Positions 1-64,000 of a stretch of 64,000 nt of DNA are shown in pieces (the first letter of the stretch is position 1; every line of letters begins with the position of its first letter). The notes beneath the pieces are model-generated. The model made no database searches, was not told the origin of the DNA, and saw only the letters and a program-made list of their open reading frames with translations. A program made the translations under genes and the position numbers. The stretch comes from Cyanobacteriota bacterium (lineage in GTDB: Bacteria > Cyanobacteriota > Cyanobacteriia > Cyanobacteriales > Nostocaceae), in the NCBI GenBank assembly GCA_046045965.1, contig JBJOKS010000021.1, positions 1 through 64,000 on the forward strand, written 5' to 3'.

Positions 1-127
1 TGGCCGGCATCTTAGTGTACTGCTGAAAGACGATTATGATCGTCTAAGATTTATTTTGAGTCAAATCCACCCATAGGTATGATGGAAGTAGGGAATAGGG
101 AATAGTAATAACTGATAACTGTTTTAC

Positions 128-2293
128 ATGATGCCATTTGTGTCACAAGTTCTGACTCTAGACTCAACCTCCCAGGTTCTGGGAAAAGAGCCAATTGTTC
201 CCTTGGCTATTTTACTGCTAGTCATTTTCTTTATACCTATCCTCTTTGAACGGCTAAGACTGCCAGCATTAGTGGGTTTTGTGTGTTCTGGAGTTGTACT
301 AGGTCCATCCGGTTGGCACTTATTTGAGCCTGAATTGCCAATGATTACCTTGTTATCAGACATTGGGTTATTTTACTTGATGTTTATAACGGGATTAGAA
401 TTTAATATCCAAATTTTCCATCAACAGCAAAGTCGTTCCTTGGTATTTGGTACTTTGAGTTTCATTTTCCCCTTAATGCTAGGAACATTAGGAGGACGCT
501 TTTGGGAATTTGGTTGGCATAGCTCTATCTTAATGGGCTGCTTATTGGCTTCTCACTCTCTTTTGGCATATCCAATTATCAGTCGTTTGGGAGTAGCGAA
601 TAATAAGGCTATCACCATGACAATGGGAGCCACGATTTTTACAGATATCGGCGCACTGCTAATATTAGCTGTTTGTTTAGTCAGCTTTAATCGTGAGGAA
701 TTTAGCCTTCCTCAACTAATGACTATACTAGGCTGGGTAATAATATACTTCTTGATAGTTTTATTCGGTTTTGATTGGATCAGCAAAGAATTTTTTCGCC
801 GTTCTGGAGACGATGAGAGGAACAAGTTTTTATGTGTTCTGATGTCTATATTTCTCGCAGTTTGCATAGCTCAATGGATGGGTTTAACCAAAATTGTGGG
901 CTTTTTCTTAGCAGGTTTGGCGGTAAATGAAGCTATAGGCTCTGGACCGATTAAAGAAAAATTAGTGTTTATTGGCAGTGTGCTATTTATTCCTATTTTC
1001 TTTATTGACTTGGGTTTGCAAATTAATTTATATACTTTGTTTAATGGATACAACACCATTAAGTTATTATTAATTCTCCTGGGGTTGATGTCCAGCAAAT
1101 TTTTGGCTGCTGTGTTGGCGAAATTTGTTTATCGCTATAACTGGCAAGAAACACTAACTATTTGGTCTCTGTCTATTCCCCTAGTAGGTACTACTTTAGC
1201 AGTAGCTTTAGTCGGTTATCGTTCTGGGTTACTGTCTGTAGAAGTCTTAGATATTGTTATTATCTTGGTGCTGCTGACAGCGATGTTTGGACCTTGGCTA
1301 ACGAGTTTAGTAGTTGATAGTGGAGTTGGTGTAGCTTGTTCATCAATGGCAAAAGCTACACTCATTACTTTATCCCAACAGCATTTACAAACAGTAACAG
1401 CTAATTTTAATATAGTTGTACCTGTTTATAATCCTCAAACTCAAAAGTATTTGATTGAAATGGCGGCATTATTGGCTTGTCAATCCCAGGGTAAAATATT
1501 GCCTTTAGCGATCGCTCATGCTACTTCTCAAATGGATTCACCCCAGCTAGATGCAGATTGGCAGCGAAGTGAAAAGTTATTAGCAAAAGCTACGGCACAA
1601 AGCCAGCTATTGGGCGCACAAGCAGAACCAATACTGAGAATTGATGATGCTTTTGCTCCTGGAATTTGTAGGGCGGCTCGTGAACAAAAGGCCAATTTGA
1701 TTATCATGGGTTGGGGTAAACGTACTGGTTTGAGGGCGCGTTTATTAGGTAATGTGATCGATAACGTGCTTTGGGCTGCCCATTGTCCAGTAGCTGTGGC
1801 ACGTCTGGTAGAATCACCTAAAAGAATTCAGCGCATCCTCGTACCGATAGAAAACCTAATCACACCAACACTAACGGCTTTACAATTTGCTCAAACTTTG
1901 GCAGATGCGAATCAAAGCCAAATTACTGTATTAAATGTTTGCGTTAGCGAAGCTGGTCGAAGACATCGCCGCACCAGTTCTAGTCAAATCGCTGCTAGGC
2001 GATCGCATCTCTCCCAATTAGTATCTCACTTGGCTGTGCCAAATCCACCGGAAATTCAAATTATCACTCATGAAAATGTTGCTCAAGCGATTTTACAAGC
2101 TGCAAGATTGTATGATTTAGTGGTATTGCCTTTTATCCGCAATCGTACCAGCCCTGGAGGATTAGCCATTGGTGATGTCACAACCGAATTAGCGAGGCAA
2201 CTTACTTGCTCAATTATTATTCTTGGAGAACCACAACAAAATCACCAACTAGTTATGTCAAATAGCAACCTCACTAAAACAGCAGTTACGTAA
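128..2293 (+). CDS. Cation:proton antiporter (CPA2 family) with C-terminal universal stress protein domains
   Basis: N-terminal ~400 aa with many hydrophobic helices and CPA2-like motifs (LMFITGLE, TIFTDIGAL, FIPIFFIDLG). C-terminal USP-like segments (ANLIIMGW...LLGNVIDNVLWAAHCPVAV; RILVP). Confidence 0.88.
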   Translation: MMPFVSQVLTLDSTSQVLGKEPIVPLAILLLVIFFIPILFERLRLPALVGFVCSGVVLGPSGWHLFEPELPMITLLSDIGLFYLMFITGLEFNIQIFHQQQSRSLVFGTLSFIFPLMLGTLGGRFWEFGWHSSILMGCLLASHSLLAYPIISRLGVANNKAITMTMGATIFTDIGALLILAVCLVSFNREEFSLPQLMTILGWVIIYFLIVLFGFDWISKEFFRRSGDDERNKFLCVLMSIFLAVCIAQWMGLTKIVGFFLAGLAVNEAIGSGPIKEKLVFIGSVLFIPIFFIDLGLQINLYTLFNGYNTIKLLLILLGLMSSKFLAAVLAKFVYRYNWQETLTIWSLSIPLVGTTLAVALVGYRSGLLSVEVLDIVIILVLLTAMFGPWLTSLVVDSGVGVACSSMAKATLITLSQQHLQTVTANFNIVVPVYNPQTQKYLIEMAALLACQSQGKILPLAIAHATSQMDSPQLDADWQRSEKLLAKATAQSQLLGAQAEPILRIDDAFAPGICRAAREQKANLIIMGWGKRTGLRARLLGNVIDNVLWAAHCPVAVARLVESPKRIQRILVPIENLITPTLTALQFAQTLADANQSQITVLNVCVSEAGRRHRRTSSSQIAARRSHLSQLVSHLAVPNPPEIQIITHENVAQAILQAARLYDLVVLPFIRNRTSPGGLAIGDVTTELARQLTCSIIILGEPQQNHQLVMSNSNLTKTAVT
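1944..1964. mobile_element. 21-nt small dispersed repeat inserted in-frame into a HIP1 site
   Basis: GCG|TTAGCGAAGCTGGTCGAAGAC|ATCGC; removing the 21 nt restores GCGATCGC and keeps the reading frame. Confidence 0.75.
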
Positions 2294-2505
2294 GAAACTT
2301 GATATTTTTTGGAAGATTTGATGAAATATAATGCAAAATTGCACAATCCTTAGATTATAATCAATAATTTCGTACAGGATTTGTAGAAAAATTACTTAAT
2401 TTACTGAGAACTCTCTTCGTTAATTATCTATTATTGTACCGAAGCTGGGTAATCTAAAAATAAGGATAATACCCGTGAAAATGTCTGTAAAATAACTGGA
2501 AAACT

Positions 2506-3441
2506 ATGAGAATTTTGGTGACTGGCGGTGCTGGGTTTATTGGTTCCCATCTGATAGACCGATTAATGGCGGATGGACATGAAGTTATATGCTTAGATAA
2601 CTTCTATACAGGAAATAAGCTTAATATCCTGAAATGGTTAAATAACCCTTATTTTGAGATGATCCGTCATGATATCACCGAGCCAATTCGGTTAGAAGTG
2701 GATCAAATCTACCATTTAGCTTGCCCTGCGTCTCCGGTACATTATCAATACAACCCCATTAAAACAGTCAAAACCAACGTCATGGGAACACTGAATATGT
2801 TGGGGTTGGCCAAACGTGTGAAAGCGAGATTTTTGTTAGCTTCCACCAGTGAAGTCTACGGAGATCCAGAAGTCCATCCCCAAACAGAAGAGTATCGAGG
2901 TAGCGTCAATACCATTGGTATCCGTTCGTGCTACGACGAAGGCAAAAGAATTGCAGAAACTTTGGCATTTGACTACTACCGAGAAAATAAAGTCGATATT
3001 CGGGTGGCTAGAATATTTAACACCTATGGTCCACGGATGTTAGAAAATGATGGTCGGGTAGTCAGTAACCTGGTTGTGCAAGCATTACAGGGTATTCCTT
3101 TAACTGTATACGGTGAAGGTACACAAACTCGTAGCTTTTGCTATGTCTCTGACCTAGTTGAAGGTCTAATGAGGCTGATGAATGGTGATTACATAGGACC
3201 TGTAAATCTGGGTAATCCTGATGAATACACTATTTTAGAACTGGCACAGACAGTACAAAACATGGTCAACCCAGATGCAGAAATTAAGTTTGAACCCCTA
3301 CCTTCAGACGATCCCCGTCGTCGTCGTCCTGATATTACCAAGGCGAAAACTTGGTTAAATTGGGAACCTACCATTCCTTTACAAGAAGGGTTAAAACTGA
3401 CAATAGAAGATTTCCGTAAACGTATCCAAAGTAGTCATTAG
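2506..3441 (+). CDS. UDP-glucuronate decarboxylase / UDP-xylose synthase (extended SDR family)
   Basis: [11 protein letters not shown]ossmann motif, [23 protein letters not shown] (YxxxK), RIFNTYGP. Confidence 0.93.
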
Positions 3442-3466
3442 TCATTAGTCATTAGTCATTAGTCAT
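3432..3466. repeat. STRR heptamer tandem repeat (TAGTCAT)x5
   Basis: Directly visible; overlaps the stop codon of the upstream gene. Confidence 0.9.
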
Positions 3467-3528
3467 TGGTTAACCCCTGAGCTAATGACAATGAATGACT
3501 CATTATAAAAAGACGAGGAGTTAAAGAA

Positions 3529-4920
3529 ATGCGTGTTTGTGTAATCGGGACTGGTTATGTGGGTTTAGTAACAGGTGCTTGCTTGGCTCATATAGGCCAT
3601 GATGTCATCTGCATAGATAACAACGAAGAGAAAGTAAAATTAATGAAATCTGGGCAGTCGCCAATTTTCGAGCCTGGACTTTCGGAAATTATGCAATCTG
3701 CCATCAATAGTGGCAATATTCAATTTTCTTCGGATCTAGCTGCGGGAGTTGCTCACGGGGAAATTCTGTTTATTGCTGTGGGAACACCTCCTTTACCTAA
3801 TGGTGAAAGTGATACCCGTTATGTAGAAGCTGTAGCTCGTGGTATTGGAGCTAATCTCAATGGCGGTTATAAAGTAATTGTTAATAAATCTACTGTACCC
3901 ATCGGTTCTGGTGATTGGGTGCGGATGATTGTCTTAGATGGTATTGCTGAACGCCAGAAATCATTGGTGGCAGCAGGTAGTTCATCTGCTGAGGAAAAAC
4001 CACCGGAAATTGCTGCTGAGTTTGATGTCGTTAGTAATCCAGAGTTTTTGCGGGAAGGTTCAGCTGTTTACGATACCTTTAACCCAGATCGGATTGTTTT
4101 AGGTGGGAACAGTCAACAAGCGATCGGGATGATGAAGGAACTTTATGCGCCAATTGTAGAACGCAAGTTTGCCGCAGATCAGTCTTTACCACCTGTACCT
4201 GTGCTGGTGACAGACCTGAGTTCAGCAGAGATGATCAAATATGCTGCAAATGCCTTTTTGGCAACCAAAATTAGTTTTATTAACGAAGTAGCAAATATTT
4301 GCGATCGCGTCGGTGCGGATGTTACCCAAGTAGCAAAAGGCATTGGTCTAGATTCCCGAATTGGTAACAAATTCTTGCAAGCAGGAATTGGTTGGGGTGG
4401 TTCTTGCTTCCCTAAAGATGTATCTGCCCTAATTCACACCGCTGATGATTATGGCTATGAAGCGCAACTGATGAAAGCTGCTGTGAGTGTGAATGAACGC
4501 CAGCGTTTAATTGCTTTGGAAAAACTGCAACAAGCGTTGAAAATCCTCAAAGGTAAAACTGTCGGACTACTCGGTTTAACCTTCAAACCAGATACGGACG
4601 ATTTGCGCGATGCTCCCGCACTCAACCTAATTGAACAACTCAACCGACTGGGAGCTAAAGTCAAAGCTTATGACCCAATTATTTCCCAAACAGGTATGCG
4701 TCATGGTCTTTCAGGAGTATTAGTAGAAACCGATGCCGAAAGACTGGCTGATGGCTGTGATGCTTTGGTACTCGTTACCGAATGGCAACAGTTCAACACT
4801 TTGGACTATGCAACAATGGCAAAATTAATGAACCACCCGGTCATGATTGATGGTCGTAACTTCTTAGACCCTGAAACAATGGTAAGGGCTGGGTTCCAAT
4901 ATGTAGGTGTTGGTAGATAA
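3529..4920 (+). CDS. ugd: UDP-glucose 6-dehydrogenase
   Basis: IGTGYVGL, IAVGTP, KSTVPIG, SNPEFLREG, KYAANAFLATKISFIN, GGSCFPKD, TFKPDTDDLR. Confidence 0.95.
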   Translation: MRVCVIGTGYVGLVTGACLAHIGHDVICIDNNEEKVKLMKSGQSPIFEPGLSEIMQSAINSGNIQFSSDLAAGVAHGEILFIAVGTPPLPNGESDTRYVEAVARGIGANLNGGYKVIVNKSTVPIGSGDWVRMIVLDGIAERQKSLVAAGSSSAEEKPPEIAAEFDVVSNPEFLREGSAVYDTFNPDRIVLGGNSQQAIGMMKELYAPIVERKFAADQSLPPVPVLVTDLSSAEMIKYAANAFLATKISFINEVANICDRVGADVTQVAKGIGLDSRIGNKFLQAGIGWGGSCFPKDVSALIHTADDYGYEAQLMKAAVSVNERQRLIALEKLQQALKILKGKTVGLLGLTFKPDTDDLRDAPALNLIEQLNRLGAKVKAYDPIISQTGMRHGLSGVLVETDAERLADGCDALVLVTEWQQFNTLDYATMAKLMNHPVMIDGRNFLDPETMVRAGFQYVGVGR

Positions 4921-4922
4921 AC

Positions 4923-5060
4923 GGTGATTGGGGACTGGGGACTGGGGGACTGGTGACTGGTGACTGGGTACTGGTGACTGGGGAAGAAGCAGGGGAGCAG
5001 GGAGCAGGGGGAAGTTATTTGTATTTTTCCCAATCACCTCTTCCCCAATCACCAATCCCC
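4923..5060. repeat. STRR cluster (GGGGACT/GGTGACT, GGGAGCAG, CCAATCA) between convergent genes; possible bidirectional terminator
   Basis: G-rich heptamers at 4923-5010 followed by complementary C-rich units (CCAATCACC, CCAATCCCC) at 5030-5060. Confidence 0.8.
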
Positions 5061-5061
5061 A

Positions 5062-5856
5062 TTAACCAGTACGAGGAATTCGTTCTATTTCTGCATATCC
5101 ACTAAAAATCAATCTTTGACCTTCGGTTTCTAAACGATTAAGTCGCATTTTTACGCCATCCAGGTCAAAGCGGTCTAAATCGACCATATTATCTAAAATT
5201 TCTACCAGTGCCATGCTTAAAGTTTGGGAAATTTCCCGCTGTGCTTCTGGTACTTGTTCTAGTTCAATTTTTGGATCTTTAAAAGAAACTCGTCGCCGTC
5301 TTTCAATACCGATGCTCAGAGTCATACTCAGGGGTATGACTTCACCTTTATTTAAGTCAGCTTTAGCTAGAAGATGTAAGCGATTTCCTGGTAATAATTG
5401 TATTTTAACGTCGGTAAAGGAAACTGGTTCACCACCTGAAATTGCCGTTAAAGCTGGCTCAGAAAGGTTGAGCAGTCGCTTTTTTACCAATTCTGCACCA
5501 AAAGCTTGATTAATACCTGCTTCTGATAATATTACTTGGGCTACTGCTTGGGTGGGTTGTTTAAGGTTGAGTTTGCCACTCAAAACCGAGCCAAAGTCAA
5601 TGGCGACTGCATCGGTTTCAAAAGACATTTCCTCTACTGCGAAGTCTTTACGAATGACTAAGCCACGACCGCTCATTTTAAAGCTATCAATGCTGCCTTG
5701 CAACAGTTTGCTGGAGGGATAGCAGCGCACAAAGACTTCTACTGACTCGCTCTGGGTAAACAGGTGGCGAATCGTTTGGCTGGCGACTGTGTTGAGCATT
5801 CGCTCTCCCCAATCTGTGCCTTTGGGATCTGTTAAACCAGTAAGTCCGCCTAACAT
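5062..5856 (-). CDS. DUF2993 / LmeA-like protein
   Basis: Resembles the conserved cyanobacterial family (KLLQGSIDSF...LKQPTQAVAQVILSEAGINQAF). ATG at 5856 preferred over the upstream TTG at 5898. Confidence 0.75.
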   Translation of the reverse strand: MLGGLTGLTDPKGTDWGERMLNTVASQTIRHLFTQSESVEVFVRCYPSSKLLQGSIDSFKMSGRGLVIRKDFAVEEMSFETDAVAIDFGSVLSGKLNLKQPTQAVAQVILSEAGINQAFGAELVKKRLLNLSEPALTAISGGEPVSFTDVKIQLLPGNRLHLLAKADLNKGEVIPLSMTLSIGIERRRRVSFKDPKIELEQVPEAQREISQTLSMALVEILDNMVDLDRFDLDGVKMRLNRLETEGQRLIFSGYAEIERIPRTG

Positions 5857-6185
5857 TAGGTTCTGGGTCTCTAGAAGTTCTTTGTACTTTTGTAACAAAT
5901 TGTGAACAATACTGCAAGCGATCCCCAGATTTATTGTTCTGATGAGTGTGAGCAGGATAACTGATGGTTTATAGTAAAATGTGTTTTATGATACTATTTT
6001 TGCTGTAAGAGGCGAATGTGTATAGGATTCAATTTTTATTCTGTACCTCGTTGATCTGTAATCTTCTGTAACAATGATGAATGTAGAAAGGGTTCGCTCG
6101 CACCCTTTTCACTCCAAACCAAATGTTATGCCTGTGGCTGGCTAAATCCACGCCTAGCCGACAAGCATCCTTCAAGCAAAAAACT

Positions 6186-6203
6186 AGCTTGCCAACAAGC
6201 TAC
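6186..6203 (-). terminator. Hairpin just downstream of the wzc stop codon
   Basis: TAGCTTG-CCAA-CAAGCTA perfect 7-bp stem, followed on the minus strand by a T-run. Confidence 0.55.
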
Positions 6204-6206
6204 TAT

Positions 6207-8435
6207 TTAGCTTCTTGCACTATCAGAACTATAGTAGTAATTGTAACTCGTGGCTTTTTGGTTATCCCCGTTAGCAACCACACCCAAGACATTAATAGGA
6301 GAGTTTCTCAGACTATCTTGAAGCTGCATCAGCGCCGACTTGTCTGTTTTGTCTATCCTTACCACCAGCAGCATACCATCTGTTTGAGGTGCTAGAAGTC
6401 TGGCATCAACTAACCCCATCATGGGAGGAGCATCATAAATCACCAAATCAAAATTTTCATTAAAGTATTCTATCAGTTGCTTCATCTTATCTGATGACAG
6501 CAACCTGCCGGGATCTGGTGGTGGCGGACCAGCAGTAATCACAGATAATAAATTCATATCAGGTAATTGTTGAATCACCTGCTCAACGGGAATATTCGAT
6601 GTTAAGACATTACTTAAACCGGAGAAATTTTTTAAACCAGATATTCTGTGAACTTGGGCGCGACGCAAATCACCATCAACAATCAATACTCTTTTACCCA
6701 AGGCTGCTGCTATTTGGGCGAGATGGAATGAAACAGTAGTTTTTCCGTCTCCGGGCATAGTGGAAGAAATTGTCAAAGAGCGAATAGGCTGATCAGAATT
6801 GAGCAACTGAATATTTGCATAAAGAACCTGTAAAGATTCCCAAAATAACCCTTGTCCATAATAGCTATTACCATAATAGCTACCACCCCGACTGCGACGA
6901 CGGAACAGATTAGACAACCAACTATTTCTTAGAGAAAGTTTGTCTGATTCAGGTTTTGAACCGCTGAGAGTGCGGTAAGCAGATTGATAACCTGTGATGC
7001 TTTTGTCTGTGGGAAGAGTTCCCAAGAAAGGTAGTTTAATTTTTTCCTTCAGGCTGGCAACAGTATGATATGTATTGTCCAGTTTTTCTAATAGGAAGGC
7101 TATACCAATACCTGCGGCTAAACTGCTGAACAATCCCATCAATAAATTCCGGGGTATATTTGGCAAAATAGGAGATTCACCTTGATTTGGAGCTTGTATT
7201 AATTCCCAGGGTAGTTCTGTTTGAGCTACTTGAATTACAAGGGTTTCACGGGCGGCTAAAAACCGGTTGAGACTCTCATTTGCCAACTGTAAATTCCGCT
7301 GAATTTCGCTGTATTGTCTGGCTAAGATGGGTAATTGCTGAAATTTTTCCTTCGTCTGCTTTTCTACTCTTGATAGTTCTTGACTTTGTACCTCTAGTTT
7401 CTGAATCACACTACCTGCTTCAGCTAATTTTAAACCTACATATCGCCTTTGCTCATCTTCTATGAGAGGCAAGAGATTTTGTCTTTTCTCTTCTAATACT
7501 GCTATGGATGGGCTATCTGGTTGAAAACGCACTAATTCTCCAGATAGCTGGGCTTCTAATTGCCTCAGCTGAGATATTAATTGACTATATATAGGGGCAG
7601 TATTTAATGTTGCCTCTTGTCCTTCTCGTGTTGATAGGCTGACATAACTAGCTCGTGCCGTAGCTAACTGTTGATCAATTGCTAGTCTTTCTTCTTCTAA
7701 TTTTTGGAGTTGTGCTGCGACAGTAATGGACTGGTTTTCTGGATCAACAAAGTTATATCTTTGTCGGAAAATTTGCAGCTGCTGTTGCAATTGAGCTACC
7801 CGATTTTTGATCGCAGGTAATTGTTTTTCTACGAACTGGACTCCTTGATTTAACTTAGTTTTACGTTTTTCTAAGCTGTATTCTAAATAGAATTTAGATA
7901 GTGTATTTAATACTAATTCAATTTTTTTGCGATCTGGGCTTTTATAACTTATTTCTATAATTTTTGTTGAACCTAAACGACGAATAGTTAAATTTCGGAT
8001 GAGTGAATTATAGGTAAGATCAGGATAGGAAGATTTTAACTTGGGCAGAACATCTTTCATCAGTTCTTGGCTTCTGAGAACCTGAATCTGACTTTCGTAG
8101 TCTAGATTAGATTTAGTAACACTAGAATCTGGTAGAGGTATTTGTCCTAATAAACTACTGTCACTATTAACAGGTTCGACTAAAATCTGAAAATTACCTT
8201 GATAAATCGTTTCTTCCTTCAGTGTCGAATAAATAACAGTAGACATTACCACAGAGACAACCCCTATGATAACTAATGCTCGGCGCTGGATAACAGCCAA
8301 GAAGTCTTTTAGATTCCCATCATCTTCCAGGGTTTCAAATGATGAAAAATTCTGAGGTGGCAATATTTCAGGTGTAATAATGACCCTGCCATTGTCATTG
8401 GGAACTGATAAACTGCTATAATTCTGATTTTTCAT
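6207..8435 (-). CDS. wzc: Wzc/GumC-family polysaccharide co-polymerase with BY-kinase domain
   Basis: Two TM helices around a coiled-coil periplasmic region; Walker A MPGDGKTT, VDGDLRR, IYDAPP; C-terminal Tyr cluster SYNYYYS. Confidence 0.9.
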   Translation of the reverse strand: MKNQNYSSLSVPNDNGRVIITPEILPPQNFSSFETLEDDGNLKDFLAVIQRRALVIIGVVSVVMSTVIYSTLKEETIYQGNFQILVEPVNSDSSLLGQIPLPDSSVTKSNLDYESQIQVLRSQELMKDVLPKLKSSYPDLTYNSLIRNLTIRRLGSTKIIEISYKSPDRKKIELVLNTLSKFYLEYSLEKRKTKLNQGVQFVEKQLPAIKNRVAQLQQQLQIFRQRYNFVDPENQSITVAAQLQKLEEERLAIDQQLATARASYVSLSTREGQEATLNTAPIYSQLISQLRQLEAQLSGELVRFQPDSPSIAVLEEKRQNLLPLIEDEQRRYVGLKLAEAGSVIQKLEVQSQELSRVEKQTKEKFQQLPILARQYSEIQRNLQLANESLNRFLAARETLVIQVAQTELPWELIQAPNQGESPILPNIPRNLLMGLFSSLAAGIGIAFLLEKLDNTYHTVASLKEKIKLPFLGTLPTDKSITGYQSAYRTLSGSKPESDKLSLRNSWLSNLFRRRSRGGSYYGNSYYGQGLFWESLQVLYANIQLLNSDQPIRSLTISSTMPGDGKTTVSFHLAQIAAALGKRVLIVDGDLRRAQVHRISGLKNFSGLSNVLTSNIPVEQVIQQLPDMNLLSVITAGPPPPDPGRLLSSDKMKQLIEYFNENFDLVIYDAPPMMGLVDARLLAPQTDGMLLVVRIDKTDKSALMQLQDSLRNSPINVLGVVANGDNQKATSYNYYYSSDSARS

Positions 8436-8999
8436 AAATTTGCATTAGATATTTTTTGAGGTATCTGTGATTATATTGCAGAATTTAGTTGAAGATTATA
8501 ATTTACTATTTCCCATCTTGTAGGTTTTACAACACTTTGCATACCTTGTTCAAGGAGATAGGGGGCAAGAGTCCGTTTTTGTAACGGGGATTTATACCCC
8601 CTCCAAAAACTTTTGGCCTTCAAAGGCGTTAGCGTAGCGGTACGAAGTCCGGTTTTAGACCCGATTGTTTCGATAATACTTATTTTTGATTTAACATAAG
8701 GTAATCCAAGGAAGTCAACAACAGTATTTATACGTTATTTATACGTTACTTATTCAGATGTATCAGGATTTGGGGTGTAATTTTTCTTTTTGGTGCTGTT
8801 ATATAGGCATATACTTAAGGTGAGGGTTTAATCAGTTACCTATTTCTCTCGGTATTGATTAATATTTTACACCCTATTTGAGCAGTTATTGATTTTATGC
8901 TTAAATTTATGCTTCAATTTATTTGCATTAACCAAAGGAAAAGGCAGGAAGAAAAATCTGCCTATTGTTAGAAGTAGTCAGCCTTTTACATGGGTGTAA

Positions 9000-9587
9000 T
9001 TATCTAGACGCATAAACTGGGGGATGAAAACGAGGGTTGAAGCTTGCTCCGGTACGACCTGATACAATCCACAACAGAGAGCGTCCACCATCGCGGACAA
9101 TGCGAACAATAGATTCTCTGGGTCGTTCTGTGGGAATGGAAATTGGGGTAAAGGTGATGCCTTGACTACCTAGAATCAAAGTGGCTATGGTTTTTGCTCT
9201 GGGTATATGAAAATCTGAAGTGATCAGGTAGATATGCTGGATATGATGTTTTTGGAAATCGTTAACGAGGGTAGTAAAGTTGGTAACTGTGTCAACGGCA
9301 CGGTAGTCAAGGTGAATACGCTCAGTGGGAATACTTGCATTCTCAAAAATAGCCAAGGCTTCGGCTTGGGGTGTACCACTGGAAACCCAAATGTCTAGAT
9401 GAGAATGTTCTTGAGCAAATTCGGCTGTAAATGTTTCTCGCTCTGTACCACCACCAAGGGTAAGGATCGCTTGGGGATGGGGGGCTTGGTAAGAGGCGAT
9501 CGCAATTCTGATAGGGATAATACCGATAAAAACCAGTAAAAAGCCTAATAGAGCAAGAAAGCAATATTTTTTTCTCAGTTTTCTCAT
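9000..9587 (-). CDS. YdcF/DUF218 (ElyC/SanA-like) family protein
   Basis: N-terminal TM, ILTLGGG, AVDTVTNF, LITSDFHIPRA. Confidence 0.88.
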   Translation of the reverse strand: MRKLRKKYCFLALLGFLLVFIGIIPIRIAIASYQAPHPQAILTLGGGTERETFTAEFAQEHSHLDIWVSSGTPQAEALAIFENASIPTERIHLDYRAVDTVTNFTTLVNDFQKHHIQHIYLITSDFHIPRAKTIATLILGSQGITFTPISIPTERPRESIVRIVRDGGRSLLWIVSGRTGASFNPRFHPPVYASR

Positions 9588-9668
9588 ATAGCATCAACTG
9601 AAATCAGCTTTTAGTCTACACGATTCTATCTAGAGGTTTATGTATTTCTAGATATAGACTTTTAGTCC

Positions 9669-10433
9669 TTATTTTAGTTTCTCTGCTTCTATTAAGTGGA
9701 TGCTCAGAAGAATTTCTGCTAGTACACGCTGTAAAGTATAGTACCAGCCATGCCAACCATCAAGAATTCCGCCTTTCAGGAAAAGACAATAAACCAATAT
9801 AATAAATGGTGCTAATATTTTTTGCTTACGGATGCGATCGCCTAAACTAAGTTCATTATTTGGTGTTTCTAAGATTTTTTTACTTTCAAGAATCATATAA
9901 CGATCCTGCGCCCATAGCCAACGACTTAAGGGTTTACGATCATCATGGTGAATGTATGCTGATAACTGAACAGAATTACCTTCTACGACAACTCTATGAG
10001 AGTGTCCATCATCTTGATAAGTTGCTTTTTCTCTTTTGTAAAGTATCTTTCTAGGTGGTAGCAAAGTACCACGTAAGGGTTTACCAAATACACAGTATTT
10101 GAATCTGACACTATAACTGTCTATATCTGAATCTATTGGTAGTTTTTCAATTTCATTAATTAAACCATCAGTTAATACATAATCTGCATCTAAAGATAGT
10201 ACCCATTCTGATGAAATTTTTCCTAATCCATAGTTGCATTGACCAGCAAAAGAATCAAATTTCCTGGCAAATACTTCTACTTGAGGATAGGAATACAAAA
10301 TATCTAAAGTCTCATCTGTACTATAACTATCAATGACAACAATTCTCTTTACCCAAGTTAAGCTTTGGAGGGTGCGCTTAATGTTAGGTGATTCATTATA
10401 GGTAAGAATAAGAGCGGTAATCTGTTCTAGCAT
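9669..10433 (-). CDS. Glycosyltransferase family 2
   Basis: LILTYNE, IDSYSTDET, WVLSLDADY. Confidence 0.9.
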   Translation of the reverse strand: MLEQITALILTYNESPNIKRTLQSLTWVKRIVVIDSYSTDETLDILYSYPQVEVFARKFDSFAGQCNYGLGKISSEWVLSLDADYVLTDGLINEIEKLPIDSDIDSYSVRFKYCVFGKPLRGTLLPPRKILYKREKATYQDDGHSHRVVVEGNSVQLSAYIHHDDRKPLSRWLWAQDRYMILESKKILETPNNELSLGDRIRKQKILAPFIILVYCLFLKGGILDGWHGWYYTLQRVLAEILLSIHLIEAEKLK

Positions 10434-10443
10434 TAGATTTCTA

Positions 10444-11418
10444 TTAATCTATTATTAATTTATTATTAATCAAGAATTTTTCAAAAGCTTCAAATTGTTC
10501 CTTACTAATGTTCGATTCTTGAATTGCTTGTTGGTTTCTTTGAATATGCTGAGAATTAAACATACTGATGACAATTGCATAAGGTGAATAAATCGTTTGA
10601 AAATATGATAATATTATTTCATACATATCTTCTTGGTGTTCCAGTTTTCTACCAAAAATAGATTCAATTTCCGAACTAAGATTCTTAGTGGTGATTTGCT
10701 CAAATATCAAGGGAATGCTCGGAGATATCCTCAAAGGAGAATACATGACAATTTTGATATTTTGATCAGCAAGATTTTTCAAAACTAGAGGATTATGCTT
10801 ACCAATAGACTCGCAAGCAATTTGAATTAAATCAGGCTTAATCTTTTTAGAAATGAAGAAATTATTTAGTAAATCTATAGATTGATATGTAGTAAATCCA
10901 TAGCTTTTAATTTTACCACATTTTTTCTGATCTTCTAAAAATTCAATCACCTCAAAAATATTATTTGATCCATTTTCAAAATTATAATCGTGGAACAAAA
11001 TATTATCAATATAATCTGTACGCAGTGATTTCAAACTAGCATCTAAGCTAATCATTGCGTTTTCCACTGTAAAATCTATCTTCGGTGCAACCTGACTAGC
11101 AGCAGACTTGACTATTGTTTGAGTTTGGGGGATAGAACTAACAATATTTCTGGCTAACGTCTTAGCTATTCTGATAAATTTATTGTTACGTGGACTCAAA
11201 CCAAACTTGGTGGTAATTTCTACGTTTTCTCTCTTAATTTTTTCTTGTATGAAGAAGTTTCCTAAAAGTGATTCTGCTTCACCCCAACCATAAGATCTGG
11301 CTATGTCAAAATAGTTAATACCTGTTTCGTGTGCTACTTTAAGAGCATAAAGACTATCTTTTTTGCCAACTTTGCCTAATATAGAAGCACAGCCAAAACC
11401 CAGTTTAGTTGCTATCAT
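10444..11418 (-). CDS. Aldo/keto reductase
   Basis: LGFGC, GINYFDIARSYGWGEAESLLG, TTKFG, SLKSLRTDYID..LFHD; D-Y-K-H tetrad present. Confidence 0.88.
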   Translation of the reverse strand: MIATKLGFGCASILGKVGKKDSLYALKVAHETGINYFDIARSYGWGEAESLLGNFFIQEKIKRENVEITTKFGLSPRNNKFIRIAKTLARNIVSSIPQTQTIVKSAASQVAPKIDFTVENAMISLDASLKSLRTDYIDNILFHDYNFENGSNNIFEVIEFLEDQKKCGKIKSYGFTTYQSIDLLNNFFISKKIKPDLIQIACESIGKHNPLVLKNLADQNIKIVMYSPLRISPSIPLIFEQITTKNLSSEIESIFGRKLEHQEDMYEIILSYFQTIYSPYAIVISMFNSQHIQRNQQAIQESNISKEQFEAFEKFLINNKLIID

Positions 11419-11419
11419 A

Positions 11420-12313
11420 TTAAAAATACCTCAATTGTAAAAATAAGCGATCGCGTTCAATGGGAGCTAAAGCTTTATGGAAGCATGAAGCATCCTCAAG
11501 AAAACATTTACCTGCCTTACCTTGAATTGTAATAATGTCCGTTGGAGAATAATTTTGATGAATTAACTCTTCAGGAACACGCGCACTACGCAAAAGCATA
11601 GACATCTTTTTATTTACATGACTTCCTTTGACAAGAATATGTGCGCCACTTTTGACATCGACATCAGTTAGATAGAAAGAAATATAGAAGAAGTTGAATC
11701 CATGTATATCGTAATGGTAGTCAATAGTTTGAAACTGGCTGCGTCTTTCTTCTGGAGATAAATTATCTGCAAAACTCCACCACAGCTTTACATCACAATT
11801 AGTAGGATAGTAGCCCAGGTATTGTGACGAAATATCTAACAAGTAACTATCATATCTAAGATTGTATACTTCTTTGATTTCTAGAGGCTGCTCTACATCA
11901 GCCGTTGCAATTTTATGATGATGTTTGATATTATCCTGATATTCAGGATAGGTAAAAGTCAAATTCTTAGCAGATACAATCAGGTTTTTAGTCTTAGCGG
12001 CTGCTACTATAGATGCGACTGATTGTTGATTTAGCTGAAGTTGGTCATAGTATGAGTTATGAGCAATGTAACTAGATATTTCTTCGATAGAAATATTAGA
12101 GTCATTTAATATCTGGGTATCAAACTTTAAATTATTTTCAATCTTCTCTTTTTGAAAAAGTTGCTTAATTTTTTTGTAGAGGGAATAATATTTTCTGAAT
12201 ATATAAAATCTCCCAAAAATATACCCAAATTTACCGTTTAATATTTTCTTGATGAGAACGCGATAATCTAATTTAGGGTTATCAGATGTATATGCTAAGT
12301 TAGGCTGAGTCAT
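11420..12313 (-). CDS. PhyH-like Fe(II)/2-oxoglutarate dioxygenase-fold protein
   Basis: YHYD (HxD), FYLTDV...GAHILVKGSH, distal FHKA and a conserved R (RDRLFLQ). Confidence 0.7.
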   Translation of the reverse strand: MTQPNLAYTSDNPKLDYRVLIKKILNGKFGYIFGRFYIFRKYYSLYKKIKQLFQKEKIENNLKFDTQILNDSNISIEEISSYIAHNSYYDQLQLNQQSVASIVAAAKTKNLIVSAKNLTFTYPEYQDNIKHHHKIATADVEQPLEIKEVYNLRYDSYLLDISSQYLGYYPTNCDVKLWWSFADNLSPEERRSQFQTIDYHYDIHGFNFFYISFYLTDVDVKSGAHILVKGSHVNKKMSMLLRSARVPEELIHQNYSPTDIITIQGKAGKCFLEDASCFHKALAPIERDRLFLQLRYF

Positions 12314-12342
12314 AATTTTAGATTAGCTTTGATTTACTGTTT

Positions 12343-13509
12343 TTAGATTATGTCTTGATAAACTGAAAGCATTTTTGAGGCGATGCGATCCCATGTATAA
12401 TTTTCTATAATAAACTGACGAGCGCGATCGCCTGTAGCTTTTACTTCTTGAGGATGATTGAGAGAATATTCTATGGTCTTGGCAATTTCCACAATATCTA
12501 GTTCGGGAACATAACCAACATGATTTTCCATAATTATAGAGGCTAAAGCCACACCAGGAGTAACAATAGTAGTTAGACCTGCGGCCATTGCTTCTAGTAC
12601 AACAACTCCAAAATTTTCCGAATGAGAGGTGAGAGCAAAGATATCAGATCCTTGTAGTAAAATATCTTTCATTTCACCCGTTACAAACCCCGGTCGATAG
12701 GTACAATGATCAAGTTTATGACTGATCAATAATTCGCTGATTTCAGCTTCATAGTCTGGAGAACCATTACCTGCTAAGATGAATGTAAAATCTTGTTCTT
12801 TGATCTTACTCAAAGCAGGAATGAGATAATCTAAGCCCTTTTTATAATGTAATCGAGATAAAAATAAGATAATTGGTTGTTCAGGAGGTATGTTAAACAG
12901 CTCTCGTAATTTTTGGCGAGCATGGGGAATGGGAGGTGGAATTTGCAAGCCTAATGGCATGATCACAGGTGCAACTCCTAGACCTAACCGTTCAATTTCT
13001 TGAACTTCCTTCGCTGAAGTCAGTTGTAAAATGCGGCTATTTTTTAGATTGCTACGTTCTATCAATGATAAATATATTTGTTTCTTAAGTTTGCTTTGTT
13101 GTAGTGACCACTCACACAGTAAACCATGAGGTTGATTAATATAAGGTATTTTTTGAAGTCTAGCAATTATCATTGCTACAGTTGAGGTATAGGAAAATAA
13201 GGCATGAATATGCACTATGTCATACTCACTAATATGTTTCCAGAGCCATTTTGTGAACTCCCAGGAAAAGATAAATTCACGGACAAAAGAGACTTGGGGA
13301 GAGAAGCGGGGGAAGAACCAAGTAGGAATTTTTTGGTACTCAGTTAGTTGAGATAATGGTACATCAAGCAAATCAATTCCGTTGTCATTAGTTGTTAATA
13401 GTTCTACATTAACTCCGCTAGTTTGTAAAGCTTGCAGCATTTCCAATACGGCTTGACTTGCTCCTCCACGATGCCAACCGACAGAAGGAGTGATATGAAG
13501 AATCTTCAT
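12343..13509 (-). CDS. Glycosyltransferase family 4
   Basis: MKILHI..GG, FLSRLHYKKG, SHSENFGVVVLEAMAAG. Confidence 0.92.
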   Translation of the reverse strand: MKILHITPSVGWHRGGASQAVLEMLQALQTSGVNVELLTTNDNGIDLLDVPLSQLTEYQKIPTWFFPRFSPQVSFVREFIFSWEFTKWLWKHISEYDIVHIHALFSYTSTVAMIIARLQKIPYINQPHGLLCEWSLQQSKLKKQIYLSLIERSNLKNSRILQLTSAKEVQEIERLGLGVAPVIMPLGLQIPPPIPHARQKLRELFNIPPEQPIILFLSRLHYKKGLDYLIPALSKIKEQDFTFILAGNGSPDYEAEISELLISHKLDHCTYRPGFVTGEMKDILLQGSDIFALTSHSENFGVVVLEAMAAGLTTIVTPGVALASIIMENHVGYVPELDIVEIAKTIEYSLNHPQEVKATGDRARQFIIENYTWDRIASKMLSVYQDII

Positions 13510-14876
13510 GATTCAGACGAAAACATATAATTTTTGTATTGTTGAGATATGAAATAATCATAATCTCGCTGTGCAGCTTCAATAATATAGTTGCCAAGGA
13601 CAAGATATAGAAAAACTGCCAAAATAGAAAATGTCAAATTACCTAGTAGATAGGCTTCGGAAATACCACCAACCAGCAGAGAAAGTAACCCAGACATGAC
13701 CACACTACATTTTAGATAATAATCTGGACTAATTGTTGATAGACGCTCCAGCTTGAAAATCATTTTTATGCTAGTCCAAGCGAACATGAGCATTGGGAAT
13801 GCACCAACTAAACCCATACTTCCCAAGACACCCAGCCATGAACTTTCACCAAAACGCAGGCGATCGCCTTGCAAGGGTGCGCCAAATAGAGGATACTCTA
13901 TAAATCTTCCCCAATAGGCGTTCCAAACCCCTGCACGGGTGTTGCTGTCTAAATCATCCCATTTGTTCCAAGTTTTGGATAATATTCCTGATGTGTCCGC
14001 ATCTGTAGGACCGAGTTCAGGCATAAACAGTGCTGCAATGACGGCGAAAATCAGTGCTATTCGCAAAAACTTGCCACCCCGGTAACGGAAGAAAATCAGG
14101 ATCGAGACCACAGCCATAATTGCACCTGTGCGGGAGGCCGTCATTAATAAGCCAAATACTGCCAAACCCAAAAATGCTCCCCATAGACCTTTGAGCCAAA
14201 GGTTTTTTTGATTCTGAAAGAACAAGAACAGGAAACAAGGCAGAGTAGCAGTAATTAAAACTGCTGCATGGTGAGGATTACCAGTAGTACCCAAGAACCA
14301 TCCATGCAGAAAAGTAATAGCATATAAGTCCCTGGTTGCTTGATAAATATTGGCAATACCAAAAATTACCCCTACCATAGCGATCGCCCAAACTCCTAGT
14401 TGAAAATTCTGGTCATTCTGAAGCCATCGCGATGGACCCAGAATCACCATTAAAACTAATGCCCCAAAGGTAGCAGCACTCAAAATAGCAAATCCTAAAT
14501 CTCCATAAGCCAATATCTTCCAAAAAATTACACATTGAACCAAAACAATATAAAGAATGGGCTGGGGTATAATTTTTTTGCGCCATATATTCTTCGCTTT
14601 TAAGGCAATAACTATTAACAACCCTAAGAAAACGATCGTTAATGGTCTTCCCAATTCACGAATTTGTTGTAGGGGAAACACTAAAGCTGGGGCTTCCGTT
14701 ATAAATTCGTTGGTAAATTTATTAAGTGATGCCGTAAAACCAAAAAGAGCCACCAAAAACCAACATAAGCGCGGGTGTTTTTGGTTAGCTTGTATTATTA
14801 TAAATAACCCAACACCTATAAGCATCAAACCCAAGGGCGTGGTAATAAAATCAATTAATTTACTGACAAAATCCAT
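13506..14876 (-). CDS. O-antigen ligase / Wzy polymerase-like membrane protein
   Basis: About 11-12 TM helices; GTTGNPH, LMTASRTG, TRAGVW...YPLFG (Wzy_C-like). Confidence 0.8.
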   Translation of the reverse strand: MDFVSKLIDFITTPLGLMLIGVGLFIIIQANQKHPRLCWFLVALFGFTASLNKFTNEFITEAPALVFPLQQIRELGRPLTIVFLGLLIVIALKAKNIWRKKIIPQPILYIVLVQCVIFWKILAYGDLGFAILSAATFGALVLMVILGPSRWLQNDQNFQLGVWAIAMVGVIFGIANIYQATRDLYAITFLHGWFLGTTGNPHHAAVLITATLPCFLFLFFQNQKNLWLKGLWGAFLGLAVFGLLMTASRTGAIMAVVSILIFFRYRGGKFLRIALIFAVIAALFMPELGPTDADTSGILSKTWNKWDDLDSNTRAGVWNAYWGRFIEYPLFGAPLQGDRLRFGESSWLGVLGSMGLVGAFPMLMFAWTSIKMIFKLERLSTISPDYYLKCSVVMSGLLSLLVGGISEAYLLGNLTFSILAVFLYLVLGNYIIEAAQRDYDYFISQQYKNYMFSSES

Positions 14877-14900
14877 AAATGCCTTCGTTAATGCACAGAG

Positions 14901-15959
14901 TTAATGCACAGATTTGATGATGTTTAACCAACGCTCTGCCCATATTTCTGCTGAGTATGCTTGAGCTAAAACTTGAGCGCGTTTTCCCCATACTGGCAAA
15001 TCATGATCAGAATTATGTATTCTTAGTAAAGCTTTAGTCAAAGCATGAGTATCATCCGCAGGAATAATGAGTCCATTATATCCAGATCGGATGACTTCTA
15101 CTGACGAGCCACAAACTTGAGTGCAGACAACAGGTAAACCAGCAGCAGCAGCTTCAACCAGTGCTAATGGCCAGGGATCAAAGCGACTAGGTAGTAAAAA
15201 AGCACCTGCATTTAGCCAAACATCTTTCATCTCGTTGGGTTGGACAAAACCAAGGTTGTCAATTCCTGGTTGCGATTCTAACTTTGAGTCTAATTCACCC
15301 TTACCACAACAAATTAAATTCCAAGGGTCTTGAACTTCTAAACGATACTGTTGATAGGCATCTGCTAAAATATCTATTGCTTTATCATGGCTGTATCTAC
15401 CAACAAACAGGAAAGAACGTGGCCAAGATGACCGCTGTCGTTCTTCCCATAGAGGCGACCAAACTTGATAATCTATTCCATATAGTCCCAAAGAAATATT
15501 TTTTAAAGGTATTCCTAAACGCCGAGCATACTGCCAACTTCGCTCACCAGTAACAACTACATGAGCCATACGTCGTAAATAAGAGCGTAACATCAAAGGT
15601 GCTAAATATTGTTTCCAATTACCCCACCAAGGAGTATCCATACCCATGATGAAACTCACGTTTTGCAGTCGTGGTGAAAAAGCTAATTGACGATAGGGTG
15701 AATGAAACCATCCACACAGAACTACCACATCAGGATTTTCCTGACTCACCAATTGCTCTATTAATTCTGGTTTATTGCGCTCCTGTAAATCCAAAAGACG
15801 GTGGGGAATACCCTGCATTAACTCATCAGCAAAAGCAGTTTGAGTCCGAGCTTGGAAAGCAATGATAAACACTTCTATTTCAGGTATGGCTTGCAATGCT
15901 CGCCAGCAAGCTGTCATGTAGCCAGAAATATCAGCCCAGCAGAAAACAACTTTAGGCAT
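14901..15959 (-). CDS. Glycosyltransferase family 4
   Basis: FLFVGRYSHDK, LPSRFDPWPLALVEAAAAGLPVV. Confidence 0.9.
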   Translation of the reverse strand: MPKVVFCWADISGYMTACWRALQAIPEIEVFIIAFQARTQTAFADELMQGIPHRLLDLQERNKPELIEQLVSQENPDVVVLCGWFHSPYRQLAFSPRLQNVSFIMGMDTPWWGNWKQYLAPLMLRSYLRRMAHVVVTGERSWQYARRLGIPLKNISLGLYGIDYQVWSPLWEERQRSSWPRSFLFVGRYSHDKAIDILADAYQQYRLEVQDPWNLICCGKGELDSKLESQPGIDNLGFVQPNEMKDVWLNAGAFLLPSRFDPWPLALVEAAAAGLPVVCTQVCGSSVEVIRSGYNGLIIPADDTHALTKALLRIHNSDHDLPVWGKRAQVLAQAYSAEIWAERWLNIIKSVH

Positions 15960-16043
15960 TATTTGATGGTGTACCTAACAAAAATTATCAGCAATTATAC
16001 TTAAATTCATGAACTTGGATAATTTATGATGTCTACGATTCTT

Positions 16044-16988
16044 CTATTTATACTGTTGCACGAGAAGGCGTAAGAACAACATAAATTTTTCCAACAGGGT
16101 AAAGGAGGGTAGTGGTTCAAATTTTAGCAATTCTGGTTCATGGAGTAGTTGCATTGAATCGTTATTGGTAACATTCCCCATAATTGGTTGAATCCACGGT
16201 TTACCAGGGCCGGCAAAGTGAATCACTTTAGCACTACCAATAATTTCCTGAATAGATTGTAAATCTTCGATTTTCTTAGATTTACCCATATATGTGATTT
16301 TGTTTAACTTAATATCATTGAGGCTTCTTTTTTTCGTACCAGTTACTATAGCCACAGAACTTGGTGAAAACAACCGTACATCTTGACAAAGATGCCCAGC
16401 AATTAGCGCCCAGCAGGTTTGTTCACTCCACCAATTAGTTTTACCTTTACTGATATACTTTTGAGTTATAAATTCAATAAAATCGAATTTAATATTTTCC
16501 GGTCTAAAAAGCAAGAATCCCGCATTAACTCCAGGAATGATTTTTGTTTGAAAAGCAACTAAAGGATCAGCAGAATAACCTGGTACTTCATCGACACAAA
16601 AGGCAAAATCAGGTAAATCAGATGGTAATTGAACTGGAGCCGTTATACCTATATCAGTATCAATACTCAATATATAATCATAGTCAGAAAAATAAATTGA
16701 AAAATCAACAATACGCTTATAAAAAACACAAAGCTTGCGCTGATTATCAATTGCTGGATATTGTTTCAATATCGAGTTTATTTTTTCTTCATATAACTCT
16801 GTATTGATAAATTTACCGCCACTTAATAATTCAATTTCTTGTTTTTGCTCTGAATTTAGAGTTCCATCAGAGACAAAAAATTTATCAATTTCCGTTAAGC
16901 AATTCTTCCAAGTACCAACACATAATGGAAACCAATCTTGCTTACGCGAGTAATTATTACAAAGTGCAACAAGAGCTATTTTTTTCAT
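16044..16988 (-). CDS. Putative GT-A fold glycosyltransferase (GT8-like)
   Basis: LSIDTDI (DxD), VNAGFLL, EQTCWA, VIHFAGPGKPW. Confidence 0.72.
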   Translation of the reverse strand: MKKIALVALCNNYSRKQDWFPLCVGTWKNCLTEIDKFFVSDGTLNSEQKQEIELLSGGKFINTELYEEKINSILKQYPAIDNQRKLCVFYKRIVDFSIYFSDYDYILSIDTDIGITAPVQLPSDLPDFAFCVDEVPGYSADPLVAFQTKIIPGVNAGFLLFRPENIKFDFIEFITQKYISKGKTNWWSEQTCWALIAGHLCQDVRLFSPSSVAIVTGTKKRSLNDIKLNKITYMGKSKKIEDLQSIQEIIGSAKVIHFAGPGKPWIQPIMGNVTNNDSMQLLHEPELLKFEPLPSFTLLEKFMLFLRLLVQQYK

Positions 16989-17869
16989 ATAAACTCCGGA
17001 AAATACAATTTAGTTAGTTCTAAACAGTGCCTGTTCACACACTTATTGATATGTTCTTTCTGAATATTATCTAAATCTACCAAGCGACTTGAAGTTCTAT
17101 TTTGGTGCATTTTTCTAGTTTCAAATTTACTATAGTCTATCCCAATAAAACTAGCGATTTCTTCTATTTTGGAATTCAATTCACTAGTTTTTAATATCAA
17201 CAACCTTTCTTGAGGTACAGTTTCAATTACTTTCCTATGATGGTAATTCCAATGTTTAAGGTAAGCCGATACCGAATGCAGTCCTTGTTCTAGTAATTTT
17301 CTATCTTCTTCTTCAGCGTCATTATCTTTAAAATATTCATTGAATAAAATTTCCCAGTAAGATTCTTGAACATCGGCTTTGGTTGCAGCTTCCTGGTTGA
17401 CCATTGACTGCACCCATGAGTAAGGATCTCTAATCGGTAAAATAAATTTAGCATCAGGAAATTTGGCAACCAAAATATCAATCCAATCAACTAAAAACCA
17501 GGAAGATTCTAACTCTAGGTTCAGGAATTTATCTCGTCTTTGAATATATTGAGCTAATTCTTCTTGATTTATTTTTCCTTGTAGAAATAGTGCAGTTGTT
17601 AGACATGACTGCCTTGGTAGGGCTTCATGAGCAGTATTATAATAGGGTTTTAATATCCGACCTAAGGAAGTTGTCCCACTCTTCATTGTGCCGACAACAT
17701 AACAATGAAATTTACGTTCTCTGTGACTTTTTAAAGAAGATAACAATGGCAATGTTAAATTATCAATCGCATATTTAGTCCACATATAGGGACGATAAAG
17801 AGGAGAGTTAAGTAATTTTCGAGTGACAGGTGAATTTTGCCAACGGTTCTTTTGATTTATCTTCACCAT
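16985..17869 (-). CDS. Sulfotransferase family protein
   Basis: 5'-PSB VGTMKSGTTSL; 3'-PB FILPIRDPYSWVQS. Confidence 0.88.
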   Translation of the reverse strand: MVKINQKNRWQNSPVTRKLLNSPLYRPYMWTKYAIDNLTLPLLSSLKSHRERKFHCYVVGTMKSGTTSLGRILKPYYNTAHEALPRQSCLTTALFLQGKINQEELAQYIQRRDKFLNLELESSWFLVDWIDILVAKFPDAKFILPIRDPYSWVQSMVNQEAATKADVQESYWEILFNEYFKDNDAEEEDRKLLEQGLHSVSAYLKHWNYHHRKVIETVPQERLLILKTSELNSKIEEIASFIGIDYSKFETRKMHQNRTSSRLVDLDNIQKEHINKCVNRHCLELTKLYFPEFI

Positions 17870-17945
17870 TTTTATTTCCTATCGTATTATTAATTCGGTA
17901 TTATTAATCTATGTTAGAGAATAGTGAATTGAGCAATTTATTTAA

Positions 17946-18584
17946 TCATTTTTGGCATTGAATACCTAGTTCTAAAGTCCAACGTTCTGGATCTTCAACA
18001 TCTTTAAATAAATCTATACCAGAATCACCAAATTTAGCTCGGCGAATGTTTTGAAAACCAGCTTTGCTCAATTCTAAAGATAGAGAATTGTAATCATACA
18101 TCCATAGATGAGTATTACCAGCTAACCAATCCTTAATAAAACTAAGTATATCTCTTTGACGATTTTCTTTACCCAGCCAAGTGATTCTCATAAATTCATG
18201 GGCAGCTTCGGGAGTATTTGAGTGAATATATTCTTTCGCCATAATTTCCAAATCTGGAACTACCAAACGAAAAATTCCATCTGGTTGGAGATGTTTGTAA
18301 CAATTAGCTAATGCATAACGTAATTCTTCCAAACTTATATGTTCGAGAACATGAGAACAGTATAGTAATTCTACGCTTTCATCTGGAATTGGCAAACCTT
18401 CAACAATATCACCATACTTAACATTTGTGGGATAGCGCCCAAAAGGGCCAGATGGAATCAAACCTCCAAAAATAGGTAATCTTTGCAAGCGCATAGCTGG
18501 ACTGGAATCAAAATTCAACCATCTTGGAGGAGCGCAAAGACCACAACCAAACTGAGTAAACCTTGCTTCTGTAGGTGACAACAT
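17946..18584 (-). CDS. Class I SAM-dependent methyltransferase
   Basis: QFGCG...WLNFD, GDIVEGLPIPDESV, YCSHVLEH, LQPDGIFRLVVPD. Confidence 0.85.
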   Translation of the reverse strand: MLSPTEARFTQFGCGLCAPPRWLNFDSSPAMRLQRLPIFGGLIPSGPFGRYPTNVKYGDIVEGLPIPDESVELLYCSHVLEHISLEELRYALANCYKHLQPDGIFRLVVPDLEIMAKEYIHSNTPEAAHEFMRITWLGKENRQRDILSFIKDWLAGNTHLWMYDYNSLSLELSKAGFQNIRRAKFGDSGIDLFKDVEDPERWTLELGIQCQK

Positions 18585-18617
18585 AAATATTTACCTATTA
18601 ATTTAGCTATTAGTGCG

Positions 18618-19745
18618 TTAAATATACTCGTAAAATGCTTGCTGTACAAGATTGACGCACCTTGACCAAGTATACTGTTTTGCGTGTTCTTGTCCGCGTT
18701 GGCTATAATCTTGTCGCAGTTGTGAATTTTCCTGAAGTTGGATTAGGGTATCAACAATACTATCTGTATCTTCGGGTTCGACAACAATACCTGCTGTATC
18801 CACTACTTCTGGTAATGAAGCTCGTTTACTGACTACTGAAGGAGTTCCTGCGGCCATTGATTCTATTGCGGGAATGCCAAAACCTTCATAATGAGAAAGA
18901 AACAATAATGAAGAAGCACAACGCATCAGCAAAGGTAAATCACTATCCGGTACAACTCCCAATAATTTCACATTCGGTAAATCTTTAGTTGCTGCAATAT
19001 ATTCTGGTTCTGAATCTCCAGCAACTACAATTTGTATATCAGAATTGGCATCTAGTAAACCTTTGGCTACATCTAGGACAAAATCTGCACCTTTTCTTAA
19101 TCTTAATCCACCTATAACGAAGGTATAAGGATTATTGACAGGTCTTTCTAGGTCAACCGGATTAATATTAGCTATATCATAAAACGGCTGTTCTACTCCA
19201 CAACCGACAACAACTATTTTATTTGCATCTGCTCCAAGTAATTCAATCATTCGGCGTTTAGAGAATTCGGAGATGGTAAAAATAACCCGATAATTAGTTA
19301 AAGCCTTATAAATCCACTGACTCCATTTATACCGAAACCAGCGATGTTGACGAGTATTTGACCAAGGTAAATGAGTCTCAAATGCTTGCAAATCATAAAT
19401 AGTCACAGCAACTGGACAAGATGACACAGGAATATAAGTTTCCATTGGCGTAAATAACCAATCTGTGTTTGCAGAAAGGTATTTATCCATTTTGGGAAAT
19501 TGAGTTAATTTCCAAAGTCTTTCTGTGAAATTCTCTGGTAATGGGAAAGTCTTTAAAGGTATATCTCGCAATGGGGAACGCGGGTCAAGTTTGCCATCTA
19601 GCTGTAACCATTGATGGGAACATAGCAATTCTAACTTGATATTTTCCTGTGCTGCTAATCCCAGCAAGGTATTGTTGATATGTCTTCCTGCACCTGTGCA
19701 GGGTAAGTAGGTGCGGATGGGGTGGATATAGGAGATGATATTCAC
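18618..19745 (-). CDS. Glycosyltransferase family 4
   Basis: TIYDL, TISEFSK, LRKG, SHYEGFGIPAIESMAAGTP. Confidence 0.92.
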   Translation of the reverse strand: MNIISYIHPIRTYLPCTGAGRHINNTLLGLAAQENIKLELLCSHQWLQLDGKLDPRSPLRDIPLKTFPLPENFTERLWKLTQFPKMDKYLSANTDWLFTPMETYIPVSSCPVAVTIYDLQAFETHLPWSNTRQHRWFRYKWSQWIYKALTNYRVIFTISEFSKRRMIELLGADANKIVVVGCGVEQPFYDIANINPVDLERPVNNPYTFVIGGLRLRKGADFVLDVAKGLLDANSDIQIVVAGDSEPEYIAATKDLPNVKLLGVVPDSDLPLLMRCASSLLFLSHYEGFGIPAIESMAAGTPSVVSKRASLPEVVDTAGIVVEPEDTDSIVDTLIQLQENSQLRQDYSQRGQEHAKQYTWSRCVNLVQQAFYEYI

Positions 19746-19788
19746 GAAAAAAGTTCAATAAAGTTAAATAATTATCAATATTTCCAAC

Positions 19789-20688
19789 TTATAAAGCTAA
19801 CTCTCGTTTTGTTTGTGCTACTTTCATTTTCACCTGAAAATATTTATACAAAGAGTATAAATAATAATAGGGAAGATAAAAATAAATTTTATGAAATACA
19901 TAAATACACCAAAATTTTAAATTGTATTTATTTTGATGCACAATAGCTTCTAAATTTTCAATCCAGTTAGATAAATCTAACGGTAATACAATTGCCATTC
20001 TTTTTACTTTTGGCAACCATTCTACAGCAATATACCATTTGATAAATGCTGGTATTTCTGATTTTAATTCTTCTTTTGATTGGTTAGGTTTTTTGAGAAG
20101 AGCATTTTCATCTATGTTTGAATTAACTTCTAAAAAATCCAAAATTCTCATTAATACGCCTTGAGGATCTGAAGATATATTCTCAAATTTTTCTAAAAAA
20201 ATCTTATCTTTACCCAGATGTTCAGACCAGATTTGATAGGTTCTTGCATAGTCAGTCAATCTTCGTGATAATCCATTATCCACGGATCTTAAAAGAAAGA
20301 GAAGATTAGTATTAGTTGATGCTTTTTTATCAACATGAGAATATGTCCATCTGCGAGTAATGGAAGATATCAGCCGATCTAATGGATTTCTAATGATTAA
20401 AATAACTTTGAGGTCAGGAATAAATTCTTTAACCAAAGCTACTTCTTCTGCGTACATAGCCGCATAAGTAGGTGAAATTTCTCCTGCAAGACAATTTTTG
20501 TTATGTTCAAAATTTCTCAGATAATCTGCTAATTTCTGTTGATTTATTGAACCTGACCAAAAGTTCATTTCTTTGCGTTTTGGTAAACATAATTGAGGAT
20601 GCTGTTTCAAGACTAAATGAAGAAATGTAGAAGCACATCTTTCACTACCAAGTCCCAAAAAATGTAAGTTTATATCTAAATTTCGCAT
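19789..20688 (-). CDS. Sulfotransferase family protein
   Basis: GLGSERCASTFL (variant 5'-PSB), KEMNFW, GEISPTY, IIRNPLDRLIS. ATG at 20688 preferred; the ORF extends to 20730. Confidence 0.85.
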   Translation of the reverse strand: MRNLDINLHFLGLGSERCASTFLHLVLKQHPQLCLPKRKEMNFWSGSINQQKLADYLRNFEHNKNCLAGEISPTYAAMYAEEVALVKEFIPDLKVILIIRNPLDRLISSITRRWTYSHVDKKASTNTNLLFLLRSVDNGLSRRLTDYARTYQIWSEHLGKDKIFLEKFENISSDPQGVLMRILDFLEVNSNIDENALLKKPNQSKEELKSEIPAFIKWYIAVEWLPKVKRMAIVLPLDLSNWIENLEAIVHQNKYNLKFWCIYVFHKIYFYLPYYYLYSLYKYFQVKMKVAQTKRELAL

Positions 20689-20792
20689 AACATTAATCCA
20701 AAATAGAAAATAGATAGATGAATGAAACATGATTACAGGTGTAATTAACCCAAAATCTAAACATTATTTTGTAGTTTAGTTATTGCAAAACT

Positions 20793-21644
20793 TCAGAATT
20801 TCCAAAAATCTTGCGGTTTATTACAGTATTCTAAGAATCTTAAACTATCATCTTTCAGTTCATTAATAGCCCAACTTAATGTTCCAGGTTGCCACTCAGG
20901 ATGTCCAGTATTTATATCTTTAAATATGGGCAATAGGTAGGTCTTTAAAGATTTAGGACTCAAAGATTTTAATTGCATTAGTAGTTTGGATTTCCGCACT
21001 ATTCTCATTAATGAGCCATCCATAAATTCTTGGTTAGATTGATTGCGAGGTTGATGAGCATTAGTTAATTTAAACTCTGCATCAACTCCAAGAAATTGAA
21101 AGACTTTTTTCATTTCCAAATCAGGATCTTTGGTAAAGTCCTCGAAAAAGACAATGTGAATTTGTTCATCTGGAAATAACCTTCTATAACGATTGATATG
21201 AGACCAATATCTAGAGGTGTTAATAAACATCGAATGGTTACGCACAGCGGTATCGAAATCTGGCAGATCAGAAGGCCATCCCATAATTGAATGATGCAGC
21301 CAATGAGACTCTATTCTTTTAATAGGATTCCTCACCATATATATCAGCCTGACATGGGGATAAAATGTATATATGGTTTCAGGATCAGCCAACTGTCTAT
21401 AATCAGAACAAGTATAGTTAACTGTTCCTTCGCCTATGGCTTTTTCATCTTTAACATCTGCAAATAAACTGGAGTACCATTCCCAATTACGGTGTTTTTT
21501 GAGGAAAAGAGCTTGACTAAAGAAAAGAGGTTCTTTGGGATTGGTAATAAATACTTCTGGATGTTGTCCGAGTAGTTGGCAAAAGCTAGTTGTTCCGCAT
21601 TTTGGAGAGCCAATAACAATGTAATTTAGATTGGGTTTATCCAT
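20793..21644 (-). CDS. Sulfotransferase family protein
   Basis: IGSPKCGTTS, KEPLFF, GEGTVNY, MVRNPIKRIES. Confidence 0.92.
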   Translation of the reverse strand: MDKPNLNYIVIGSPKCGTTSFCQLLGQHPEVFITNPKEPLFFSQALFLKKHRNWEWYSSLFADVKDEKAIGEGTVNYTCSDYRQLADPETIYTFYPHVRLIYMVRNPIKRIESHWLHHSIMGWPSDLPDFDTAVRNHSMFINTSRYWSHINRYRRLFPDEQIHIVFFEDFTKDPDLEMKKVFQFLGVDAEFKLTNAHQPRNQSNQEFMDGSLMRIVRKSKLLMQLKSLSPKSLKTYLLPIFKDINTGHPEWQPGTLSWAINELKDDSLRFLEYCNKPQDFWKF

Positions 21645-21684
21645 TTGTTTACACCATTAAAAAGTATGTTGTTGAGTATTATAT

Positions 21685-22665
21685 TTAGTGATTTAACCCT
21701 GATTTTATTGAATGAAAAAGAGTGTTAATGATACGGTGACTCCTGATACTAGCCAAAGGAATTTTTACTGTATGGTTACAAAGCGTCTTTATGAAAGAAA
21801 ATACAATATTTATTTCTCTGTTAATGAAAAGATATCTGTATAATAAAAATTTATTGGGTATTGGTTTATTTAGCGAGTAACCAGCCCAGTGTAATAAAAT
21901 TACCTGTTTTTTATGATCTAAACCTCCATAATCCCATAGATAATATTTACCATTTTCTTGATAAATATTCCCTGATTGCCTTGCCCAACCATTTTGACAA
22001 ATCCCTCCTAGCACTTCCGCAATGTTACCATAAATCACAGGCTTCATATCACAGCAATAATTAATAAATGCCTGATCCGTATTTCGAGGATTAAGTTGTT
22101 CACGGATTTTTAATGATTCTGCTGCTAATTTTTCAAATTCTTCAAGAGAGAAAAGTCCTTTGCGCGAAGCCCAACGACCAGAATTAAAGCCTCTTCCTCG
22201 TCCTTGTCTCAATAACTGTTGGCGGAATTCTCCAGGCTCATATACTTGGTTAATAGCACAGTCATAATGTAGGAAGTCAAAACCAAATTTATCAAGGGCT
22301 ATAATTAAAGGTGTGAGATTAGCTAAAATCACTTGGCGAGCATCTAAGTACATGAACTGATCCAATGGTCCCCAAAAAGCAGCATAGCGTCTGAACCAGT
22401 AATGTCCTGTGGGGGTAAGTCCTAATTCAAAGTCTTTACCAATTGCTTCTAACCGGGGAAATGAGGAATCAATATATAATTCAAAGTTATATTTTTCTCT
22501 AAGTTGTAGAAGGCGATCGCACTCCTCATTAAAAGGAATTAAAATCAGCCGTAAATCTGGGTTAAAGGTGCGGAAACTGTTCAGAAAGGCTATTGTCCAA
22601 TCATAAACCTTATCATTTGCTGAAAAGTAAACACCGATATTTTGTTCCTGAGAAATATTAGTCAT
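21685..22665 (-). CDS. Putative GT-A fold sugar transferase (Npun_R2821/R2822-like)
   Basis: GVYFSANDKVYD, FMYLDAR (DxD variant), FNSG, DQAFINY, LLHWAG. Confidence 0.7.
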   Translation of the reverse strand: MTNISQEQNIGVYFSANDKVYDWTIAFLNSFRTFNPDLRLILIPFNEECDRLLQLREKYNFELYIDSSFPRLEAIGKDFELGLTPTGHYWFRRYAAFWGPLDQFMYLDARQVILANLTPLIIALDKFGFDFLHYDCAINQVYEPGEFRQQLLRQGRGRGFNSGRWASRKGLFSLEEFEKLAAESLKIREQLNPRNTDQAFINYCCDMKPVIYGNIAEVLGGICQNGWARQSGNIYQENGKYYLWDYGGLDHKKQVILLHWAGYSLNKPIPNKFLLYRYLFINREINIVFSFIKTLCNHTVKIPLASIRSHRIINTLFHSIKSGLNH

Positions 22666-22684
22666 TTAACTTAGTTATTTAAAA

Positions 22685-23551
22685 TTATCCAACTTTTGCG
22701 CCAGTCCATTTATTTCTAAACTTATGAAGTTCATCTGGGGTATAGAAATGCTGACAATATTTAGAACTATAGATGTCATTGACAAAATCATCAGGAAATT
22801 TGATCCTATCAACCACTTGCTTATTTAAAGCAGCAAATGGTTTTTCCTCTGTAATATTTGCATTAGTTATTTTTTGTATTGGTAACTCAATAAACTTTTG
22901 TAGATTCAGCAAAAGAGTTTCTTGATCCTTAAAATCTTCAAGCCTCAATATGAGTATATCTACATTATTATCATAAATAACTTGTTGTTTATCTGAGTGA
23001 GAAAAGGATTGTTGATAAATATCAATTCCTGTAAAGTCAGCAAATTCGTTATCAAACCACTCTACAGTGTCATAGAATTTCATGCGATTTTGGATGATTA
23101 AATCACAAGCGTCATCAGGAGATATTGTTAATAAGTCTTGCTGTGTTAAACTATACAAATGAGGATTCTGGAAAAACCCAGAAACTTTTTTAGCAATTGG
23201 ATCACGAACAATGCTAATAACTTTAAAATGTTTACCAGGAGTAGACTTTAATTTTTGGATGTGTTGAGCTTTTTTAATACGAGGATAATTTTTGGTTATG
23301 GTAGCATCTGTATTTATTGTTTCCAGCCACTTATTAGATAAGTGGTGAACATGAAAAACATTAGCTACTTTCAACTCTGTTTCCAGGGTTGAATAAATTG
23401 TGCTTGAACCTACTTTACCCATTGTGTAAACTAGGTAAATATTGTCTTTTAAAGACCAATAAAGGTTTGGATAAATTATTCTGTTTATTAGCTTATTAAG
23501 ATTTTGCTTGTTGATTCCGGTTTTTCGCAGAGACATTTTTAGAGAATTCAT
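22685..23551 (-). CDS. Capsular polysaccharide synthesis protein (NKWYS-like, sulfotransferase fold)
   Basis: VYTMGKVGSST, SIVRDPIAKKVSGFFQN, YSSKYCQHFYT...FRNKW. Confidence 0.8.
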   Translation of the reverse strand: MNSLKMSLRKTGINKQNLNKLINRIIYPNLYWSLKDNIYLVYTMGKVGSSTIYSTLETELKVANVFHVHHLSNKWLETINTDATITKNYPRIKKAQHIQKLKSTPGKHFKVISIVRDPIAKKVSGFFQNPHLYSLTQQDLLTISPDDACDLIIQNRMKFYDTVEWFDNEFADFTGIDIYQQSFSHSDKQQVIYDNNVDILILRLEDFKDQETLLLNLQKFIELPIQKITNANITEEKPFAALNKQVVDRIKFPDDFVNDIYSSKYCQHFYTPDELHKFRNKWTGAKVG

Positions 23552-23707
23552 CTTGGTTTTAATATTTAGTGTTGATTAATTTGTCAAAAAAATCTGATTT
23601 TGATATTTCAAATAGTGAAATATTAAAATTTTTATCCCATCATTGTAAGCAAATAAAATTATCAGCTATGTTGAGCTTCTTTTTAGAGAATTATTTTCTA
23701 GGTTGAT

Positions 23708-24676
23708 CTAAATACCGAAAGTATTAACAATCTTACGAAAATTGTAGCTGGCGCGAAAATACAAACATGACCAAACAAACTTTAAGAGATATGAAATGTT
23801 ACATTTTTTGGGTTCTGGGTTAGATGGAAACCAAGAAAACTGTTGAGACAACTGCTCACTATAGTATGTATAAAGGTGGCGCATAGGCACATAATTTTGA
23901 GATGACCAAGGTTTATCTGCTCCTGTATAGTGAATAATTTTAAGATTTTCCATTCGCTTGGTTATTTCTTCATTTTGAGGTAAACCTAGCAATTTTTCTT
24001 TAAAAAGTCGTGCTTCCACATTCCAAACTCCTGGTAGGTGACAATAGTTTTTCCAAAAGACAGCATTTAAAGCATCTTGATCACCAAAATGAAGTTTATT
24101 TGAATACTTATCTGCCCATTTCAGAGTTTCTTCACCATATTGTTTCTCACGCCAATAAACAGTATTTATTAGCATTACCCCACCATTGAAGTAAATATCA
24201 TTGCCCTCGACATCAAAATGCTCGATAAAAAAATCTTGGTAAGGGAATTGGACATGAGGCACTGCGCCAATTGGTTTAGTGCCAAAATCATACTCAAACA
24301 ATTCAGCAATATCTCCTAATATAATCAGGTCACAATCCAAATATATTATTCTTTCACAGCAGTCACACACATCTGCACAGCGGAGACGGGAATAAGTGTT
24401 AAGGCTTAAATGTTGAAGTTCTGGTAAAGAACTAAACACAGCCAAATCAATCGGTATGACCGATACTTGAGCAGCAAATTGAGCGCAAAGTTTTTCAATT
24501 CTTTGAGTATTCTCCAAAGAGAGATCCGGTGACAGGATATAAAAGTGCAACTTGTTTGGACTAGATGTGTTCTCTAATATCGAGAGTATTGTAACAGCAC
24601 AATACCGAGCGTAACGCTCATCAGCAGAGAAAAAAACAGATATTTCATCTAACACTTTATTAACTCCTGTCTGCAC
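23708..24676 (-). CDS. Glycosyltransferase family 8
   Basis: TYSRL, IYLDCDLI, YFNGGVMLIN, DQDALN, IIHYTGADKPW. Confidence 0.93.
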   Translation of the reverse strand: MQTGVNKVLDEISVFFSADERYARYCAVTILSILENTSSPNKLHFYILSPDLSLENTQRIEKLCAQFAAQVSVIPIDLAVFSSLPELQHLSLNTYSRLRCADVCDCCERIIYLDCDLIILGDIAELFEYDFGTKPIGAVPHVQFPYQDFFIEHFDVEGNDIYFNGGVMLINTVYWREKQYGEETLKWADKYSNKLHFGDQDALNAVFWKNYCHLPGVWNVEARLFKEKLLGLPQNEEITKRMENLKIIHYTGADKPWSSQNYVPMRHLYTYYSEQLSQQFSWFPSNPEPKKCNISYLLKFVWSCLYFRASYNFRKIVNTFGI

Positions 24677-24691
24677 TTCAACAGCATCATT

Positions 24692-25345
24692 CTAAAGCAG
24701 CCTAAGTTTGTTTTGAGTACGTTGCAAATAATAATCACAACGCCGGACTAACTTTTCTAAAGACTTGTTATACTTTCCACTTTTATACGCTAGTTTCTGT
24801 AACCATCGAGCTTGGCGTGATTCATTACCACGGGGATATTCTGTTTGCAAAACTGGTACATCTAGAAAATTGCAAAGCTCCTCATAGCCATAGCCTAAAT
24901 TCAAATCCAGAATCAGTAAATTTTCTCGATTTTGAAAATAGTCAAAAACCTCTGTATGAAAAGTATGATAACGCGATTGATAAAGTTCAAAATTAAAATT
25001 ACTTGAACCAAAGAATTCTTGGTTAAAAGCATCATAACTAGATTTCCATTCCCAAATATAACGTCCTTCCCTCAACAACCATTCCATGCTCTTTAACCAT
25101 CCTTCCAATGGTCTGGTAGTTAAAATAAATCCAGAATCAGGACATAACTTGTCTAACTTCTGGTACAGCATAGGTATAGGAGTATCTACAAAACCAGTGT
25201 ATTGGTTAAGTATTGATAAATCATCAGTTTCATAAAGACTGAAGGGGAAATGAACAGAAGTTATATTTAGTTCATTTAAACCAAGATTTAAAGAAGTAGT
25301 TCCTGTCCTTGGTAAACCAATTCCAAAAATTTTATTAAATCGCAT
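24692..25345 (-). CDS. Sulfotransferase family protein (short type)
   Basis: GIGLPRTGTTSL, DTP, FILTTRPLEGWLKS, GYEELCNFL...YPRGN. Confidence 0.88.
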   Translation of the reverse strand: MRFNKIFGIGLPRTGTTSLNLGLNELNITSVHFPFSLYETDDLSILNQYTGFVDTPIPMLYQKLDKLCPDSGFILTTRPLEGWLKSMEWLLREGRYIWEWKSSYDAFNQEFFGSSNFNFELYQSRYHTFHTEVFDYFQNRENLLILDLNLGYGYEELCNFLDVPVLQTEYPRGNESRQARWLQKLAYKSGKYNKSLEKLVRRCDYYLQRTQNKLRLL

Positions 25346-25403
25346 AATTATTAATTTGTAAATGTTTAAATAATCTCAAAAAAATAATATCAATTAACAT
25401 AAT

Positions 25404-26231
25404 TTAATTAACTTTCATTCCAGAAGTACCACGCCATTTTCTAATTTTTAAAATTGCTGCTCCTGGTAAAATAGACTTAATTATTTTCACAATTTGACCC
25501 CAAATTTTACAATGTATCCATTCACTACCATATTGAATTAATCGACGATACAGGGGAACTAAACCCTTGCTCAGTTTCCATCGTTCGCTAATAAATAGCA
25601 TAATATCTCTGGAACTGCTACTATTACAATCAAACACACAAAATAACACATTTTGATTTACAAATTTCTTACCATCTCTATACATCCTTGCCAACAAATC
25701 ATGATCTGCACACCAGATATAACTGGTATCAAAACCATATTCTAGCTGACAAGACAATCTAACTAGAGTAGCTTGGTGTGATGTGGGCATAGAACGCCAA
25801 ATTTCCTTGAGTGGTTTAGGCATTTTTTGGAAACGTCGTATTTCTAAATCATCTACCAAAACTTCTTCTAAACCTGCCAAAATTACATCAGCATCACTAT
25901 TTAAGGTATTAGTCAAAATGCTAAGAGAATTGGCAGCATAAAAATAATCTCCTGCATTCATATATAAAATCCAATCCCCATTTGCCAGATTTGCGCCTTT
26001 ATTCATGGCATCGTAAATACCTCCATCCGGCTCACTGATATATTTATCTATGTGATGGATGTAGTTTTCAATAATTAATTTAGTTCGATCTTGTGAATCT
26101 CCATCTATTACTATATATTCTAAATTAGAATAATTTTGTTTGAGTACACTTTGGATAGTTTTCTCAATTAAGCTCTCAGCATTTCTGACGACTGTCACTA
26201 CAGAAACTTTTGGATAGTATATATTTATCAT
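25404..26231 (-). CDS. Glycosyltransferase family 2
   Basis: VSVVTVVRN, IDGDSQD, SEPDGGIYDAMNKG, MNAGD, HQA, ADHDL. ATG at 26231 preferred; the ORF extends to 26294. Confidence 0.92.
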   Translation of the reverse strand: MINIYYPKVSVVTVVRNAESLIEKTIQSVLKQNYSNLEYIVIDGDSQDRTKLIIENYIHHIDKYISEPDGGIYDAMNKGANLANGDWILYMNAGDYFYAANSLSILTNTLNSDADVILAGLEEVLVDDLEIRRFQKMPKPLKEIWRSMPTSHQATLVRLSCQLEYGFDTSYIWCADHDLLARMYRDGKKFVNQNVLFCVFDCNSSSSRDIMLFISERWKLSKGLVPLYRRLIQYGSEWIHCKIWGQIVKIIKSILPGAAILKIRKWRGTSGMKVN

Positions 26232-26257
26232 TTTTATAGATCCAATATTTATAGATG

Positions 26258-27538
26258 TTATGTATTCAGAGTTGAGTCTTGAAGAGTTTTGCAAGCTTGA
26301 AGAATAACTGATTGAAAGCTTTCTAGAGAATGATCTTCTATAAAAGAAGAATAGCTAGAGTCTTTTACTTGAAAATCAGTATCTATCAAATTTTCAATAG
26401 CCTGTGCTATAGCATTAGGCTCACCTTCAACGGCAATTTTCCAGTTATACTTATTAATAATTTTTTCCATCAAGTATCCTTTGTCAACAATAACTGGTTT
26501 ATGATGTGCCATGGTTTTTGTTAAAATACTGCTGCTAAAAGGATAGGATTTATAATGACAAAATACGATGTCTGATAATTGAATTAGTTCGGAAAATTCT
26601 TCTTCATTTTTGATATAATAATCAATATCTATATAAGAATTATGATTTAGCATTTTCATCCAATCTTCAATCCTATCCATTTCTGGGTCTAATGTAATAG
26701 ATTGGGGAATTTTTATTTTTCCTAACACTAAAACAAAATATTTTTCCGAACTCAATTTAGATACAGATTCTAGAAACAAGGGAAGATTCTTTCTTGGTGT
26801 TAAATTACCTAAAATGGAAATAATCTTTCTCCCTTTAGAATTTTCCTTAATATATAATAATAGTTCAGTATTTATATAGTTATGGTTTTTTACTGTGGGG
26901 TTAATACTAACTAATTCGGGGAGATAAAATGAAGTCAATCCTTTAAATCTTTTGGCTAAGAACCGTTGATAAAGTGGGTGTAAAACTAGAATAGCTTGGC
27001 AAGACGGAAGTAAGAAATTTTTTTCTGCATAAAAGCGTTTTCTACTTTTCTCTCTACCATCTGTTATTGCTAACTGATAAGAAGGTAGGATATGCAAACC
27101 TGCCCATTTCTTGGGTAAAAAAAACCGAGAAATAAATGTGGGAACTGCTGGCATCATGGAATCTGTATGAGGGAAAAATACAGGTATTTCCTCACCTAAA
27201 TTGGCAATCAGCCGTTTGACGATAGTTAAGTTAATTAAAGAACTAAACCGGAGATATGTCATTCCGGGTATTTTAGGGATAAATGTATCAAGGAGCAATA
27301 ATAATCTGCGGATAATTTTATCTGATAAAGTTACATCAATATCTATGACTTGGCAATTTTTTAAATTTTCCCGCTCGATATTCTCTCTCAATGTCTTGTT
27401 ATTACTACAACAGGCATACACAATATCATTGTGATTACTTAAAATGGACAGAATATTCATGAAATAAAATTCACTATGTCCTCCACCTTTTTCTCCTAAA
27501 AGACATAGGTCAACTAAAAGAATTTTTCTTATTTTCAT
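26258..27538 (-). CDS. GT-B fold (family 4-like) glycosyltransferase
   Basis: GGH near the N-terminus, LGNLTPRKNL, SSSILTKTMAHHKPVIV. ATG at 27538 preferred; the ORF extends to 27652. Confidence 0.75.
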   Translation of the reverse strand: MKIRKILLVDLCLLGEKGGGHSEFYFMNILSILSNHNDIVYACCSNNKTLRENIERENLKNCQVIDIDVTLSDKIIRRLLLLLDTFIPKIPGMTYLRFSSLINLTIVKRLIANLGEEIPVFFPHTDSMMPAVPTFISRFFLPKKWAGLHILPSYQLAITDGREKSRKRFYAEKNFLLPSCQAILVLHPLYQRFLAKRFKGLTSFYLPELVSINPTVKNHNYINTELLLYIKENSKGRKIISILGNLTPRKNLPLFLESVSKLSSEKYFVLVLGKIKIPQSITLDPEMDRIEDWMKMLNHNSYIDIDYYIKNEEEFSELIQLSDIVFCHYKSYPFSSSILTKTMAHHKPVIVDKGYLMEKIINKYNWKIAVEGEPNAIAQAIENLIDTDFQVKDSSYSSFIEDHSLESFQSVILQACKTLQDSTLNT

Positions 27539-27686
27539 TGTGTTATATTTAGATTGATTACTTGATCCAAGAATATGCTTAAAGAATAGTATTGCAGATA
27601 CTGTTGAGTGTTTAGGAAGAAAAGATAATGTTTTTTTATGGCGAGCATTCAAACAAGAATTTTCACTCGGTTATTTACATACATAA

Positions 27687-28505
27687 CTAAGAAAAGGCAT
27701 TTTTCTCATACCAGTCTATAAACATTTGAATATTTTCTTGAGCAATCAATGACTGTGCTTCTCGCAATTTTTCTTCAGGCAAATTCCACCATTCTATGTT
27801 TTTTAATTTTTCTATTGCGTCTGGCGGAAACCTAAAACGAATTACTTTAGCTGGTACTCCTCCCACAATTGCGTAATCAGGTACATCCTTTACAACTACT
27901 GCTCCTGCTCCTATAATCGCTCCATTCCCAATCCTTACACCATCTCTGATAAATACTCTTGCCCCTATCCACACATCGTTACCTACTATTACTTGTTTGC
28001 GCTCCTCAAATAAATTTTTATCTGTAAAGCTAGTACCACATTGTTTTAATGTAGAGAAAAATACAGGATGCGTACTGACAAAATTAGTAGGATGTTCTCC
28101 GCGTCCACAAAGTATTTGAGGACCCATGGAGCAGAATCTGCCTATTTTAGCAAGACTAAAAGCACACTCAGCAGAAATATAAGTAAATCTACCAACCGAA
28201 CAATCTATTATTTTAGAACCTCTATAAACTGATACTTGATCTTCTAAATAGGAATTGATAATATGGCAAGAAGTACTAATTGAAGATTTATTTCCTATTT
28301 CAGAATTAACAATACTAGAAGAATCAGAAATTGAAGATTTATTTCCTATTTTTGAATTATAAACAAAAGATTTTCCTATTTTTATTTCTTTACCAAGATT
28401 AGTTTTTTTTAATCTTGAGCCAAAAGAGAAATCAAGAGAATGATCGATGTATTTTATCGATTGATAGGTAAACCAAAAACAAGCTGATAGAATTTTTTTA
28501 ACCAT
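27687..28505 (-). CDS. Hexapeptide-repeat (LbH) O-acetyltransferase, CatB/Vat-like
   Basis: [62 protein letters not shown] at 28505 preferred; the ORF extends to 28580. Confidence 0.9.
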
Positions 28506-28679
28506 AAAAAACTTAGATGAACCCTTTGATAAAAAATCAGAAATATTTATTTTAGTCAACAACTGAATCACACATATCACAAAAAGTAGCTATTACTAGG
28601 CAGCCCGAATATTTATTGATTCTTGGCTGACAATGTCTTCTGATGTCTCGTTAACAAACAAGCAAATATCTGTATGTCT

Positions 28680-29516
28680 TTATATATAACCATATCTGTT
28701 TAAGGTATATGCTGCTTCAGACATAAATGTTTCCAATATATCTAATGGCATCTCATCTTTATAACTACCGATTTCACCCCGGCGGACAAAAGATGTACCT
28801 AGTTTCAGCTTTTGCAATGATGGATGTTGCCATCCTTGAGTTTTTTCTTTGTTAGACATTTTTTCAAACGCGGTTTTTTCAGAAACAATTTTTAACATTT
28901 TTTCATCTCTCTCAATTCCTATAAATTCACAAAATCTTTGCAATTCATACACAGTATTTTTTTTCAAATCTTCATATTTAATTGTCATTAACTCAGCTTG
29001 ATAAGGGTTTTCCATCCAAGATTCAACATGAGTATGCCATTTAGATGGAAACAATTTTTCTCCTTTAACTAAATTCATAAAATCTATTGGTTCTGATGAC
29101 AATGCCTGTTTCATTCTCCAATAAGAAACCATCGCATCTCTTCCATCCCTTAGTAAATATACAACCCTTCTGTACTTTTTGTTAGGTAGTTCATGGGATT
29201 TAAAAAACATAGGATTTGCATAACGCTTATAATAGCGTTTTGAATGAACATCTGGTACTAACTCTTGAACGATACTATCATAAGCATATTCAGGATCTAC
29301 TCCGTAAACTAAACCTGTTACAATATTTTGAAACCATGTATTTCCTGATTTTGGATAGCCTACAATAAACACATCTTCAGGCATGAATTCTGTAATCGGA
29401 ACCAAACCTGTTAACTTCGGTATACGTAATTCTATTTCTCGATGAAACCGTTTTCTGACTGGACGTAATAATGGCTTGAACAATGAGTTGTTACTTAATT
29501 TATTTGATAAATTCAT
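28680..29516 (-). CDS. Sulfotransferase (SULT-like domain)
   Basis: DVFIVGYPKSGNTW, FKSH, LLRDGRDAMVSY, KYEDL, FVRRGEIGSYKD. Confidence 0.93.
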   Translation of the reverse strand: MNLSNKLSNNSLFKPLLRPVRKRFHREIELRIPKLTGLVPITEFMPEDVFIVGYPKSGNTWFQNIVTGLVYGVDPEYAYDSIVQELVPDVHSKRYYKRYANPMFFKSHELPNKKYRRVVYLLRDGRDAMVSYWRMKQALSSEPIDFMNLVKGEKLFPSKWHTHVESWMENPYQAELMTIKYEDLKKNTVYELQRFCEFIGIERDEKMLKIVSEKTAFEKMSNKEKTQGWQHPSLQKLKLGTSFVRRGEIGSYKDEMPLDILETFMSEAAYTLNRYGYI

Positions 29517-29568
29517 AGTAATATGATTGGTAATTATTTAGCGAAAAATAGTTGATACTTTCTGATTC

Positions 29569-30852
29569 TTAAGGAATCAAGGAACTATTGAGACTTGTCC
29601 ATTCTAAAGCTGGAAAAATTATCCCCTTTCTCTTGACATTTAAAGACAAAGAATCACCAGAAGTATCTTCTATATTTATCTTGATAAGACTTTCTAACGA
29701 CACAAGATTTTTCACTGAAGGAATACCCGCATTAAAATTAAGTATATACTGACCAGGTTTTAATAATTTCTCTGGGATTTTACATTTAATTACATATTTA
29801 CCTGGTTGACGTGGAGTTTTTAAATTATGGCCATCTGTATCATAAGATTCAAACAAAGTAATTCCATCTGTTGTAGACAATAAAAAACCAACTCTACAAT
29901 ATGGTAAATATTCGTTTATTTGATATTGAATTTCAATAAAAAACTGTTGTCGAAAGTCTATATAAGATGTAACCTCTCCTTGTATATTTTTGATTGATAT
30001 AGATAAAAGTTTAAACTCATCAACTCCTACATTAGCAATGCCATTGTCCGATAAAAATTGACCTTCATGAGCATTTTTCGTGAGATATCGAGAAACTACA
30101 TTTTCTGTGCTTTGATGAACAATTAATTGTCCTTGATCTAACCAAATAGCATCTCCACATAATTGGTTAATTGCACCCATGTTATGGCTAACAAATAATA
30201 CTGTTCTACCTTCACCTTTAGAGACATCCTCCATCTTGCCCAAACACTTCTTCTGAAACTGAGCATCCCCCACCGCCAGCACTTCATCTACAATCAAAAT
30301 CTCTGGTTCCAAATGTGCAGCTACTGCAAACGCCAATCGCACATACATCCCAGAGGAATACCGCTTTACTGGCGTATCTAAAAACTTCTCCACTTCAGCA
30401 AACGCTACAATCTCATCAAACTTGCGTTGAATCTCTACTTTACCCATCCCCAGAATTGCACCATTGAGAAATATATTCTCTCTACCCGTTAACTCTGGAT
30501 GAAACCCCGTACCCACCTCCAATAAACTGGCAACCCTTCCCTTAATTTTGATGCTGCCTGTGGTGGGTTCAGTAATTCGGCTTAAAATTTTCAATAGTGT
30601 TGATTTACCTGCACCATTCCGGCCAATAATCCCAACTCTATCCCCCTGTTTAATGTCAAAAGATACATCTTTCAAAGCCCAGAATTCCTCAAAAGCAGGA
30701 TTTTCAAATTTGGCTTGGGGATTAATGAGATTACCAAAAGACTTAACCTTATTCGCTATCACATCCCGCAGAGCGGTATAGCGTTCCTGCTTTTGGTGGC
30801 CAATAATGTATTTTTTACCCAGATTTTCAACGCGAATAACTGTGTCTGACAT
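29569..30852 (-). CDS. wzt: Polysaccharide ABC transporter ATP-binding protein with C-terminal Wzt_C-like domain
   Basis: GRNGAGKST, YSSGMYVRLAF, ILIVDEVLAVGD, VSH, plus a ~170-aa beta-rich C-terminal extension. ATG at 30852 (MSDTVI) preferred. Confidence 0.93.
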   Translation of the reverse strand: MSDTVIRVENLGKKYIIGHQKQERYTALRDVIANKVKSFGNLINPQAKFENPAFEEFWALKDVSFDIKQGDRVGIIGRNGAGKSTLLKILSRITEPTTGSIKIKGRVASLLEVGTGFHPELTGRENIFLNGAILGMGKVEIQRKFDEIVAFAEVEKFLDTPVKRYSSGMYVRLAFAVAAHLEPEILIVDEVLAVGDAQFQKKCLGKMEDVSKGEGRTVLFVSHNMGAINQLCGDAIWLDQGQLIVHQSTENVVSRYLTKNAHEGQFLSDNGIANVGVDEFKLLSISIKNIQGEVTSYIDFRQQFFIEIQYQINEYLPYCRVGFLLSTTDGITLFESYDTDGHNLKTPRQPGKYVIKCKIPEKLLKPGQYILNFNAGIPSVKNLVSLESLIKINIEDTSGDSLSLNVKRKGIIFPALEWTSLNSSLIP

Positions 30853-30931
30853 AGGTGCTTTGTGGAGAGAAACATTAACCATACTCAAGACTAATGCTTC
30901 TCCGATAACTACAATAATCTAAATGAGCCAA

Positions 30932-31486
30932 TTATAAACAAGCAGAAGCTACCGCTGCATTGCTACACAAAATATCAAACTGTTCTATGACTTTTGCCAC
31001 GCTTTGTTCAATATCTTCTTGATCAGTCAAACATTCAACTTCTGCTTTTAAAGGTGGTTCATAGGGATCATCAATACCTGTGAAAAACTTAATTTCCCCC
31101 TGACGCGCTCGTTTGTACAAGCCTTTAACATCTCGATCTTCGCAAGCTGCGAGGGGAGCATTGACATAAACTTCAATAAAACCATTACCAATTTTTTGAC
31201 GTACTTCTTGCCGCACATCACGATATGGTGAAATAGCAGAAACTAATACTACTACACCATTGCGAGTTAATAATTGAGCAACAAAACCAATTCGTCTAAT
31301 ATTTTCATCTCTATCTGCTCTACTAAACCCTAAATCTCTGGTGAGATTTTGGCGTACTATATCTCCATCTAAAACTTCTACTTTAAGTCCACGCTGACGT
31401 AATGTTTTCGCTACTTCAGTGCTGATAGTTGTTTTGCCAGCACCACTCAATCCTGTAAACCAAATTGTTGCTCCAATATCTGTCAT
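30932..31486 (-). CDS. cysC: Adenylyl-sulfate (APS) kinase
   Basis: WFTGLSGAGKTT, LDGDIVR, LGFSRADRDENIRRIG, SAISPY, RDVKGLY, FTGIDDPYEPP. Confidence 0.96.
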   Translation of the reverse strand: MTDIGATIWFTGLSGAGKTTISTEVAKTLRQRGLKVEVLDGDIVRQNLTRDLGFSRADRDENIRRIGFVAQLLTRNGVVVLVSAISPYRDVRQEVRQKIGNGFIEVYVNAPLAACEDRDVKGLYKRARQGEIKFFTGIDDPYEPPLKAEVECLTDQEDIEQSVAKVIEQFDILCSNAAVASACL

Positions 31487-31812
31487 CTTTCACTCCTCGA
31501 TATAATTTTTTTAACAGTGTTGATCTACTATGCTTTTGCTTTTCTGCGGTTTGGACTTTAATTATTAGTTCTGGATCATAATGTCCAAAAAGGTTATTAC
31601 CTGTAATCGGTAATGAGCTAATTGCTGACAAGCAGCTTGGGTATCAACTCTGGTATGACATCTATGTCATTATAGTGTTTCTGCTGCTGATGTCTACTAT
31701 ATTTTCCGCTGAGGTTGTCAACGCTAATCACAATACCAAACATTGTTTTTTTACATGACATTTGTACAACTGTTAATTAACCCTTGCTGCCCAAGGATAT
31801 CTATCAGCCAGT

Positions 31813-32649
31813 CTAAATCACGTCGGCAAACTTTCTTTCCATCTTGCGGAAATACCAAATACCACTCAGCAACAGTGAAAATACCAGTGCCAAAGAGAGA
31901 ATAAACCCTGGTATATACAAATTCGACTCACCGCCCAAAATTGCCCACCGGAAACCATCAATTACTCCTACCATGGGGTTTAATGAGTAGAGAAATCGCC
32001 ACTTTTCAGGAACAACACTGCTACTAAATCCTACAGGGGATATATAAAGTCCAAATTGGACAATAAACGGTACAATATAACGGAAATCTCTATATTGGAC
32101 ATTTAAAGAAGCAAACCATAATCCTGCTCCCATGGAAGCAGCAAAGGCAACACCTATAAACAGGGGTAGTGTCAAAATCCGCCAACCTGGTACAAAGTTG
32201 TACCATGCCATTAGTGCCAATAAAATTATCCCCGAAATCATAAAGTCTACAAAGCTCACTACTACTGCGCTTGTAGGTACGACTAATCTGGGAAAATAGA
32301 CTTTGGAAATGAGGTTAGAATTGGTAATTAAACTGGTACTACATTCTGAAAGAGAATTGGCGAAAAACTGCCAAGGTAACATTGCTGAAAATACAAGGAT
32401 AGGATAAGGCACACCTGGAGATGGCAATTTTGCCAGCTGCCCAAACACGACTGTAAACACAACCATTGTCAGAAAAGGACGAATTAAAGCCCAAGCAATA
32501 CCAATGGCTGTTTGCTTGTACCTGACTAAAATATCTCGCCATGCCAGGAAATAAAATAACTCCCGATAGCGCCACAGGTCTTTCCAGTATTGGCTTTCCG
32601 TTCTTCCGGCTTCGATTATTAGTTCAGGCTGGGAAATGGTGTCTTTCAT
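31813..32649 (-). CDS. wzm: Polysaccharide ABC transporter permease
   Basis: RDILVRYKQTAIGIAW, LISKVYFPR, YRDFRYI, LNPM, ERKFADVI. Confidence 0.93.
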   Translation of the reverse strand: MKDTISQPELIIEAGRTESQYWKDLWRYRELFYFLAWRDILVRYKQTAIGIAWALIRPFLTMVVFTVVFGQLAKLPSPGVPYPILVFSAMLPWQFFANSLSECSTSLITNSNLISKVYFPRLVVPTSAVVVSFVDFMISGIILLALMAWYNFVPGWRILTLPLFIGVAFAASMGAGLWFASLNVQYRDFRYIVPFIVQFGLYISPVGFSSSVVPEKWRFLYSLNPMVGVIDGFRWAILGGESNLYIPGFILSLALVFSLLLSGIWYFRKMERKFADVI

Positions 32650-32704
32650 AACTGAAAATTTACTTATGCGGATATTTATCCACGGTGGGAAATACTCATA
32701 ATTC

Positions 32705-33130
32705 TTAGCTGATTATGGAAAAATCTTTGATACCGTTACCTCCCACAACACGGGATTGTCTGAAGGTAAACTCTCCTACAGATGGATTTCTATGGGGATT
32801 AATCACTCCTGTAGCTTGTTGCCAAAGTTCTGCTGGTGCTAGTGACAACTCATACATTGATTGACGTTTACGTACGTGATACCATTTGGTTTCTTGGCAA
32901 TCTTCACACCAAAAAGCTTCTAACCACTCGCCCTCTAAAGGAACTGCGGTTTTGGCTGCAACTAATATGAGTGCTTCTCTTCGTCTGATGCCTCTCTCTT
33001 GTAGTTGTCCGGGTCTTTCAGCAAATAAGCTATATTTTTGACTCATGCTATCTATGTAGCAGTTATGTACTGGACAATAGATAGATCGACGCTTGGAACG
33101 ATTCCGATTTCGGTCACACCTTCTCTGCAC
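32705..33130 (-). CDS. Hypothetical protein with putative Zn-binding motifs
   Basis: Basic N-terminus, CPVH and CEDC motifs; GTG start; co-oriented within the locus. Confidence 0.7.
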   Translation of the reverse strand: MQRRCDRNRNRSKRRSIYCPVHNCYIDSMSQKYSLFAERPGQLQERGIRRREALILVAAKTAVPLEGEWLEAFWCEDCQETKWYHVRKRQSMYELSLAPAELWQQATGVINPHRNPSVGEFTFRQSRVVGGNGIKDFSIIS

Positions 33131-33321
33131 TTCGGCCTCCCAAATCAGTTTGATACAACAAGATCAAAAGAAGGTTGCGTTGGAGGGACTGAGATCAAAA
33201 AGACCATCAAAGCCCTGCTCCTAATTAAAAAGTTGATTTATTAAATTTAAAAAACTAAGTTTTGTAAATCAGTTTGGAATTATATCACATTTGCACTTCT
33301 TTGACTGGTTTAGTCTACAGA

Positions 33322-34755
33322 CTACAAATGAGACTCTTGTAACACACGGAAATATTCTTTAGCTATGATTTGCGGCGTAAAATTTGACTGCAAATACTCT
33401 CGAGAGGCTTTACCCATAATTTCTGCTAATTTGCGATCGCTATTCAGCAGACGAATAAATTCAGCTAGAGCCATACTATCACCGTTCTCAACACTCACCC
33501 CACATTTGCCATCAGCTATCAGCTGTCGCAAATAAGAGTAGTTTGAACAAATCACTGCTATCGGCCTACCAGAAGCTAAAGCTGGGTACAGTTTACTGGG
33601 AGCAACAAGACTTTCCATACCAGCTTCTACACTCACTAGAGATAAATCACAAGCTGTCAGAGAGTAAGGTAGGACTTGCTTGTCTTGATAGGGTAAAAAC
33701 AAAAAATTGGTTAGTCCTAATTTATTTACCTCCTCAATAAAATCTTTTCGTTTGGCTCCACTGCCAATACAAACGAACTGAATAGGTTCGTCTCGCAATT
33801 GTTTGGCAGTTTCGAGAATGGTGTCCATATCGTGACACCGACCCATATTACCAGAATAGAGAACAGTAAATTTGTTAACTAAATTATGTTGTTTGGCAAA
33901 CCAATTATTTTCTTTGGCAAGGGGTACAATTAAATCAGGATCTCCCCAACTATGAATCACAGAAACTTTATCCGCTACTTCGGGACAGATTGCTATTACT
34001 CTCTCCTTCATATCAGGACTTAGAACCACTATCCCCTTTGACTTACGCCAAATCATTCTGTTCAGATTTCGCCAAAACGCTGCCAGCCAATGATTTTTGG
34101 ATATTACTCCCAGGGCGATCGCAATATCTGGATAAAGATCATATATTAAACAAACGTAAGAAATCCTTAAACACAGGTGAGCCAGATATGCTGCTATGGG
34201 CAAAAAAGGCGGTGCAGAAGTGACCAAAAATACATTGTGCTTCCGAAAATTTCTGATCAAATGAAGAAAAGCACGCACTGTAAAGAGGACACCATTTGCT
34301 GCTTTGCCACGAATTCTTCCTGACCACACCTGGGTAGAACGCGATCTCTGAATGCGAATATCACCCAATTTCTCAACAGCCGGAGCATTAGCTGTGGAAA
34401 ACGCATACCCTGGCTGTCCTGTAAATACTTCAATATCTAACCCTTGCTGCTCTAATTGTTTTACTAGTTCTTCAATCAACTGTCCTGTAGCAGCATAGTC
34501 GGGCGGAAAAAATTCTGTAATTATCGATACTTTAATTTTTTTCCGTTCAGAGTTTTCCTTACCTTGAGAAGCATCAGTTAAGTCTGTGGAAGATAACCGG
34601 GGTGTAGCAAAACTTGTCTGTTTGTAAATTGGCTGATTCACAGTCTTTGGTTTCTTAGATATATTTAGCCTGTCTGTATCATTCTTCAAATCCTCTGTGG
34701 GGGATGGGGATGTGCTTGGATGAGAAATGGTTGACTTTTTCGGCCAGAATGCCAT
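33322..34755 (-). CDS. Glycosyltransferase family 4 (WcaI/WbuB-like)
   Basis: EFFPPDYAATGQL, TSAPPF, IYDLYPD, YSGNMGRCH, APSKLYPALASGRP. Confidence 0.92.
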   Translation of the reverse strand: MAFWPKKSTISHPSTSPSPTEDLKNDTDRLNISKKPKTVNQPIYKQTSFATPRLSSTDLTDASQGKENSERKKIKVSIITEFFPPDYAATGQLIEELVKQLEQQGLDIEVFTGQPGYAFSTANAPAVEKLGDIRIQRSRSTQVWSGRIRGKAANGVLFTVRAFLHLIRNFRKHNVFLVTSAPPFLPIAAYLAHLCLRISYVCLIYDLYPDIAIALGVISKNHWLAAFWRNLNRMIWRKSKGIVVLSPDMKERVIAICPEVADKVSVIHSWGDPDLIVPLAKENNWFAKQHNLVNKFTVLYSGNMGRCHDMDTILETAKQLRDEPIQFVCIGSGAKRKDFIEEVNKLGLTNFLFLPYQDKQVLPYSLTACDLSLVSVEAGMESLVAPSKLYPALASGRPIAVICSNYSYLRQLIADGKCGVSVENGDSMALAEFIRLLNSDRKLAEIMGKASREYLQSNFTPQIIAKEYFRVLQESHL

Positions 34756-35279
34756 GATCGTATTTTCCTGTAGAAAATTTTTAGGCTTACAGGTAGGAAT
34801 ATTGACTAAATTTAGTCGGTAAAGATTTTTTCAATTGCTAGATAGTGATAAGTAAATTTTCAACATTTGTTGTCAACCGGCTACATATTTATTGACAACA
34901 AAGTAAAACTTGTTCCGGAAAAAACTACTCAGCAGAATCACTGTTTTAACTTAAAGCTCCATTGGTAAACATGAGGAAGTAGAATAGAGGCGAATTAAGG
35001 GTTTGAATCGTTTATTTGAGTATACTAGAACAAAAACCATGATCAAAAAGCCTCTTGAAGAATAACAAAACCTGTCTACCATTTTTATCAAATTTTGATA
35101 AACTTGTTATATATATATATCAGAATGAAGTTATTTGGTAAAGTTCCCCAGTTTGATCCGTTACATAGAGTAATAACAAAACGAGGTTCTTCTTGATAAG
35201 AATAGCAAGTTATTAATACAAAGATTCGCCATATAATTTTAATTTATTAATATGACCATGTATCATAAAATAGCCTGTA

Positions 35280-36530
35280 CTAACACATAAGCAAGGTGCG
35301 CCGCAAATTATCCAAAGCTGTACACGCACTTAAATGACGAATAAAAGATCGATTCCGCATGGCTCCAAATCTACACTCATAACTTTTTACCTCATCTCCT
35401 GAACCAGCTAGACCAATATAGACCAAACCCACGGGTTTTGTATCAGTTCCCCCAGTAGGGCCAGCAATTCCCGTAATACTTAATCCCCAAGTAGTTCCCA
35501 GACGATTTCTCACACCAACAGCCATTTGTGCGGCTACAGTAGCACTTACCGCCCCAAAGTTGTCTAAATCTTCGGGTTTAACCCCCAATAATCGTATTTT
35601 CACCGAATTATCATAAGAAATTACCCCGCCCCAAAAGTAATCAGAACTACCGGGAATTTCTGTTAACATTTGTCCCAGTCCCCCACCTGTGCAAGATTCT
35701 GCTACTGATAGAGTTTCCCCTGATGACCGCAACAATTCACCAACAACAGAAGCCAAGGTATCATGATCTGCACCATAATAATCTAATCCAGCAATTTCTC
35801 TCAGTTGTTTTTCAATTGTTGCAATTAAATCATCTGCGGCTTTTGCATCAGAGGCTTTGGCGGAAATTCGCAGTCTAACTTCTCCATTACCCGCATAAGG
35901 TGCTACCGTTGGGTTGGGTAAATTCAGATAAGCAGATACTTTTTCTGCTAAAGCTGATTCACTAACACCCCAAAATTTTAAACTGCGACTGTAAATAATT
36001 TCCTTGCCCCAACCTTGACTTTTCAGAAAAGGTACTGCTGTTTCTGACCACATTCGGTGCATTTCACTAGGAACACCAGGAAAAGTAAAAATGGTTAATC
36101 CTGGACGGGGTTGCCAAATAATACCAGGTGCTGTTCCTGTCGGATTGGGTAAAATTTCTGATCCTTGGGGAATTAGGGCTTGTTTGCGGTTGCTAGGAGA
36201 CATCACCCGTCCCCGTTGGGCGAATTTATCAGTTATATCTTCAATAATCTCGGCACTTTCCACCAAGGGAACACCAAAAAAATCAGCGATGGTTTCACAA
36301 GTGAGGTCATCGGGTGTTGGTCCAAGACCTCCCGTGAAAATCAGAATTTCTGCCCTGGAAGCAGCAATTTCGATAACTTGCTTGAGTCTATCAGGATTAT
36401 CTCCCACCACGGTTTGATAGTAGTGAGGAATACCTAGCTGTGCTAATTGCTGGGCTAGAAATTGAGCATTGCTGTTGAGGATATCTCCTAGCAGCAATTC
36501 AGTACCAACACAAATAATTTCTGCACTCAT
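35280..36530 (-). CDS. cinA: Competence/damage-inducible protein A (MocF + NMN deamidase domains)
   Basis: VGTELLLGDILNSN, GGLGPTPDDLT, PGVPSEM, AESCTGG, ITGIAGPTGG. Confidence 0.95.
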   Translation of the reverse strand: MSAEIICVGTELLLGDILNSNAQFLAQQLAQLGIPHYYQTVVGDNPDRLKQVIEIAASRAEILIFTGGLGPTPDDLTCETIADFFGVPLVESAEIIEDITDKFAQRGRVMSPSNRKQALIPQGSEILPNPTGTAPGIIWQPRPGLTIFTFPGVPSEMHRMWSETAVPFLKSQGWGKEIIYSRSLKFWGVSESALAEKVSAYLNLPNPTVAPYAGNGEVRLRISAKASDAKAADDLIATIEKQLREIAGLDYYGADHDTLASVVGELLRSSGETLSVAESCTGGGLGQMLTEIPGSSDYFWGGVISYDNSVKIRLLGVKPEDLDNFGAVSATVAAQMAVGVRNRLGTTWGLSITGIAGPTGGTDTKPVGLVYIGLAGSGDEVKSYECRFGAMRNRSFIRHLSACTALDNLRRTLLMC

Positions 36531-36606
36531 GGGACTGGGGACTCTTTACTGGGGACTGGGAACTGGTAATGAATCATTTACTCTCACCGGTCCCCTATGA
36601 CTAAAA

Positions 36607-37656
36607 TCAAGATTGTCGAGAAAGTTTCCAGACTCGCCAAATAGCATAACTCAATACAGAGGTAGATGCACAGGCATAGGTAACACCGCTAGGAATACCG
36701 GCAATAGCTAATGCTAAACTACCAACCCAAAGAGTTAAGGAATAAATAAACAAAACTGTTAATCTGTGGGATAAACCCACTCTTAACAGTCGGTGGTGTA
36801 AATGGCTGTGTCCATCAGCAACCCAAGGTAGTTTACCTTTACGGAGTCGGGATAAAATCACGGCGGACATATCCACAATTGGTACTGCCAAAATCAAATA
36901 AGGTAAGATGACGGCGGTAAAAGCGGGAACTTTGACCAGACCAATTACACCTACAGATGCTAAGGTGAATCCCATAAAATAAGAACCACCATCACCCATA
37001 AAGATTTGGGCTGGGTTGAAGTTGTAGCGAAGAAATCCTAATGCTGCTCCAGCTAAGGCGGCTGCAATTAGGGCTGCTTCTGGTTGGTGCATAAATAAGG
37101 ATACGAACAGCATGACTACAGCAGCAATTCCTGTGACACCAGCTGCTAGTCCATCTAAACCATCAATCCAGTTAATAGCATTCACCATTCCCACTAGCCA
37201 AATTACTGTAATTGGTAAACTCAGCCAATAGAGATGAACTATGCCCAGGGTGGGGATGGTAATAAAATCTATGCTAACTCCTGCTTTCCATGCTCCAGCG
37301 GCCACAATGACTTGTATCAGTAGGCGTAACAAGGGAGATAGGTTTAATAAATCGTCTGCTAAACCGATGAGAAAAAAGCCTAGTCCACCTAATGTCACGC
37401 CCCAAATTTGCCATTCTTTTTCCGGTGGTAGATTGGCAAATCCTCCTAACCACCAGATAATTAATAGGGAGATAATAGTACCTGCGAAGATAGAAATTCC
37501 TCCCAGGCGTACCATCGGACGCTGATGAAGTTTTCTTCCATCTGGTTTATCTAACTTTCCGCTTTTGATGCCCATTTTTTTGACATCGGGTATAGTCCAG
37601 AGAACGACTACTGCGGCAACAAGAAAGGCAATCAGATGATAAATCTGAGGAGGCAT
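36607..37656 (-). CDS. MraY/WecA-family undecaprenyl-phosphate sugar-1-phosphate transferase
   Basis: GLADD, NAINWIDGLDGLA, NFNPAQIFMGDGGS, HLHHRL. Confidence 0.92.
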   Translation of the reverse strand: MPPQIYHLIAFLVAAVVVLWTIPDVKKMGIKSGKLDKPDGRKLHQRPMVRLGGISIFAGTIISLLIIWWLGGFANLPPEKEWQIWGVTLGGLGFFLIGLADDLLNLSPLLRLLIQVIVAAGAWKAGVSIDFITIPTLGIVHLYWLSLPITVIWLVGMVNAINWIDGLDGLAAGVTGIAAVVMLFVSLFMHQPEAALIAAALAGAALGFLRYNFNPAQIFMGDGGSYFMGFTLASVGVIGLVKVPAFTAVILPYLILAVPIVDMSAVILSRLRKGKLPWVADGHSHLHHRLLRVGLSHRLTVLFIYSLTLWVGSLALAIAGIPSGVTYACASTSVLSYAIWRVWKLSRQS

Positions 37657-37812
37657 CGGTATTTTTTAATAATTAGTTGATATGAGCAAAATTGTGTGAG
37701 GGCAATTTCTACTTAGATTTACTACATCGGGGAGTATTTATCAGCACAATAATATTTGGATTTTAGATTTTAGATGAGAAATTACGATCTCAAATCTAAA
37801 ATCTAATATCGC

Positions 37813-39096
37813 TTAGGCTAGAACTGGTAAGGGGATTTCTAGGTGAGAATACAAGGGGAAGCGATCGCACAAGGCAGCAACTCGCCGACGGCAATCTTCT
37901 GTCACTGCGTTAGAATCTGGGGCAAGCAAGCGATCGCTAATAATATTCCCAATTTCTGTAAATTCTGCTACACCTAAGCCTCTTGTGGTCATAGCGGGTG
38001 AACCAAGTCTCAAACCGCTGGTAACAAATGGTGATGCTGGGTCAAAAGGCACTGTATTTTTATTAGCTGTGATATTTACACCACTCACTAGCTGATCTGC
38101 CTTTTTACCCGTCATGCCAATAGACTGTAAATCTACTAACATTAAATGATTATCTGTGCCATTAGATACTAATTTCAAGCCTCTGTTTTGTAGTTGGGTA
38201 GCTAAAGCACGAGCATTTTCAATCACTTGGCCTGAATAGGTTGTAAACTCTGGTTTGAGTGCTTCCCCAAATGCCACGGCTTTACCAGCTATTACGTGTT
38301 CTAATGGTCCGCCTTGAGTACCAGGGAAAACTGATTTATCCAGCTTTTTACCCAATTCTGCATCGCGGGTTAAAATCAATCCACCTCTGGGACCACGTAA
38401 GGTTTTATGAGTTGTTGTCGTCACAACATCACAGTAGGGAAGGGGGTTAGGATGATGACCTGTCGCTACTAACCCAGCGATGTGAGCAATATCTGCCAGC
38501 AGGTAAGCGCCAACTTCATCAGCAATACTGCGGAATTTTTCAAAGTCAATGATCCGAGGATAAGCTGAATAACCGCAAATTAAGAGCTTAGGACGTTCTT
38601 TGAGGGCTAAATCACGAATTTGGTCATAGTCTAGTTGTTCTGTTTCTTTGCTAACTCCATAGTGACGCACTTGGAACCATTTACCGGAAACATTCACGGG
38701 TGAACCGTGGGTTAAGTGTCCACCGTGGGACAAGTCCATCCCCATAATTGTGTCACCTGGTTCTAGCAGGGTCAGGAACACGGCAAAATTTGCCTGTGCG
38801 CCAGAATGGGGTTGAACGTTAGCATGAGCAGCACCAAATAGTTGTTTGGCTCTGTCAATGGCTATTTGTTCAATTTTGTCAACAAATTCACAACCGCCAT
38901 AGTAACGTTTACCTGGTAAGCCTTCTGCGTATTTATTGGTTAATACAGAACCTTGTGCCGCTAGTACAGCAGCGGAGGTAAAGTTTTCACTAGCAATCAA
39001 TTCTAGGTGATCACGTTGCCGTTGTAGTTCTTGGTTGATTAATTCGTTAACAGCAGGATCTGAGGATTTAAGTATGTCTGAGTTGGTCTTATTCAC
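37813..39096 (-). CDS. glyA: Serine hydroxymethyltransferase
   Basis: [43 protein letters not shown]. Confidence 0.98.
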
Positions 39097-39356
39097 GGGA
39101 ATTATCCTTTGATAAATTGGTAAAACGTGAGATTTTGTTGGCAGTACAGCACTGTGGTGACAGCGTTATAACTGTTCTTTTAATCTTTTTTGAGTCTTAA
39201 CTTCATTATTTAACAACAAGCTAATTAATAGTTTCATGTATTAGCAAGCTGGTTGTGAACTTCAGTTTCCATCCTCTGTCTGTCATTGACTAGCTCTAAA
39301 AATGCAAGTATTAATTTTGACTAACAAAAAGAAATATCTAAGATATATAACATACA

Positions 39357-39478
39357 TTGACACTCCCCGGTATAAAGACACGGGGATTCTCAAGAAGCCC
39401 AAAAACGGACTCTTAAAGGCGTAGTCAAAGCGCCCCTATAGACTCCATCGAGGTTTAATCCCAATGTTGCCTGTACTT
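39357..39478 (-). ncRNA. IS200/IS605 right end / TnpB omega-RNA (reRNA) scaffold overlapping the tnpB 3' end
   Basis: Minus strand reads GAAT-CCCCG..CGGGG hairpin-AGTGTCAA (IS608-type GAAT guide / TCAA cleavage tetramers). An upstream loop TTGAC is complementary to the terminal GTCAA. The 5' boundary is approximate. Confidence 0.75.
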
Positions 39479-40637
39479 TTCTTAAAATATTTGCTGCCGC
39501 ATTAGCATCAGCATTAACATAAAAATTGTTAGTAGTACGATACAATCCACGCTTTATTCGTTTCCCTGATTCTTTCCACGTCACGGGTTTTTCACTGTAT
39601 TTGGGGAGAAAATCATGATCTAAAAACGAAGCTTTGGATGTATAACTTTCCTCAGTTTCTACAAACTCAATCCCGTATTGTTCACATAGTTGAGAAATGC
39701 GATTTTTTACTTTAGCAGTAGGAATTTGCACAAATGTCTGATTAAATTTTGTTCCTAAATTAACTTCTTGTCTTTGTCCTTTATTCCACCCAAAGACTAA
39801 AATTCCAATTTCATGTTTTAAGCAATGGTCTATTACCAATCTTGCTGCTTTGTTGACAGCATCACGCATCCGACGATTTCGTTTTTCTGTAATAGCAGCT
39901 AATCTTTTAGACCAAAATCCTTGGGGTTTATTTTGTTTAATAATGGCAATCTGTTTATTATACGATTGATTGACAGATTTTAAATGTCTACCATCAATAA
40001 TAAATGAAGTTCCCAGGTTAGAAACACAAGTTAACCAATTACCAATTCCTGTATCTATTCCCAGACATCTATCTGGACTTACTTGCTGTTTCTGTGTCTC
40101 TGAAGTTTGATAAACAAGCTCAACATAGAAACAACGATTACGAGGTACTATTCTTAGCTCTTTGATGTCATCAAAGTTTAAGTTAGATGACATTGGTAGC
40201 AGAAAGTTCTTCAAATTAAACCATCTATTGATAGTTGTGCCTAATGGTATTTGAATCTGCCCTTCTACTAATTTCAGTGCTTGTTTGGGGTAAGATATTG
40301 CTGCTAATCCAGGTTTTCTGTATTTAGGCAGTCTTGGTTGATATTGTAGTTCTCCTTTTCTGTACTTGCTGTTTAAAGCCTTGAATGATTTGAAAGATTC
40401 AAATACCGACAAAAGAGTTTGTTGTGCAGCTTGAGAATGCAAGGCTTGGTAATGTTTATTGTTTTTATATTCATTAATCAAATCAAACTTCTCGATTATC
40501 TTCCCTGTTTTGAAGAAGATTTGCCTGGCATAGTAAATACCGCAATTAGTTAATTTGTGAGATTCAGAACAGATAAATTCTAATATGGCTTTGAGAGATT
40601 TATCGGGTTTAATGAGATTTTGCTGGCATTTGTACAA
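39390..40637 (-). mobile_element. tnpB: RNA-guided endonuclease TnpB (IS200/IS605 family, no adjacent tnpA)
   Basis: RuvC-I LGIDTG, VFGWN...TEESYTSK (shifted RuvC-II Glu), RuvC-III NADANAAANIL; N-terminal HSQAAQQ..PRLPKYRK. TTG start at 40637 follows AGGAGG. Confidence 0.93.
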
Positions 40638-40667
40638 AAATATCACCTCCTGAAGAATAATGTTGTT

Positions 40668-40696
40668 ATTTTAGACAAAGGTGGATTATATGTAAA
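40668..40696 (-). promoter_or_regulatory. Sigma70-type promoter for tnpB
   Basis: Minus strand TTTACA-17 nt-TAAAAT, about 30 nt upstream of the start, followed by AGGAGG. Confidence 0.6.
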
Positions 40697-40758
40697 GGAA
40701 GGAGATTGAACTAAGTGGAATGTCACTGAGGGAAGACAGCCCTTGATTGGCTTTCATG

Positions 40759-40934
40759 AGGCAGTGCGTTGGTGAAACAGTCCGGTCTTGGGGTTTCCAC
40801 GCCACTTGCTACAACGGGGGGAACCCCCGCAACGCAGTGGCTCCCCAGGAGGAACTGCTGAAAGGGTTTCCCGGCTTGTTAGCGTTCGCGCAGCGTGCCG
40901 TAGGCATAGCTCTGAAAGAGGCAGCAACTGCCGT
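40759..40934. repeat. Nested stack of small dispersed (SDR-like) mobile repeats
   Basis: GC-rich island. 40799-40842 (reverse complement) and the split outer unit both match the 44-nt element at 56845-56888. Confidence 0.75.
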
Positions 40935-41093
40935 CCCCTGCTATCAAGGACGGCTAAGTTTTTCCGCCAAGATCCAAAACTTAACCTCAAGGGTTTTCAG
41001 CCTATTTTCTTATAAAACAAGGAGCAGTTAGCAAAAATTTGCTATTTTCTGCGTCTGTGCCTTGATGCCAAAAGGAGCGATGGAGGTATTTGG

Positions 41094-41291
41094 ATGCTAG
41101 TCATTTTAACGGATGATCAAATCTTTGCCCCTGAGCAAGTTTGTCAGTCTTGTTTGCTTGCTAACAATAGCGGACAACCCCGCTGGTATGGAGATAAACT
41201 GCGTTGTGGTCAAGCTATTCGCAAATGTACGGAACAACAGCCAGAGCAGTATGAGTGTATGATGGGCTTCCGGCTCGCTAATATAAAATAA
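41094..41291 (+). CDS. Small Cys-containing hypothetical protein
   Basis: 65 aa, GGAGG RBS, VCQSC and further Cys; resembles a small protein commonly found upstream of Tic20 in cyanobacteria. Confidence 0.72.
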   Translation: MLVILTDDQIFAPEQVCQSCLLANNSGQPRWYGDKLRCGQAIRKCTEQQPEQYECMMGFRLANIK

Positions 41292-41372
41292 TCTAATTTT
41301 CCAGCAATATTAAGCAGCTGCGTTATCCTATGGTCAAATAGCTATTCAAATTTAGCCATAGGAGAATTTACC

Positions 41373-41852
41373 ATGAATTGGCGCGGCTCTACTACTGTTG
41401 GTGATCGAATTTTCGCTTGTTTACCTTATTTGCTGCCTCTAGTTGAGAGTTTAGAATTTGGCAGCTTTTTGGTGAGACAGTTTCCAGTCTTAGGAGTGCT
41501 GTTGTTACCCATACTACCAGTTAAATCAGTTTACGATGCTTTGGGTTCAATAGGTCAAATTATTGTGTTTTTTGCCTTGTTCATTTTGGTGGTGAGAAAT
41601 GAAAAAATCAGTCATTTTATTCGTTTCAACACAATGCAGGCCATTCTTTTAGATATTGTGATATTTTTGTGTTCCGTAGTTCTGCAAATTTTAACTCCTG
41701 TTCCTGGTGCTGGTTTTGCCCTAGAAACCATAGCCAATACCATATTTTTAGGTATTGTGGCATCTGTAATTTTTTCCGTATTTCAGTCTTTAAATGGCCG
41801 TTATGCGGAAATTCCAGCAATTTCTGATGCTGTTTATATGCAGGTGCGCTAG
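41373..41852 (+). CDS. Tic20/Ycf60 family membrane protein
   Basis: DRIFACLPYLLPL, ISHFIRFNTMQAILLDI, GRYAEIPAISDAVYMQV. Confidence 0.92.
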   Translation: MNWRGSTTVGDRIFACLPYLLPLVESLEFGSFLVRQFPVLGVLLLPILPVKSVYDALGSIGQIIVFFALFILVVRNEKISHFIRFNTMQAILLDIVIFLCSVVLQILTPVPGAGFALETIANTIFLGIVASVIFSVFQSLNGRYAEIPAISDAVYMQVR

Positions 41853-41949
41853 GTTAAATACCAATTTGGGATTTTAGATTTTGGATTAACAGTTTTGATA
41901 ATCAGCTGTTCCCAAAATCTCAAACCATCCTAAGTATCCAAATTTGGTG

Positions 41950-42723
41950 TTAACGGCTGACAACGAGGTTTTCTAGGCGACCGATACCTTCGATTTCGAC
42001 ACGGATGCGATCGCCTACATTTAATGAACCTACGCCAAAAGGTGTACCTGTTAGCACGACATCCCCAGGTAATAGTGTCATCACTTGACTAATATAAGAC
42101 ACCAAAAAATCTGGGGAAAATACCATTTGATCAATACAGGCAGATTGGACGGGATGGGGTTTATCATTCAAAAAGGTTTGCAATTTGGCTCCTGGGTTCA
42201 ATTCTCGGACAATCCAAGGACCTAAAGGGCAAAATGTATCAAAACCTTTAGCTCTTGTCCATTGAGCATCATTTTTTTGTAAATCCCTGGCTGTGACATC
42301 ATTAGCAATGGTGTAACCCCAAATTTTGCTTTGAGCTTCCTCTGGTGTACAGTCACAAGTGCGATCGCCTATCACTAATGCTAACTCGCCTTCATAGTCT
42401 ACCCGTTGTGACTGTGGAGGATATTTAATTTCCATTTCTGAGGCGATAACAGTGGTGGGTGGCTTAAGGAAAATCAGCGGTTCAGCGGGGACGGAAGTTC
42501 CCATTTCTGCTGCATGATCCGCATAGTTCTTGCCTACGGCCACTATTTTGGAAGGTGAACAGGGAGCCAGAATTCGGTATTGGTCTGGTTCCAAAATTAA
42601 ATCCGTGGGTTGCCCTTCCATCCAAGGTGGAGCGTCCAAAACCTCGACGTTGAGGGATAATTGCAGCAACCCGTAGTAAATTTGTCCTTCTTGACTCTTA
42701 ACTCGCACATAGCGTTGCGCCAT
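41950..42723 (-). CDS. Fumarylacetoacetate hydrolase family protein
   Basis: VGKNYADH, FLKPP, DYEGEL, NDVTARD, AKGFDTFCPLGP, GDVVLTGTP. Confidence 0.93.
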   Translation of the reverse strand: MAQRYVRVKSQEGQIYYGLLQLSLNVEVLDAPPWMEGQPTDLILEPDQYRILAPCSPSKIVAVGKNYADHAAEMGTSVPAEPLIFLKPPTTVIASEMEIKYPPQSQRVDYEGELALVIGDRTCDCTPEEAQSKIWGYTIANDVTARDLQKNDAQWTRAKGFDTFCPLGPWIVRELNPGAKLQTFLNDKPHPVQSACIDQMVFSPDFLVSYISQVMTLLPGDVVLTGTPFGVGSLNVGDRIRVEIEGIGRLENLVVSR

Positions 42724-42967
42724 AACCTTGATTAATATCCTTAGAGATGCAAATTTAGGCAGATTAGGCTAATGATTTAAATCGAAAACTGGTAAGATGA
42801 TAGAAAATTGAGTCAGCCAAAACCACCTAGAGTGAGTATTTCCGCCCATCTCCAATACTTAATCATACTTTAGGTGGTGAATTACTTCTGGCGATATGCG
42901 CCAAAAGGCGCAGTCTACATATTAACAATAGAATGCAACAGTAATTTATTGTTAATATATCAAAAAC

Positions 42968-43068
42968 ACATCCCCATCAAGTTTTTGCTCTAAAGATTCT
43001 CTTCCTGACTATGGTGAAAAACCCACAAAGCGAAGAAAAACTCAAAGCAAAAAGTTTGGATTGTGCGT
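42968..43068 (+). pseudogene. Decayed fragment of a tnpB 3' region
   Basis: Translates TSPSSFCSKDSLPDYGEKP versus TSKASFLDHDFLPKYSEKP in the intact TnpB (11/19 identical). The RuvC-III segment is missing downstream. Confidence 0.7.
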
Positions 43069-43095
43069 GATAAAATACTCAAAGTTATTTGAGTT

Positions 43096-43213
43096 AAGTA
43101 AAGGTAACATTGAGAGATTCTCAGTGGAGCTATAGGGGCGCTTTGACTACGCCTTCACGAGTCCGTTTTTGGGCTGCTTGAGAATCTCTGTCCTTCATAA
43201 CAGAGAGTGTCAA
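43096..43213 (+). ncRNA. Orphan TnpB omega-RNA-like scaffold / IS605 right end
   Basis: Colinear with the reverse complement of 39357-39478: 26-nt and 17-nt identical blocks, GAAT, covarying terminal hairpin, ends in AGTGTCAA. Confidence 0.72.
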
Positions 43214-43319
43214 AGTTCCTTGTTGCTTCAGATGTTGATTTTTATCAGTAACTCACAAAGCTTACTTGTATAAAATCTACAGGAGCAGCCTTTTTTGTCC
43301 ATAAGGTGACTAAAAATAT

Positions 43320-43646
43320 ATGACCACAATTTACGAAACAATGTACATTCTTCGCCCTGACTTGGGAGATGAGCAGGTAGAGCAAGCCGTTACTAAATAC
43401 CAAAACTTGTTAACTGAACAAGGCGCACAGAATCTGGAAATTCAGAATCGTGGTAAGCGTCGTCTTGCTTATGAAATTAACAGACATCGTGACGGCATCT
43501 ACATCCAATTTAACTACACAGCCCCAGCAGGTGCGATCGCTCCTTTAGAGCGTGCTATGCGATTAAGTGAAGAAGTGATTCGCTACTTAACAGTTAAGCA
43601 GGAAGTCCGCGAAGAAAAACCAGCGAAAGAAGTTGTAACCGCCTAA
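43320..43646 (+). CDS. rpsF: 30S ribosomal protein S6
   Basis: [35 protein letters not shown]. Confidence 0.97.
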
Positions 43647-44145
43647 AAAGTGCTGAGTGAGGAATTTTCAAATGATTCCCCACTCAACGGCAGGTATATT
43701 GCTTGTCTACGGATAGATAATATGTAAGTTATTTAATAAATACATAGGATTTTTAGAAAAATTTGCGTATTTCAACAGTTGTCAATTACTTCTAATTGCG
43801 ATATGTTTTGGATAAAATCATGAGGTAAGTGTTTATCTCATACACATAAAGTATAGGAAAGGACACAACAAAAGAGATTAGAACTTTTTTCCAAATTATG
43901 ACTACAAGGGTTTTGAGCAATTACGTTTTATACAAACTAGTCTTAAGACCTTGTGTTCTGATAAAAAAGTTTTATATCGCGTACAACAAGCTTGTGTGAC
44001 AAGAAGTGCAAAACCTCCGGCAAATATAGCTTGTGATTTGCATTTTACCTGGTCGCAGAGGAGCAAAATTTTGTATGTAAGAGGTTCTTCAAGCACTTGC
44101 CAAAGTTAATCTTGTCGCAGTTATACCTAAGAGATGTAACCCACT

Positions 44146-44706
44146 GTGAGCCAATCTGACACCCCCAACATCCAAGCTCTTTCTACTGAAGTATCGCAGT
44201 TGCGTCAAGAGTTGCAGCTGAGAGATCAATTAGTACAACAGCTATCTCAAGAACTGTTCCGACTAGTAAAAGGTAATACTAATTTTATCCCTCAACGCAC
44301 TGAGCCTGAGAGCGATATGAGTCAATTAGAGGTTTTAAGAGAACAACTCCAAGCTGTTGAGGAGCAAGTAACATTCTACCAAGAGCAAATTACATCTCGT
44401 GACTCGGAAATTCACCAATTACGACAGTCAGTTCAAGAATTAACTGATCGCAGTCGGATGTTAGAGCAAGTAGTACAAGAATTACCACAAATTTACCGTC
44501 GGAAATTTGAGGAAAGAATGGCTCCAGTTAGAGATAAGGTAGCAATGCTACAAAGAGAAAATCGTCAACTACAGGCAGAACTGCAAAGTGTGAGTTATCG
44601 GTTAGCACTTAAAACTCGTCACTCAAGTCATAGTGGTATAGATTTACCAAATTTCTCTAGTCCTATATCTGGACAACCTAATATATCCACTCCTCAGAAT
44701 GTCTGA
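44146..44706 (+). CDS. Cyanobacterial coiled-coil protein (Npun_F5560-like)
   Basis: Continuous heptads; RDQLVQQLSQELFRLVKGN, ELPQIYRRKFEER; GTG start. Confidence 0.75.
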   Translation: MSQSDTPNIQALSTEVSQLRQELQLRDQLVQQLSQELFRLVKGNTNFIPQRTEPESDMSQLEVLREQLQAVEEQVTFYQEQITSRDSEIHQLRQSVQELTDRSRMLEQVVQELPQIYRRKFEERMAPVRDKVAMLQRENRQLQAELQSVSYRLALKTRHSSHSGIDLPNFSSPISGQPNISTPQNV

Positions 44707-44925
44707 ATGAAATATTTATGACATATAGCAGGAGTCAGGAGTAAAACCTTCTTGTAGTGGAAGTTTCATGATCAATTGATGTTCTAAGCACTCTGTCCAC
44801 AGCTATATTTAGAAATAAAATTTTCATATCCAATTTTTATCGCCTAGCTGCCAAACCTCTAGTTGAATAGAGATTCAGCTTGCTAGAACGAGAATTTAAA
44901 GGGTGATGATATCTAGTAATGTTTT

Positions 44926-44968
44926 GCCAAGCTAAGAAGCGAAAAAATTTTACTTAACTTGGCTTTTT
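44926..44968. terminator. Hairpin between convergent genes
   Basis: GCCAAGCTAAG...CTTAACTTGGC followed by a T-run. Confidence 0.45.
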
Positions 44969-44989
44969 TCCCTGAGAAAAGTCGATAAT

Positions 44990-45343
44990 TCAGCCAGCTG
45001 TCACCAGACTTTGCTCCTTGAGGCTAGGACATATATCTTCGTAATTGTTAACTATCTCAAACACTGAATCTAGGTGAGTAAGTTCTAAGACGAGTCTTAC
45101 AGGAGCTTGCACGTTGCACAGAACTAACCGACAACCGCTTGCGCGTACAGCTTTCAGTGCTTGGACTAAGGGAACTAAACCAGAACTATCCATGAATTCA
45201 ACTTCTGCTAGATCGATAACCCAGAGTTGATCAGGCTGTGGTGTTACTCCAGCCATCTTTTCGCTCAAGGCCGTACCAACCTGTAAGTCTATGCTTCCTT
45301 GGGGTTTGAACAAAATCACTTGGCGTTCTTGTGTAAGAGTCAT
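44990..45343 (-). CDS. STAS-domain anti-sigma factor antagonist
   Basis: VIDLAEVEFMDSSGL, VRLVLELTHLDSVF. Confidence 0.92.
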   Translation of the reverse strand: MTLTQERQVILFKPQGSIDLQVGTALSEKMAGVTPQPDQLWVIDLAEVEFMDSSGLVPLVQALKAVRASGCRLVLCNVQAPVRLVLELTHLDSVFEIVNNYEDICPSLKEQSLVTAG

Positions 45344-45755
45344 GAATTTAACTGGGTAGTTGAACTGGGTAGTTGAAATGTTCAGAAAACGGGTTTTATA
45401 TCAATTCTGATTAATCGTCAACAGTGGAAATACTGCTTTTAATTGATTACCGGGGACTTAATGCAATTATAGTCGATATATATGGAAGTGCTACAGGAAT
45501 CATGACTAAAGAGAGTATAAAATTTGATAGATAGCTCTACTATAGGCATAAATGCCTGTGGATTTCGGTAGCGAATTTAACTGTTACAAAATTATTATGG
45601 TTTCTGTGTAGTTTTATAAATTTTTAATAACTAAATCTCAAGAATGCACATCAAACAGCAAGCCAATGATTTCTTGTGGCATTTTGATGAAAAATTCATA
45701 ATTACATAATCAAATAGATTTAGACTTCAACAAACACAGGCTCACGAGTTTTTAA

Positions 45756-45792
45756 TTATGAATTATGAATTATGAATTCTGAATTACTAATT
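45756..45792. repeat. STRR (AATTATG)n
   Basis: Directly visible heptamer tandem. Confidence 0.8.
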
Positions 45793-45863
45793 ATATTGAC
45801 AGCCTCACCAAAAACAAGCCAAGATATAGTAAACGTAAAAATTTGTAAAGTCGGCGGTGCTGG

Positions 45864-46493
45864 ATGTCTTTTGAGCTAATTTCACTAGAAAACATCCAAG
45901 AATTTGCTCAATCTTACGGTTATTGGGCAATTTTTTTGGGAATTTTGCTAGAGAATTTGGGCATTCCTCTTCCCGGTGAAACCGTGACTTTAGTCGGCGG
46001 TTTCCTGGCTGGTAGTGATGAGCTTAATTACTGGCTGGTTCTGGGTGACGCTGTTACAGGTGCTGTAATTGGCGGTACTTGCGGCTATTGGATTGGCAGG
46101 ATTGGTGGTTGGCCTTTCCTGCTACAAGTTGGTAAGATATTCCGCATATCTGAAACCCGACTGCTGAGTATTAAAGAACAATTTAGTGAGAATGCTGCTA
46201 AAGCTGTATTTTTTGGTCGTTTTTTCGCCTTACTAAGAATTTTTGCATCTCCACTTGCTGGTATAGCAGAAATGCCCTTTGGGAAATTTTTGGTATATAA
46301 CTTAGCAGGAGCTACTGCCTGGGCTAGTGTGATGGTGACTTTAGCTTTCTTTGCAGGGAGAATTGTTTCCCTTGAACAACTAGTGGCTTGGGTAAGTCAA
46401 TTTGCAATTTTGGCTTTACTTATCTTAGTTGCTGTGATTGTTGTTCCTATTTGGTGGGAATCTCGCCAAGTTAAGCATCAAACTGGGGAATAG
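45864..46493 (+). CDS. DedA family membrane protein
   Basis: LENLGIPLPGET, YWIGRIGG, VFFGRF. Confidence 0.93.
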   Translation: MSFELISLENIQEFAQSYGYWAIFLGILLENLGIPLPGETVTLVGGFLAGSDELNYWLVLGDAVTGAVIGGTCGYWIGRIGGWPFLLQVGKIFRISETRLLSIKEQFSENAAKAVFFGRFFALLRIFASPLAGIAEMPFGKFLVYNLAGATAWASVMVTLAFFAGRIVSLEQLVAWVSQFAILALLILVAVIVVPIWWESRQVKHQTGE

Positions 46494-46576
46494 GGGACTG
46501 GGGATTGGGGACTGGGGACTGGGGACTGGGAAGAATAACCTATTCCCTATTCCCTATTCCCTATTCCCTATTCCCT
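46494..46576. repeat. STRR pair (GGGGACT)n and (CCCTATT)n between convergent genes
   Basis: Directly visible; partially complementary arms could form a terminator-like stem. Confidence 0.85.
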
Positions 46577-46585
46577 GTCACCTAA

Positions 46586-47785
46586 TTACTTATTGTTCTG
46601 CGCCCAAATGCGGGTAGGTAGACCCCAGACGTAGATAAAGCCTTCTGCGGCTTTGTGATCAAATTGGTCTTCAGCGCCGTAGGTTGCTAAATCAGGAGTG
46701 TAAAGGGAATTATCACTCCAACGGCCAACTATGGTAGCGTTACCTTTGAAAAGCTTTAACCGCACAACACCAGAAACTCTCTCTTGTGTTTGTTGAATAA
46801 AAGCATCTATTGCAGCTTTGAGTGGACTGTACCAAAGCCCGTTGTATACCAATTTGGTGTAGGTTTCTTCAATACCCCGTTTGTATTGGGTGACATCTGC
46901 TGTTAAAGTCAGGCTTTCTAAATCGCGGTGGGCATTAATTAGGACTACCATTGCGGGTGATTCGTAAATTTCCCGTGATTTAATCCCAACCAATCGGTTT
47001 TCAATCATGTCAATCCGCCCAATACCGTGATTGCCAACTATTTTATTGAGTTGTTCAATTAACTCAACTGGTGTTTTTGCAGTACCGTTGATTGTGGTAG
47101 GAATGCCTTTTTGGAAGCCAATTTCTAGATATTCCGGCTCGTTGGGAGTATCGGCTATGGCTTTGGTCATTTCATAAATTTCTTCTGGTGGTTCGTTTGC
47201 TGGATCTTCCAAAGTACCAGCTTCAATACTCCGACCAAGCAAGTTTTTATCTATACTGAAGGGAGAGGATTTTTTTACAGGTGCGGGAATACCGAAGCTT
47301 TCACCATAGGCTATGGTTTGTTCTCGACTCATTCCCCATTCTCTGGCAGGTGCGAGGATTTTTAAGTTGGGGTTTAATGCTGTACAGGAAACATCAAAAC
47401 GAACTTGATCGTTACCTTTACCTGTGCAACCGTGGGCGATCGCATCAGCACCATATTTTTCGGCTGTTTCTACTAAAATCTTAGCAATCAAGGGCCGAGC
47501 TAGGGCTGTTCCTAAAGGATAGCGATTTTCATAGAGTGCATTGGCTTGAATTGCGGGAAATGCGTAATCTTTAACAAAGCTATCTTTAACATCAACTACA
47601 AGAGATTCACTTGCACCAGATTTTAAAGCTTTTTCTCTTACTGGTTCTAATTCATCTCCCTGGCCTAAGTCTGCTGCTAGGGTTATTACCTCTTCTACTC
47701 CCCATTCTTCCTTTAAGTAGGGGATACAAACAGAGGTATCCACTCCACCAGAATATGCTAAAACAACCTTTTTGGCGCGACCCAT
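46586..47785 (-). CDS. argG: Argininosuccinate synthase
   Basis: [48 protein letters not shown] at 47785 preferred. Confidence 0.98.
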
Positions 47786-47871
47786 CAGTTTCTCCAGTTG
47801 GGAAAACAAACAATGAGTCATTATTATATCTGACTACACAGTATATATTTTAATGATGCAACTGCTTTTCA

Positions 47872-47900
47872 ATTAAAAATTAAAAATTAAAAATTAAAAA
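47872..47900. repeat. STRR (AATTAAA)x4
   Basis: Directly visible. Confidence 0.8.
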
Positions 47901-47975
47901 ACTTCTTTATATATAGATATGGAGATAATTTTTTTCAAGAAACCATGACCGTGTTCTTTTTGTCATATTCTGGGT

Positions 47976-48941
47976 ATGAATAATAGTGTTTTGGGTAAAA
48001 CAGTGTTTTTTAGTGTTGTAATTCCTACTTATAATCGTTTGCCGATTTTGCAAAAATGCTTGCGTGCTTTGGAGATACAGGAGTTTAACCAAGACAACCA
48101 TATACAAGGTTATGAGGTGGTTTTAGTAGATGATGGTTCTACTGATGGTACTCTGCACTGGTTAGCAGAACATCAAGATGAGTTTCCTCATGTGCGGTGT
48201 TTTCAACAAGATCATGCTGGTCCTGCTGCTGCGCGAAATTTGGGGGTAGAAAAAGCCGAGGGTGACACGATTATTTTTATTGATAGCGATTTGGTGGTTT
48301 TGTCTAATTTCTTGCAAGCCCATACAGATGCTTTGGTACAAGGAAGAGAGAAATTAGGGAGCGACGGTTTTTTTACCTACGGTGCGGTAATTAATACTTG
48401 TAATTTTGAAAATCCCACTTCTGAACCTTATAAAATCACAGATTTTTCTGCGGCTTTTTTTGCTACGGGTAATGTCGCTATTCCTAAACATTGGTTAAAG
48501 AAAGCTGGTTTATTTGATACTGGGTTTCAACTTTATGGCTGGGAAGATTTGGAGTTAGGTGTGAGATTAAAAAATTTAGGTTTGCAATTAATTAAATGTC
48601 CTGAAGCTGTTGGTTATCATTGGCATCCAGCTTTTAGTTTACAACAAATTCCTAAGTTAATTGATCAGGAAATTCAACGGGGAAGGATGGGTGTTTTGTT
48701 TTATCAAAAACATCCTACCTGGGAAGTGAAAATGATGATTCAAATGACTTTGTTTCATCGTTTGTTGTGGGGAATACTTTCTTTAAATGGGTTGTTTAAT
48801 GAAAGAACTAGCGCACCTTTATTGCAATGGTTGATTAATTTGGGTAAGCCGCAGTTAGCGTTGGAAGTTGCGCGGATTTTTTTGAATTGGTATAATGTGA
48901 AGGGGGTTTATCAGGCTTATGAGGAGATGCAGGGTAAATGA
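47976..48941 (+). CDS. Glycosyltransferase family 2
   Basis: SVVIPTYNR, VDDGSTDGT, GPAAARNLG, FIDSD, GWEDLELG. Confidence 0.93.
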   Translation: MNNSVLGKTVFFSVVIPTYNRLPILQKCLRALEIQEFNQDNHIQGYEVVLVDDGSTDGTLHWLAEHQDEFPHVRCFQQDHAGPAAARNLGVEKAEGDTIIFIDSDLVVLSNFLQAHTDALVQGREKLGSDGFFTYGAVINTCNFENPTSEPYKITDFSAAFFATGNVAIPKHWLKKAGLFDTGFQLYGWEDLELGVRLKNLGLQLIKCPEAVGYHWHPAFSLQQIPKLIDQEIQRGRMGVLFYQKHPTWEVKMMIQMTLFHRLLWGILSLNGLFNERTSAPLLQWLINLGKPQLALEVARIFLNWYNVKGVYQAYEEMQGK

Positions 48942-49024
48942 TTTTATCATGCTCCAGACGTAGAGGCGAGGACAGAGAAAAGCAAGAGAATATAATAAGA
49001 ATATTGAGATAATAAGTTGAAATT

Positions 49025-50416
49025 ATGAATCAGTCTAATTCTAATAATGTCAATGAACAGGAAAGTGTAAAAGGAATTACAAGAATTTCTGTCAGTGGTT
49101 ATAAGTCGCTTTATGATGAGTGCAGTATTGAAGTGCGTCCATTAACAATTTTGGCTGGTGCTAATAGTTCGGGAAAATCAAGTATTATGCAGCCTTTATT
49201 GTTGATGAAACAAACTCTAGAAGCTACTTATGATCCTGGTGCTTTGTTACTTGATGGACCTAACATTAAGTTTACTTCAGCAGAACAAGTATTTTCTAAA
49301 GTTTCTGGTCAAAAACATAATAATCAATTTATAGTAAGTATTGGAATCGAAAATAATCAATCTATTGAAAATAAATTTATAAAGTATCCAAGAAAGTCTT
49401 TAGAAATTATTGAAATGATTCATGAAAAAGACGATAAAAAAATTGTGCTTTCACCTGAAATTTTACCAGGAGATATTAAAGATATTTTACCAGAAATTTA
49501 TTCGGAAATTGAGCAAACACTTAAAAATTTAGAAGAGCTAAAAAATACCAGTATATATTGGATTATTGACCGTAATCGTTGTTTTTTAAATTTTTACTTG
49601 GTTATAAATGGATACAAAATGAATGAAATTTTTCCATTGCTTAACCCGGTACATAACACTCTATATCCTAGTCATTCTGAAATATTTGGAAACTATATCA
49701 GAAAAATAATCCACTTACCTGGATTACGAGGAAATCCTGAACGTAACTACAAAACTACTGCTATAGGAGATGAATTTCCTGGTACATTTGATAATTATGT
49801 TGCTAGTATTATCAATCATTGGCAAAAACCTAGAGATAAACGTCTTCAAGAGTTAGCTAATTTACTGGAAAATCTGGGACTAACTTGTAAAGTTCACGCT
49901 AAACAAGTTAATGATACACAAGTTGAGCTTAGAGTTGGTCGTTTACCAAGAAACTCGGATGCAAAAGATGATATGGTCAATATTGCCGATGTTGGTTTTG
50001 GTGTTTCCCAAACTTTACCTGTTTTAGTCGCTTTGCTAGTCGCTAAACCAGGACAATTAGTTTATATTGAACAACCAGAAATACATTTACATCCCCGCGC
50101 TCAAGTTGCTATGGCGGAAATATTAGCAAATGCTGCAAAACGGGGAGTAAAAGTAGTTATAGAAACTCATAGTGATAGATTAATTTTAGCAATTCAGTCT
50201 TTAGTCGCTGAAGGTAATTTATCGCCAGATTTAGTCAAACTGCACTGGTTTACACGGCAAGATGATGGTATAACAAGAGTCAATAGTGCTGATTTAGATG
50301 AAACTGGCGCTTTTGGAGATTGGCCAGAGGATTTTGGTGATATATCTCTACAACTGGAAAACCGTTATTTAAGTGCTGCGGAAGCTCGTTTAATGCAAGG
50401 GATACATGGGGGATAA
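49025..50416 (+). CDS. Soluble ABC-superfamily ATPase (AAA_15/AAA_21-like, DUF3696-like C-terminus)
   Basis: Walker A GANSSGKSS, signature-like GFGVSQTLP, Walker B IEQPEIHLHP, H-loop ETHS, C-terminal GDWPEDF; no TM segments. Confidence 0.88.
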   Translation: MNQSNSNNVNEQESVKGITRISVSGYKSLYDECSIEVRPLTILAGANSSGKSSIMQPLLLMKQTLEATYDPGALLLDGPNIKFTSAEQVFSKVSGQKHNNQFIVSIGIENNQSIENKFIKYPRKSLEIIEMIHEKDDKKIVLSPEILPGDIKDILPEIYSEIEQTLKNLEELKNTSIYWIIDRNRCFLNFYLVINGYKMNEIFPLLNPVHNTLYPSHSEIFGNYIRKIIHLPGLRGNPERNYKTTAIGDEFPGTFDNYVASIINHWQKPRDKRLQELANLLENLGLTCKVHAKQVNDTQVELRVGRLPRNSDAKDDMVNIADVGFGVSQTLPVLVALLVAKPGQLVYIEQPEIHLHPRAQVAMAEILANAAKRGVKVVIETHSDRLILAIQSLVAEGNLSPDLVKLHWFTRQDDGITRVNSADLDETGAFGDWPEDFGDISLQLENRYLSAAEARLMQGIHGG

Positions 50417-50969
50417 AGTAGATTCTAAGCGTTTGGTAATTGATGCTTCTGTTGCACGTTCATGTGGTACTAATGAAGCAACTTATCCAACTTCAGTAAA
50501 CTGCCGTAATTTTCTGATGGCGGTTTTGCAAATTTGTCACCAAATTGTGATGACACCAGATATTAAAAAAGAGTGGGATAAACATCAATCACCATTTGCT
50601 CGAAAATGGCTTACTCAAATGGTGGCTAAGAAAAAATTTAAATATTTAGATATTTCGATTGATAGTGATTTATGGAGTCAAGTAGAAAGTATTGCTGCCA
50701 ATGTGAGTAATAAAAGAATTGAAGAAATGACGAAAGATTTATGTTTAATTGAAGCAGCACTGGCAACAGATAAAATTGTTATATCCCTGGATGATAATAC
50801 AGCTAGAAAATTTTTTAGTGAAGCATCTGTAAAAATAGAGGAACTCAGGGATATTGTGTGGGTAAATCCAGATAAAGTAGATGAAGAAAACCCGATTGAA
50901 TGGCTAAAAAATGGGGCTGAAGCAGAAAGCGATCGCTTTTTGATAAATTATAGACGCGAGTTAGATTAA
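50406..50969 (+). CDS. Hypothetical protein, probable PIN-fold nuclease
   Basis: Acidic residues at PIN-like positions: LVIDASV, KKEW, KDLCLIEAA, VISLDD. Overlaps the ATPase stop by 11 nt. Confidence 0.65.
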   Translation: MGDKVDSKRLVIDASVARSCGTNEATYPTSVNCRNFLMAVLQICHQIVMTPDIKKEWDKHQSPFARKWLTQMVAKKKFKYLDISIDSDLWSQVESIAANVSNKRIEEMTKDLCLIEAALATDKIVISLDDNTARKFFSEASVKIEELRDIVWVNPDKVDEENPIEWLKNGAEAESDRFLINYRRELD

Positions 50970-51044
50970 TTGACTTGTTACGAAAAAGTTCAATTTGACC
51001 CAAAAACTCAACATATTTGTGCTACCCTAGAACAGTTGTCTAAA

Positions 51045-51112
51045 ATCCGCACATCCGGGAATTCGGGTGTTTCCGTTATGGAAATGCACCTGGGTGGAGG
51101 TTTAACCCGAAT
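51045..51112 (+). promoter_or_regulatory. rpsB leader (t44-like S2 autoregulatory element)
   Basis: CGCACATCC...GGGTG...GGGTGGAGG-TTT-AACCC resembles the CACAC/GGGU/GUGGAGG/ACCC pattern of rpsB leaders. Confidence 0.7.
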
Positions 51113-51126
51113 AGGAGTAAGAAAAT

Positions 51127-51921
51127 ATGCCAGTCGTTTCTTTGGCTCAGATGATGGAGTCAGGTGTTCACTTTGGGCATCAAACCCGACGTTGGAACCC
51201 AAAGATGTCTCCTTACATCTACACTTCCCGCAATGGTGTACATATCATTGACTTGGTGCAAACAGCCCAGTTGATGGATAACGCCTACAACTATATGCGA
51301 TCGCAAGCAGAGCAAGGGAAGAAATTCTTGTTTGTTGGCACAAAACGGCAAGCAGCAGGGATTATTGCTCAAGAAGCTACCCGTTGTGGTTCTCACTACA
51401 TTAACCAGCGTTGGTTAGGTGGAATGCTCACTAACTGGGCTACCATTAAGACCAGAGCAGACCGTCTGAAAGATTTAGAACGTCGGGAAGAAAACGGCGC
51501 ACTGGATTTATTGCCTAAGAAAGAAGCGTCAATGCTGCGTCGGGAAATGACAAAGCTGCAAAAATACTTGGGTGGCATTAAAAATATGCGGAAAGTCCCC
51601 GATGTTGTGATCATTGTTGACCAACGACGGGAATATAACGCAGTTCAAGAATGCGAAAAATTGGGTATTCCTATTGTGTCCATGTTGGATACAAACTGTG
51701 ATCCAGATGTAGTAGACATTCCCATTCCAGCTAATGATGACGCAATCAGATCAATTAAACTGATTGTTGGCAAATTAGCAGATGCTATTTATGAAGGCCG
51801 TCATGGTCAGCTGGAAGCAGAAGGGGATTATGAAGATTATGAAGGCGCTGAGGAAGAGTACGACTACGACGAAAGTGAGTACGCTGATGCAGCGATTCCC
51901 GACGACGAAGATGAAGAATAA
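51127..51921 (+). CDS. rpsB: 30S ribosomal protein S2
   Basis: [49 protein letters not shown]. Confidence 0.98.
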
Positions 51922-52056
51922 TAAGAATTGAGGATTTACTAGGGGTTAAGCAATTGGCTTGATCCTTAGAATCATCATTTCTTTAACTGCTGTGGTGGCA
52001 ATTACTGATTTAAGGTAATTGAGTATTAAAACGAAACGAAACGGAATTGAGGCAAC

Positions 52057-52998
52057 ATGGCGGAAATATCTGCAAAACTCGTCCAAGAGCTACGCCAAAA
52101 AACTGGTGCCGGCATGATGGACTGCAAAAAGGCGCTGAAAGAAACTGAAGGCAATATAGAAGAAGCCATTGACTGGCTGAGAAAAAAAGGTATTGCTTCA
52201 GCAGGTAAAAAAAGCGATCGCATTGCGGCTGAAGGTCTAGTAGACACCTACATTCAGCCTGATGGTAAGGTGGGTGTACTCATAGAAGTTAACTGCCAAA
52301 CAGATTTTGTTGCCCGTAACGACGCTTTTAAATCCTTAGTTAAGAAACTGGCACAACAAGCGGTAACTGCTGAGAGCATTGAGTCTTTGCTGGCTCAACC
52401 TTATATTGAAAATACCAGCGTGACTGTAGATGAGTTCATCAAAGAAACTATTGCTACCCTGGGTGAAAATATTCAGGTGCGGCGCTTTGTCAACTTTTCT
52501 CTTGGTAACACACCAGGAGTAGTAGACAGCTACATTCATACTGGTGGTAGAGTTGGTGTTTTGGTTCAACTGAGCGCCCAAACTGACGCAGCTGCTGGTA
52601 ACGAAGAGTTCCAAAACTTGGCTAAAAACACAGCCATGCAAATTGCAGCTTGTCCCAATGTCGAGTATGTCAGTGTAGATCAAATTCCTGCCGAAGTTGT
52701 CAAAAAAGAAAAAGACATTGAAATGGGCAAGGATGACTTGGGGAATAAACCAGAGAACATTAAAGAAAAGATTGTTCAAGGACGAATTGATAAACGCCTT
52801 AAAGAAATGGCTTTGCTGGATCAACCTTACATCCGTGACCAAAGTATTTCTGTAGAAGACTTGGTGAAGCAAGTTAAATCTAAAGTAGGTGAAGAGATCC
52901 AAGTACATCGCTTTGTGCGCTATGTGCTAGGTGAAGGCATTGAAAAGCAAGAAATTAGCTTTGCTGAAGAAGTAGCTGCTCAAATGGGCGCTAAGTAG
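52057..52998 (+). CDS. tsf: Translation elongation factor Ts
   Basis: [33 protein letters not shown]; follows rpsB. Confidence 0.98.
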
Positions 52999-53096
52999 TT
53001 TAGTTATTAGTCAATAGTCAGTAGTGAGTTGTTAATAGTATCTAATTAACTAAAACTTCTTGACTATGGACTTTTGACTAATTTCTACTTAAATAA

Positions 53097-53128
53097 CAGG
53101 TCTAGCAAACTTTGCTGGCCTGTATTTT
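53097..53128 (+). terminator. Probable intrinsic terminator of rpsB-tsf
   Basis: CAGGTCTAGCAAA-C-TTTGCTGGCCTG imperfect stem followed by TATTTT. Confidence 0.55.
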
Positions 53129-53160
53129 ATTAGCAGTTAGAATGGGATTAATACCAATTC

Positions 53161-53194
53161 ATAATTGATAATTGATAATTGATAATTGATAATT
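53161..53194. repeat. STRR (ATAATTG)x~5
   Basis: Directly visible. Confidence 0.85.
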
Positions 53195-53337
53195 AAAAAA
53201 TTCAGATTTTATAGCAAACGCCAAGGTGCTTAAAAAATCAACTATAATCCAAACTCCAGATGATCTGGATAATTATTTTCACGACAAATTTTCAATTTGT
53301 ATCAAAATAAAATTCAGATAGAGAAAAAGGGGAAGAT

Positions 53338-54186
53338 ATGGCCAGATCAATTGAGCGAATAGAACGGGATATTACAGCCATAAAACAGGCGATAAGAGCG
53401 ATCGCCATAGAACTAAACAGCAATTATGTCAATTATTTAAACATTCTGGGAGAAGCTTTACAAAAACAGTTAATTGTGGCAGTTTATCACCTTTGTACTC
53501 AAGGCTATCCTGAGAAGTTTCTCAACTTGTCACTTAATCAGCGCCAACAATTACAACAAGGCATTCGTAAATTAGGTCAAAAAGGCGCACAACAGTTGCT
53601 GGTTTATATTCAGGGTAGTGAAACTGAGGAAATTCAGGAAACTGAAGCAACTGAAGAAATTCAGGAAATTCAGGAAACAGACGAGAGTGAAAACAATGAA
53701 CCATCGAAAATTGAAAATCAAAAATATTTAGATCCTTCCAACCCGATAGAACTAGCAAAATGGCATCAGGATTTAGAGGAAGGGATTCAGGATACACTGA
53801 AGAAAGTTTCCCATGATGCTAATTCTTTAATCCAAAAAGCTGGTCTTTTACCCAAAAAATTACCAGAACCGATTTTAGCAGCAGCAGCGGCAGCTTCAGA
53901 AGCTTCAGCCGAGGTGATACCGGGTCCTCCTAATCTATTAAACTTAGTAATAGAAATCAGTAATGAGCCGGAATCAGAAGATTCTAGCTTGACACAGCTT
54001 ATGACCCTGAACTTGCGACTAGGAGACATTGAATTTGCTGATACCACACTTTTGTCAGGGCGCAAGCAAATTCGTAATATTTTATTGCAACTGAATAAGC
54101 TAGGAAGAGAGTATCAGAAAAAACAGCGAGAACTCAAAAGTGCGGAAGCTGAAGCTGCCTGGCGTGCCAGTTGGTTTGAGGACTAG
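53338..54186 (+). CDS. Hypothetical helical/coiled-coil protein
   Basis: 282-aa ORF with RBS; YHLCTQGYPEKFL and EAEAAWRASWFED look like conserved cyanobacterial motifs; function unknown. Confidence 0.8.
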   Translation: MARSIERIERDITAIKQAIRAIAIELNSNYVNYLNILGEALQKQLIVAVYHLCTQGYPEKFLNLSLNQRQQLQQGIRKLGQKGAQQLLVYIQGSETEEIQETEATEEIQEIQETDESENNEPSKIENQKYLDPSNPIELAKWHQDLEEGIQDTLKKVSHDANSLIQKAGLLPKKLPEPILAAAAAASEASAEVIPGPPNLLNLVIEISNEPESEDSSLTQLMTLNLRLGDIEFADTTLLSGRKQIRNILLQLNKLGREYQKKQRELKSAEAEAAWRASWFED

Positions 54187-54202
54187 CACCGCAAGGCGAA
54201 CA

Positions 54203-54280
54203 TCAAAAGTCAAAAGTCAAAAGTCAAAATTTACAATGAAAGAAATTCTGCCTATTCTCTATTCCCTATTCCCTATTCCC
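54203..54280. repeat. STRR (TCAAAAG)n and (CCTATTC)n
   Basis: Directly visible. Confidence 0.8.
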
Positions 54281-54287
54281 TTGACTA

Positions 54288-56753
54288 ATGATTAATGACA
54301 CTCCCGATTGGATAAGATTACATAAAGCCTTAGCCGTAGAGGCAGAATCTGGCTTTACAGATTTGGTGGGTAAGCAATACCGCTTCAGTGAATTTCTGAG
54401 TTTGACTTTTGGGAAGTTTCCCCAAGCGTTGCCTCCAAAAGAACGCTCGCGCTGGTACGAAATAGCAATGCAATTTGCTAACTATTCAAATCTGGAAGTG
54501 GAAGCAAGACAGCATTTAGTCGCCGAAGTTAGAAGATACCTCTACCAATTACAGCAAGAACTAGAGGAGGGGGAGCAGGGGAGAATATATCCAAGTAAAA
54601 CCATAAATCTCACAACCCCAATTGTTGCCGAAGTGAGTAAAAAACTAGCTCCAAAAATTGAGCAAAAACTTAGTGATTTGCCGGAAATTGGCATTAAAAA
54701 AGCTGAGAATTTAGCGCGGTTGGATTTACTGACTGTACGTGATTTGTTGTTCTACTATCCTCGTGATCATATTGATTATGCACGTCAGGTAAATATTCAA
54801 GAGTTACAGGGTGGTGAGACGGTAACGATCATAGCAACTGTAAAGCGGTTTAATTATTTTACTAGCCCGAAAAATAAGAAGTTATCAATTTTAGAATTGA
54901 TTCTGAAAGATAACACAGGTCAAATTAAAGTTAGTCGTTTTTTTGCTGGGGCGCGGTTTAGCAGTCGTGGGTGGCAGGAAAGTTTAAAACGCCGCTATGC
55001 TGTGGGTAGTGTTTTGGCAGCTTGTGGGTTAGTAAAAGGTGGTAAATATGGTTTAACTTTAGATAATCCAGAATTGGAAGTGTTAGCAAATCCAGGAGAT
55101 ACAATTGATTCTCTAACTATTGGCCGAGTTGTGCCGATTTATGCTTTAACTGAGGGAGTGGTGGCAAATACGGTGAGACAAGCTGTAATTGCGGCTTTAC
55201 CTGCGGCGGCTCATTTGAAAGATCCTTTACCCAGTGGTTTGCGGAAAAAATATGATTTAATGGAATTGAAGGATGCAATTCCTAATATTCATTTTCCTAA
55301 AGATAGTGATACTTTAAAATCTGCCCGTCGGCGTTTGGTATTTGATGAATTTTTCTATTTGCAAGTTGGTTTATTACAACGTCAGAAAAAAGCTAAGGAA
55401 ATTCAAACCAGCGCCGTTCTTGCACCGAAGGGCAAATTATTAGAACAATTTAACGAAATTCTTCCTTTTAAATTTACAGGCGCTCAACAAAGAGTTATTA
55501 ACGATATTCTTAATGATTTACAAAAACCTACACCGATGAATCGTTTAGTTCAAGGTGATGTAGGTTCAGGTAAAACAGTGGTAGCTGTAGTTGCTATTTT
55601 AGCTGCTATTCAATCTGGTTATCAAGCTGCTTTAATGGCTCCGACTGAAGTATTAGCAGAACAACATTATCGCAAATTAGTTAGTTGGTTTAACCTGCTA
55701 CATTTGCCTGTTGAGTTATTAACAGGTTCGACAAAAATAGCCAAAAGACGAGAAATTCATTCTCAGTTAGAAACAGGTGAATTACCTTTATTAGTAGGAA
55801 CTCACGCCTTAATTCAAGATAAAGTTAATTTTCAAAGTTTGGGTTTAGTTGTTATTGATGAACAGCACCGTTTTGGGGTAGAACAAAGAGCGAAGTTACA
55901 ACAAAAAGGTGAACAACCTCATGTTTTAACTATGACAGCAACTCCCATTCCTCGAACTTTGGCTTTAACAGTACATGGTGATTTAGATGTTAGTCAAATT
56001 GATGAATTACCACCAGGAAGACAACAAATTCAAACTACTTTATTAAGTGGTCAACAACGACCAAAAGCTTACGATTTAATCCGGCGAGAAGTTGCCCAAG
56101 GTAGACAAGTTTATGTAGTTTTACCTTTGGTGGAAGAGTCAGAAAAATTAGATTTGCGTTCGGCTGTTGATGAACATCAAAAATTACAAGAAAGCGTTTT
56201 TCCTGATTTTCAAGTTGGGTTATTGCATGGACGTATGACTTCAGCAGAGAAGGATGAAGCAATTACCAAATTTAGGGATAATGAAACGCAGATATTAGTT
56301 TCTACTACTGTAGTTGAAGTAGGTGTAGATGTACCAAATGCCACGGTGATGCTAATTGAACACGCGGAAAGATTTGGGTTATCACAGTTACATCAATTAC
56401 GGGGGCGTGTGGGACGGGGTGCAGCGCAGTCTTATTGTTTATTGATGAGTAGTTCGAGAAGTGCGGATGCTCAACAACGGTTGAAGGTGTTGGAACAGTC
56501 TCAGGATGGGTTTTTTATCTCGGAAATGGATATGCGTTTTCGTGGTCCTGGGGAAGTGATGGGGACTAGGCAATCTGGGGTAGCGGATTTTACTTTGGCT
56601 AGTTTGGTGGAAGATGAGGATGTGTTGCTGTTAGCGCGACAAGCAGCAGAGAAAGTGATTGATATGGATGCAAGTTTAGCGCGTTGGCCGTTGATGAAGG
56701 ATGAGTTGCAGTATAGGTATGCGCGGTTAATGGGTGGAGCGATTTTGACGTAA
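54288..56753 (+). CDS. recG: ATP-dependent DNA helicase RecG
   Basis: QGDVGSGKT, APTEVLAEQH, IDEQHRFGV, MTATPIPRTL, LHQLRGRVGRG. Confidence 0.98.
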   Translation: MINDTPDWIRLHKALAVEAESGFTDLVGKQYRFSEFLSLTFGKFPQALPPKERSRWYEIAMQFANYSNLEVEARQHLVAEVRRYLYQLQQELEEGEQGRIYPSKTINLTTPIVAEVSKKLAPKIEQKLSDLPEIGIKKAENLARLDLLTVRDLLFYYPRDHIDYARQVNIQELQGGETVTIIATVKRFNYFTSPKNKKLSILELILKDNTGQIKVSRFFAGARFSSRGWQESLKRRYAVGSVLAACGLVKGGKYGLTLDNPELEVLANPGDTIDSLTIGRVVPIYALTEGVVANTVRQAVIAALPAAAHLKDPLPSGLRKKYDLMELKDAIPNIHFPKDSDTLKSARRRLVFDEFFYLQVGLLQRQKKAKEIQTSAVLAPKGKLLEQFNEILPFKFTGAQQRVINDILNDLQKPTPMNRLVQGDVGSGKTVVAVVAILAAIQSGYQAALMAPTEVLAEQHYRKLVSWFNLLHLPVELLTGSTKIAKRREIHSQLETGELPLLVGTHALIQDKVNFQSLGLVVIDEQHRFGVEQRAKLQQKGEQPHVLTMTATPIPRTLALTVHGDLDVSQIDELPPGRQQIQTTLLSGQQRPKAYDLIRREVAQGRQVYVVLPLVEESEKLDLRSAVDEHQKLQESVFPDFQVGLLHGRMTSAEKDEAITKFRDNETQILVSTTVVEVGVDVPNATVMLIEHAERFGLSQLHQLRGRVGRGAAQSYCLLMSSSRSADAQQRLKVLEQSQDGFFISEMDMRFRGPGEVMGTRQSGVADFTLASLVEDEDVLLLARQAAEKVIDMDASLARWPLMKDELQYRYARLMGGAILT

Positions 56754-56790
56754 TTAGGGGAAACGCAACTAAAGTATCTTGAGAAGATTT

Positions 56791-56959
56791 AGGGACTTCC
56801 AAGAAATAAATTATCTCGATTAAGGAACCGCAGAGACGCAGAGAAGCCAGTGCGTTGGGCGGGTTCCCCGACTTGTAGCAACTGGCGCGACACAGAGAAA
56901 TAAGGGTTTGAGAGATTTTTACGTTAGGTGGTTGAGTGTTTTTTTATTTGGAAGTCCCT
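56791..56959. mobile_element. MITE-like element with terminal inverted repeats, carrying an inserted 44-nt repeat
   Basis: AGGGACTTCCAA ... TTGGAAGTCCCT perfect 12-bp TIRs, non-coding interior; internal unit at 56845-56888. Confidence 0.78.
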
Positions 56960-57070
56960 TAATTCAAATACTTATAAAATCTTTGATTCATCCCTTATTA
57001 GTAGATTACTATAAGTAATACTAACTCTATTCTGATTCTTGAATTCCTACTATTTATTTTAGAAAAAGAA

Positions 57071-58528
57071 ATGTCACAACAGAACACAATTACAAATCCT
57101 CAAGAAATCTATGATGTAGTTATCGTTGGTGCTGGTCCTGTTGGTTTAGCAACTGCGATTGGTTTACGCCAGCGGGGTATAGAAAATATACTTGTTATTG
57201 ACCAAGCTCGCACTTTTCGTCAAGTTGGTCAAGTTTTAGACCTTTTACCTAATGGATTAAAAGCACTAAAAGAGTTAGATTTAAATGCCTATACAGCAGT
57301 CAAGGATAATGCTATTAAGTTATTTTCTCCTCAGCAATCTGATGATCAAAAAACCGCTAAAACTTCACCTCAATGGGTTTACAAAAATCTCCAAGGTCAG
57401 TTAATTAGATCAATTTCTTTGGGGTTTGATGATTGGTTTAAAGATTATGGTGAAGGGAGATTATCATTAGCTTGGTTTGAATTACAAACTACCCTGAGAA
57501 ACCTTATTCCTCCAGAAACAGTCAAAGCTAACCATCGTTGTATTAATTTAGTGGATGAACCAGAAAATGGTTGTGTGCGGGTAGAGTGTGTTTCTGATGG
57601 TAATGTTGAAGATAACCCCTATGCCTATTGGGAAGAAAATTCAACACTAGCGAATAATTCAACTCAAAACTTAGATAACTTACCTCCGAAATTAATATCT
57701 AAAACGTTTCGGGGAAAACTAATTATTGGTGCAGATGGAATTAACTCTAATGTCCGTCAGGTAATCTATAAAGATAGCCCCTACTCTGCGTTTGCTAAAC
57801 CTCAATACTCTGGCTTTGCGGCTATAATGTGCAGAGAGATAAAGGGTATTCCTGAACAACTCCAAACTGAAATAGTAAATACATTTTTGCCAGGTACTTT
57901 TCTTGCTACCATTAGTAATGATTGCATATCGGAAAATTCTCCAGATGTAATCGAGCCCAGGATGATGTTATTTTCCAGAATACCAGGTCAATTTGGATAT
58001 ATAATCCATCTACCCGTAACTTTAGAAGCTTTGCAAAATAAATCTGGACAGGATTTAATTGATTTAGCTTTACAAGAATTAGAAAAAGCCGATTTTCCTG
58101 ACAGCTTAAAAGAATTAGTGGCAATTTCTCCATCGGCAAATATGCAGCAACGTCCTTACTATATTCACCATACTAGCAATGAAACTGATGCTGGCAAAAT
58201 TACACCTGCATGGAGTCAAGGAAGAGTTATATTAGTTGGGGATGCAGCACATGGAATGCCACCATTTATGGCGCAAGGTGGAAATCAAGGCTTAGAAGAT
58301 GCACTAGTAGTAGTGAAAATTATTGCTAATATTACCAAGCAGAATTATTGGCATGATATAGAAGCAATCAGTCAACAATTTGCCCAATATGAACATTTAC
58401 GCCGTCCATTTGTTGCATATATCCAAGCTGCAACATTGACAAGATTACCCCAAACTTCCAATCAACAATGGCATGAATATAGCCAAAAAGTTTATACTCG
58501 TGATGTCAAAAAAATTATGGCTTTTTGA
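57071..58528 (+). CDS. FAD-dependent monooxygenase
   Basis: IVGAGPVGL, IIGADGINSNVR, LVGDAAHGMPPFMAQGGNQGLEDA. Confidence 0.92.
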   Translation: MSQQNTITNPQEIYDVVIVGAGPVGLATAIGLRQRGIENILVIDQARTFRQVGQVLDLLPNGLKALKELDLNAYTAVKDNAIKLFSPQQSDDQKTAKTSPQWVYKNLQGQLIRSISLGFDDWFKDYGEGRLSLAWFELQTTLRNLIPPETVKANHRCINLVDEPENGCVRVECVSDGNVEDNPYAYWEENSTLANNSTQNLDNLPPKLISKTFRGKLIIGADGINSNVRQVIYKDSPYSAFAKPQYSGFAAIMCREIKGIPEQLQTEIVNTFLPGTFLATISNDCISENSPDVIEPRMMLFSRIPGQFGYIIHLPVTLEALQNKSGQDLIDLALQELEKADFPDSLKELVAISPSANMQQRPYYIHHTSNETDAGKITPAWSQGRVILVGDAAHGMPPFMAQGGNQGLEDALVVVKIIANITKQNYWHDIEAISQQFAQYEHLRRPFVAYIQAATLTRLPQTSNQQWHEYSQKVYTRDVKKIMAF

Positions 58529-58699
58529 TTGTAAGTGTAAACTTACGTTTGCCCTACCAACCGTAGCTATTGCAAGCACTTCAATTTGGCGAGTATGTTG
58601 TCTTTACCTTTAACAGAATATTCCGTGAAGGTTATGGAATATTAAACCGGGGCTTTGTTTCTCAAACATCACCCCTTTATTACCACAACAAAAACCAAA

Positions 58700-59755
58700 T
58701 CAACTAAACTCCATCGTCTCCACAAACTCCAGAATATTTTGCTTAATGTCCTCAGCTTCATCTAAAATAGAACCGGGAATATCACCGTTAAAAAATGTCC
58801 GCTGACTGCTCACTATATACAAAAAGTCTCCATTGATAAAGGCTAATAACCCCCGATAGGCATCTAATCTGATGGCATGACCGTTATTTTCTTGCTTGGA
58901 AATTGTTGAGCCTTTAGGCATATCAATTAATACATAATAATAGCCTTTTAAAGTATCTTGTAGATATTCTGTATACTTGATTTCTGCACCTTGGACATTG
59001 GCAAAAATGGCTTGTGGTAGATATTTATCGATGAGAATTGAGTGGAGATATGTTTCTTGTCCTTGAGATTTTATTGTTTCTAAATATTCATTCGGGAGCG
59101 GATAATAATCAATTCTCAGCAAAGTACCAACATCATCAGAAAAGCCGACTATTCCTTCTTGACTTTGAATTTTTCCCCCTTCTTCTGGGATAACTGGGAT
59201 GGGAACAATAAAATTACCCAAGGGAGATTGATATATTTGTTGACCAAATTCATCTAATATTATTGTTTCGTATTCTGTTTCTGTATATTCTTCTTGTTCT
59301 TCTGCTTCTTCAATTGCAGCTATTACTTCTTTGATAATTTCTTCTGCTTCTATATCTTCTAATTCTAAGGCTTGCTGTAGTTGTTTGATGTAAGGCTGTT
59401 TTTGTGTGGGGATAGCGAGAGTTTTGTCGTCTAAAAGCATGATGACACCAGCTGCAAAGCCATCTAATACTATCTCATCAGCAAGGCTGGCATTGGCGGT
59501 ATTAAATAATGCTCCTAGTCCTTCATCTTCGGCGATCGCTGCTAGTCTGTCAACTATTTCCAGCATTTCTTCTTGTGAGTATTCATCAAAAACCTCGAAT
59601 TCCCAGAGAATATCCGCTAAACTTTCTGCATCTAAGTCTTCAATGGAAGCATCCACTATTGCGGTAATTACGGCTATGGCAGCTACTGCTTCTTCTGGAC
59701 TTAGTGATTCTTCTGATATTTCTTTTGACTTGAAAATTTGATCATACTTTGTCAT
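58700..59755 (-). CDS. Acidic protein with TerB-like N-terminal domain and uncharacterised C-terminal domain
   Basis: LSPEEAVAAIAVITAIVD...GLGALFNTANASL...YIKQLQQALEL resembles cyanobacterial TerB-family proteins. Confidence 0.6.
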   Translation of the reverse strand: MTKYDQIFKSKEISEESLSPEEAVAAIAVITAIVDASIEDLDAESLADILWEFEVFDEYSQEEMLEIVDRLAAIAEDEGLGALFNTANASLADEIVLDGFAAGVIMLLDDKTLAIPTQKQPYIKQLQQALELEDIEAEEIIKEVIAAIEEAEEQEEYTETEYETIILDEFGQQIYQSPLGNFIVPIPVIPEEGGKIQSQEGIVGFSDDVGTLLRIDYYPLPNEYLETIKSQGQETYLHSILIDKYLPQAIFANVQGAEIKYTEYLQDTLKGYYYVLIDMPKGSTISKQENNGHAIRLDAYRGLLAFINGDFLYIVSSQRTFFNGDIPGSILDEAEDIKQNILEFVETMEFS

Positions 59756-60007
59756 AATATTTATCTCCCTCAGTAACTTGTTAGTATTTACCGATGTCTC
59801 ACGGTAATAATTGTTAGTTTAGCAAGGTTAGAAACCTTATCTAGATGATATTTAGTATTTTTAGTAAACTATGTTACTAGGACACGGGACAAGTTGAAGT
59901 GGTGTGATAGCGGGGAGCGCCCGCTTGATAGTCATCACCCAAGGTAACGAGGAAAAACCATTGATGAGTCAAGAAACGCTCTACTTCCTAAAAAAGCATG
60001 TATAAAA

Positions 60008-60412
60008 TCACTTGTTCGGTTGAGCAATACGCACTTCAATATCTTCTAATGTGCGTAACAAAAGACGATTGGCTTGTAATTGCCAACCCCATTTCTGAAT
60101 TCTAAAAGCTGCAACTGTGCCAATTATAGCTGCTAACAAACCTATCGGTTGATTGAGAGAAATTCCAAATAACAAACCTAAACCAGCAATACCCCAAAAT
60201 GGTAAGGCTGCTGCCTGTCTTTGCTCCTCAACTATTTCTGCAATTTTACTGTTTTGCATTGTAGCTAATAATTCTGCTTTAATTTGCCTCTGTTCTGCTA
60301 AGGATAGGGATAAACTGATCTTCCTGCGTAGTTTTTCCATCTTACGAGCATCAGTGCTGTATTCTGTGAGCTCATCTTCTGCCATTTTCAACAGATGTTC
60401 TAATTTTGACAT
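60008..60412 (-). CDS. Hypothetical membrane protein
   Basis: Helical N-terminus, two TM segments (PFWGIAGLGLLFG...), C-terminal helix. Confidence 0.75.
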   Translation of the reverse strand: MSKLEHLLKMAEDELTEYSTDARKMEKLRRKISLSLSLAEQRQIKAELLATMQNSKIAEIVEEQRQAAALPFWGIAGLGLLFGISLNQPIGLLAAIIGTVAAFRIQKWGWQLQANRLLLRTLEDIEVRIAQPNK

Positions 60413-60585
60413 GGTGCATTGTCCACGTTATTTTTCTACAGTGATTATCGAGAATAATTGTTAATTTTTCTTGACCAGAGTATTATAATCAAATCTATAG
60501 CCTAAAATTACAACTCTACAATTAAATATAGGTAAAATAATAAGTAAAAATTGACAACTGATAACTGATAACTGATAAATAACCA

Positions 60586-62079
60586 ATGACTAAAAAATGG
60601 TTTCGGATAGGTATGACAGTGATATTCATCCTGTCATTTAGCTTACGCTTTTGGGGATTAGAACGATTTAATACCCTCGTATTTGATGAAATTTACTTTG
60701 CCCAATTTGGTAATAATTATCTTACCAAAACGCCCTTTTTTAATGCTCATCCACCACTTAGTCAATATATCATTGGTCTAGGAATTTGGATTGGTAATCA
60801 TATTCCCTTTTGGCAAAATACTATTAATGGTGCAACAGGTTCTTTATTATCTCCTTGGAGTTATCGTTGGGCAAATGCTTTTACAGGTTCATTAATTCCC
60901 TTAATAGTTATTTTACTGACTTATCAGTTAAGTTATCGTCGTGGTTTTGCTTTATTAGCAGGTTTATTTACAGCTTTGGATGGTTTATTTTTGGTTGAAT
61001 CTCGCTATGCTTTAAGTAATATCTATATAGTTATTTTTGGTTTGATTGGACAATGGTTTTTATTATTAGCATTAGAAAAACAAAATCAAAAACGTTGGTT
61101 TGCTTTAGTGATAGCAGGGATTAGTTTTGGGGCTTCAATTGGGACAAAATGGAATGGTTTATGGTTTCTTACAGGTGCTTATGGAATGTGGATAGCAGCT
61201 TGGATAATTCGTTGGTTGCAATCTTTTTCACCGTCACCAAGATTACCTTTATTTTCTTATTTGCGTCCTTATAAAGAACACATTGAAACCCAGGTAAATA
61301 CTGTGAAAATCCCACTGCAAAAAATTACGCAAATAAATATTTTGCAAATGGGATTTTTTCTAGGAATTGTCCCGATAATAATTTACAGTTTAATTTGGAT
61401 TCCTCACCTACAACTAGATACAAGGTATGGATTTATAGAAGTTCATAAACAAATTTTAGGATTTCATCTTCAATTGGGTGGTAATGATGCAAGCGTACAT
61501 CCTTACTGTGCTGCATGGTATAAATGGCCATTATTAACTCGGCCAATGGCTTATTATTATGAAACCACTCAAAGCTTTAAAGATCCCATTCCTGTATTTG
61601 GTCCTCCTTTACCTCCTAGTGCTGGAAAAGTGGTTTATGATGTTCATGCAATGGGTAATCCTTTCCTCTGGTGGTTTGGTATTGCAGCAATTATATTTTT
61701 AATAGGAATGTTATTGGTAAAAATAATTTTACCGGGAATACAGCAACAACGGTTATTTATTTCCAAAAATCTGAGTGTTGATACTTGGATTGCTTTATAT
61801 ATAGTTATTAATTATGCGGCTAACTTCTTACCTTGGATCAAGGTAAATCGCTGTGTGTTTATCTACCATTATATGTGTGCGGTGGTTTTCACATTTATTG
61901 CTCTTGCTTGGTTTGTTGATCAGTGTCTGCGTAGTTATTATAGAGGGATGCGTATATTTGGTTTGACAATCACTTTTACAATTATAGTTGCTTTCATTTT
62001 CTGGCTACCTATTTATTTAGGTTTACCTCTTTCTATGGAAGATTATCACCTACGGATGTGGTTTAGAAGTTGGATATAA
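60586..62079 (+). CDS. Lipid-carrier-dependent protein O-mannosyltransferase-like glycosyltransferase (PMT/GT39)
   Basis: VFDEIYF, FNAHPPL, VESRYAL, TKWNG, HPY..W..WP...RP, GNPFLWW, FIYHY. Confidence 0.9.
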   Translation: MTKKWFRIGMTVIFILSFSLRFWGLERFNTLVFDEIYFAQFGNNYLTKTPFFNAHPPLSQYIIGLGIWIGNHIPFWQNTINGATGSLLSPWSYRWANAFTGSLIPLIVILLTYQLSYRRGFALLAGLFTALDGLFLVESRYALSNIYIVIFGLIGQWFLLLALEKQNQKRWFALVIAGISFGASIGTKWNGLWFLTGAYGMWIAAWIIRWLQSFSPSPRLPLFSYLRPYKEHIETQVNTVKIPLQKITQINILQMGFFLGIVPIIIYSLIWIPHLQLDTRYGFIEVHKQILGFHLQLGGNDASVHPYCAAWYKWPLLTRPMAYYYETTQSFKDPIPVFGPPLPPSAGKVVYDVHAMGNPFLWWFGIAAIIFLIGMLLVKIILPGIQQQRLFISKNLSVDTWIALYIVINYAANFLPWIKVNRCVFIYHYMCAVVFTFIALAWFVDQCLRSYYRGMRIFGLTITFTIIVAFIFWLPIYLGLPLSMEDYHLRMWFRSWI

Positions 62080-62475
62080 ACCCAGAAAATTGTCCGCGTG
62101 ATTTTACTTAATATATCTACATAATCAAGCGTTTAGTTAATCATCCATATTTTACATTTCTTATCTGTAGTCAGAATAACCACCTGTTACACTGTAAGCA
62201 GTTGAGCAATTCGGGTAACTCTACCCAATTACAAAATAGCAAGGGAATGATATAGACCTGACCAGAAAATTAAACAAGCTTGGAAATAACAAATGAGAAG
62301 TTAGCTAAATATCTCATTCAGTTGATCAGCTACTTAATTAGCTGCCAGTTAATTTAATAGTAAATTTAAAAGTGCTAAGAGAGTTAAATCCGCGTAAGTT
62401 ACTAAACCTGATAGGTGAAAAAATCTATCGCTAACTCTACTCTTAATGCACCTAGATAATAGAGGGGAAATTGTG

Positions 62476-64000
62476 ATGGATATCGGCTTAAAAATGCAAC
62501 CTGTTTCAGCTATTAATATAACTAGCTTGAAAGAAGCACCAATTCACCTTTCGAGCAAAATTCAACCTCATGGTATTGTGTTGGTTTTAGAAGAACCCGA
62601 GTTAAAAGTATTACAAGTTAGCAATAATACCTTAAATGTTTTCGGCATTTCTCCCGAAAATATGGTGCAGAAAAGATTAGAAGATTTAGTAGATTCATTC
62701 CAGTTAGAGAGAATTAAATCTGGGATATCAGAGCAAAATTTAGATTTTATCAACCCTACCAAACTTTGGATTAGAAAAAAAGGTGATGAATACACAGTAT
62801 TCGATGCTGTATTTCATCGAAATTCTGAAGGATTTTTAATTTTAGAATTAGAACCTGCAATTTCGCAAGAAAATATTCCGTTTCTCAGTTTTTATCATTT
62901 AGCCAGAGCTTCGATCAATCGTTTAGAAAGTACGAAAAATCTGCGGGAATTTTGTCAAATTATTGTCCAAGAAGTGCGACAAGTGACTGGATTTGACAGA
63001 GTAATGCTATATAAATTCGATGATGATGGACATGGTTCTGTTATCGCTGAAGAAAAAATAGCCGAATTAGAGCCTTATTTGGGGTTACACTATCCAGAGT
63101 CAGATATTCCCAAACCTGCGAGAAACTTATTTATTTCCAATTCCATTAGATTAATCCCCGATGCTAATGTAGAACCTGTACAAATTTTTCCCGATCATAA
63201 TCCTGTAACTAATCGTCCCATTGATTTAACTAACTCTAGTCTGAGAAGTCCTGCATCTTGCCATATAGAATATCTACATAATATGGGTGTTGGTGCTTCT
63301 TTGACAATTTCTTTGATTAAAGATCAAAAACTTTGGGGTTTAATTGCTTGTCATCATCAAACACCCAAATATGTTTCCTATGAATTACGAAAAGCTTGCG
63401 AATTTTTAGGAAGAGTGATATTTTCCGAAATTTCTGCCAGAGAAGAAACAGAAGATTACGATTATAGAATGAGTTTGACATATATTCAATCACTCTTAGT
63501 TGAATATATGTCCCAAGAAGATAACTTCATTGATGGTTTGGTCAAAAACCAGCCTAATCTTCTAGATTTAACCAGTGCTAAAGGAGCAGCAGTTTGTTTT
63601 GGGGGACATTACACTCTGATTGGTGAAACTCCCAAAGAAGAAGAACTGAATTTTTTAGTTGAATGGCTGAAAAATAATGTAGAAGATGAAGTATTTTATA
63701 CGGATTCTCTTCCTAATATTTATCCCGATGCGATTAGCTTCAAAAACGTTGCTAGTGGTTTATTAGCTATTCCCATTTCCCAACGCAATTATGTTTTATG
63801 GTTTAGACCAGAAGTAATTCAAACTGTGAATTGGGGTGGTGATCCAAATAAAGCTTTTGAAGTCAATCAATCCCAGGGAAATTTGCAACTGTGTCCCCGA
63901 AAATCATTTGAACTGTGGAAAGAAACAGTTAGGTTAACATCTTTACCTTGGCGATATGTAGAAGTAAAAGCAGCATTGGAATTACGGAAAGCAATCGTCA
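62476..64000 (+). CDS. aphA: Cph1/AphA-type phytochrome (PAS-GAF-PHY), truncated by the window end
   Basis: Not in the ORF track (no stop before the window end). Translates MDIGLK...EAPIHLSSKIQPHG, GFDRVMLYKF, YPESDIPKPAR, LRSPASCHIEYLHNMGV (GAF Cys-His), LCPRKSFELW. No N-terminal BphP-type Cys. Confidence 0.92.
   Translation, partial: MDIGLKMQPVSAINITSLKEAPIHLSSKIQPHGIVLVLEEPELKVLQVSNNTLNVFGISPENMVQKRLEDLVDSFQLERIKSGISEQNLDFINPTKLWIRKKGDEYTVFDAVFHRNSEGFLILELEPAISQENIPFLSFYHLARASINRLESTKNLREFCQIIVQEVRQVTGFDRVMLYKFDDDGHGSVIAEEKIAELEPYLGLHYPESDIPKPARNLFISNSIRLIPDANVEPVQIFPDHNPVTNRPIDLTNSSLRSPASCHIEYLHNMGVGASLTISLIKDQKLWGLIACHHQTPKYVSYELRKACEFLGRVIFSEISAREETEDYDYRMSLTYIQSLLVEYMSQEDNFIDGLVKNQPNLLDLTSAKGAAVCFGGHYTLIGETPKEEELNFLVEWLKNNVEDEVFYTDSLPNIYPDAISFKNVASGLLAIPISQRNYVLWFRPEVIQTVNWGGDPNKAFEVNQSQGNLQLCPRKSFELWKETVRLTSLPWRYVEVKAALELRKAIV

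Follow-up and report, generated by a model that had tools for sequence, protein, structure and literature searches.

The spacer upstream of rpsF in the Nostocaceae contig analyzed here (the window, a stretch of 64,000 nucleotides) holds a 412-bp insertion at 42802-43213 that is very probably an internally deleted, non-autonomous derivative of a tnpB-only (IS1341-type) IS200/IS605 element, that is, a PATE-like mini-transposon carrying only a guide RNA. The anatomy of this mini-element is firmly established (Table 1), and the element is young, single-copy, and limited to one lineage. An initial annotation of the locus had described a protein-less feature with a complete omega-RNA scaffold, which our scaffold model and the frame lengths bear out, but had placed its start at 42968, whereas the inserted element begins at 42802. 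Whether the RNA is made and loaded by a TnpB protein today is doubtful; otherwise, the mini-element is a passively carried young relic.

Table 1. Coordinates of the mini-element, its flanks, and the neighboring intact element within the window
Feature	Position	Strand	Basis or remarks
Intact tnpB-only element, 1655 bp	39357..41011	-	Inserted after TTTAT (41016-41012, minus strand); empty sites in G003 and G025
tnpB, 418 aa	39390..40646	-	Pfam OrfB_IS605 and Cas12f1-like_TNB; RuvC motifs conserved
Omega-RNA scaffold of intact element	39357..39486	-	152.4 bits
Transposon-adjacent motif position	42798..42801	+	TGAT here, TTAT in all three congeners (G001, G002, and G003); differing base is 42799
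Mini-element, protein-less, 412 bp	42802..43213	+	Flanks abut in 14 relatives; junctions read
Left end of mini-element	42802..42965	+	First 23 nt 91% identical to three other left ends in the same genome
TnpB C-terminus remnant	42966..43087	+	Begins just past the RuvC-II motif; lacks 12 codons with RuvC-III (translation, family alignment)
Omega-RNA scaffold (right end)	43088..43213	+	Four hairpins, loop UUGAC, GAAT, terminal hairpin CTCTGT/ACAGAG, 3' GUCAA
Predicted guide (flank), AGTTCCTTGTTGCTTCAGAT	43214..43233	+	Directly 3' of the right end
rpsF	43320..43646	+	Pfam Ribosomal_S6, E 9e-32; 106 nt downstream of mini-element

Bounds and anatomy of the mini-element

The ends of the insertion were read from relatives in which the site is empty. 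When the region 42600-43450 was searched against 60 related genomes, the two flanks abutted directly in 14 of them, comprising all three congeners and 11 further relatives; none of the 60 carries the insert at the site upstream of rpsF, leaving our genome as the only carrier. The congener junctions read ...AAGATTAT followed at once by AGTTCCTTGTTGCTTCAGATG..., and those in the window read ...AAGATGAT, then 412 bp, then AGTTCCTTG..., so the insert spans 42802-43213. All three congener sites read GATTAT/AGTTCC (the slash marks the junction), and there is no target-site duplication. On the left, the dinucleotide AG leaves the boundary ambiguous; on the right, the insert ends exactly with GTCAA.

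The left end begins with AGAAAATTGAGTCAGCCAAAACC, resembling the first bases of the intact neighboring element (AAGAAAATAGGCTGAAAACC), and contains two pairs of subterminal inverted repeats (42822-42833/42867-42878 and 42919-42930/42947-42958). The elements that share its 23-nt tip start at C34:4642, C8:130022, and C4:183161, the last being a tnpB element; past the tip, similarity to other elements is weak. The mini-element contains no protein-coding gene, and the longest frame that ends near the right end encodes 59 aa. The coding remnant lies in a frame at 42962-43135 that ends prematurely at TAG and reads TSPSSFCSKDSLPDYGEKP..., compared with TSKASFLDNDFLPKYGEKP in the family. As first annotated, RuvC-III has been deleted from it: alignment with the intact gene leaves a 36-nt gap, and the missing stretch encodes NFYVNADANAAA. 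RuvC-I and RuvC-II are also missing from the mini-element. The reported TGATAAAAT at 43068-43076 and the palindrome ACTCAAA-GTTA-TTTGAGT at 43077-43094 are both read in the window.

The same 36-nt gap was seen once outside the window, in a relative (L054 in G064, about 1430-1735), where a full-length 420-aa tnpB frame lacks the same 12 RuvC-III codons. With the near-repeat AATTTTTA/AATATTTTA on either side of the gap, such a deletion may recur. The L054 product may be a naturally nuclease-dead TnpB.

Relation to the neighboring element

The intact element 3.6 kb away is bounded at 39357-41011 by empty sites in G003 and G025 (...GTTTTAT/TGTATGTTAG...) together with a further copy in G003, 90 to 95% identical, that occupies a second site after ...AATTTAT. 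Its TnpB scores 171.7 bits against the NCBIfam model guided_TnpB (cut-off, 100) and keeps the motifs GIDTG, ETEESYTS, and NADANAA in the family alignment, from which the G008 row was left out as not being a TnpB frame; a PDB sequence search with this protein gave 0 matches. It is the only TnpB in the genome whose scaffold is similar to the orphan scaffold by blastn. Five comparison junctions (the intact copy, the second G003 copy, C34, C8, and C21b) all follow TTAT without target duplication, and the empty target of the mini-element in the congeners is ATTAT.

Some features of the leader of the intact tnpB were observed in passing. This 365-nt leader (40647-41011, minus strand) includes, at 40797-40844, a GC-rich repeat about 48 nt long that occurs in many places in relatives, and contigs of RNA and DNA runs skip 178 to 258 nt within the leader. 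Variants of the intact element without the skipped stretch may exist.

The orphan scaffold and the right end of the intact element are related far beyond chance. Positions 43088-43216 (plus strand) align to 39486-39354 (minus strand) with 80.5% identity over 133 nt (E 1.4e-25 against the 5.3-Mb genome), and a second search of genomes gave 82% over 118 nt. The alignment contains the identical blocks CTATAGGGGCGCTTTGACTACGCCTT (26/26) and GAGTCCGTTTTTGGGCT (17/17), in agreement with the initial annotation, and likewise confirms its reading of the terminal stem (CCCCG/CGGGG in the tnpB copy, CTCTG/CAGAG in the orphan) and of GAAT, the loop UUGAC, and the 3' GUCAA, all kept. The orphan scaffold is 19% diverged from that of the neighbor and has one 2-nt loop deletion and one 1-nt deletion. 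Outside the last ~130 nt (80.8% identity), the mini-element is unlike the neighbor; the differences between the two were therefore not acquired by decay of a neighbor copy. The orphan descends from a related element and not from the neighbor. No parent closer than 82% was found in 389 family genomes (E <= 1e-18, best two candidates per genome).

Origin and age of the insertion

The insertion 3' of TTAT, in the spacer between an FAA-hydrolase gene and rpsF, was made in one lineage by a relative of the neighboring element, not by the neighbor itself. Either before or after insertion, this relative was stripped of the stretch from its left end to the last ~55 tnpB codons and of the RuvC-III codons. 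It retains the left end, a stub of coding sequence, and a complete right end doubling as the omega-RNA scaffold. The initial annotation had instead envisaged a protein lost and an RNA retained in place, but what is present is an entire mini-transposon, left end included, at a site that is empty in 14 relatives. Retention of the locus at rpsF in relatives had been proposed as a check; the element is absent from that site in those 14 relatives, which argues against long-term retention. Scarless excision could, in principle, mimic a never-inserted state in the relatives.

The mini-element also occurs in independent environmental samples. One DNA run (X5) yielded a 399-nt contig covering 42815-43213 with zero differences, the end of which coincides with the right end, and a second DNA run (X6) yielded a contig across the left junction. 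At the contig level, none of the four runs X3 to X6 contains a contig joining across 42802-43213, as an empty allele would, and stretches lacking coverage carry no information.

The same TTAT junction upstream of rpsF is filled in three other genera by unrelated sequences of 190 nt (L008 in G018), 317 nt (L029 in G009), and 105 nt (L020 in G035). The three fills are unlike each other and unlike the orphan, and the G009 fill ends in ..CTGACAA. The junction may be a recurrent insertion site.

Structure of the omega-RNA scaffold

A family alignment of 11 scaffolds, including the orphan, supports four hairpins and a UUGAC/GUCAA pseudoknot: pairing holds in 96% of cells, both partners have changed in 10 pairs, and 0 of 500 shuffles did as well. 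In one divergent member, two of the five pseudoknot pairs differ at both partners. The covariance model built without the orphan (R2) matches it at 96.9 bits (E 4e-31) across positions 1-130 of 130, flagging three non-standard pairs, and the model built with the orphan (R1) gives it 110.8 bits, compared with 98 to 103 bits for scaffolds beside full frames in relatives of other genera. The minimum-energy fold of the orphan has the same four hairpins. It keeps the fewest consensus pairs of the 11 scaffolds (30/36), compared with 33 to 36 for 8 of the 10 others and 31 for the divergent G025. The first hairpin keeps 8 base pairs with three stem substitutions, all of them purine transitions opposite U, so pairing there is kept automatically. 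The terminal module, GAATC followed by a hairpin and AGTGTCAA, is common to the orphan and 19 other ends in the same genome.

Perfect complementarity of 11 nt (43113-43123/43179-43189) links the first hairpin and the GAGAAUCUCU region in the orphan, compared with 6 nt in the intact copy. This complementarity is probably a by-product of GA/UC-rich substitutions and could favor misfolding. Rfam gave 0 matches at the gathering score over the whole window; at loose thresholds, a hit to sok (22.5 bits, where 59 are needed) was rejected as a chance match.

Copy number and related ends

The genome has one copy of the orphan. No second copy of its left part was found in 61 genomes (best eight candidates each), and none was found in 389 family genomes at E <= 1e-18 (best two candidates per genome). 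Metagenome scans for exact words gave 0 matches both for the deletion junction (a 30-mer) and for the orphan-specific first hairpin, CATTGAGAGATTCTCAGTG (a 24-mer). Multi-copy evidence for mobility of the short form was thus absent from these searches, the sole hint of mobility being the X5 contig, whose end coincides with the right end.

Right ends of this kind are numerous in the genome, which has 11 OrfB_IS605 matches and 20 matches to the right-end/scaffold-like model (E <= 0.01). Six of the 20 adjoin a frame of at least 400 aa and 14 have no adjoining long frame; with the scaffold family itself found in 30 of 41 related genomes, at up to 44 matches per genome, protein-less ends are routine here. 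They include a three-copy protein-less family of ~435 bp (C34:4642-5080, C8:130022-130454, and C21:81608-82044 on the minus strand), the members of which are 87 to 91% alike and each follow TTAT. Its scaffold type, also present at C32, C18, and C8:46737, differs from that of the orphan. Further scaffolds of the orphan's own family are likewise protein-less or truncated. The one at C4:18280-18406 (minus strand) scores 65 bits, with AT-rich, unrelated upstream DNA. In L052/L096 (G002:C35), the G002 copy begins inside the scaffold.

Predicted guide and targets

The "second guide" that had been proposed for this locus is simply flanking sequence, as at every IS200/IS605 right end. Its start had been placed about 105 nt upstream of rpsF, and we measured 106 nt. 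The empty allele of all three congeners (G001, G002, and G003) matches the predicted guide at 20/20 positions beside TTAT. The initial annotation had also suggested another locus or a phage as the target, and searches of the genome, viral contigs, phages, and plasmids yielded no such target. In the genome, the guide is matched in full only by the DNA flanking the element itself, preceded by GTCAA and not by the motif. A 12-mer that follows CATTAT at C2:5756 with 1 mismatch was counted as chance; it is absent among the C2 16-mer matches listed (25 of 53). Viral contigs contained 16 exact 16-mers of the guide, of which 0/16 follow TTAT and none extends beyond 20/24 matching positions. Matches in phage and plasmid collections were at chance level (E >= 0.3), and none was cyanobacterial.

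The motif at the left end of the mini-element is now TGAT. If the motif requirement is strict, this change would block both excision and re-cutting. The flanks are 7 to 11% diverged, so a single TTAT-to-TGAT change is unremarkable.

Expression and possible use in trans

If the plus strand is transcribed, the flanking DNA would supply the guide at the end of the RNA. Such an RNA could be loaded by a compatible TnpB produced elsewhere, for which the neighbor is the one candidate judging by scaffold similarity. Empty copies of the same site, next to TTAT, would be cut by the complex, and repair would then re-copy the element, following the standard homing logic, borrowed in trans. Movement of the element itself would need a Y1 transposase (TnpA) in trans, and the genome has four Y1-transposase matches, with TnpA candidates at C1:172940 and C11:23411. 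Use of the orphan RNA by the neighboring TnpB is plausible but on balance doubtful: no plus-strand promoter was detected, the scaffold is 19% diverged with two small deletions, three flagged pairs, and 30/36 consensus pairs, and the left motif is now TGAT. It is unlikely, further still, that TnpB loads the RNA such that the 412-bp gene-less element drives into empty rpsF-upstream alleles of a multi-copy chromosome and cuts incoming congener DNA, in which this locus offers TTAT plus a 20/20 guide match. If true, the element would represent a natural gene drive consisting of a guide alone, seen shortly after its origin by deletion from a full element. Because natural empty alleles exist in three congeners, homing in trans by a borrowed TnpB is directly testable.

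Exact contigs extend across the element in two metatranscriptome runs from two studies (42035-43643 in X3 and 40987-43235 in X4), which indicates presence only and neither transcription, strand, level, nor RNA starts or ends. The earlier proposal of an own promoter was not supported: a strict scan of 42650-43400 gave no plus-strand promoter and no terminator, and TGATAAAAT is present but has no -35 partner.

The X4 data show a contig break at 43206-43235, where depth rises from 53 to 134, although contig depth is a poor measure and cannot rank expression; one record has 27 unmatched letters before 43206. The X4 break and the end of the X5 contig at the right end could be other contexts or variants of the element.

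The reading that an RNA is made and loaded competes with one in which the origin is the same and the locus is an inert fossil, its RNA not made or not loaded, and to this we give a slightly better than even chance. The scaffold would look intact because the insertion is young, and a deletion reaching the right end would hide the locus from view. The single copy, the parent not found, the absence of a promoter-like site on the plus strand, and the flanking TGAT all fit an inert locus, as do the fewest consensus pairs among the 11 aligned scaffolds (30/36) and substitutions that differ between scaffold and remnant about as in full-length pairs, with no sign of extra RNA constraint. On the other hand, the scaffold has lost neither its four hairpins nor the pseudoknot partners, exact contigs of two metatranscriptome runs contain the locus (presence only), and a compatible-looking TnpB is present.

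Insertion upstream of rpsF

A second alternative is that the insertion itself matters, as a cis-regulatory passenger that lies ~55 nt ahead of the likely -10 box of rpsF and acts by read-through or a changed promoter context. The element is oriented toward rpsF and ends 106 nt before its start, and the unrelated fills of 105 to 317 nt at the same junction in other genera indicate that the spot tolerates insertions. The step in X4 depth from 53 to 134 at 43206-43235 would also fit, but contig depth is a poor measure that cannot rank expression. Since the scan of the element gave neither a promoter nor a terminator and the rpsF-proximal 106 nt are conserved and intact, we regard a regulatory effect as improbable.

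Covariation of the terminal stem

The compensatory changes in the terminal stem had been taken as a sign that the RNA was retained after protein loss, and this argument fails. The pattern GAATCTCTG...CAGAGAGTGTCAA, that is, the CTCTG/CAGAG stem, occurs at 28 loci in other cyanobacterial genomes within quite different scaffolds, and three of these (L076, L077, and L085) have frames of 395 to 498 aa with TnpB domains that end 36 to 46 nt before the element end. As CTCTG/CAGAG is a recurrent natural variant and the orphan is not a copy of the neighbor, the covariation is no sign of selection after gene loss. Within our own genome, terminal hairpins read CCCCG/CGGGG, CTCCG/CGGAG, and CTGCG/CGCAG, so the terminal stem covaries among elements generally.

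A further candidate, L082 (Anabaena sp. CCY 9613), was considered as a full tnpB element with this stem and rejected, its 370-aa frame being EF-Tu. What the locus does contain, just after the EF-Tu gene, is a scaffold-like protein-less right end with the CTCTG/CAGAG stem.

At the right end of IS608, the guide tetranucleotide GAAT 5' of the hairpin recognizes the cleavage site TCAA, and the end is read by the transposase TnpA as DNA. GAAT, the hairpin, and TCAA would thus also be TnpA DNA signals and doubly constrained in any mobile ancestor. In a rough and weak comparison, in which cheap gaps inflate identity and the true parent is missing, the scaffold is no better conserved relative to the remnant than in full-length pairs: identity is 82% for the scaffold and, over aligned positions, at most 77% for the upstream remnant (85/200 positions gapped), compared with 78 to 85% and 71 to 79% in full-length pairs. 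Overall, we find no evidence of selection on the orphan RNA after gene loss.

That the locus is a selected omega-RNA kept after protein loss, serving TnpB as a second guide with a separate function (in protection or against another locus or a phage), is therefore very improbable: an intact scaffold beside a deleted gene, compensatory stem changes, and closeness to the only TnpB with a similar scaffold speak for it, but the stem variant is found at 28 other loci (three with verified TnpB frames), the orphan is not a neighbor copy, the rpsF site of relatives lacks the element, and the target searches gave no second motif-flanked target in the genome, 0/16 viral 16-mers after TTAT, and chance-level phage and plasmid matches.

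Comparison with known systems

The mini-element shares with its IS1341-type neighbor the TTAT motif, a similar left tip, the right-end layout of GAAT, hairpin, and AGTGTCAA, and an 81% identical scaffold; unlike the neighbor, it has neither tnpB nor the 365-nt leader and measures 412 bp, not 1655 bp. As at the right end of IS608, GAAT, a hairpin, a spacer, and TCAA stand at the exact end of the element, making these putative TnpA signals in the orphan.

Like the systems of TldR, the nuclease-dead TnpB-like repressors outlined in a preprint by Wiegand et al. (10.1101/2023.11.30.569447), the locus places a TnpB-type guide RNA near a promoter. It differs from that outline in that no nuclease-dead partner lies at the locus, the neighboring TnpB keeps its RuvC motifs, and the only motif-flanked target is the empty allele.

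Mobilized stand-alone omega-RNAs without an effector exist and work in trans, as stated in brief by Altae-Tran et al. 2023 (PMC10691335), citing the authors' 2021 paper. By that statement, the mini-element resembles the stand-alone omega-RNAs of OMEGA systems in being mobilized without effector or transposase in a genome that has an effector locus, to which it would give an extra guide in trans. Unlike them, as there described, the orphan is single-copy, is 19% diverged from the scaffold of its candidate effector, keeps a TnpB coding remnant, and has a merely predicted use in trans.

The mini-element also resembles PATE elements, minimal IS200/IS605 elements that, in the account of a preprint by Meers et al. 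(10.1101/2023.03.14.532601), often encode omega-RNAs that need the TnpB of other elements in trans. With these stand-alone RNAs and PATE elements in print, the use of a stand-alone guide by a TnpB in trans is not a new idea. The PATE elements of Geobacillus stearothermophilus in that account have, like the orphan, both ends but no gene, along with an omega-RNA needing a foreign TnpB, and the orphan likewise follows a transposon-adjacent motif without target duplication. PATE elements usually form multi-copy families, whereas the orphan is unique among the searched genomes and has the look of a recent product of deletion; the three-copy family of ~435 bp in our own genome fits the PATE picture better. 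The 412-bp element is thus an ordinary example of a described kind and not a new type of system. Its importance is modest: it is a clean, well-bounded example of how a guide-RNA-only mini-transposon originates, with the TnpB coding remnant still visible.
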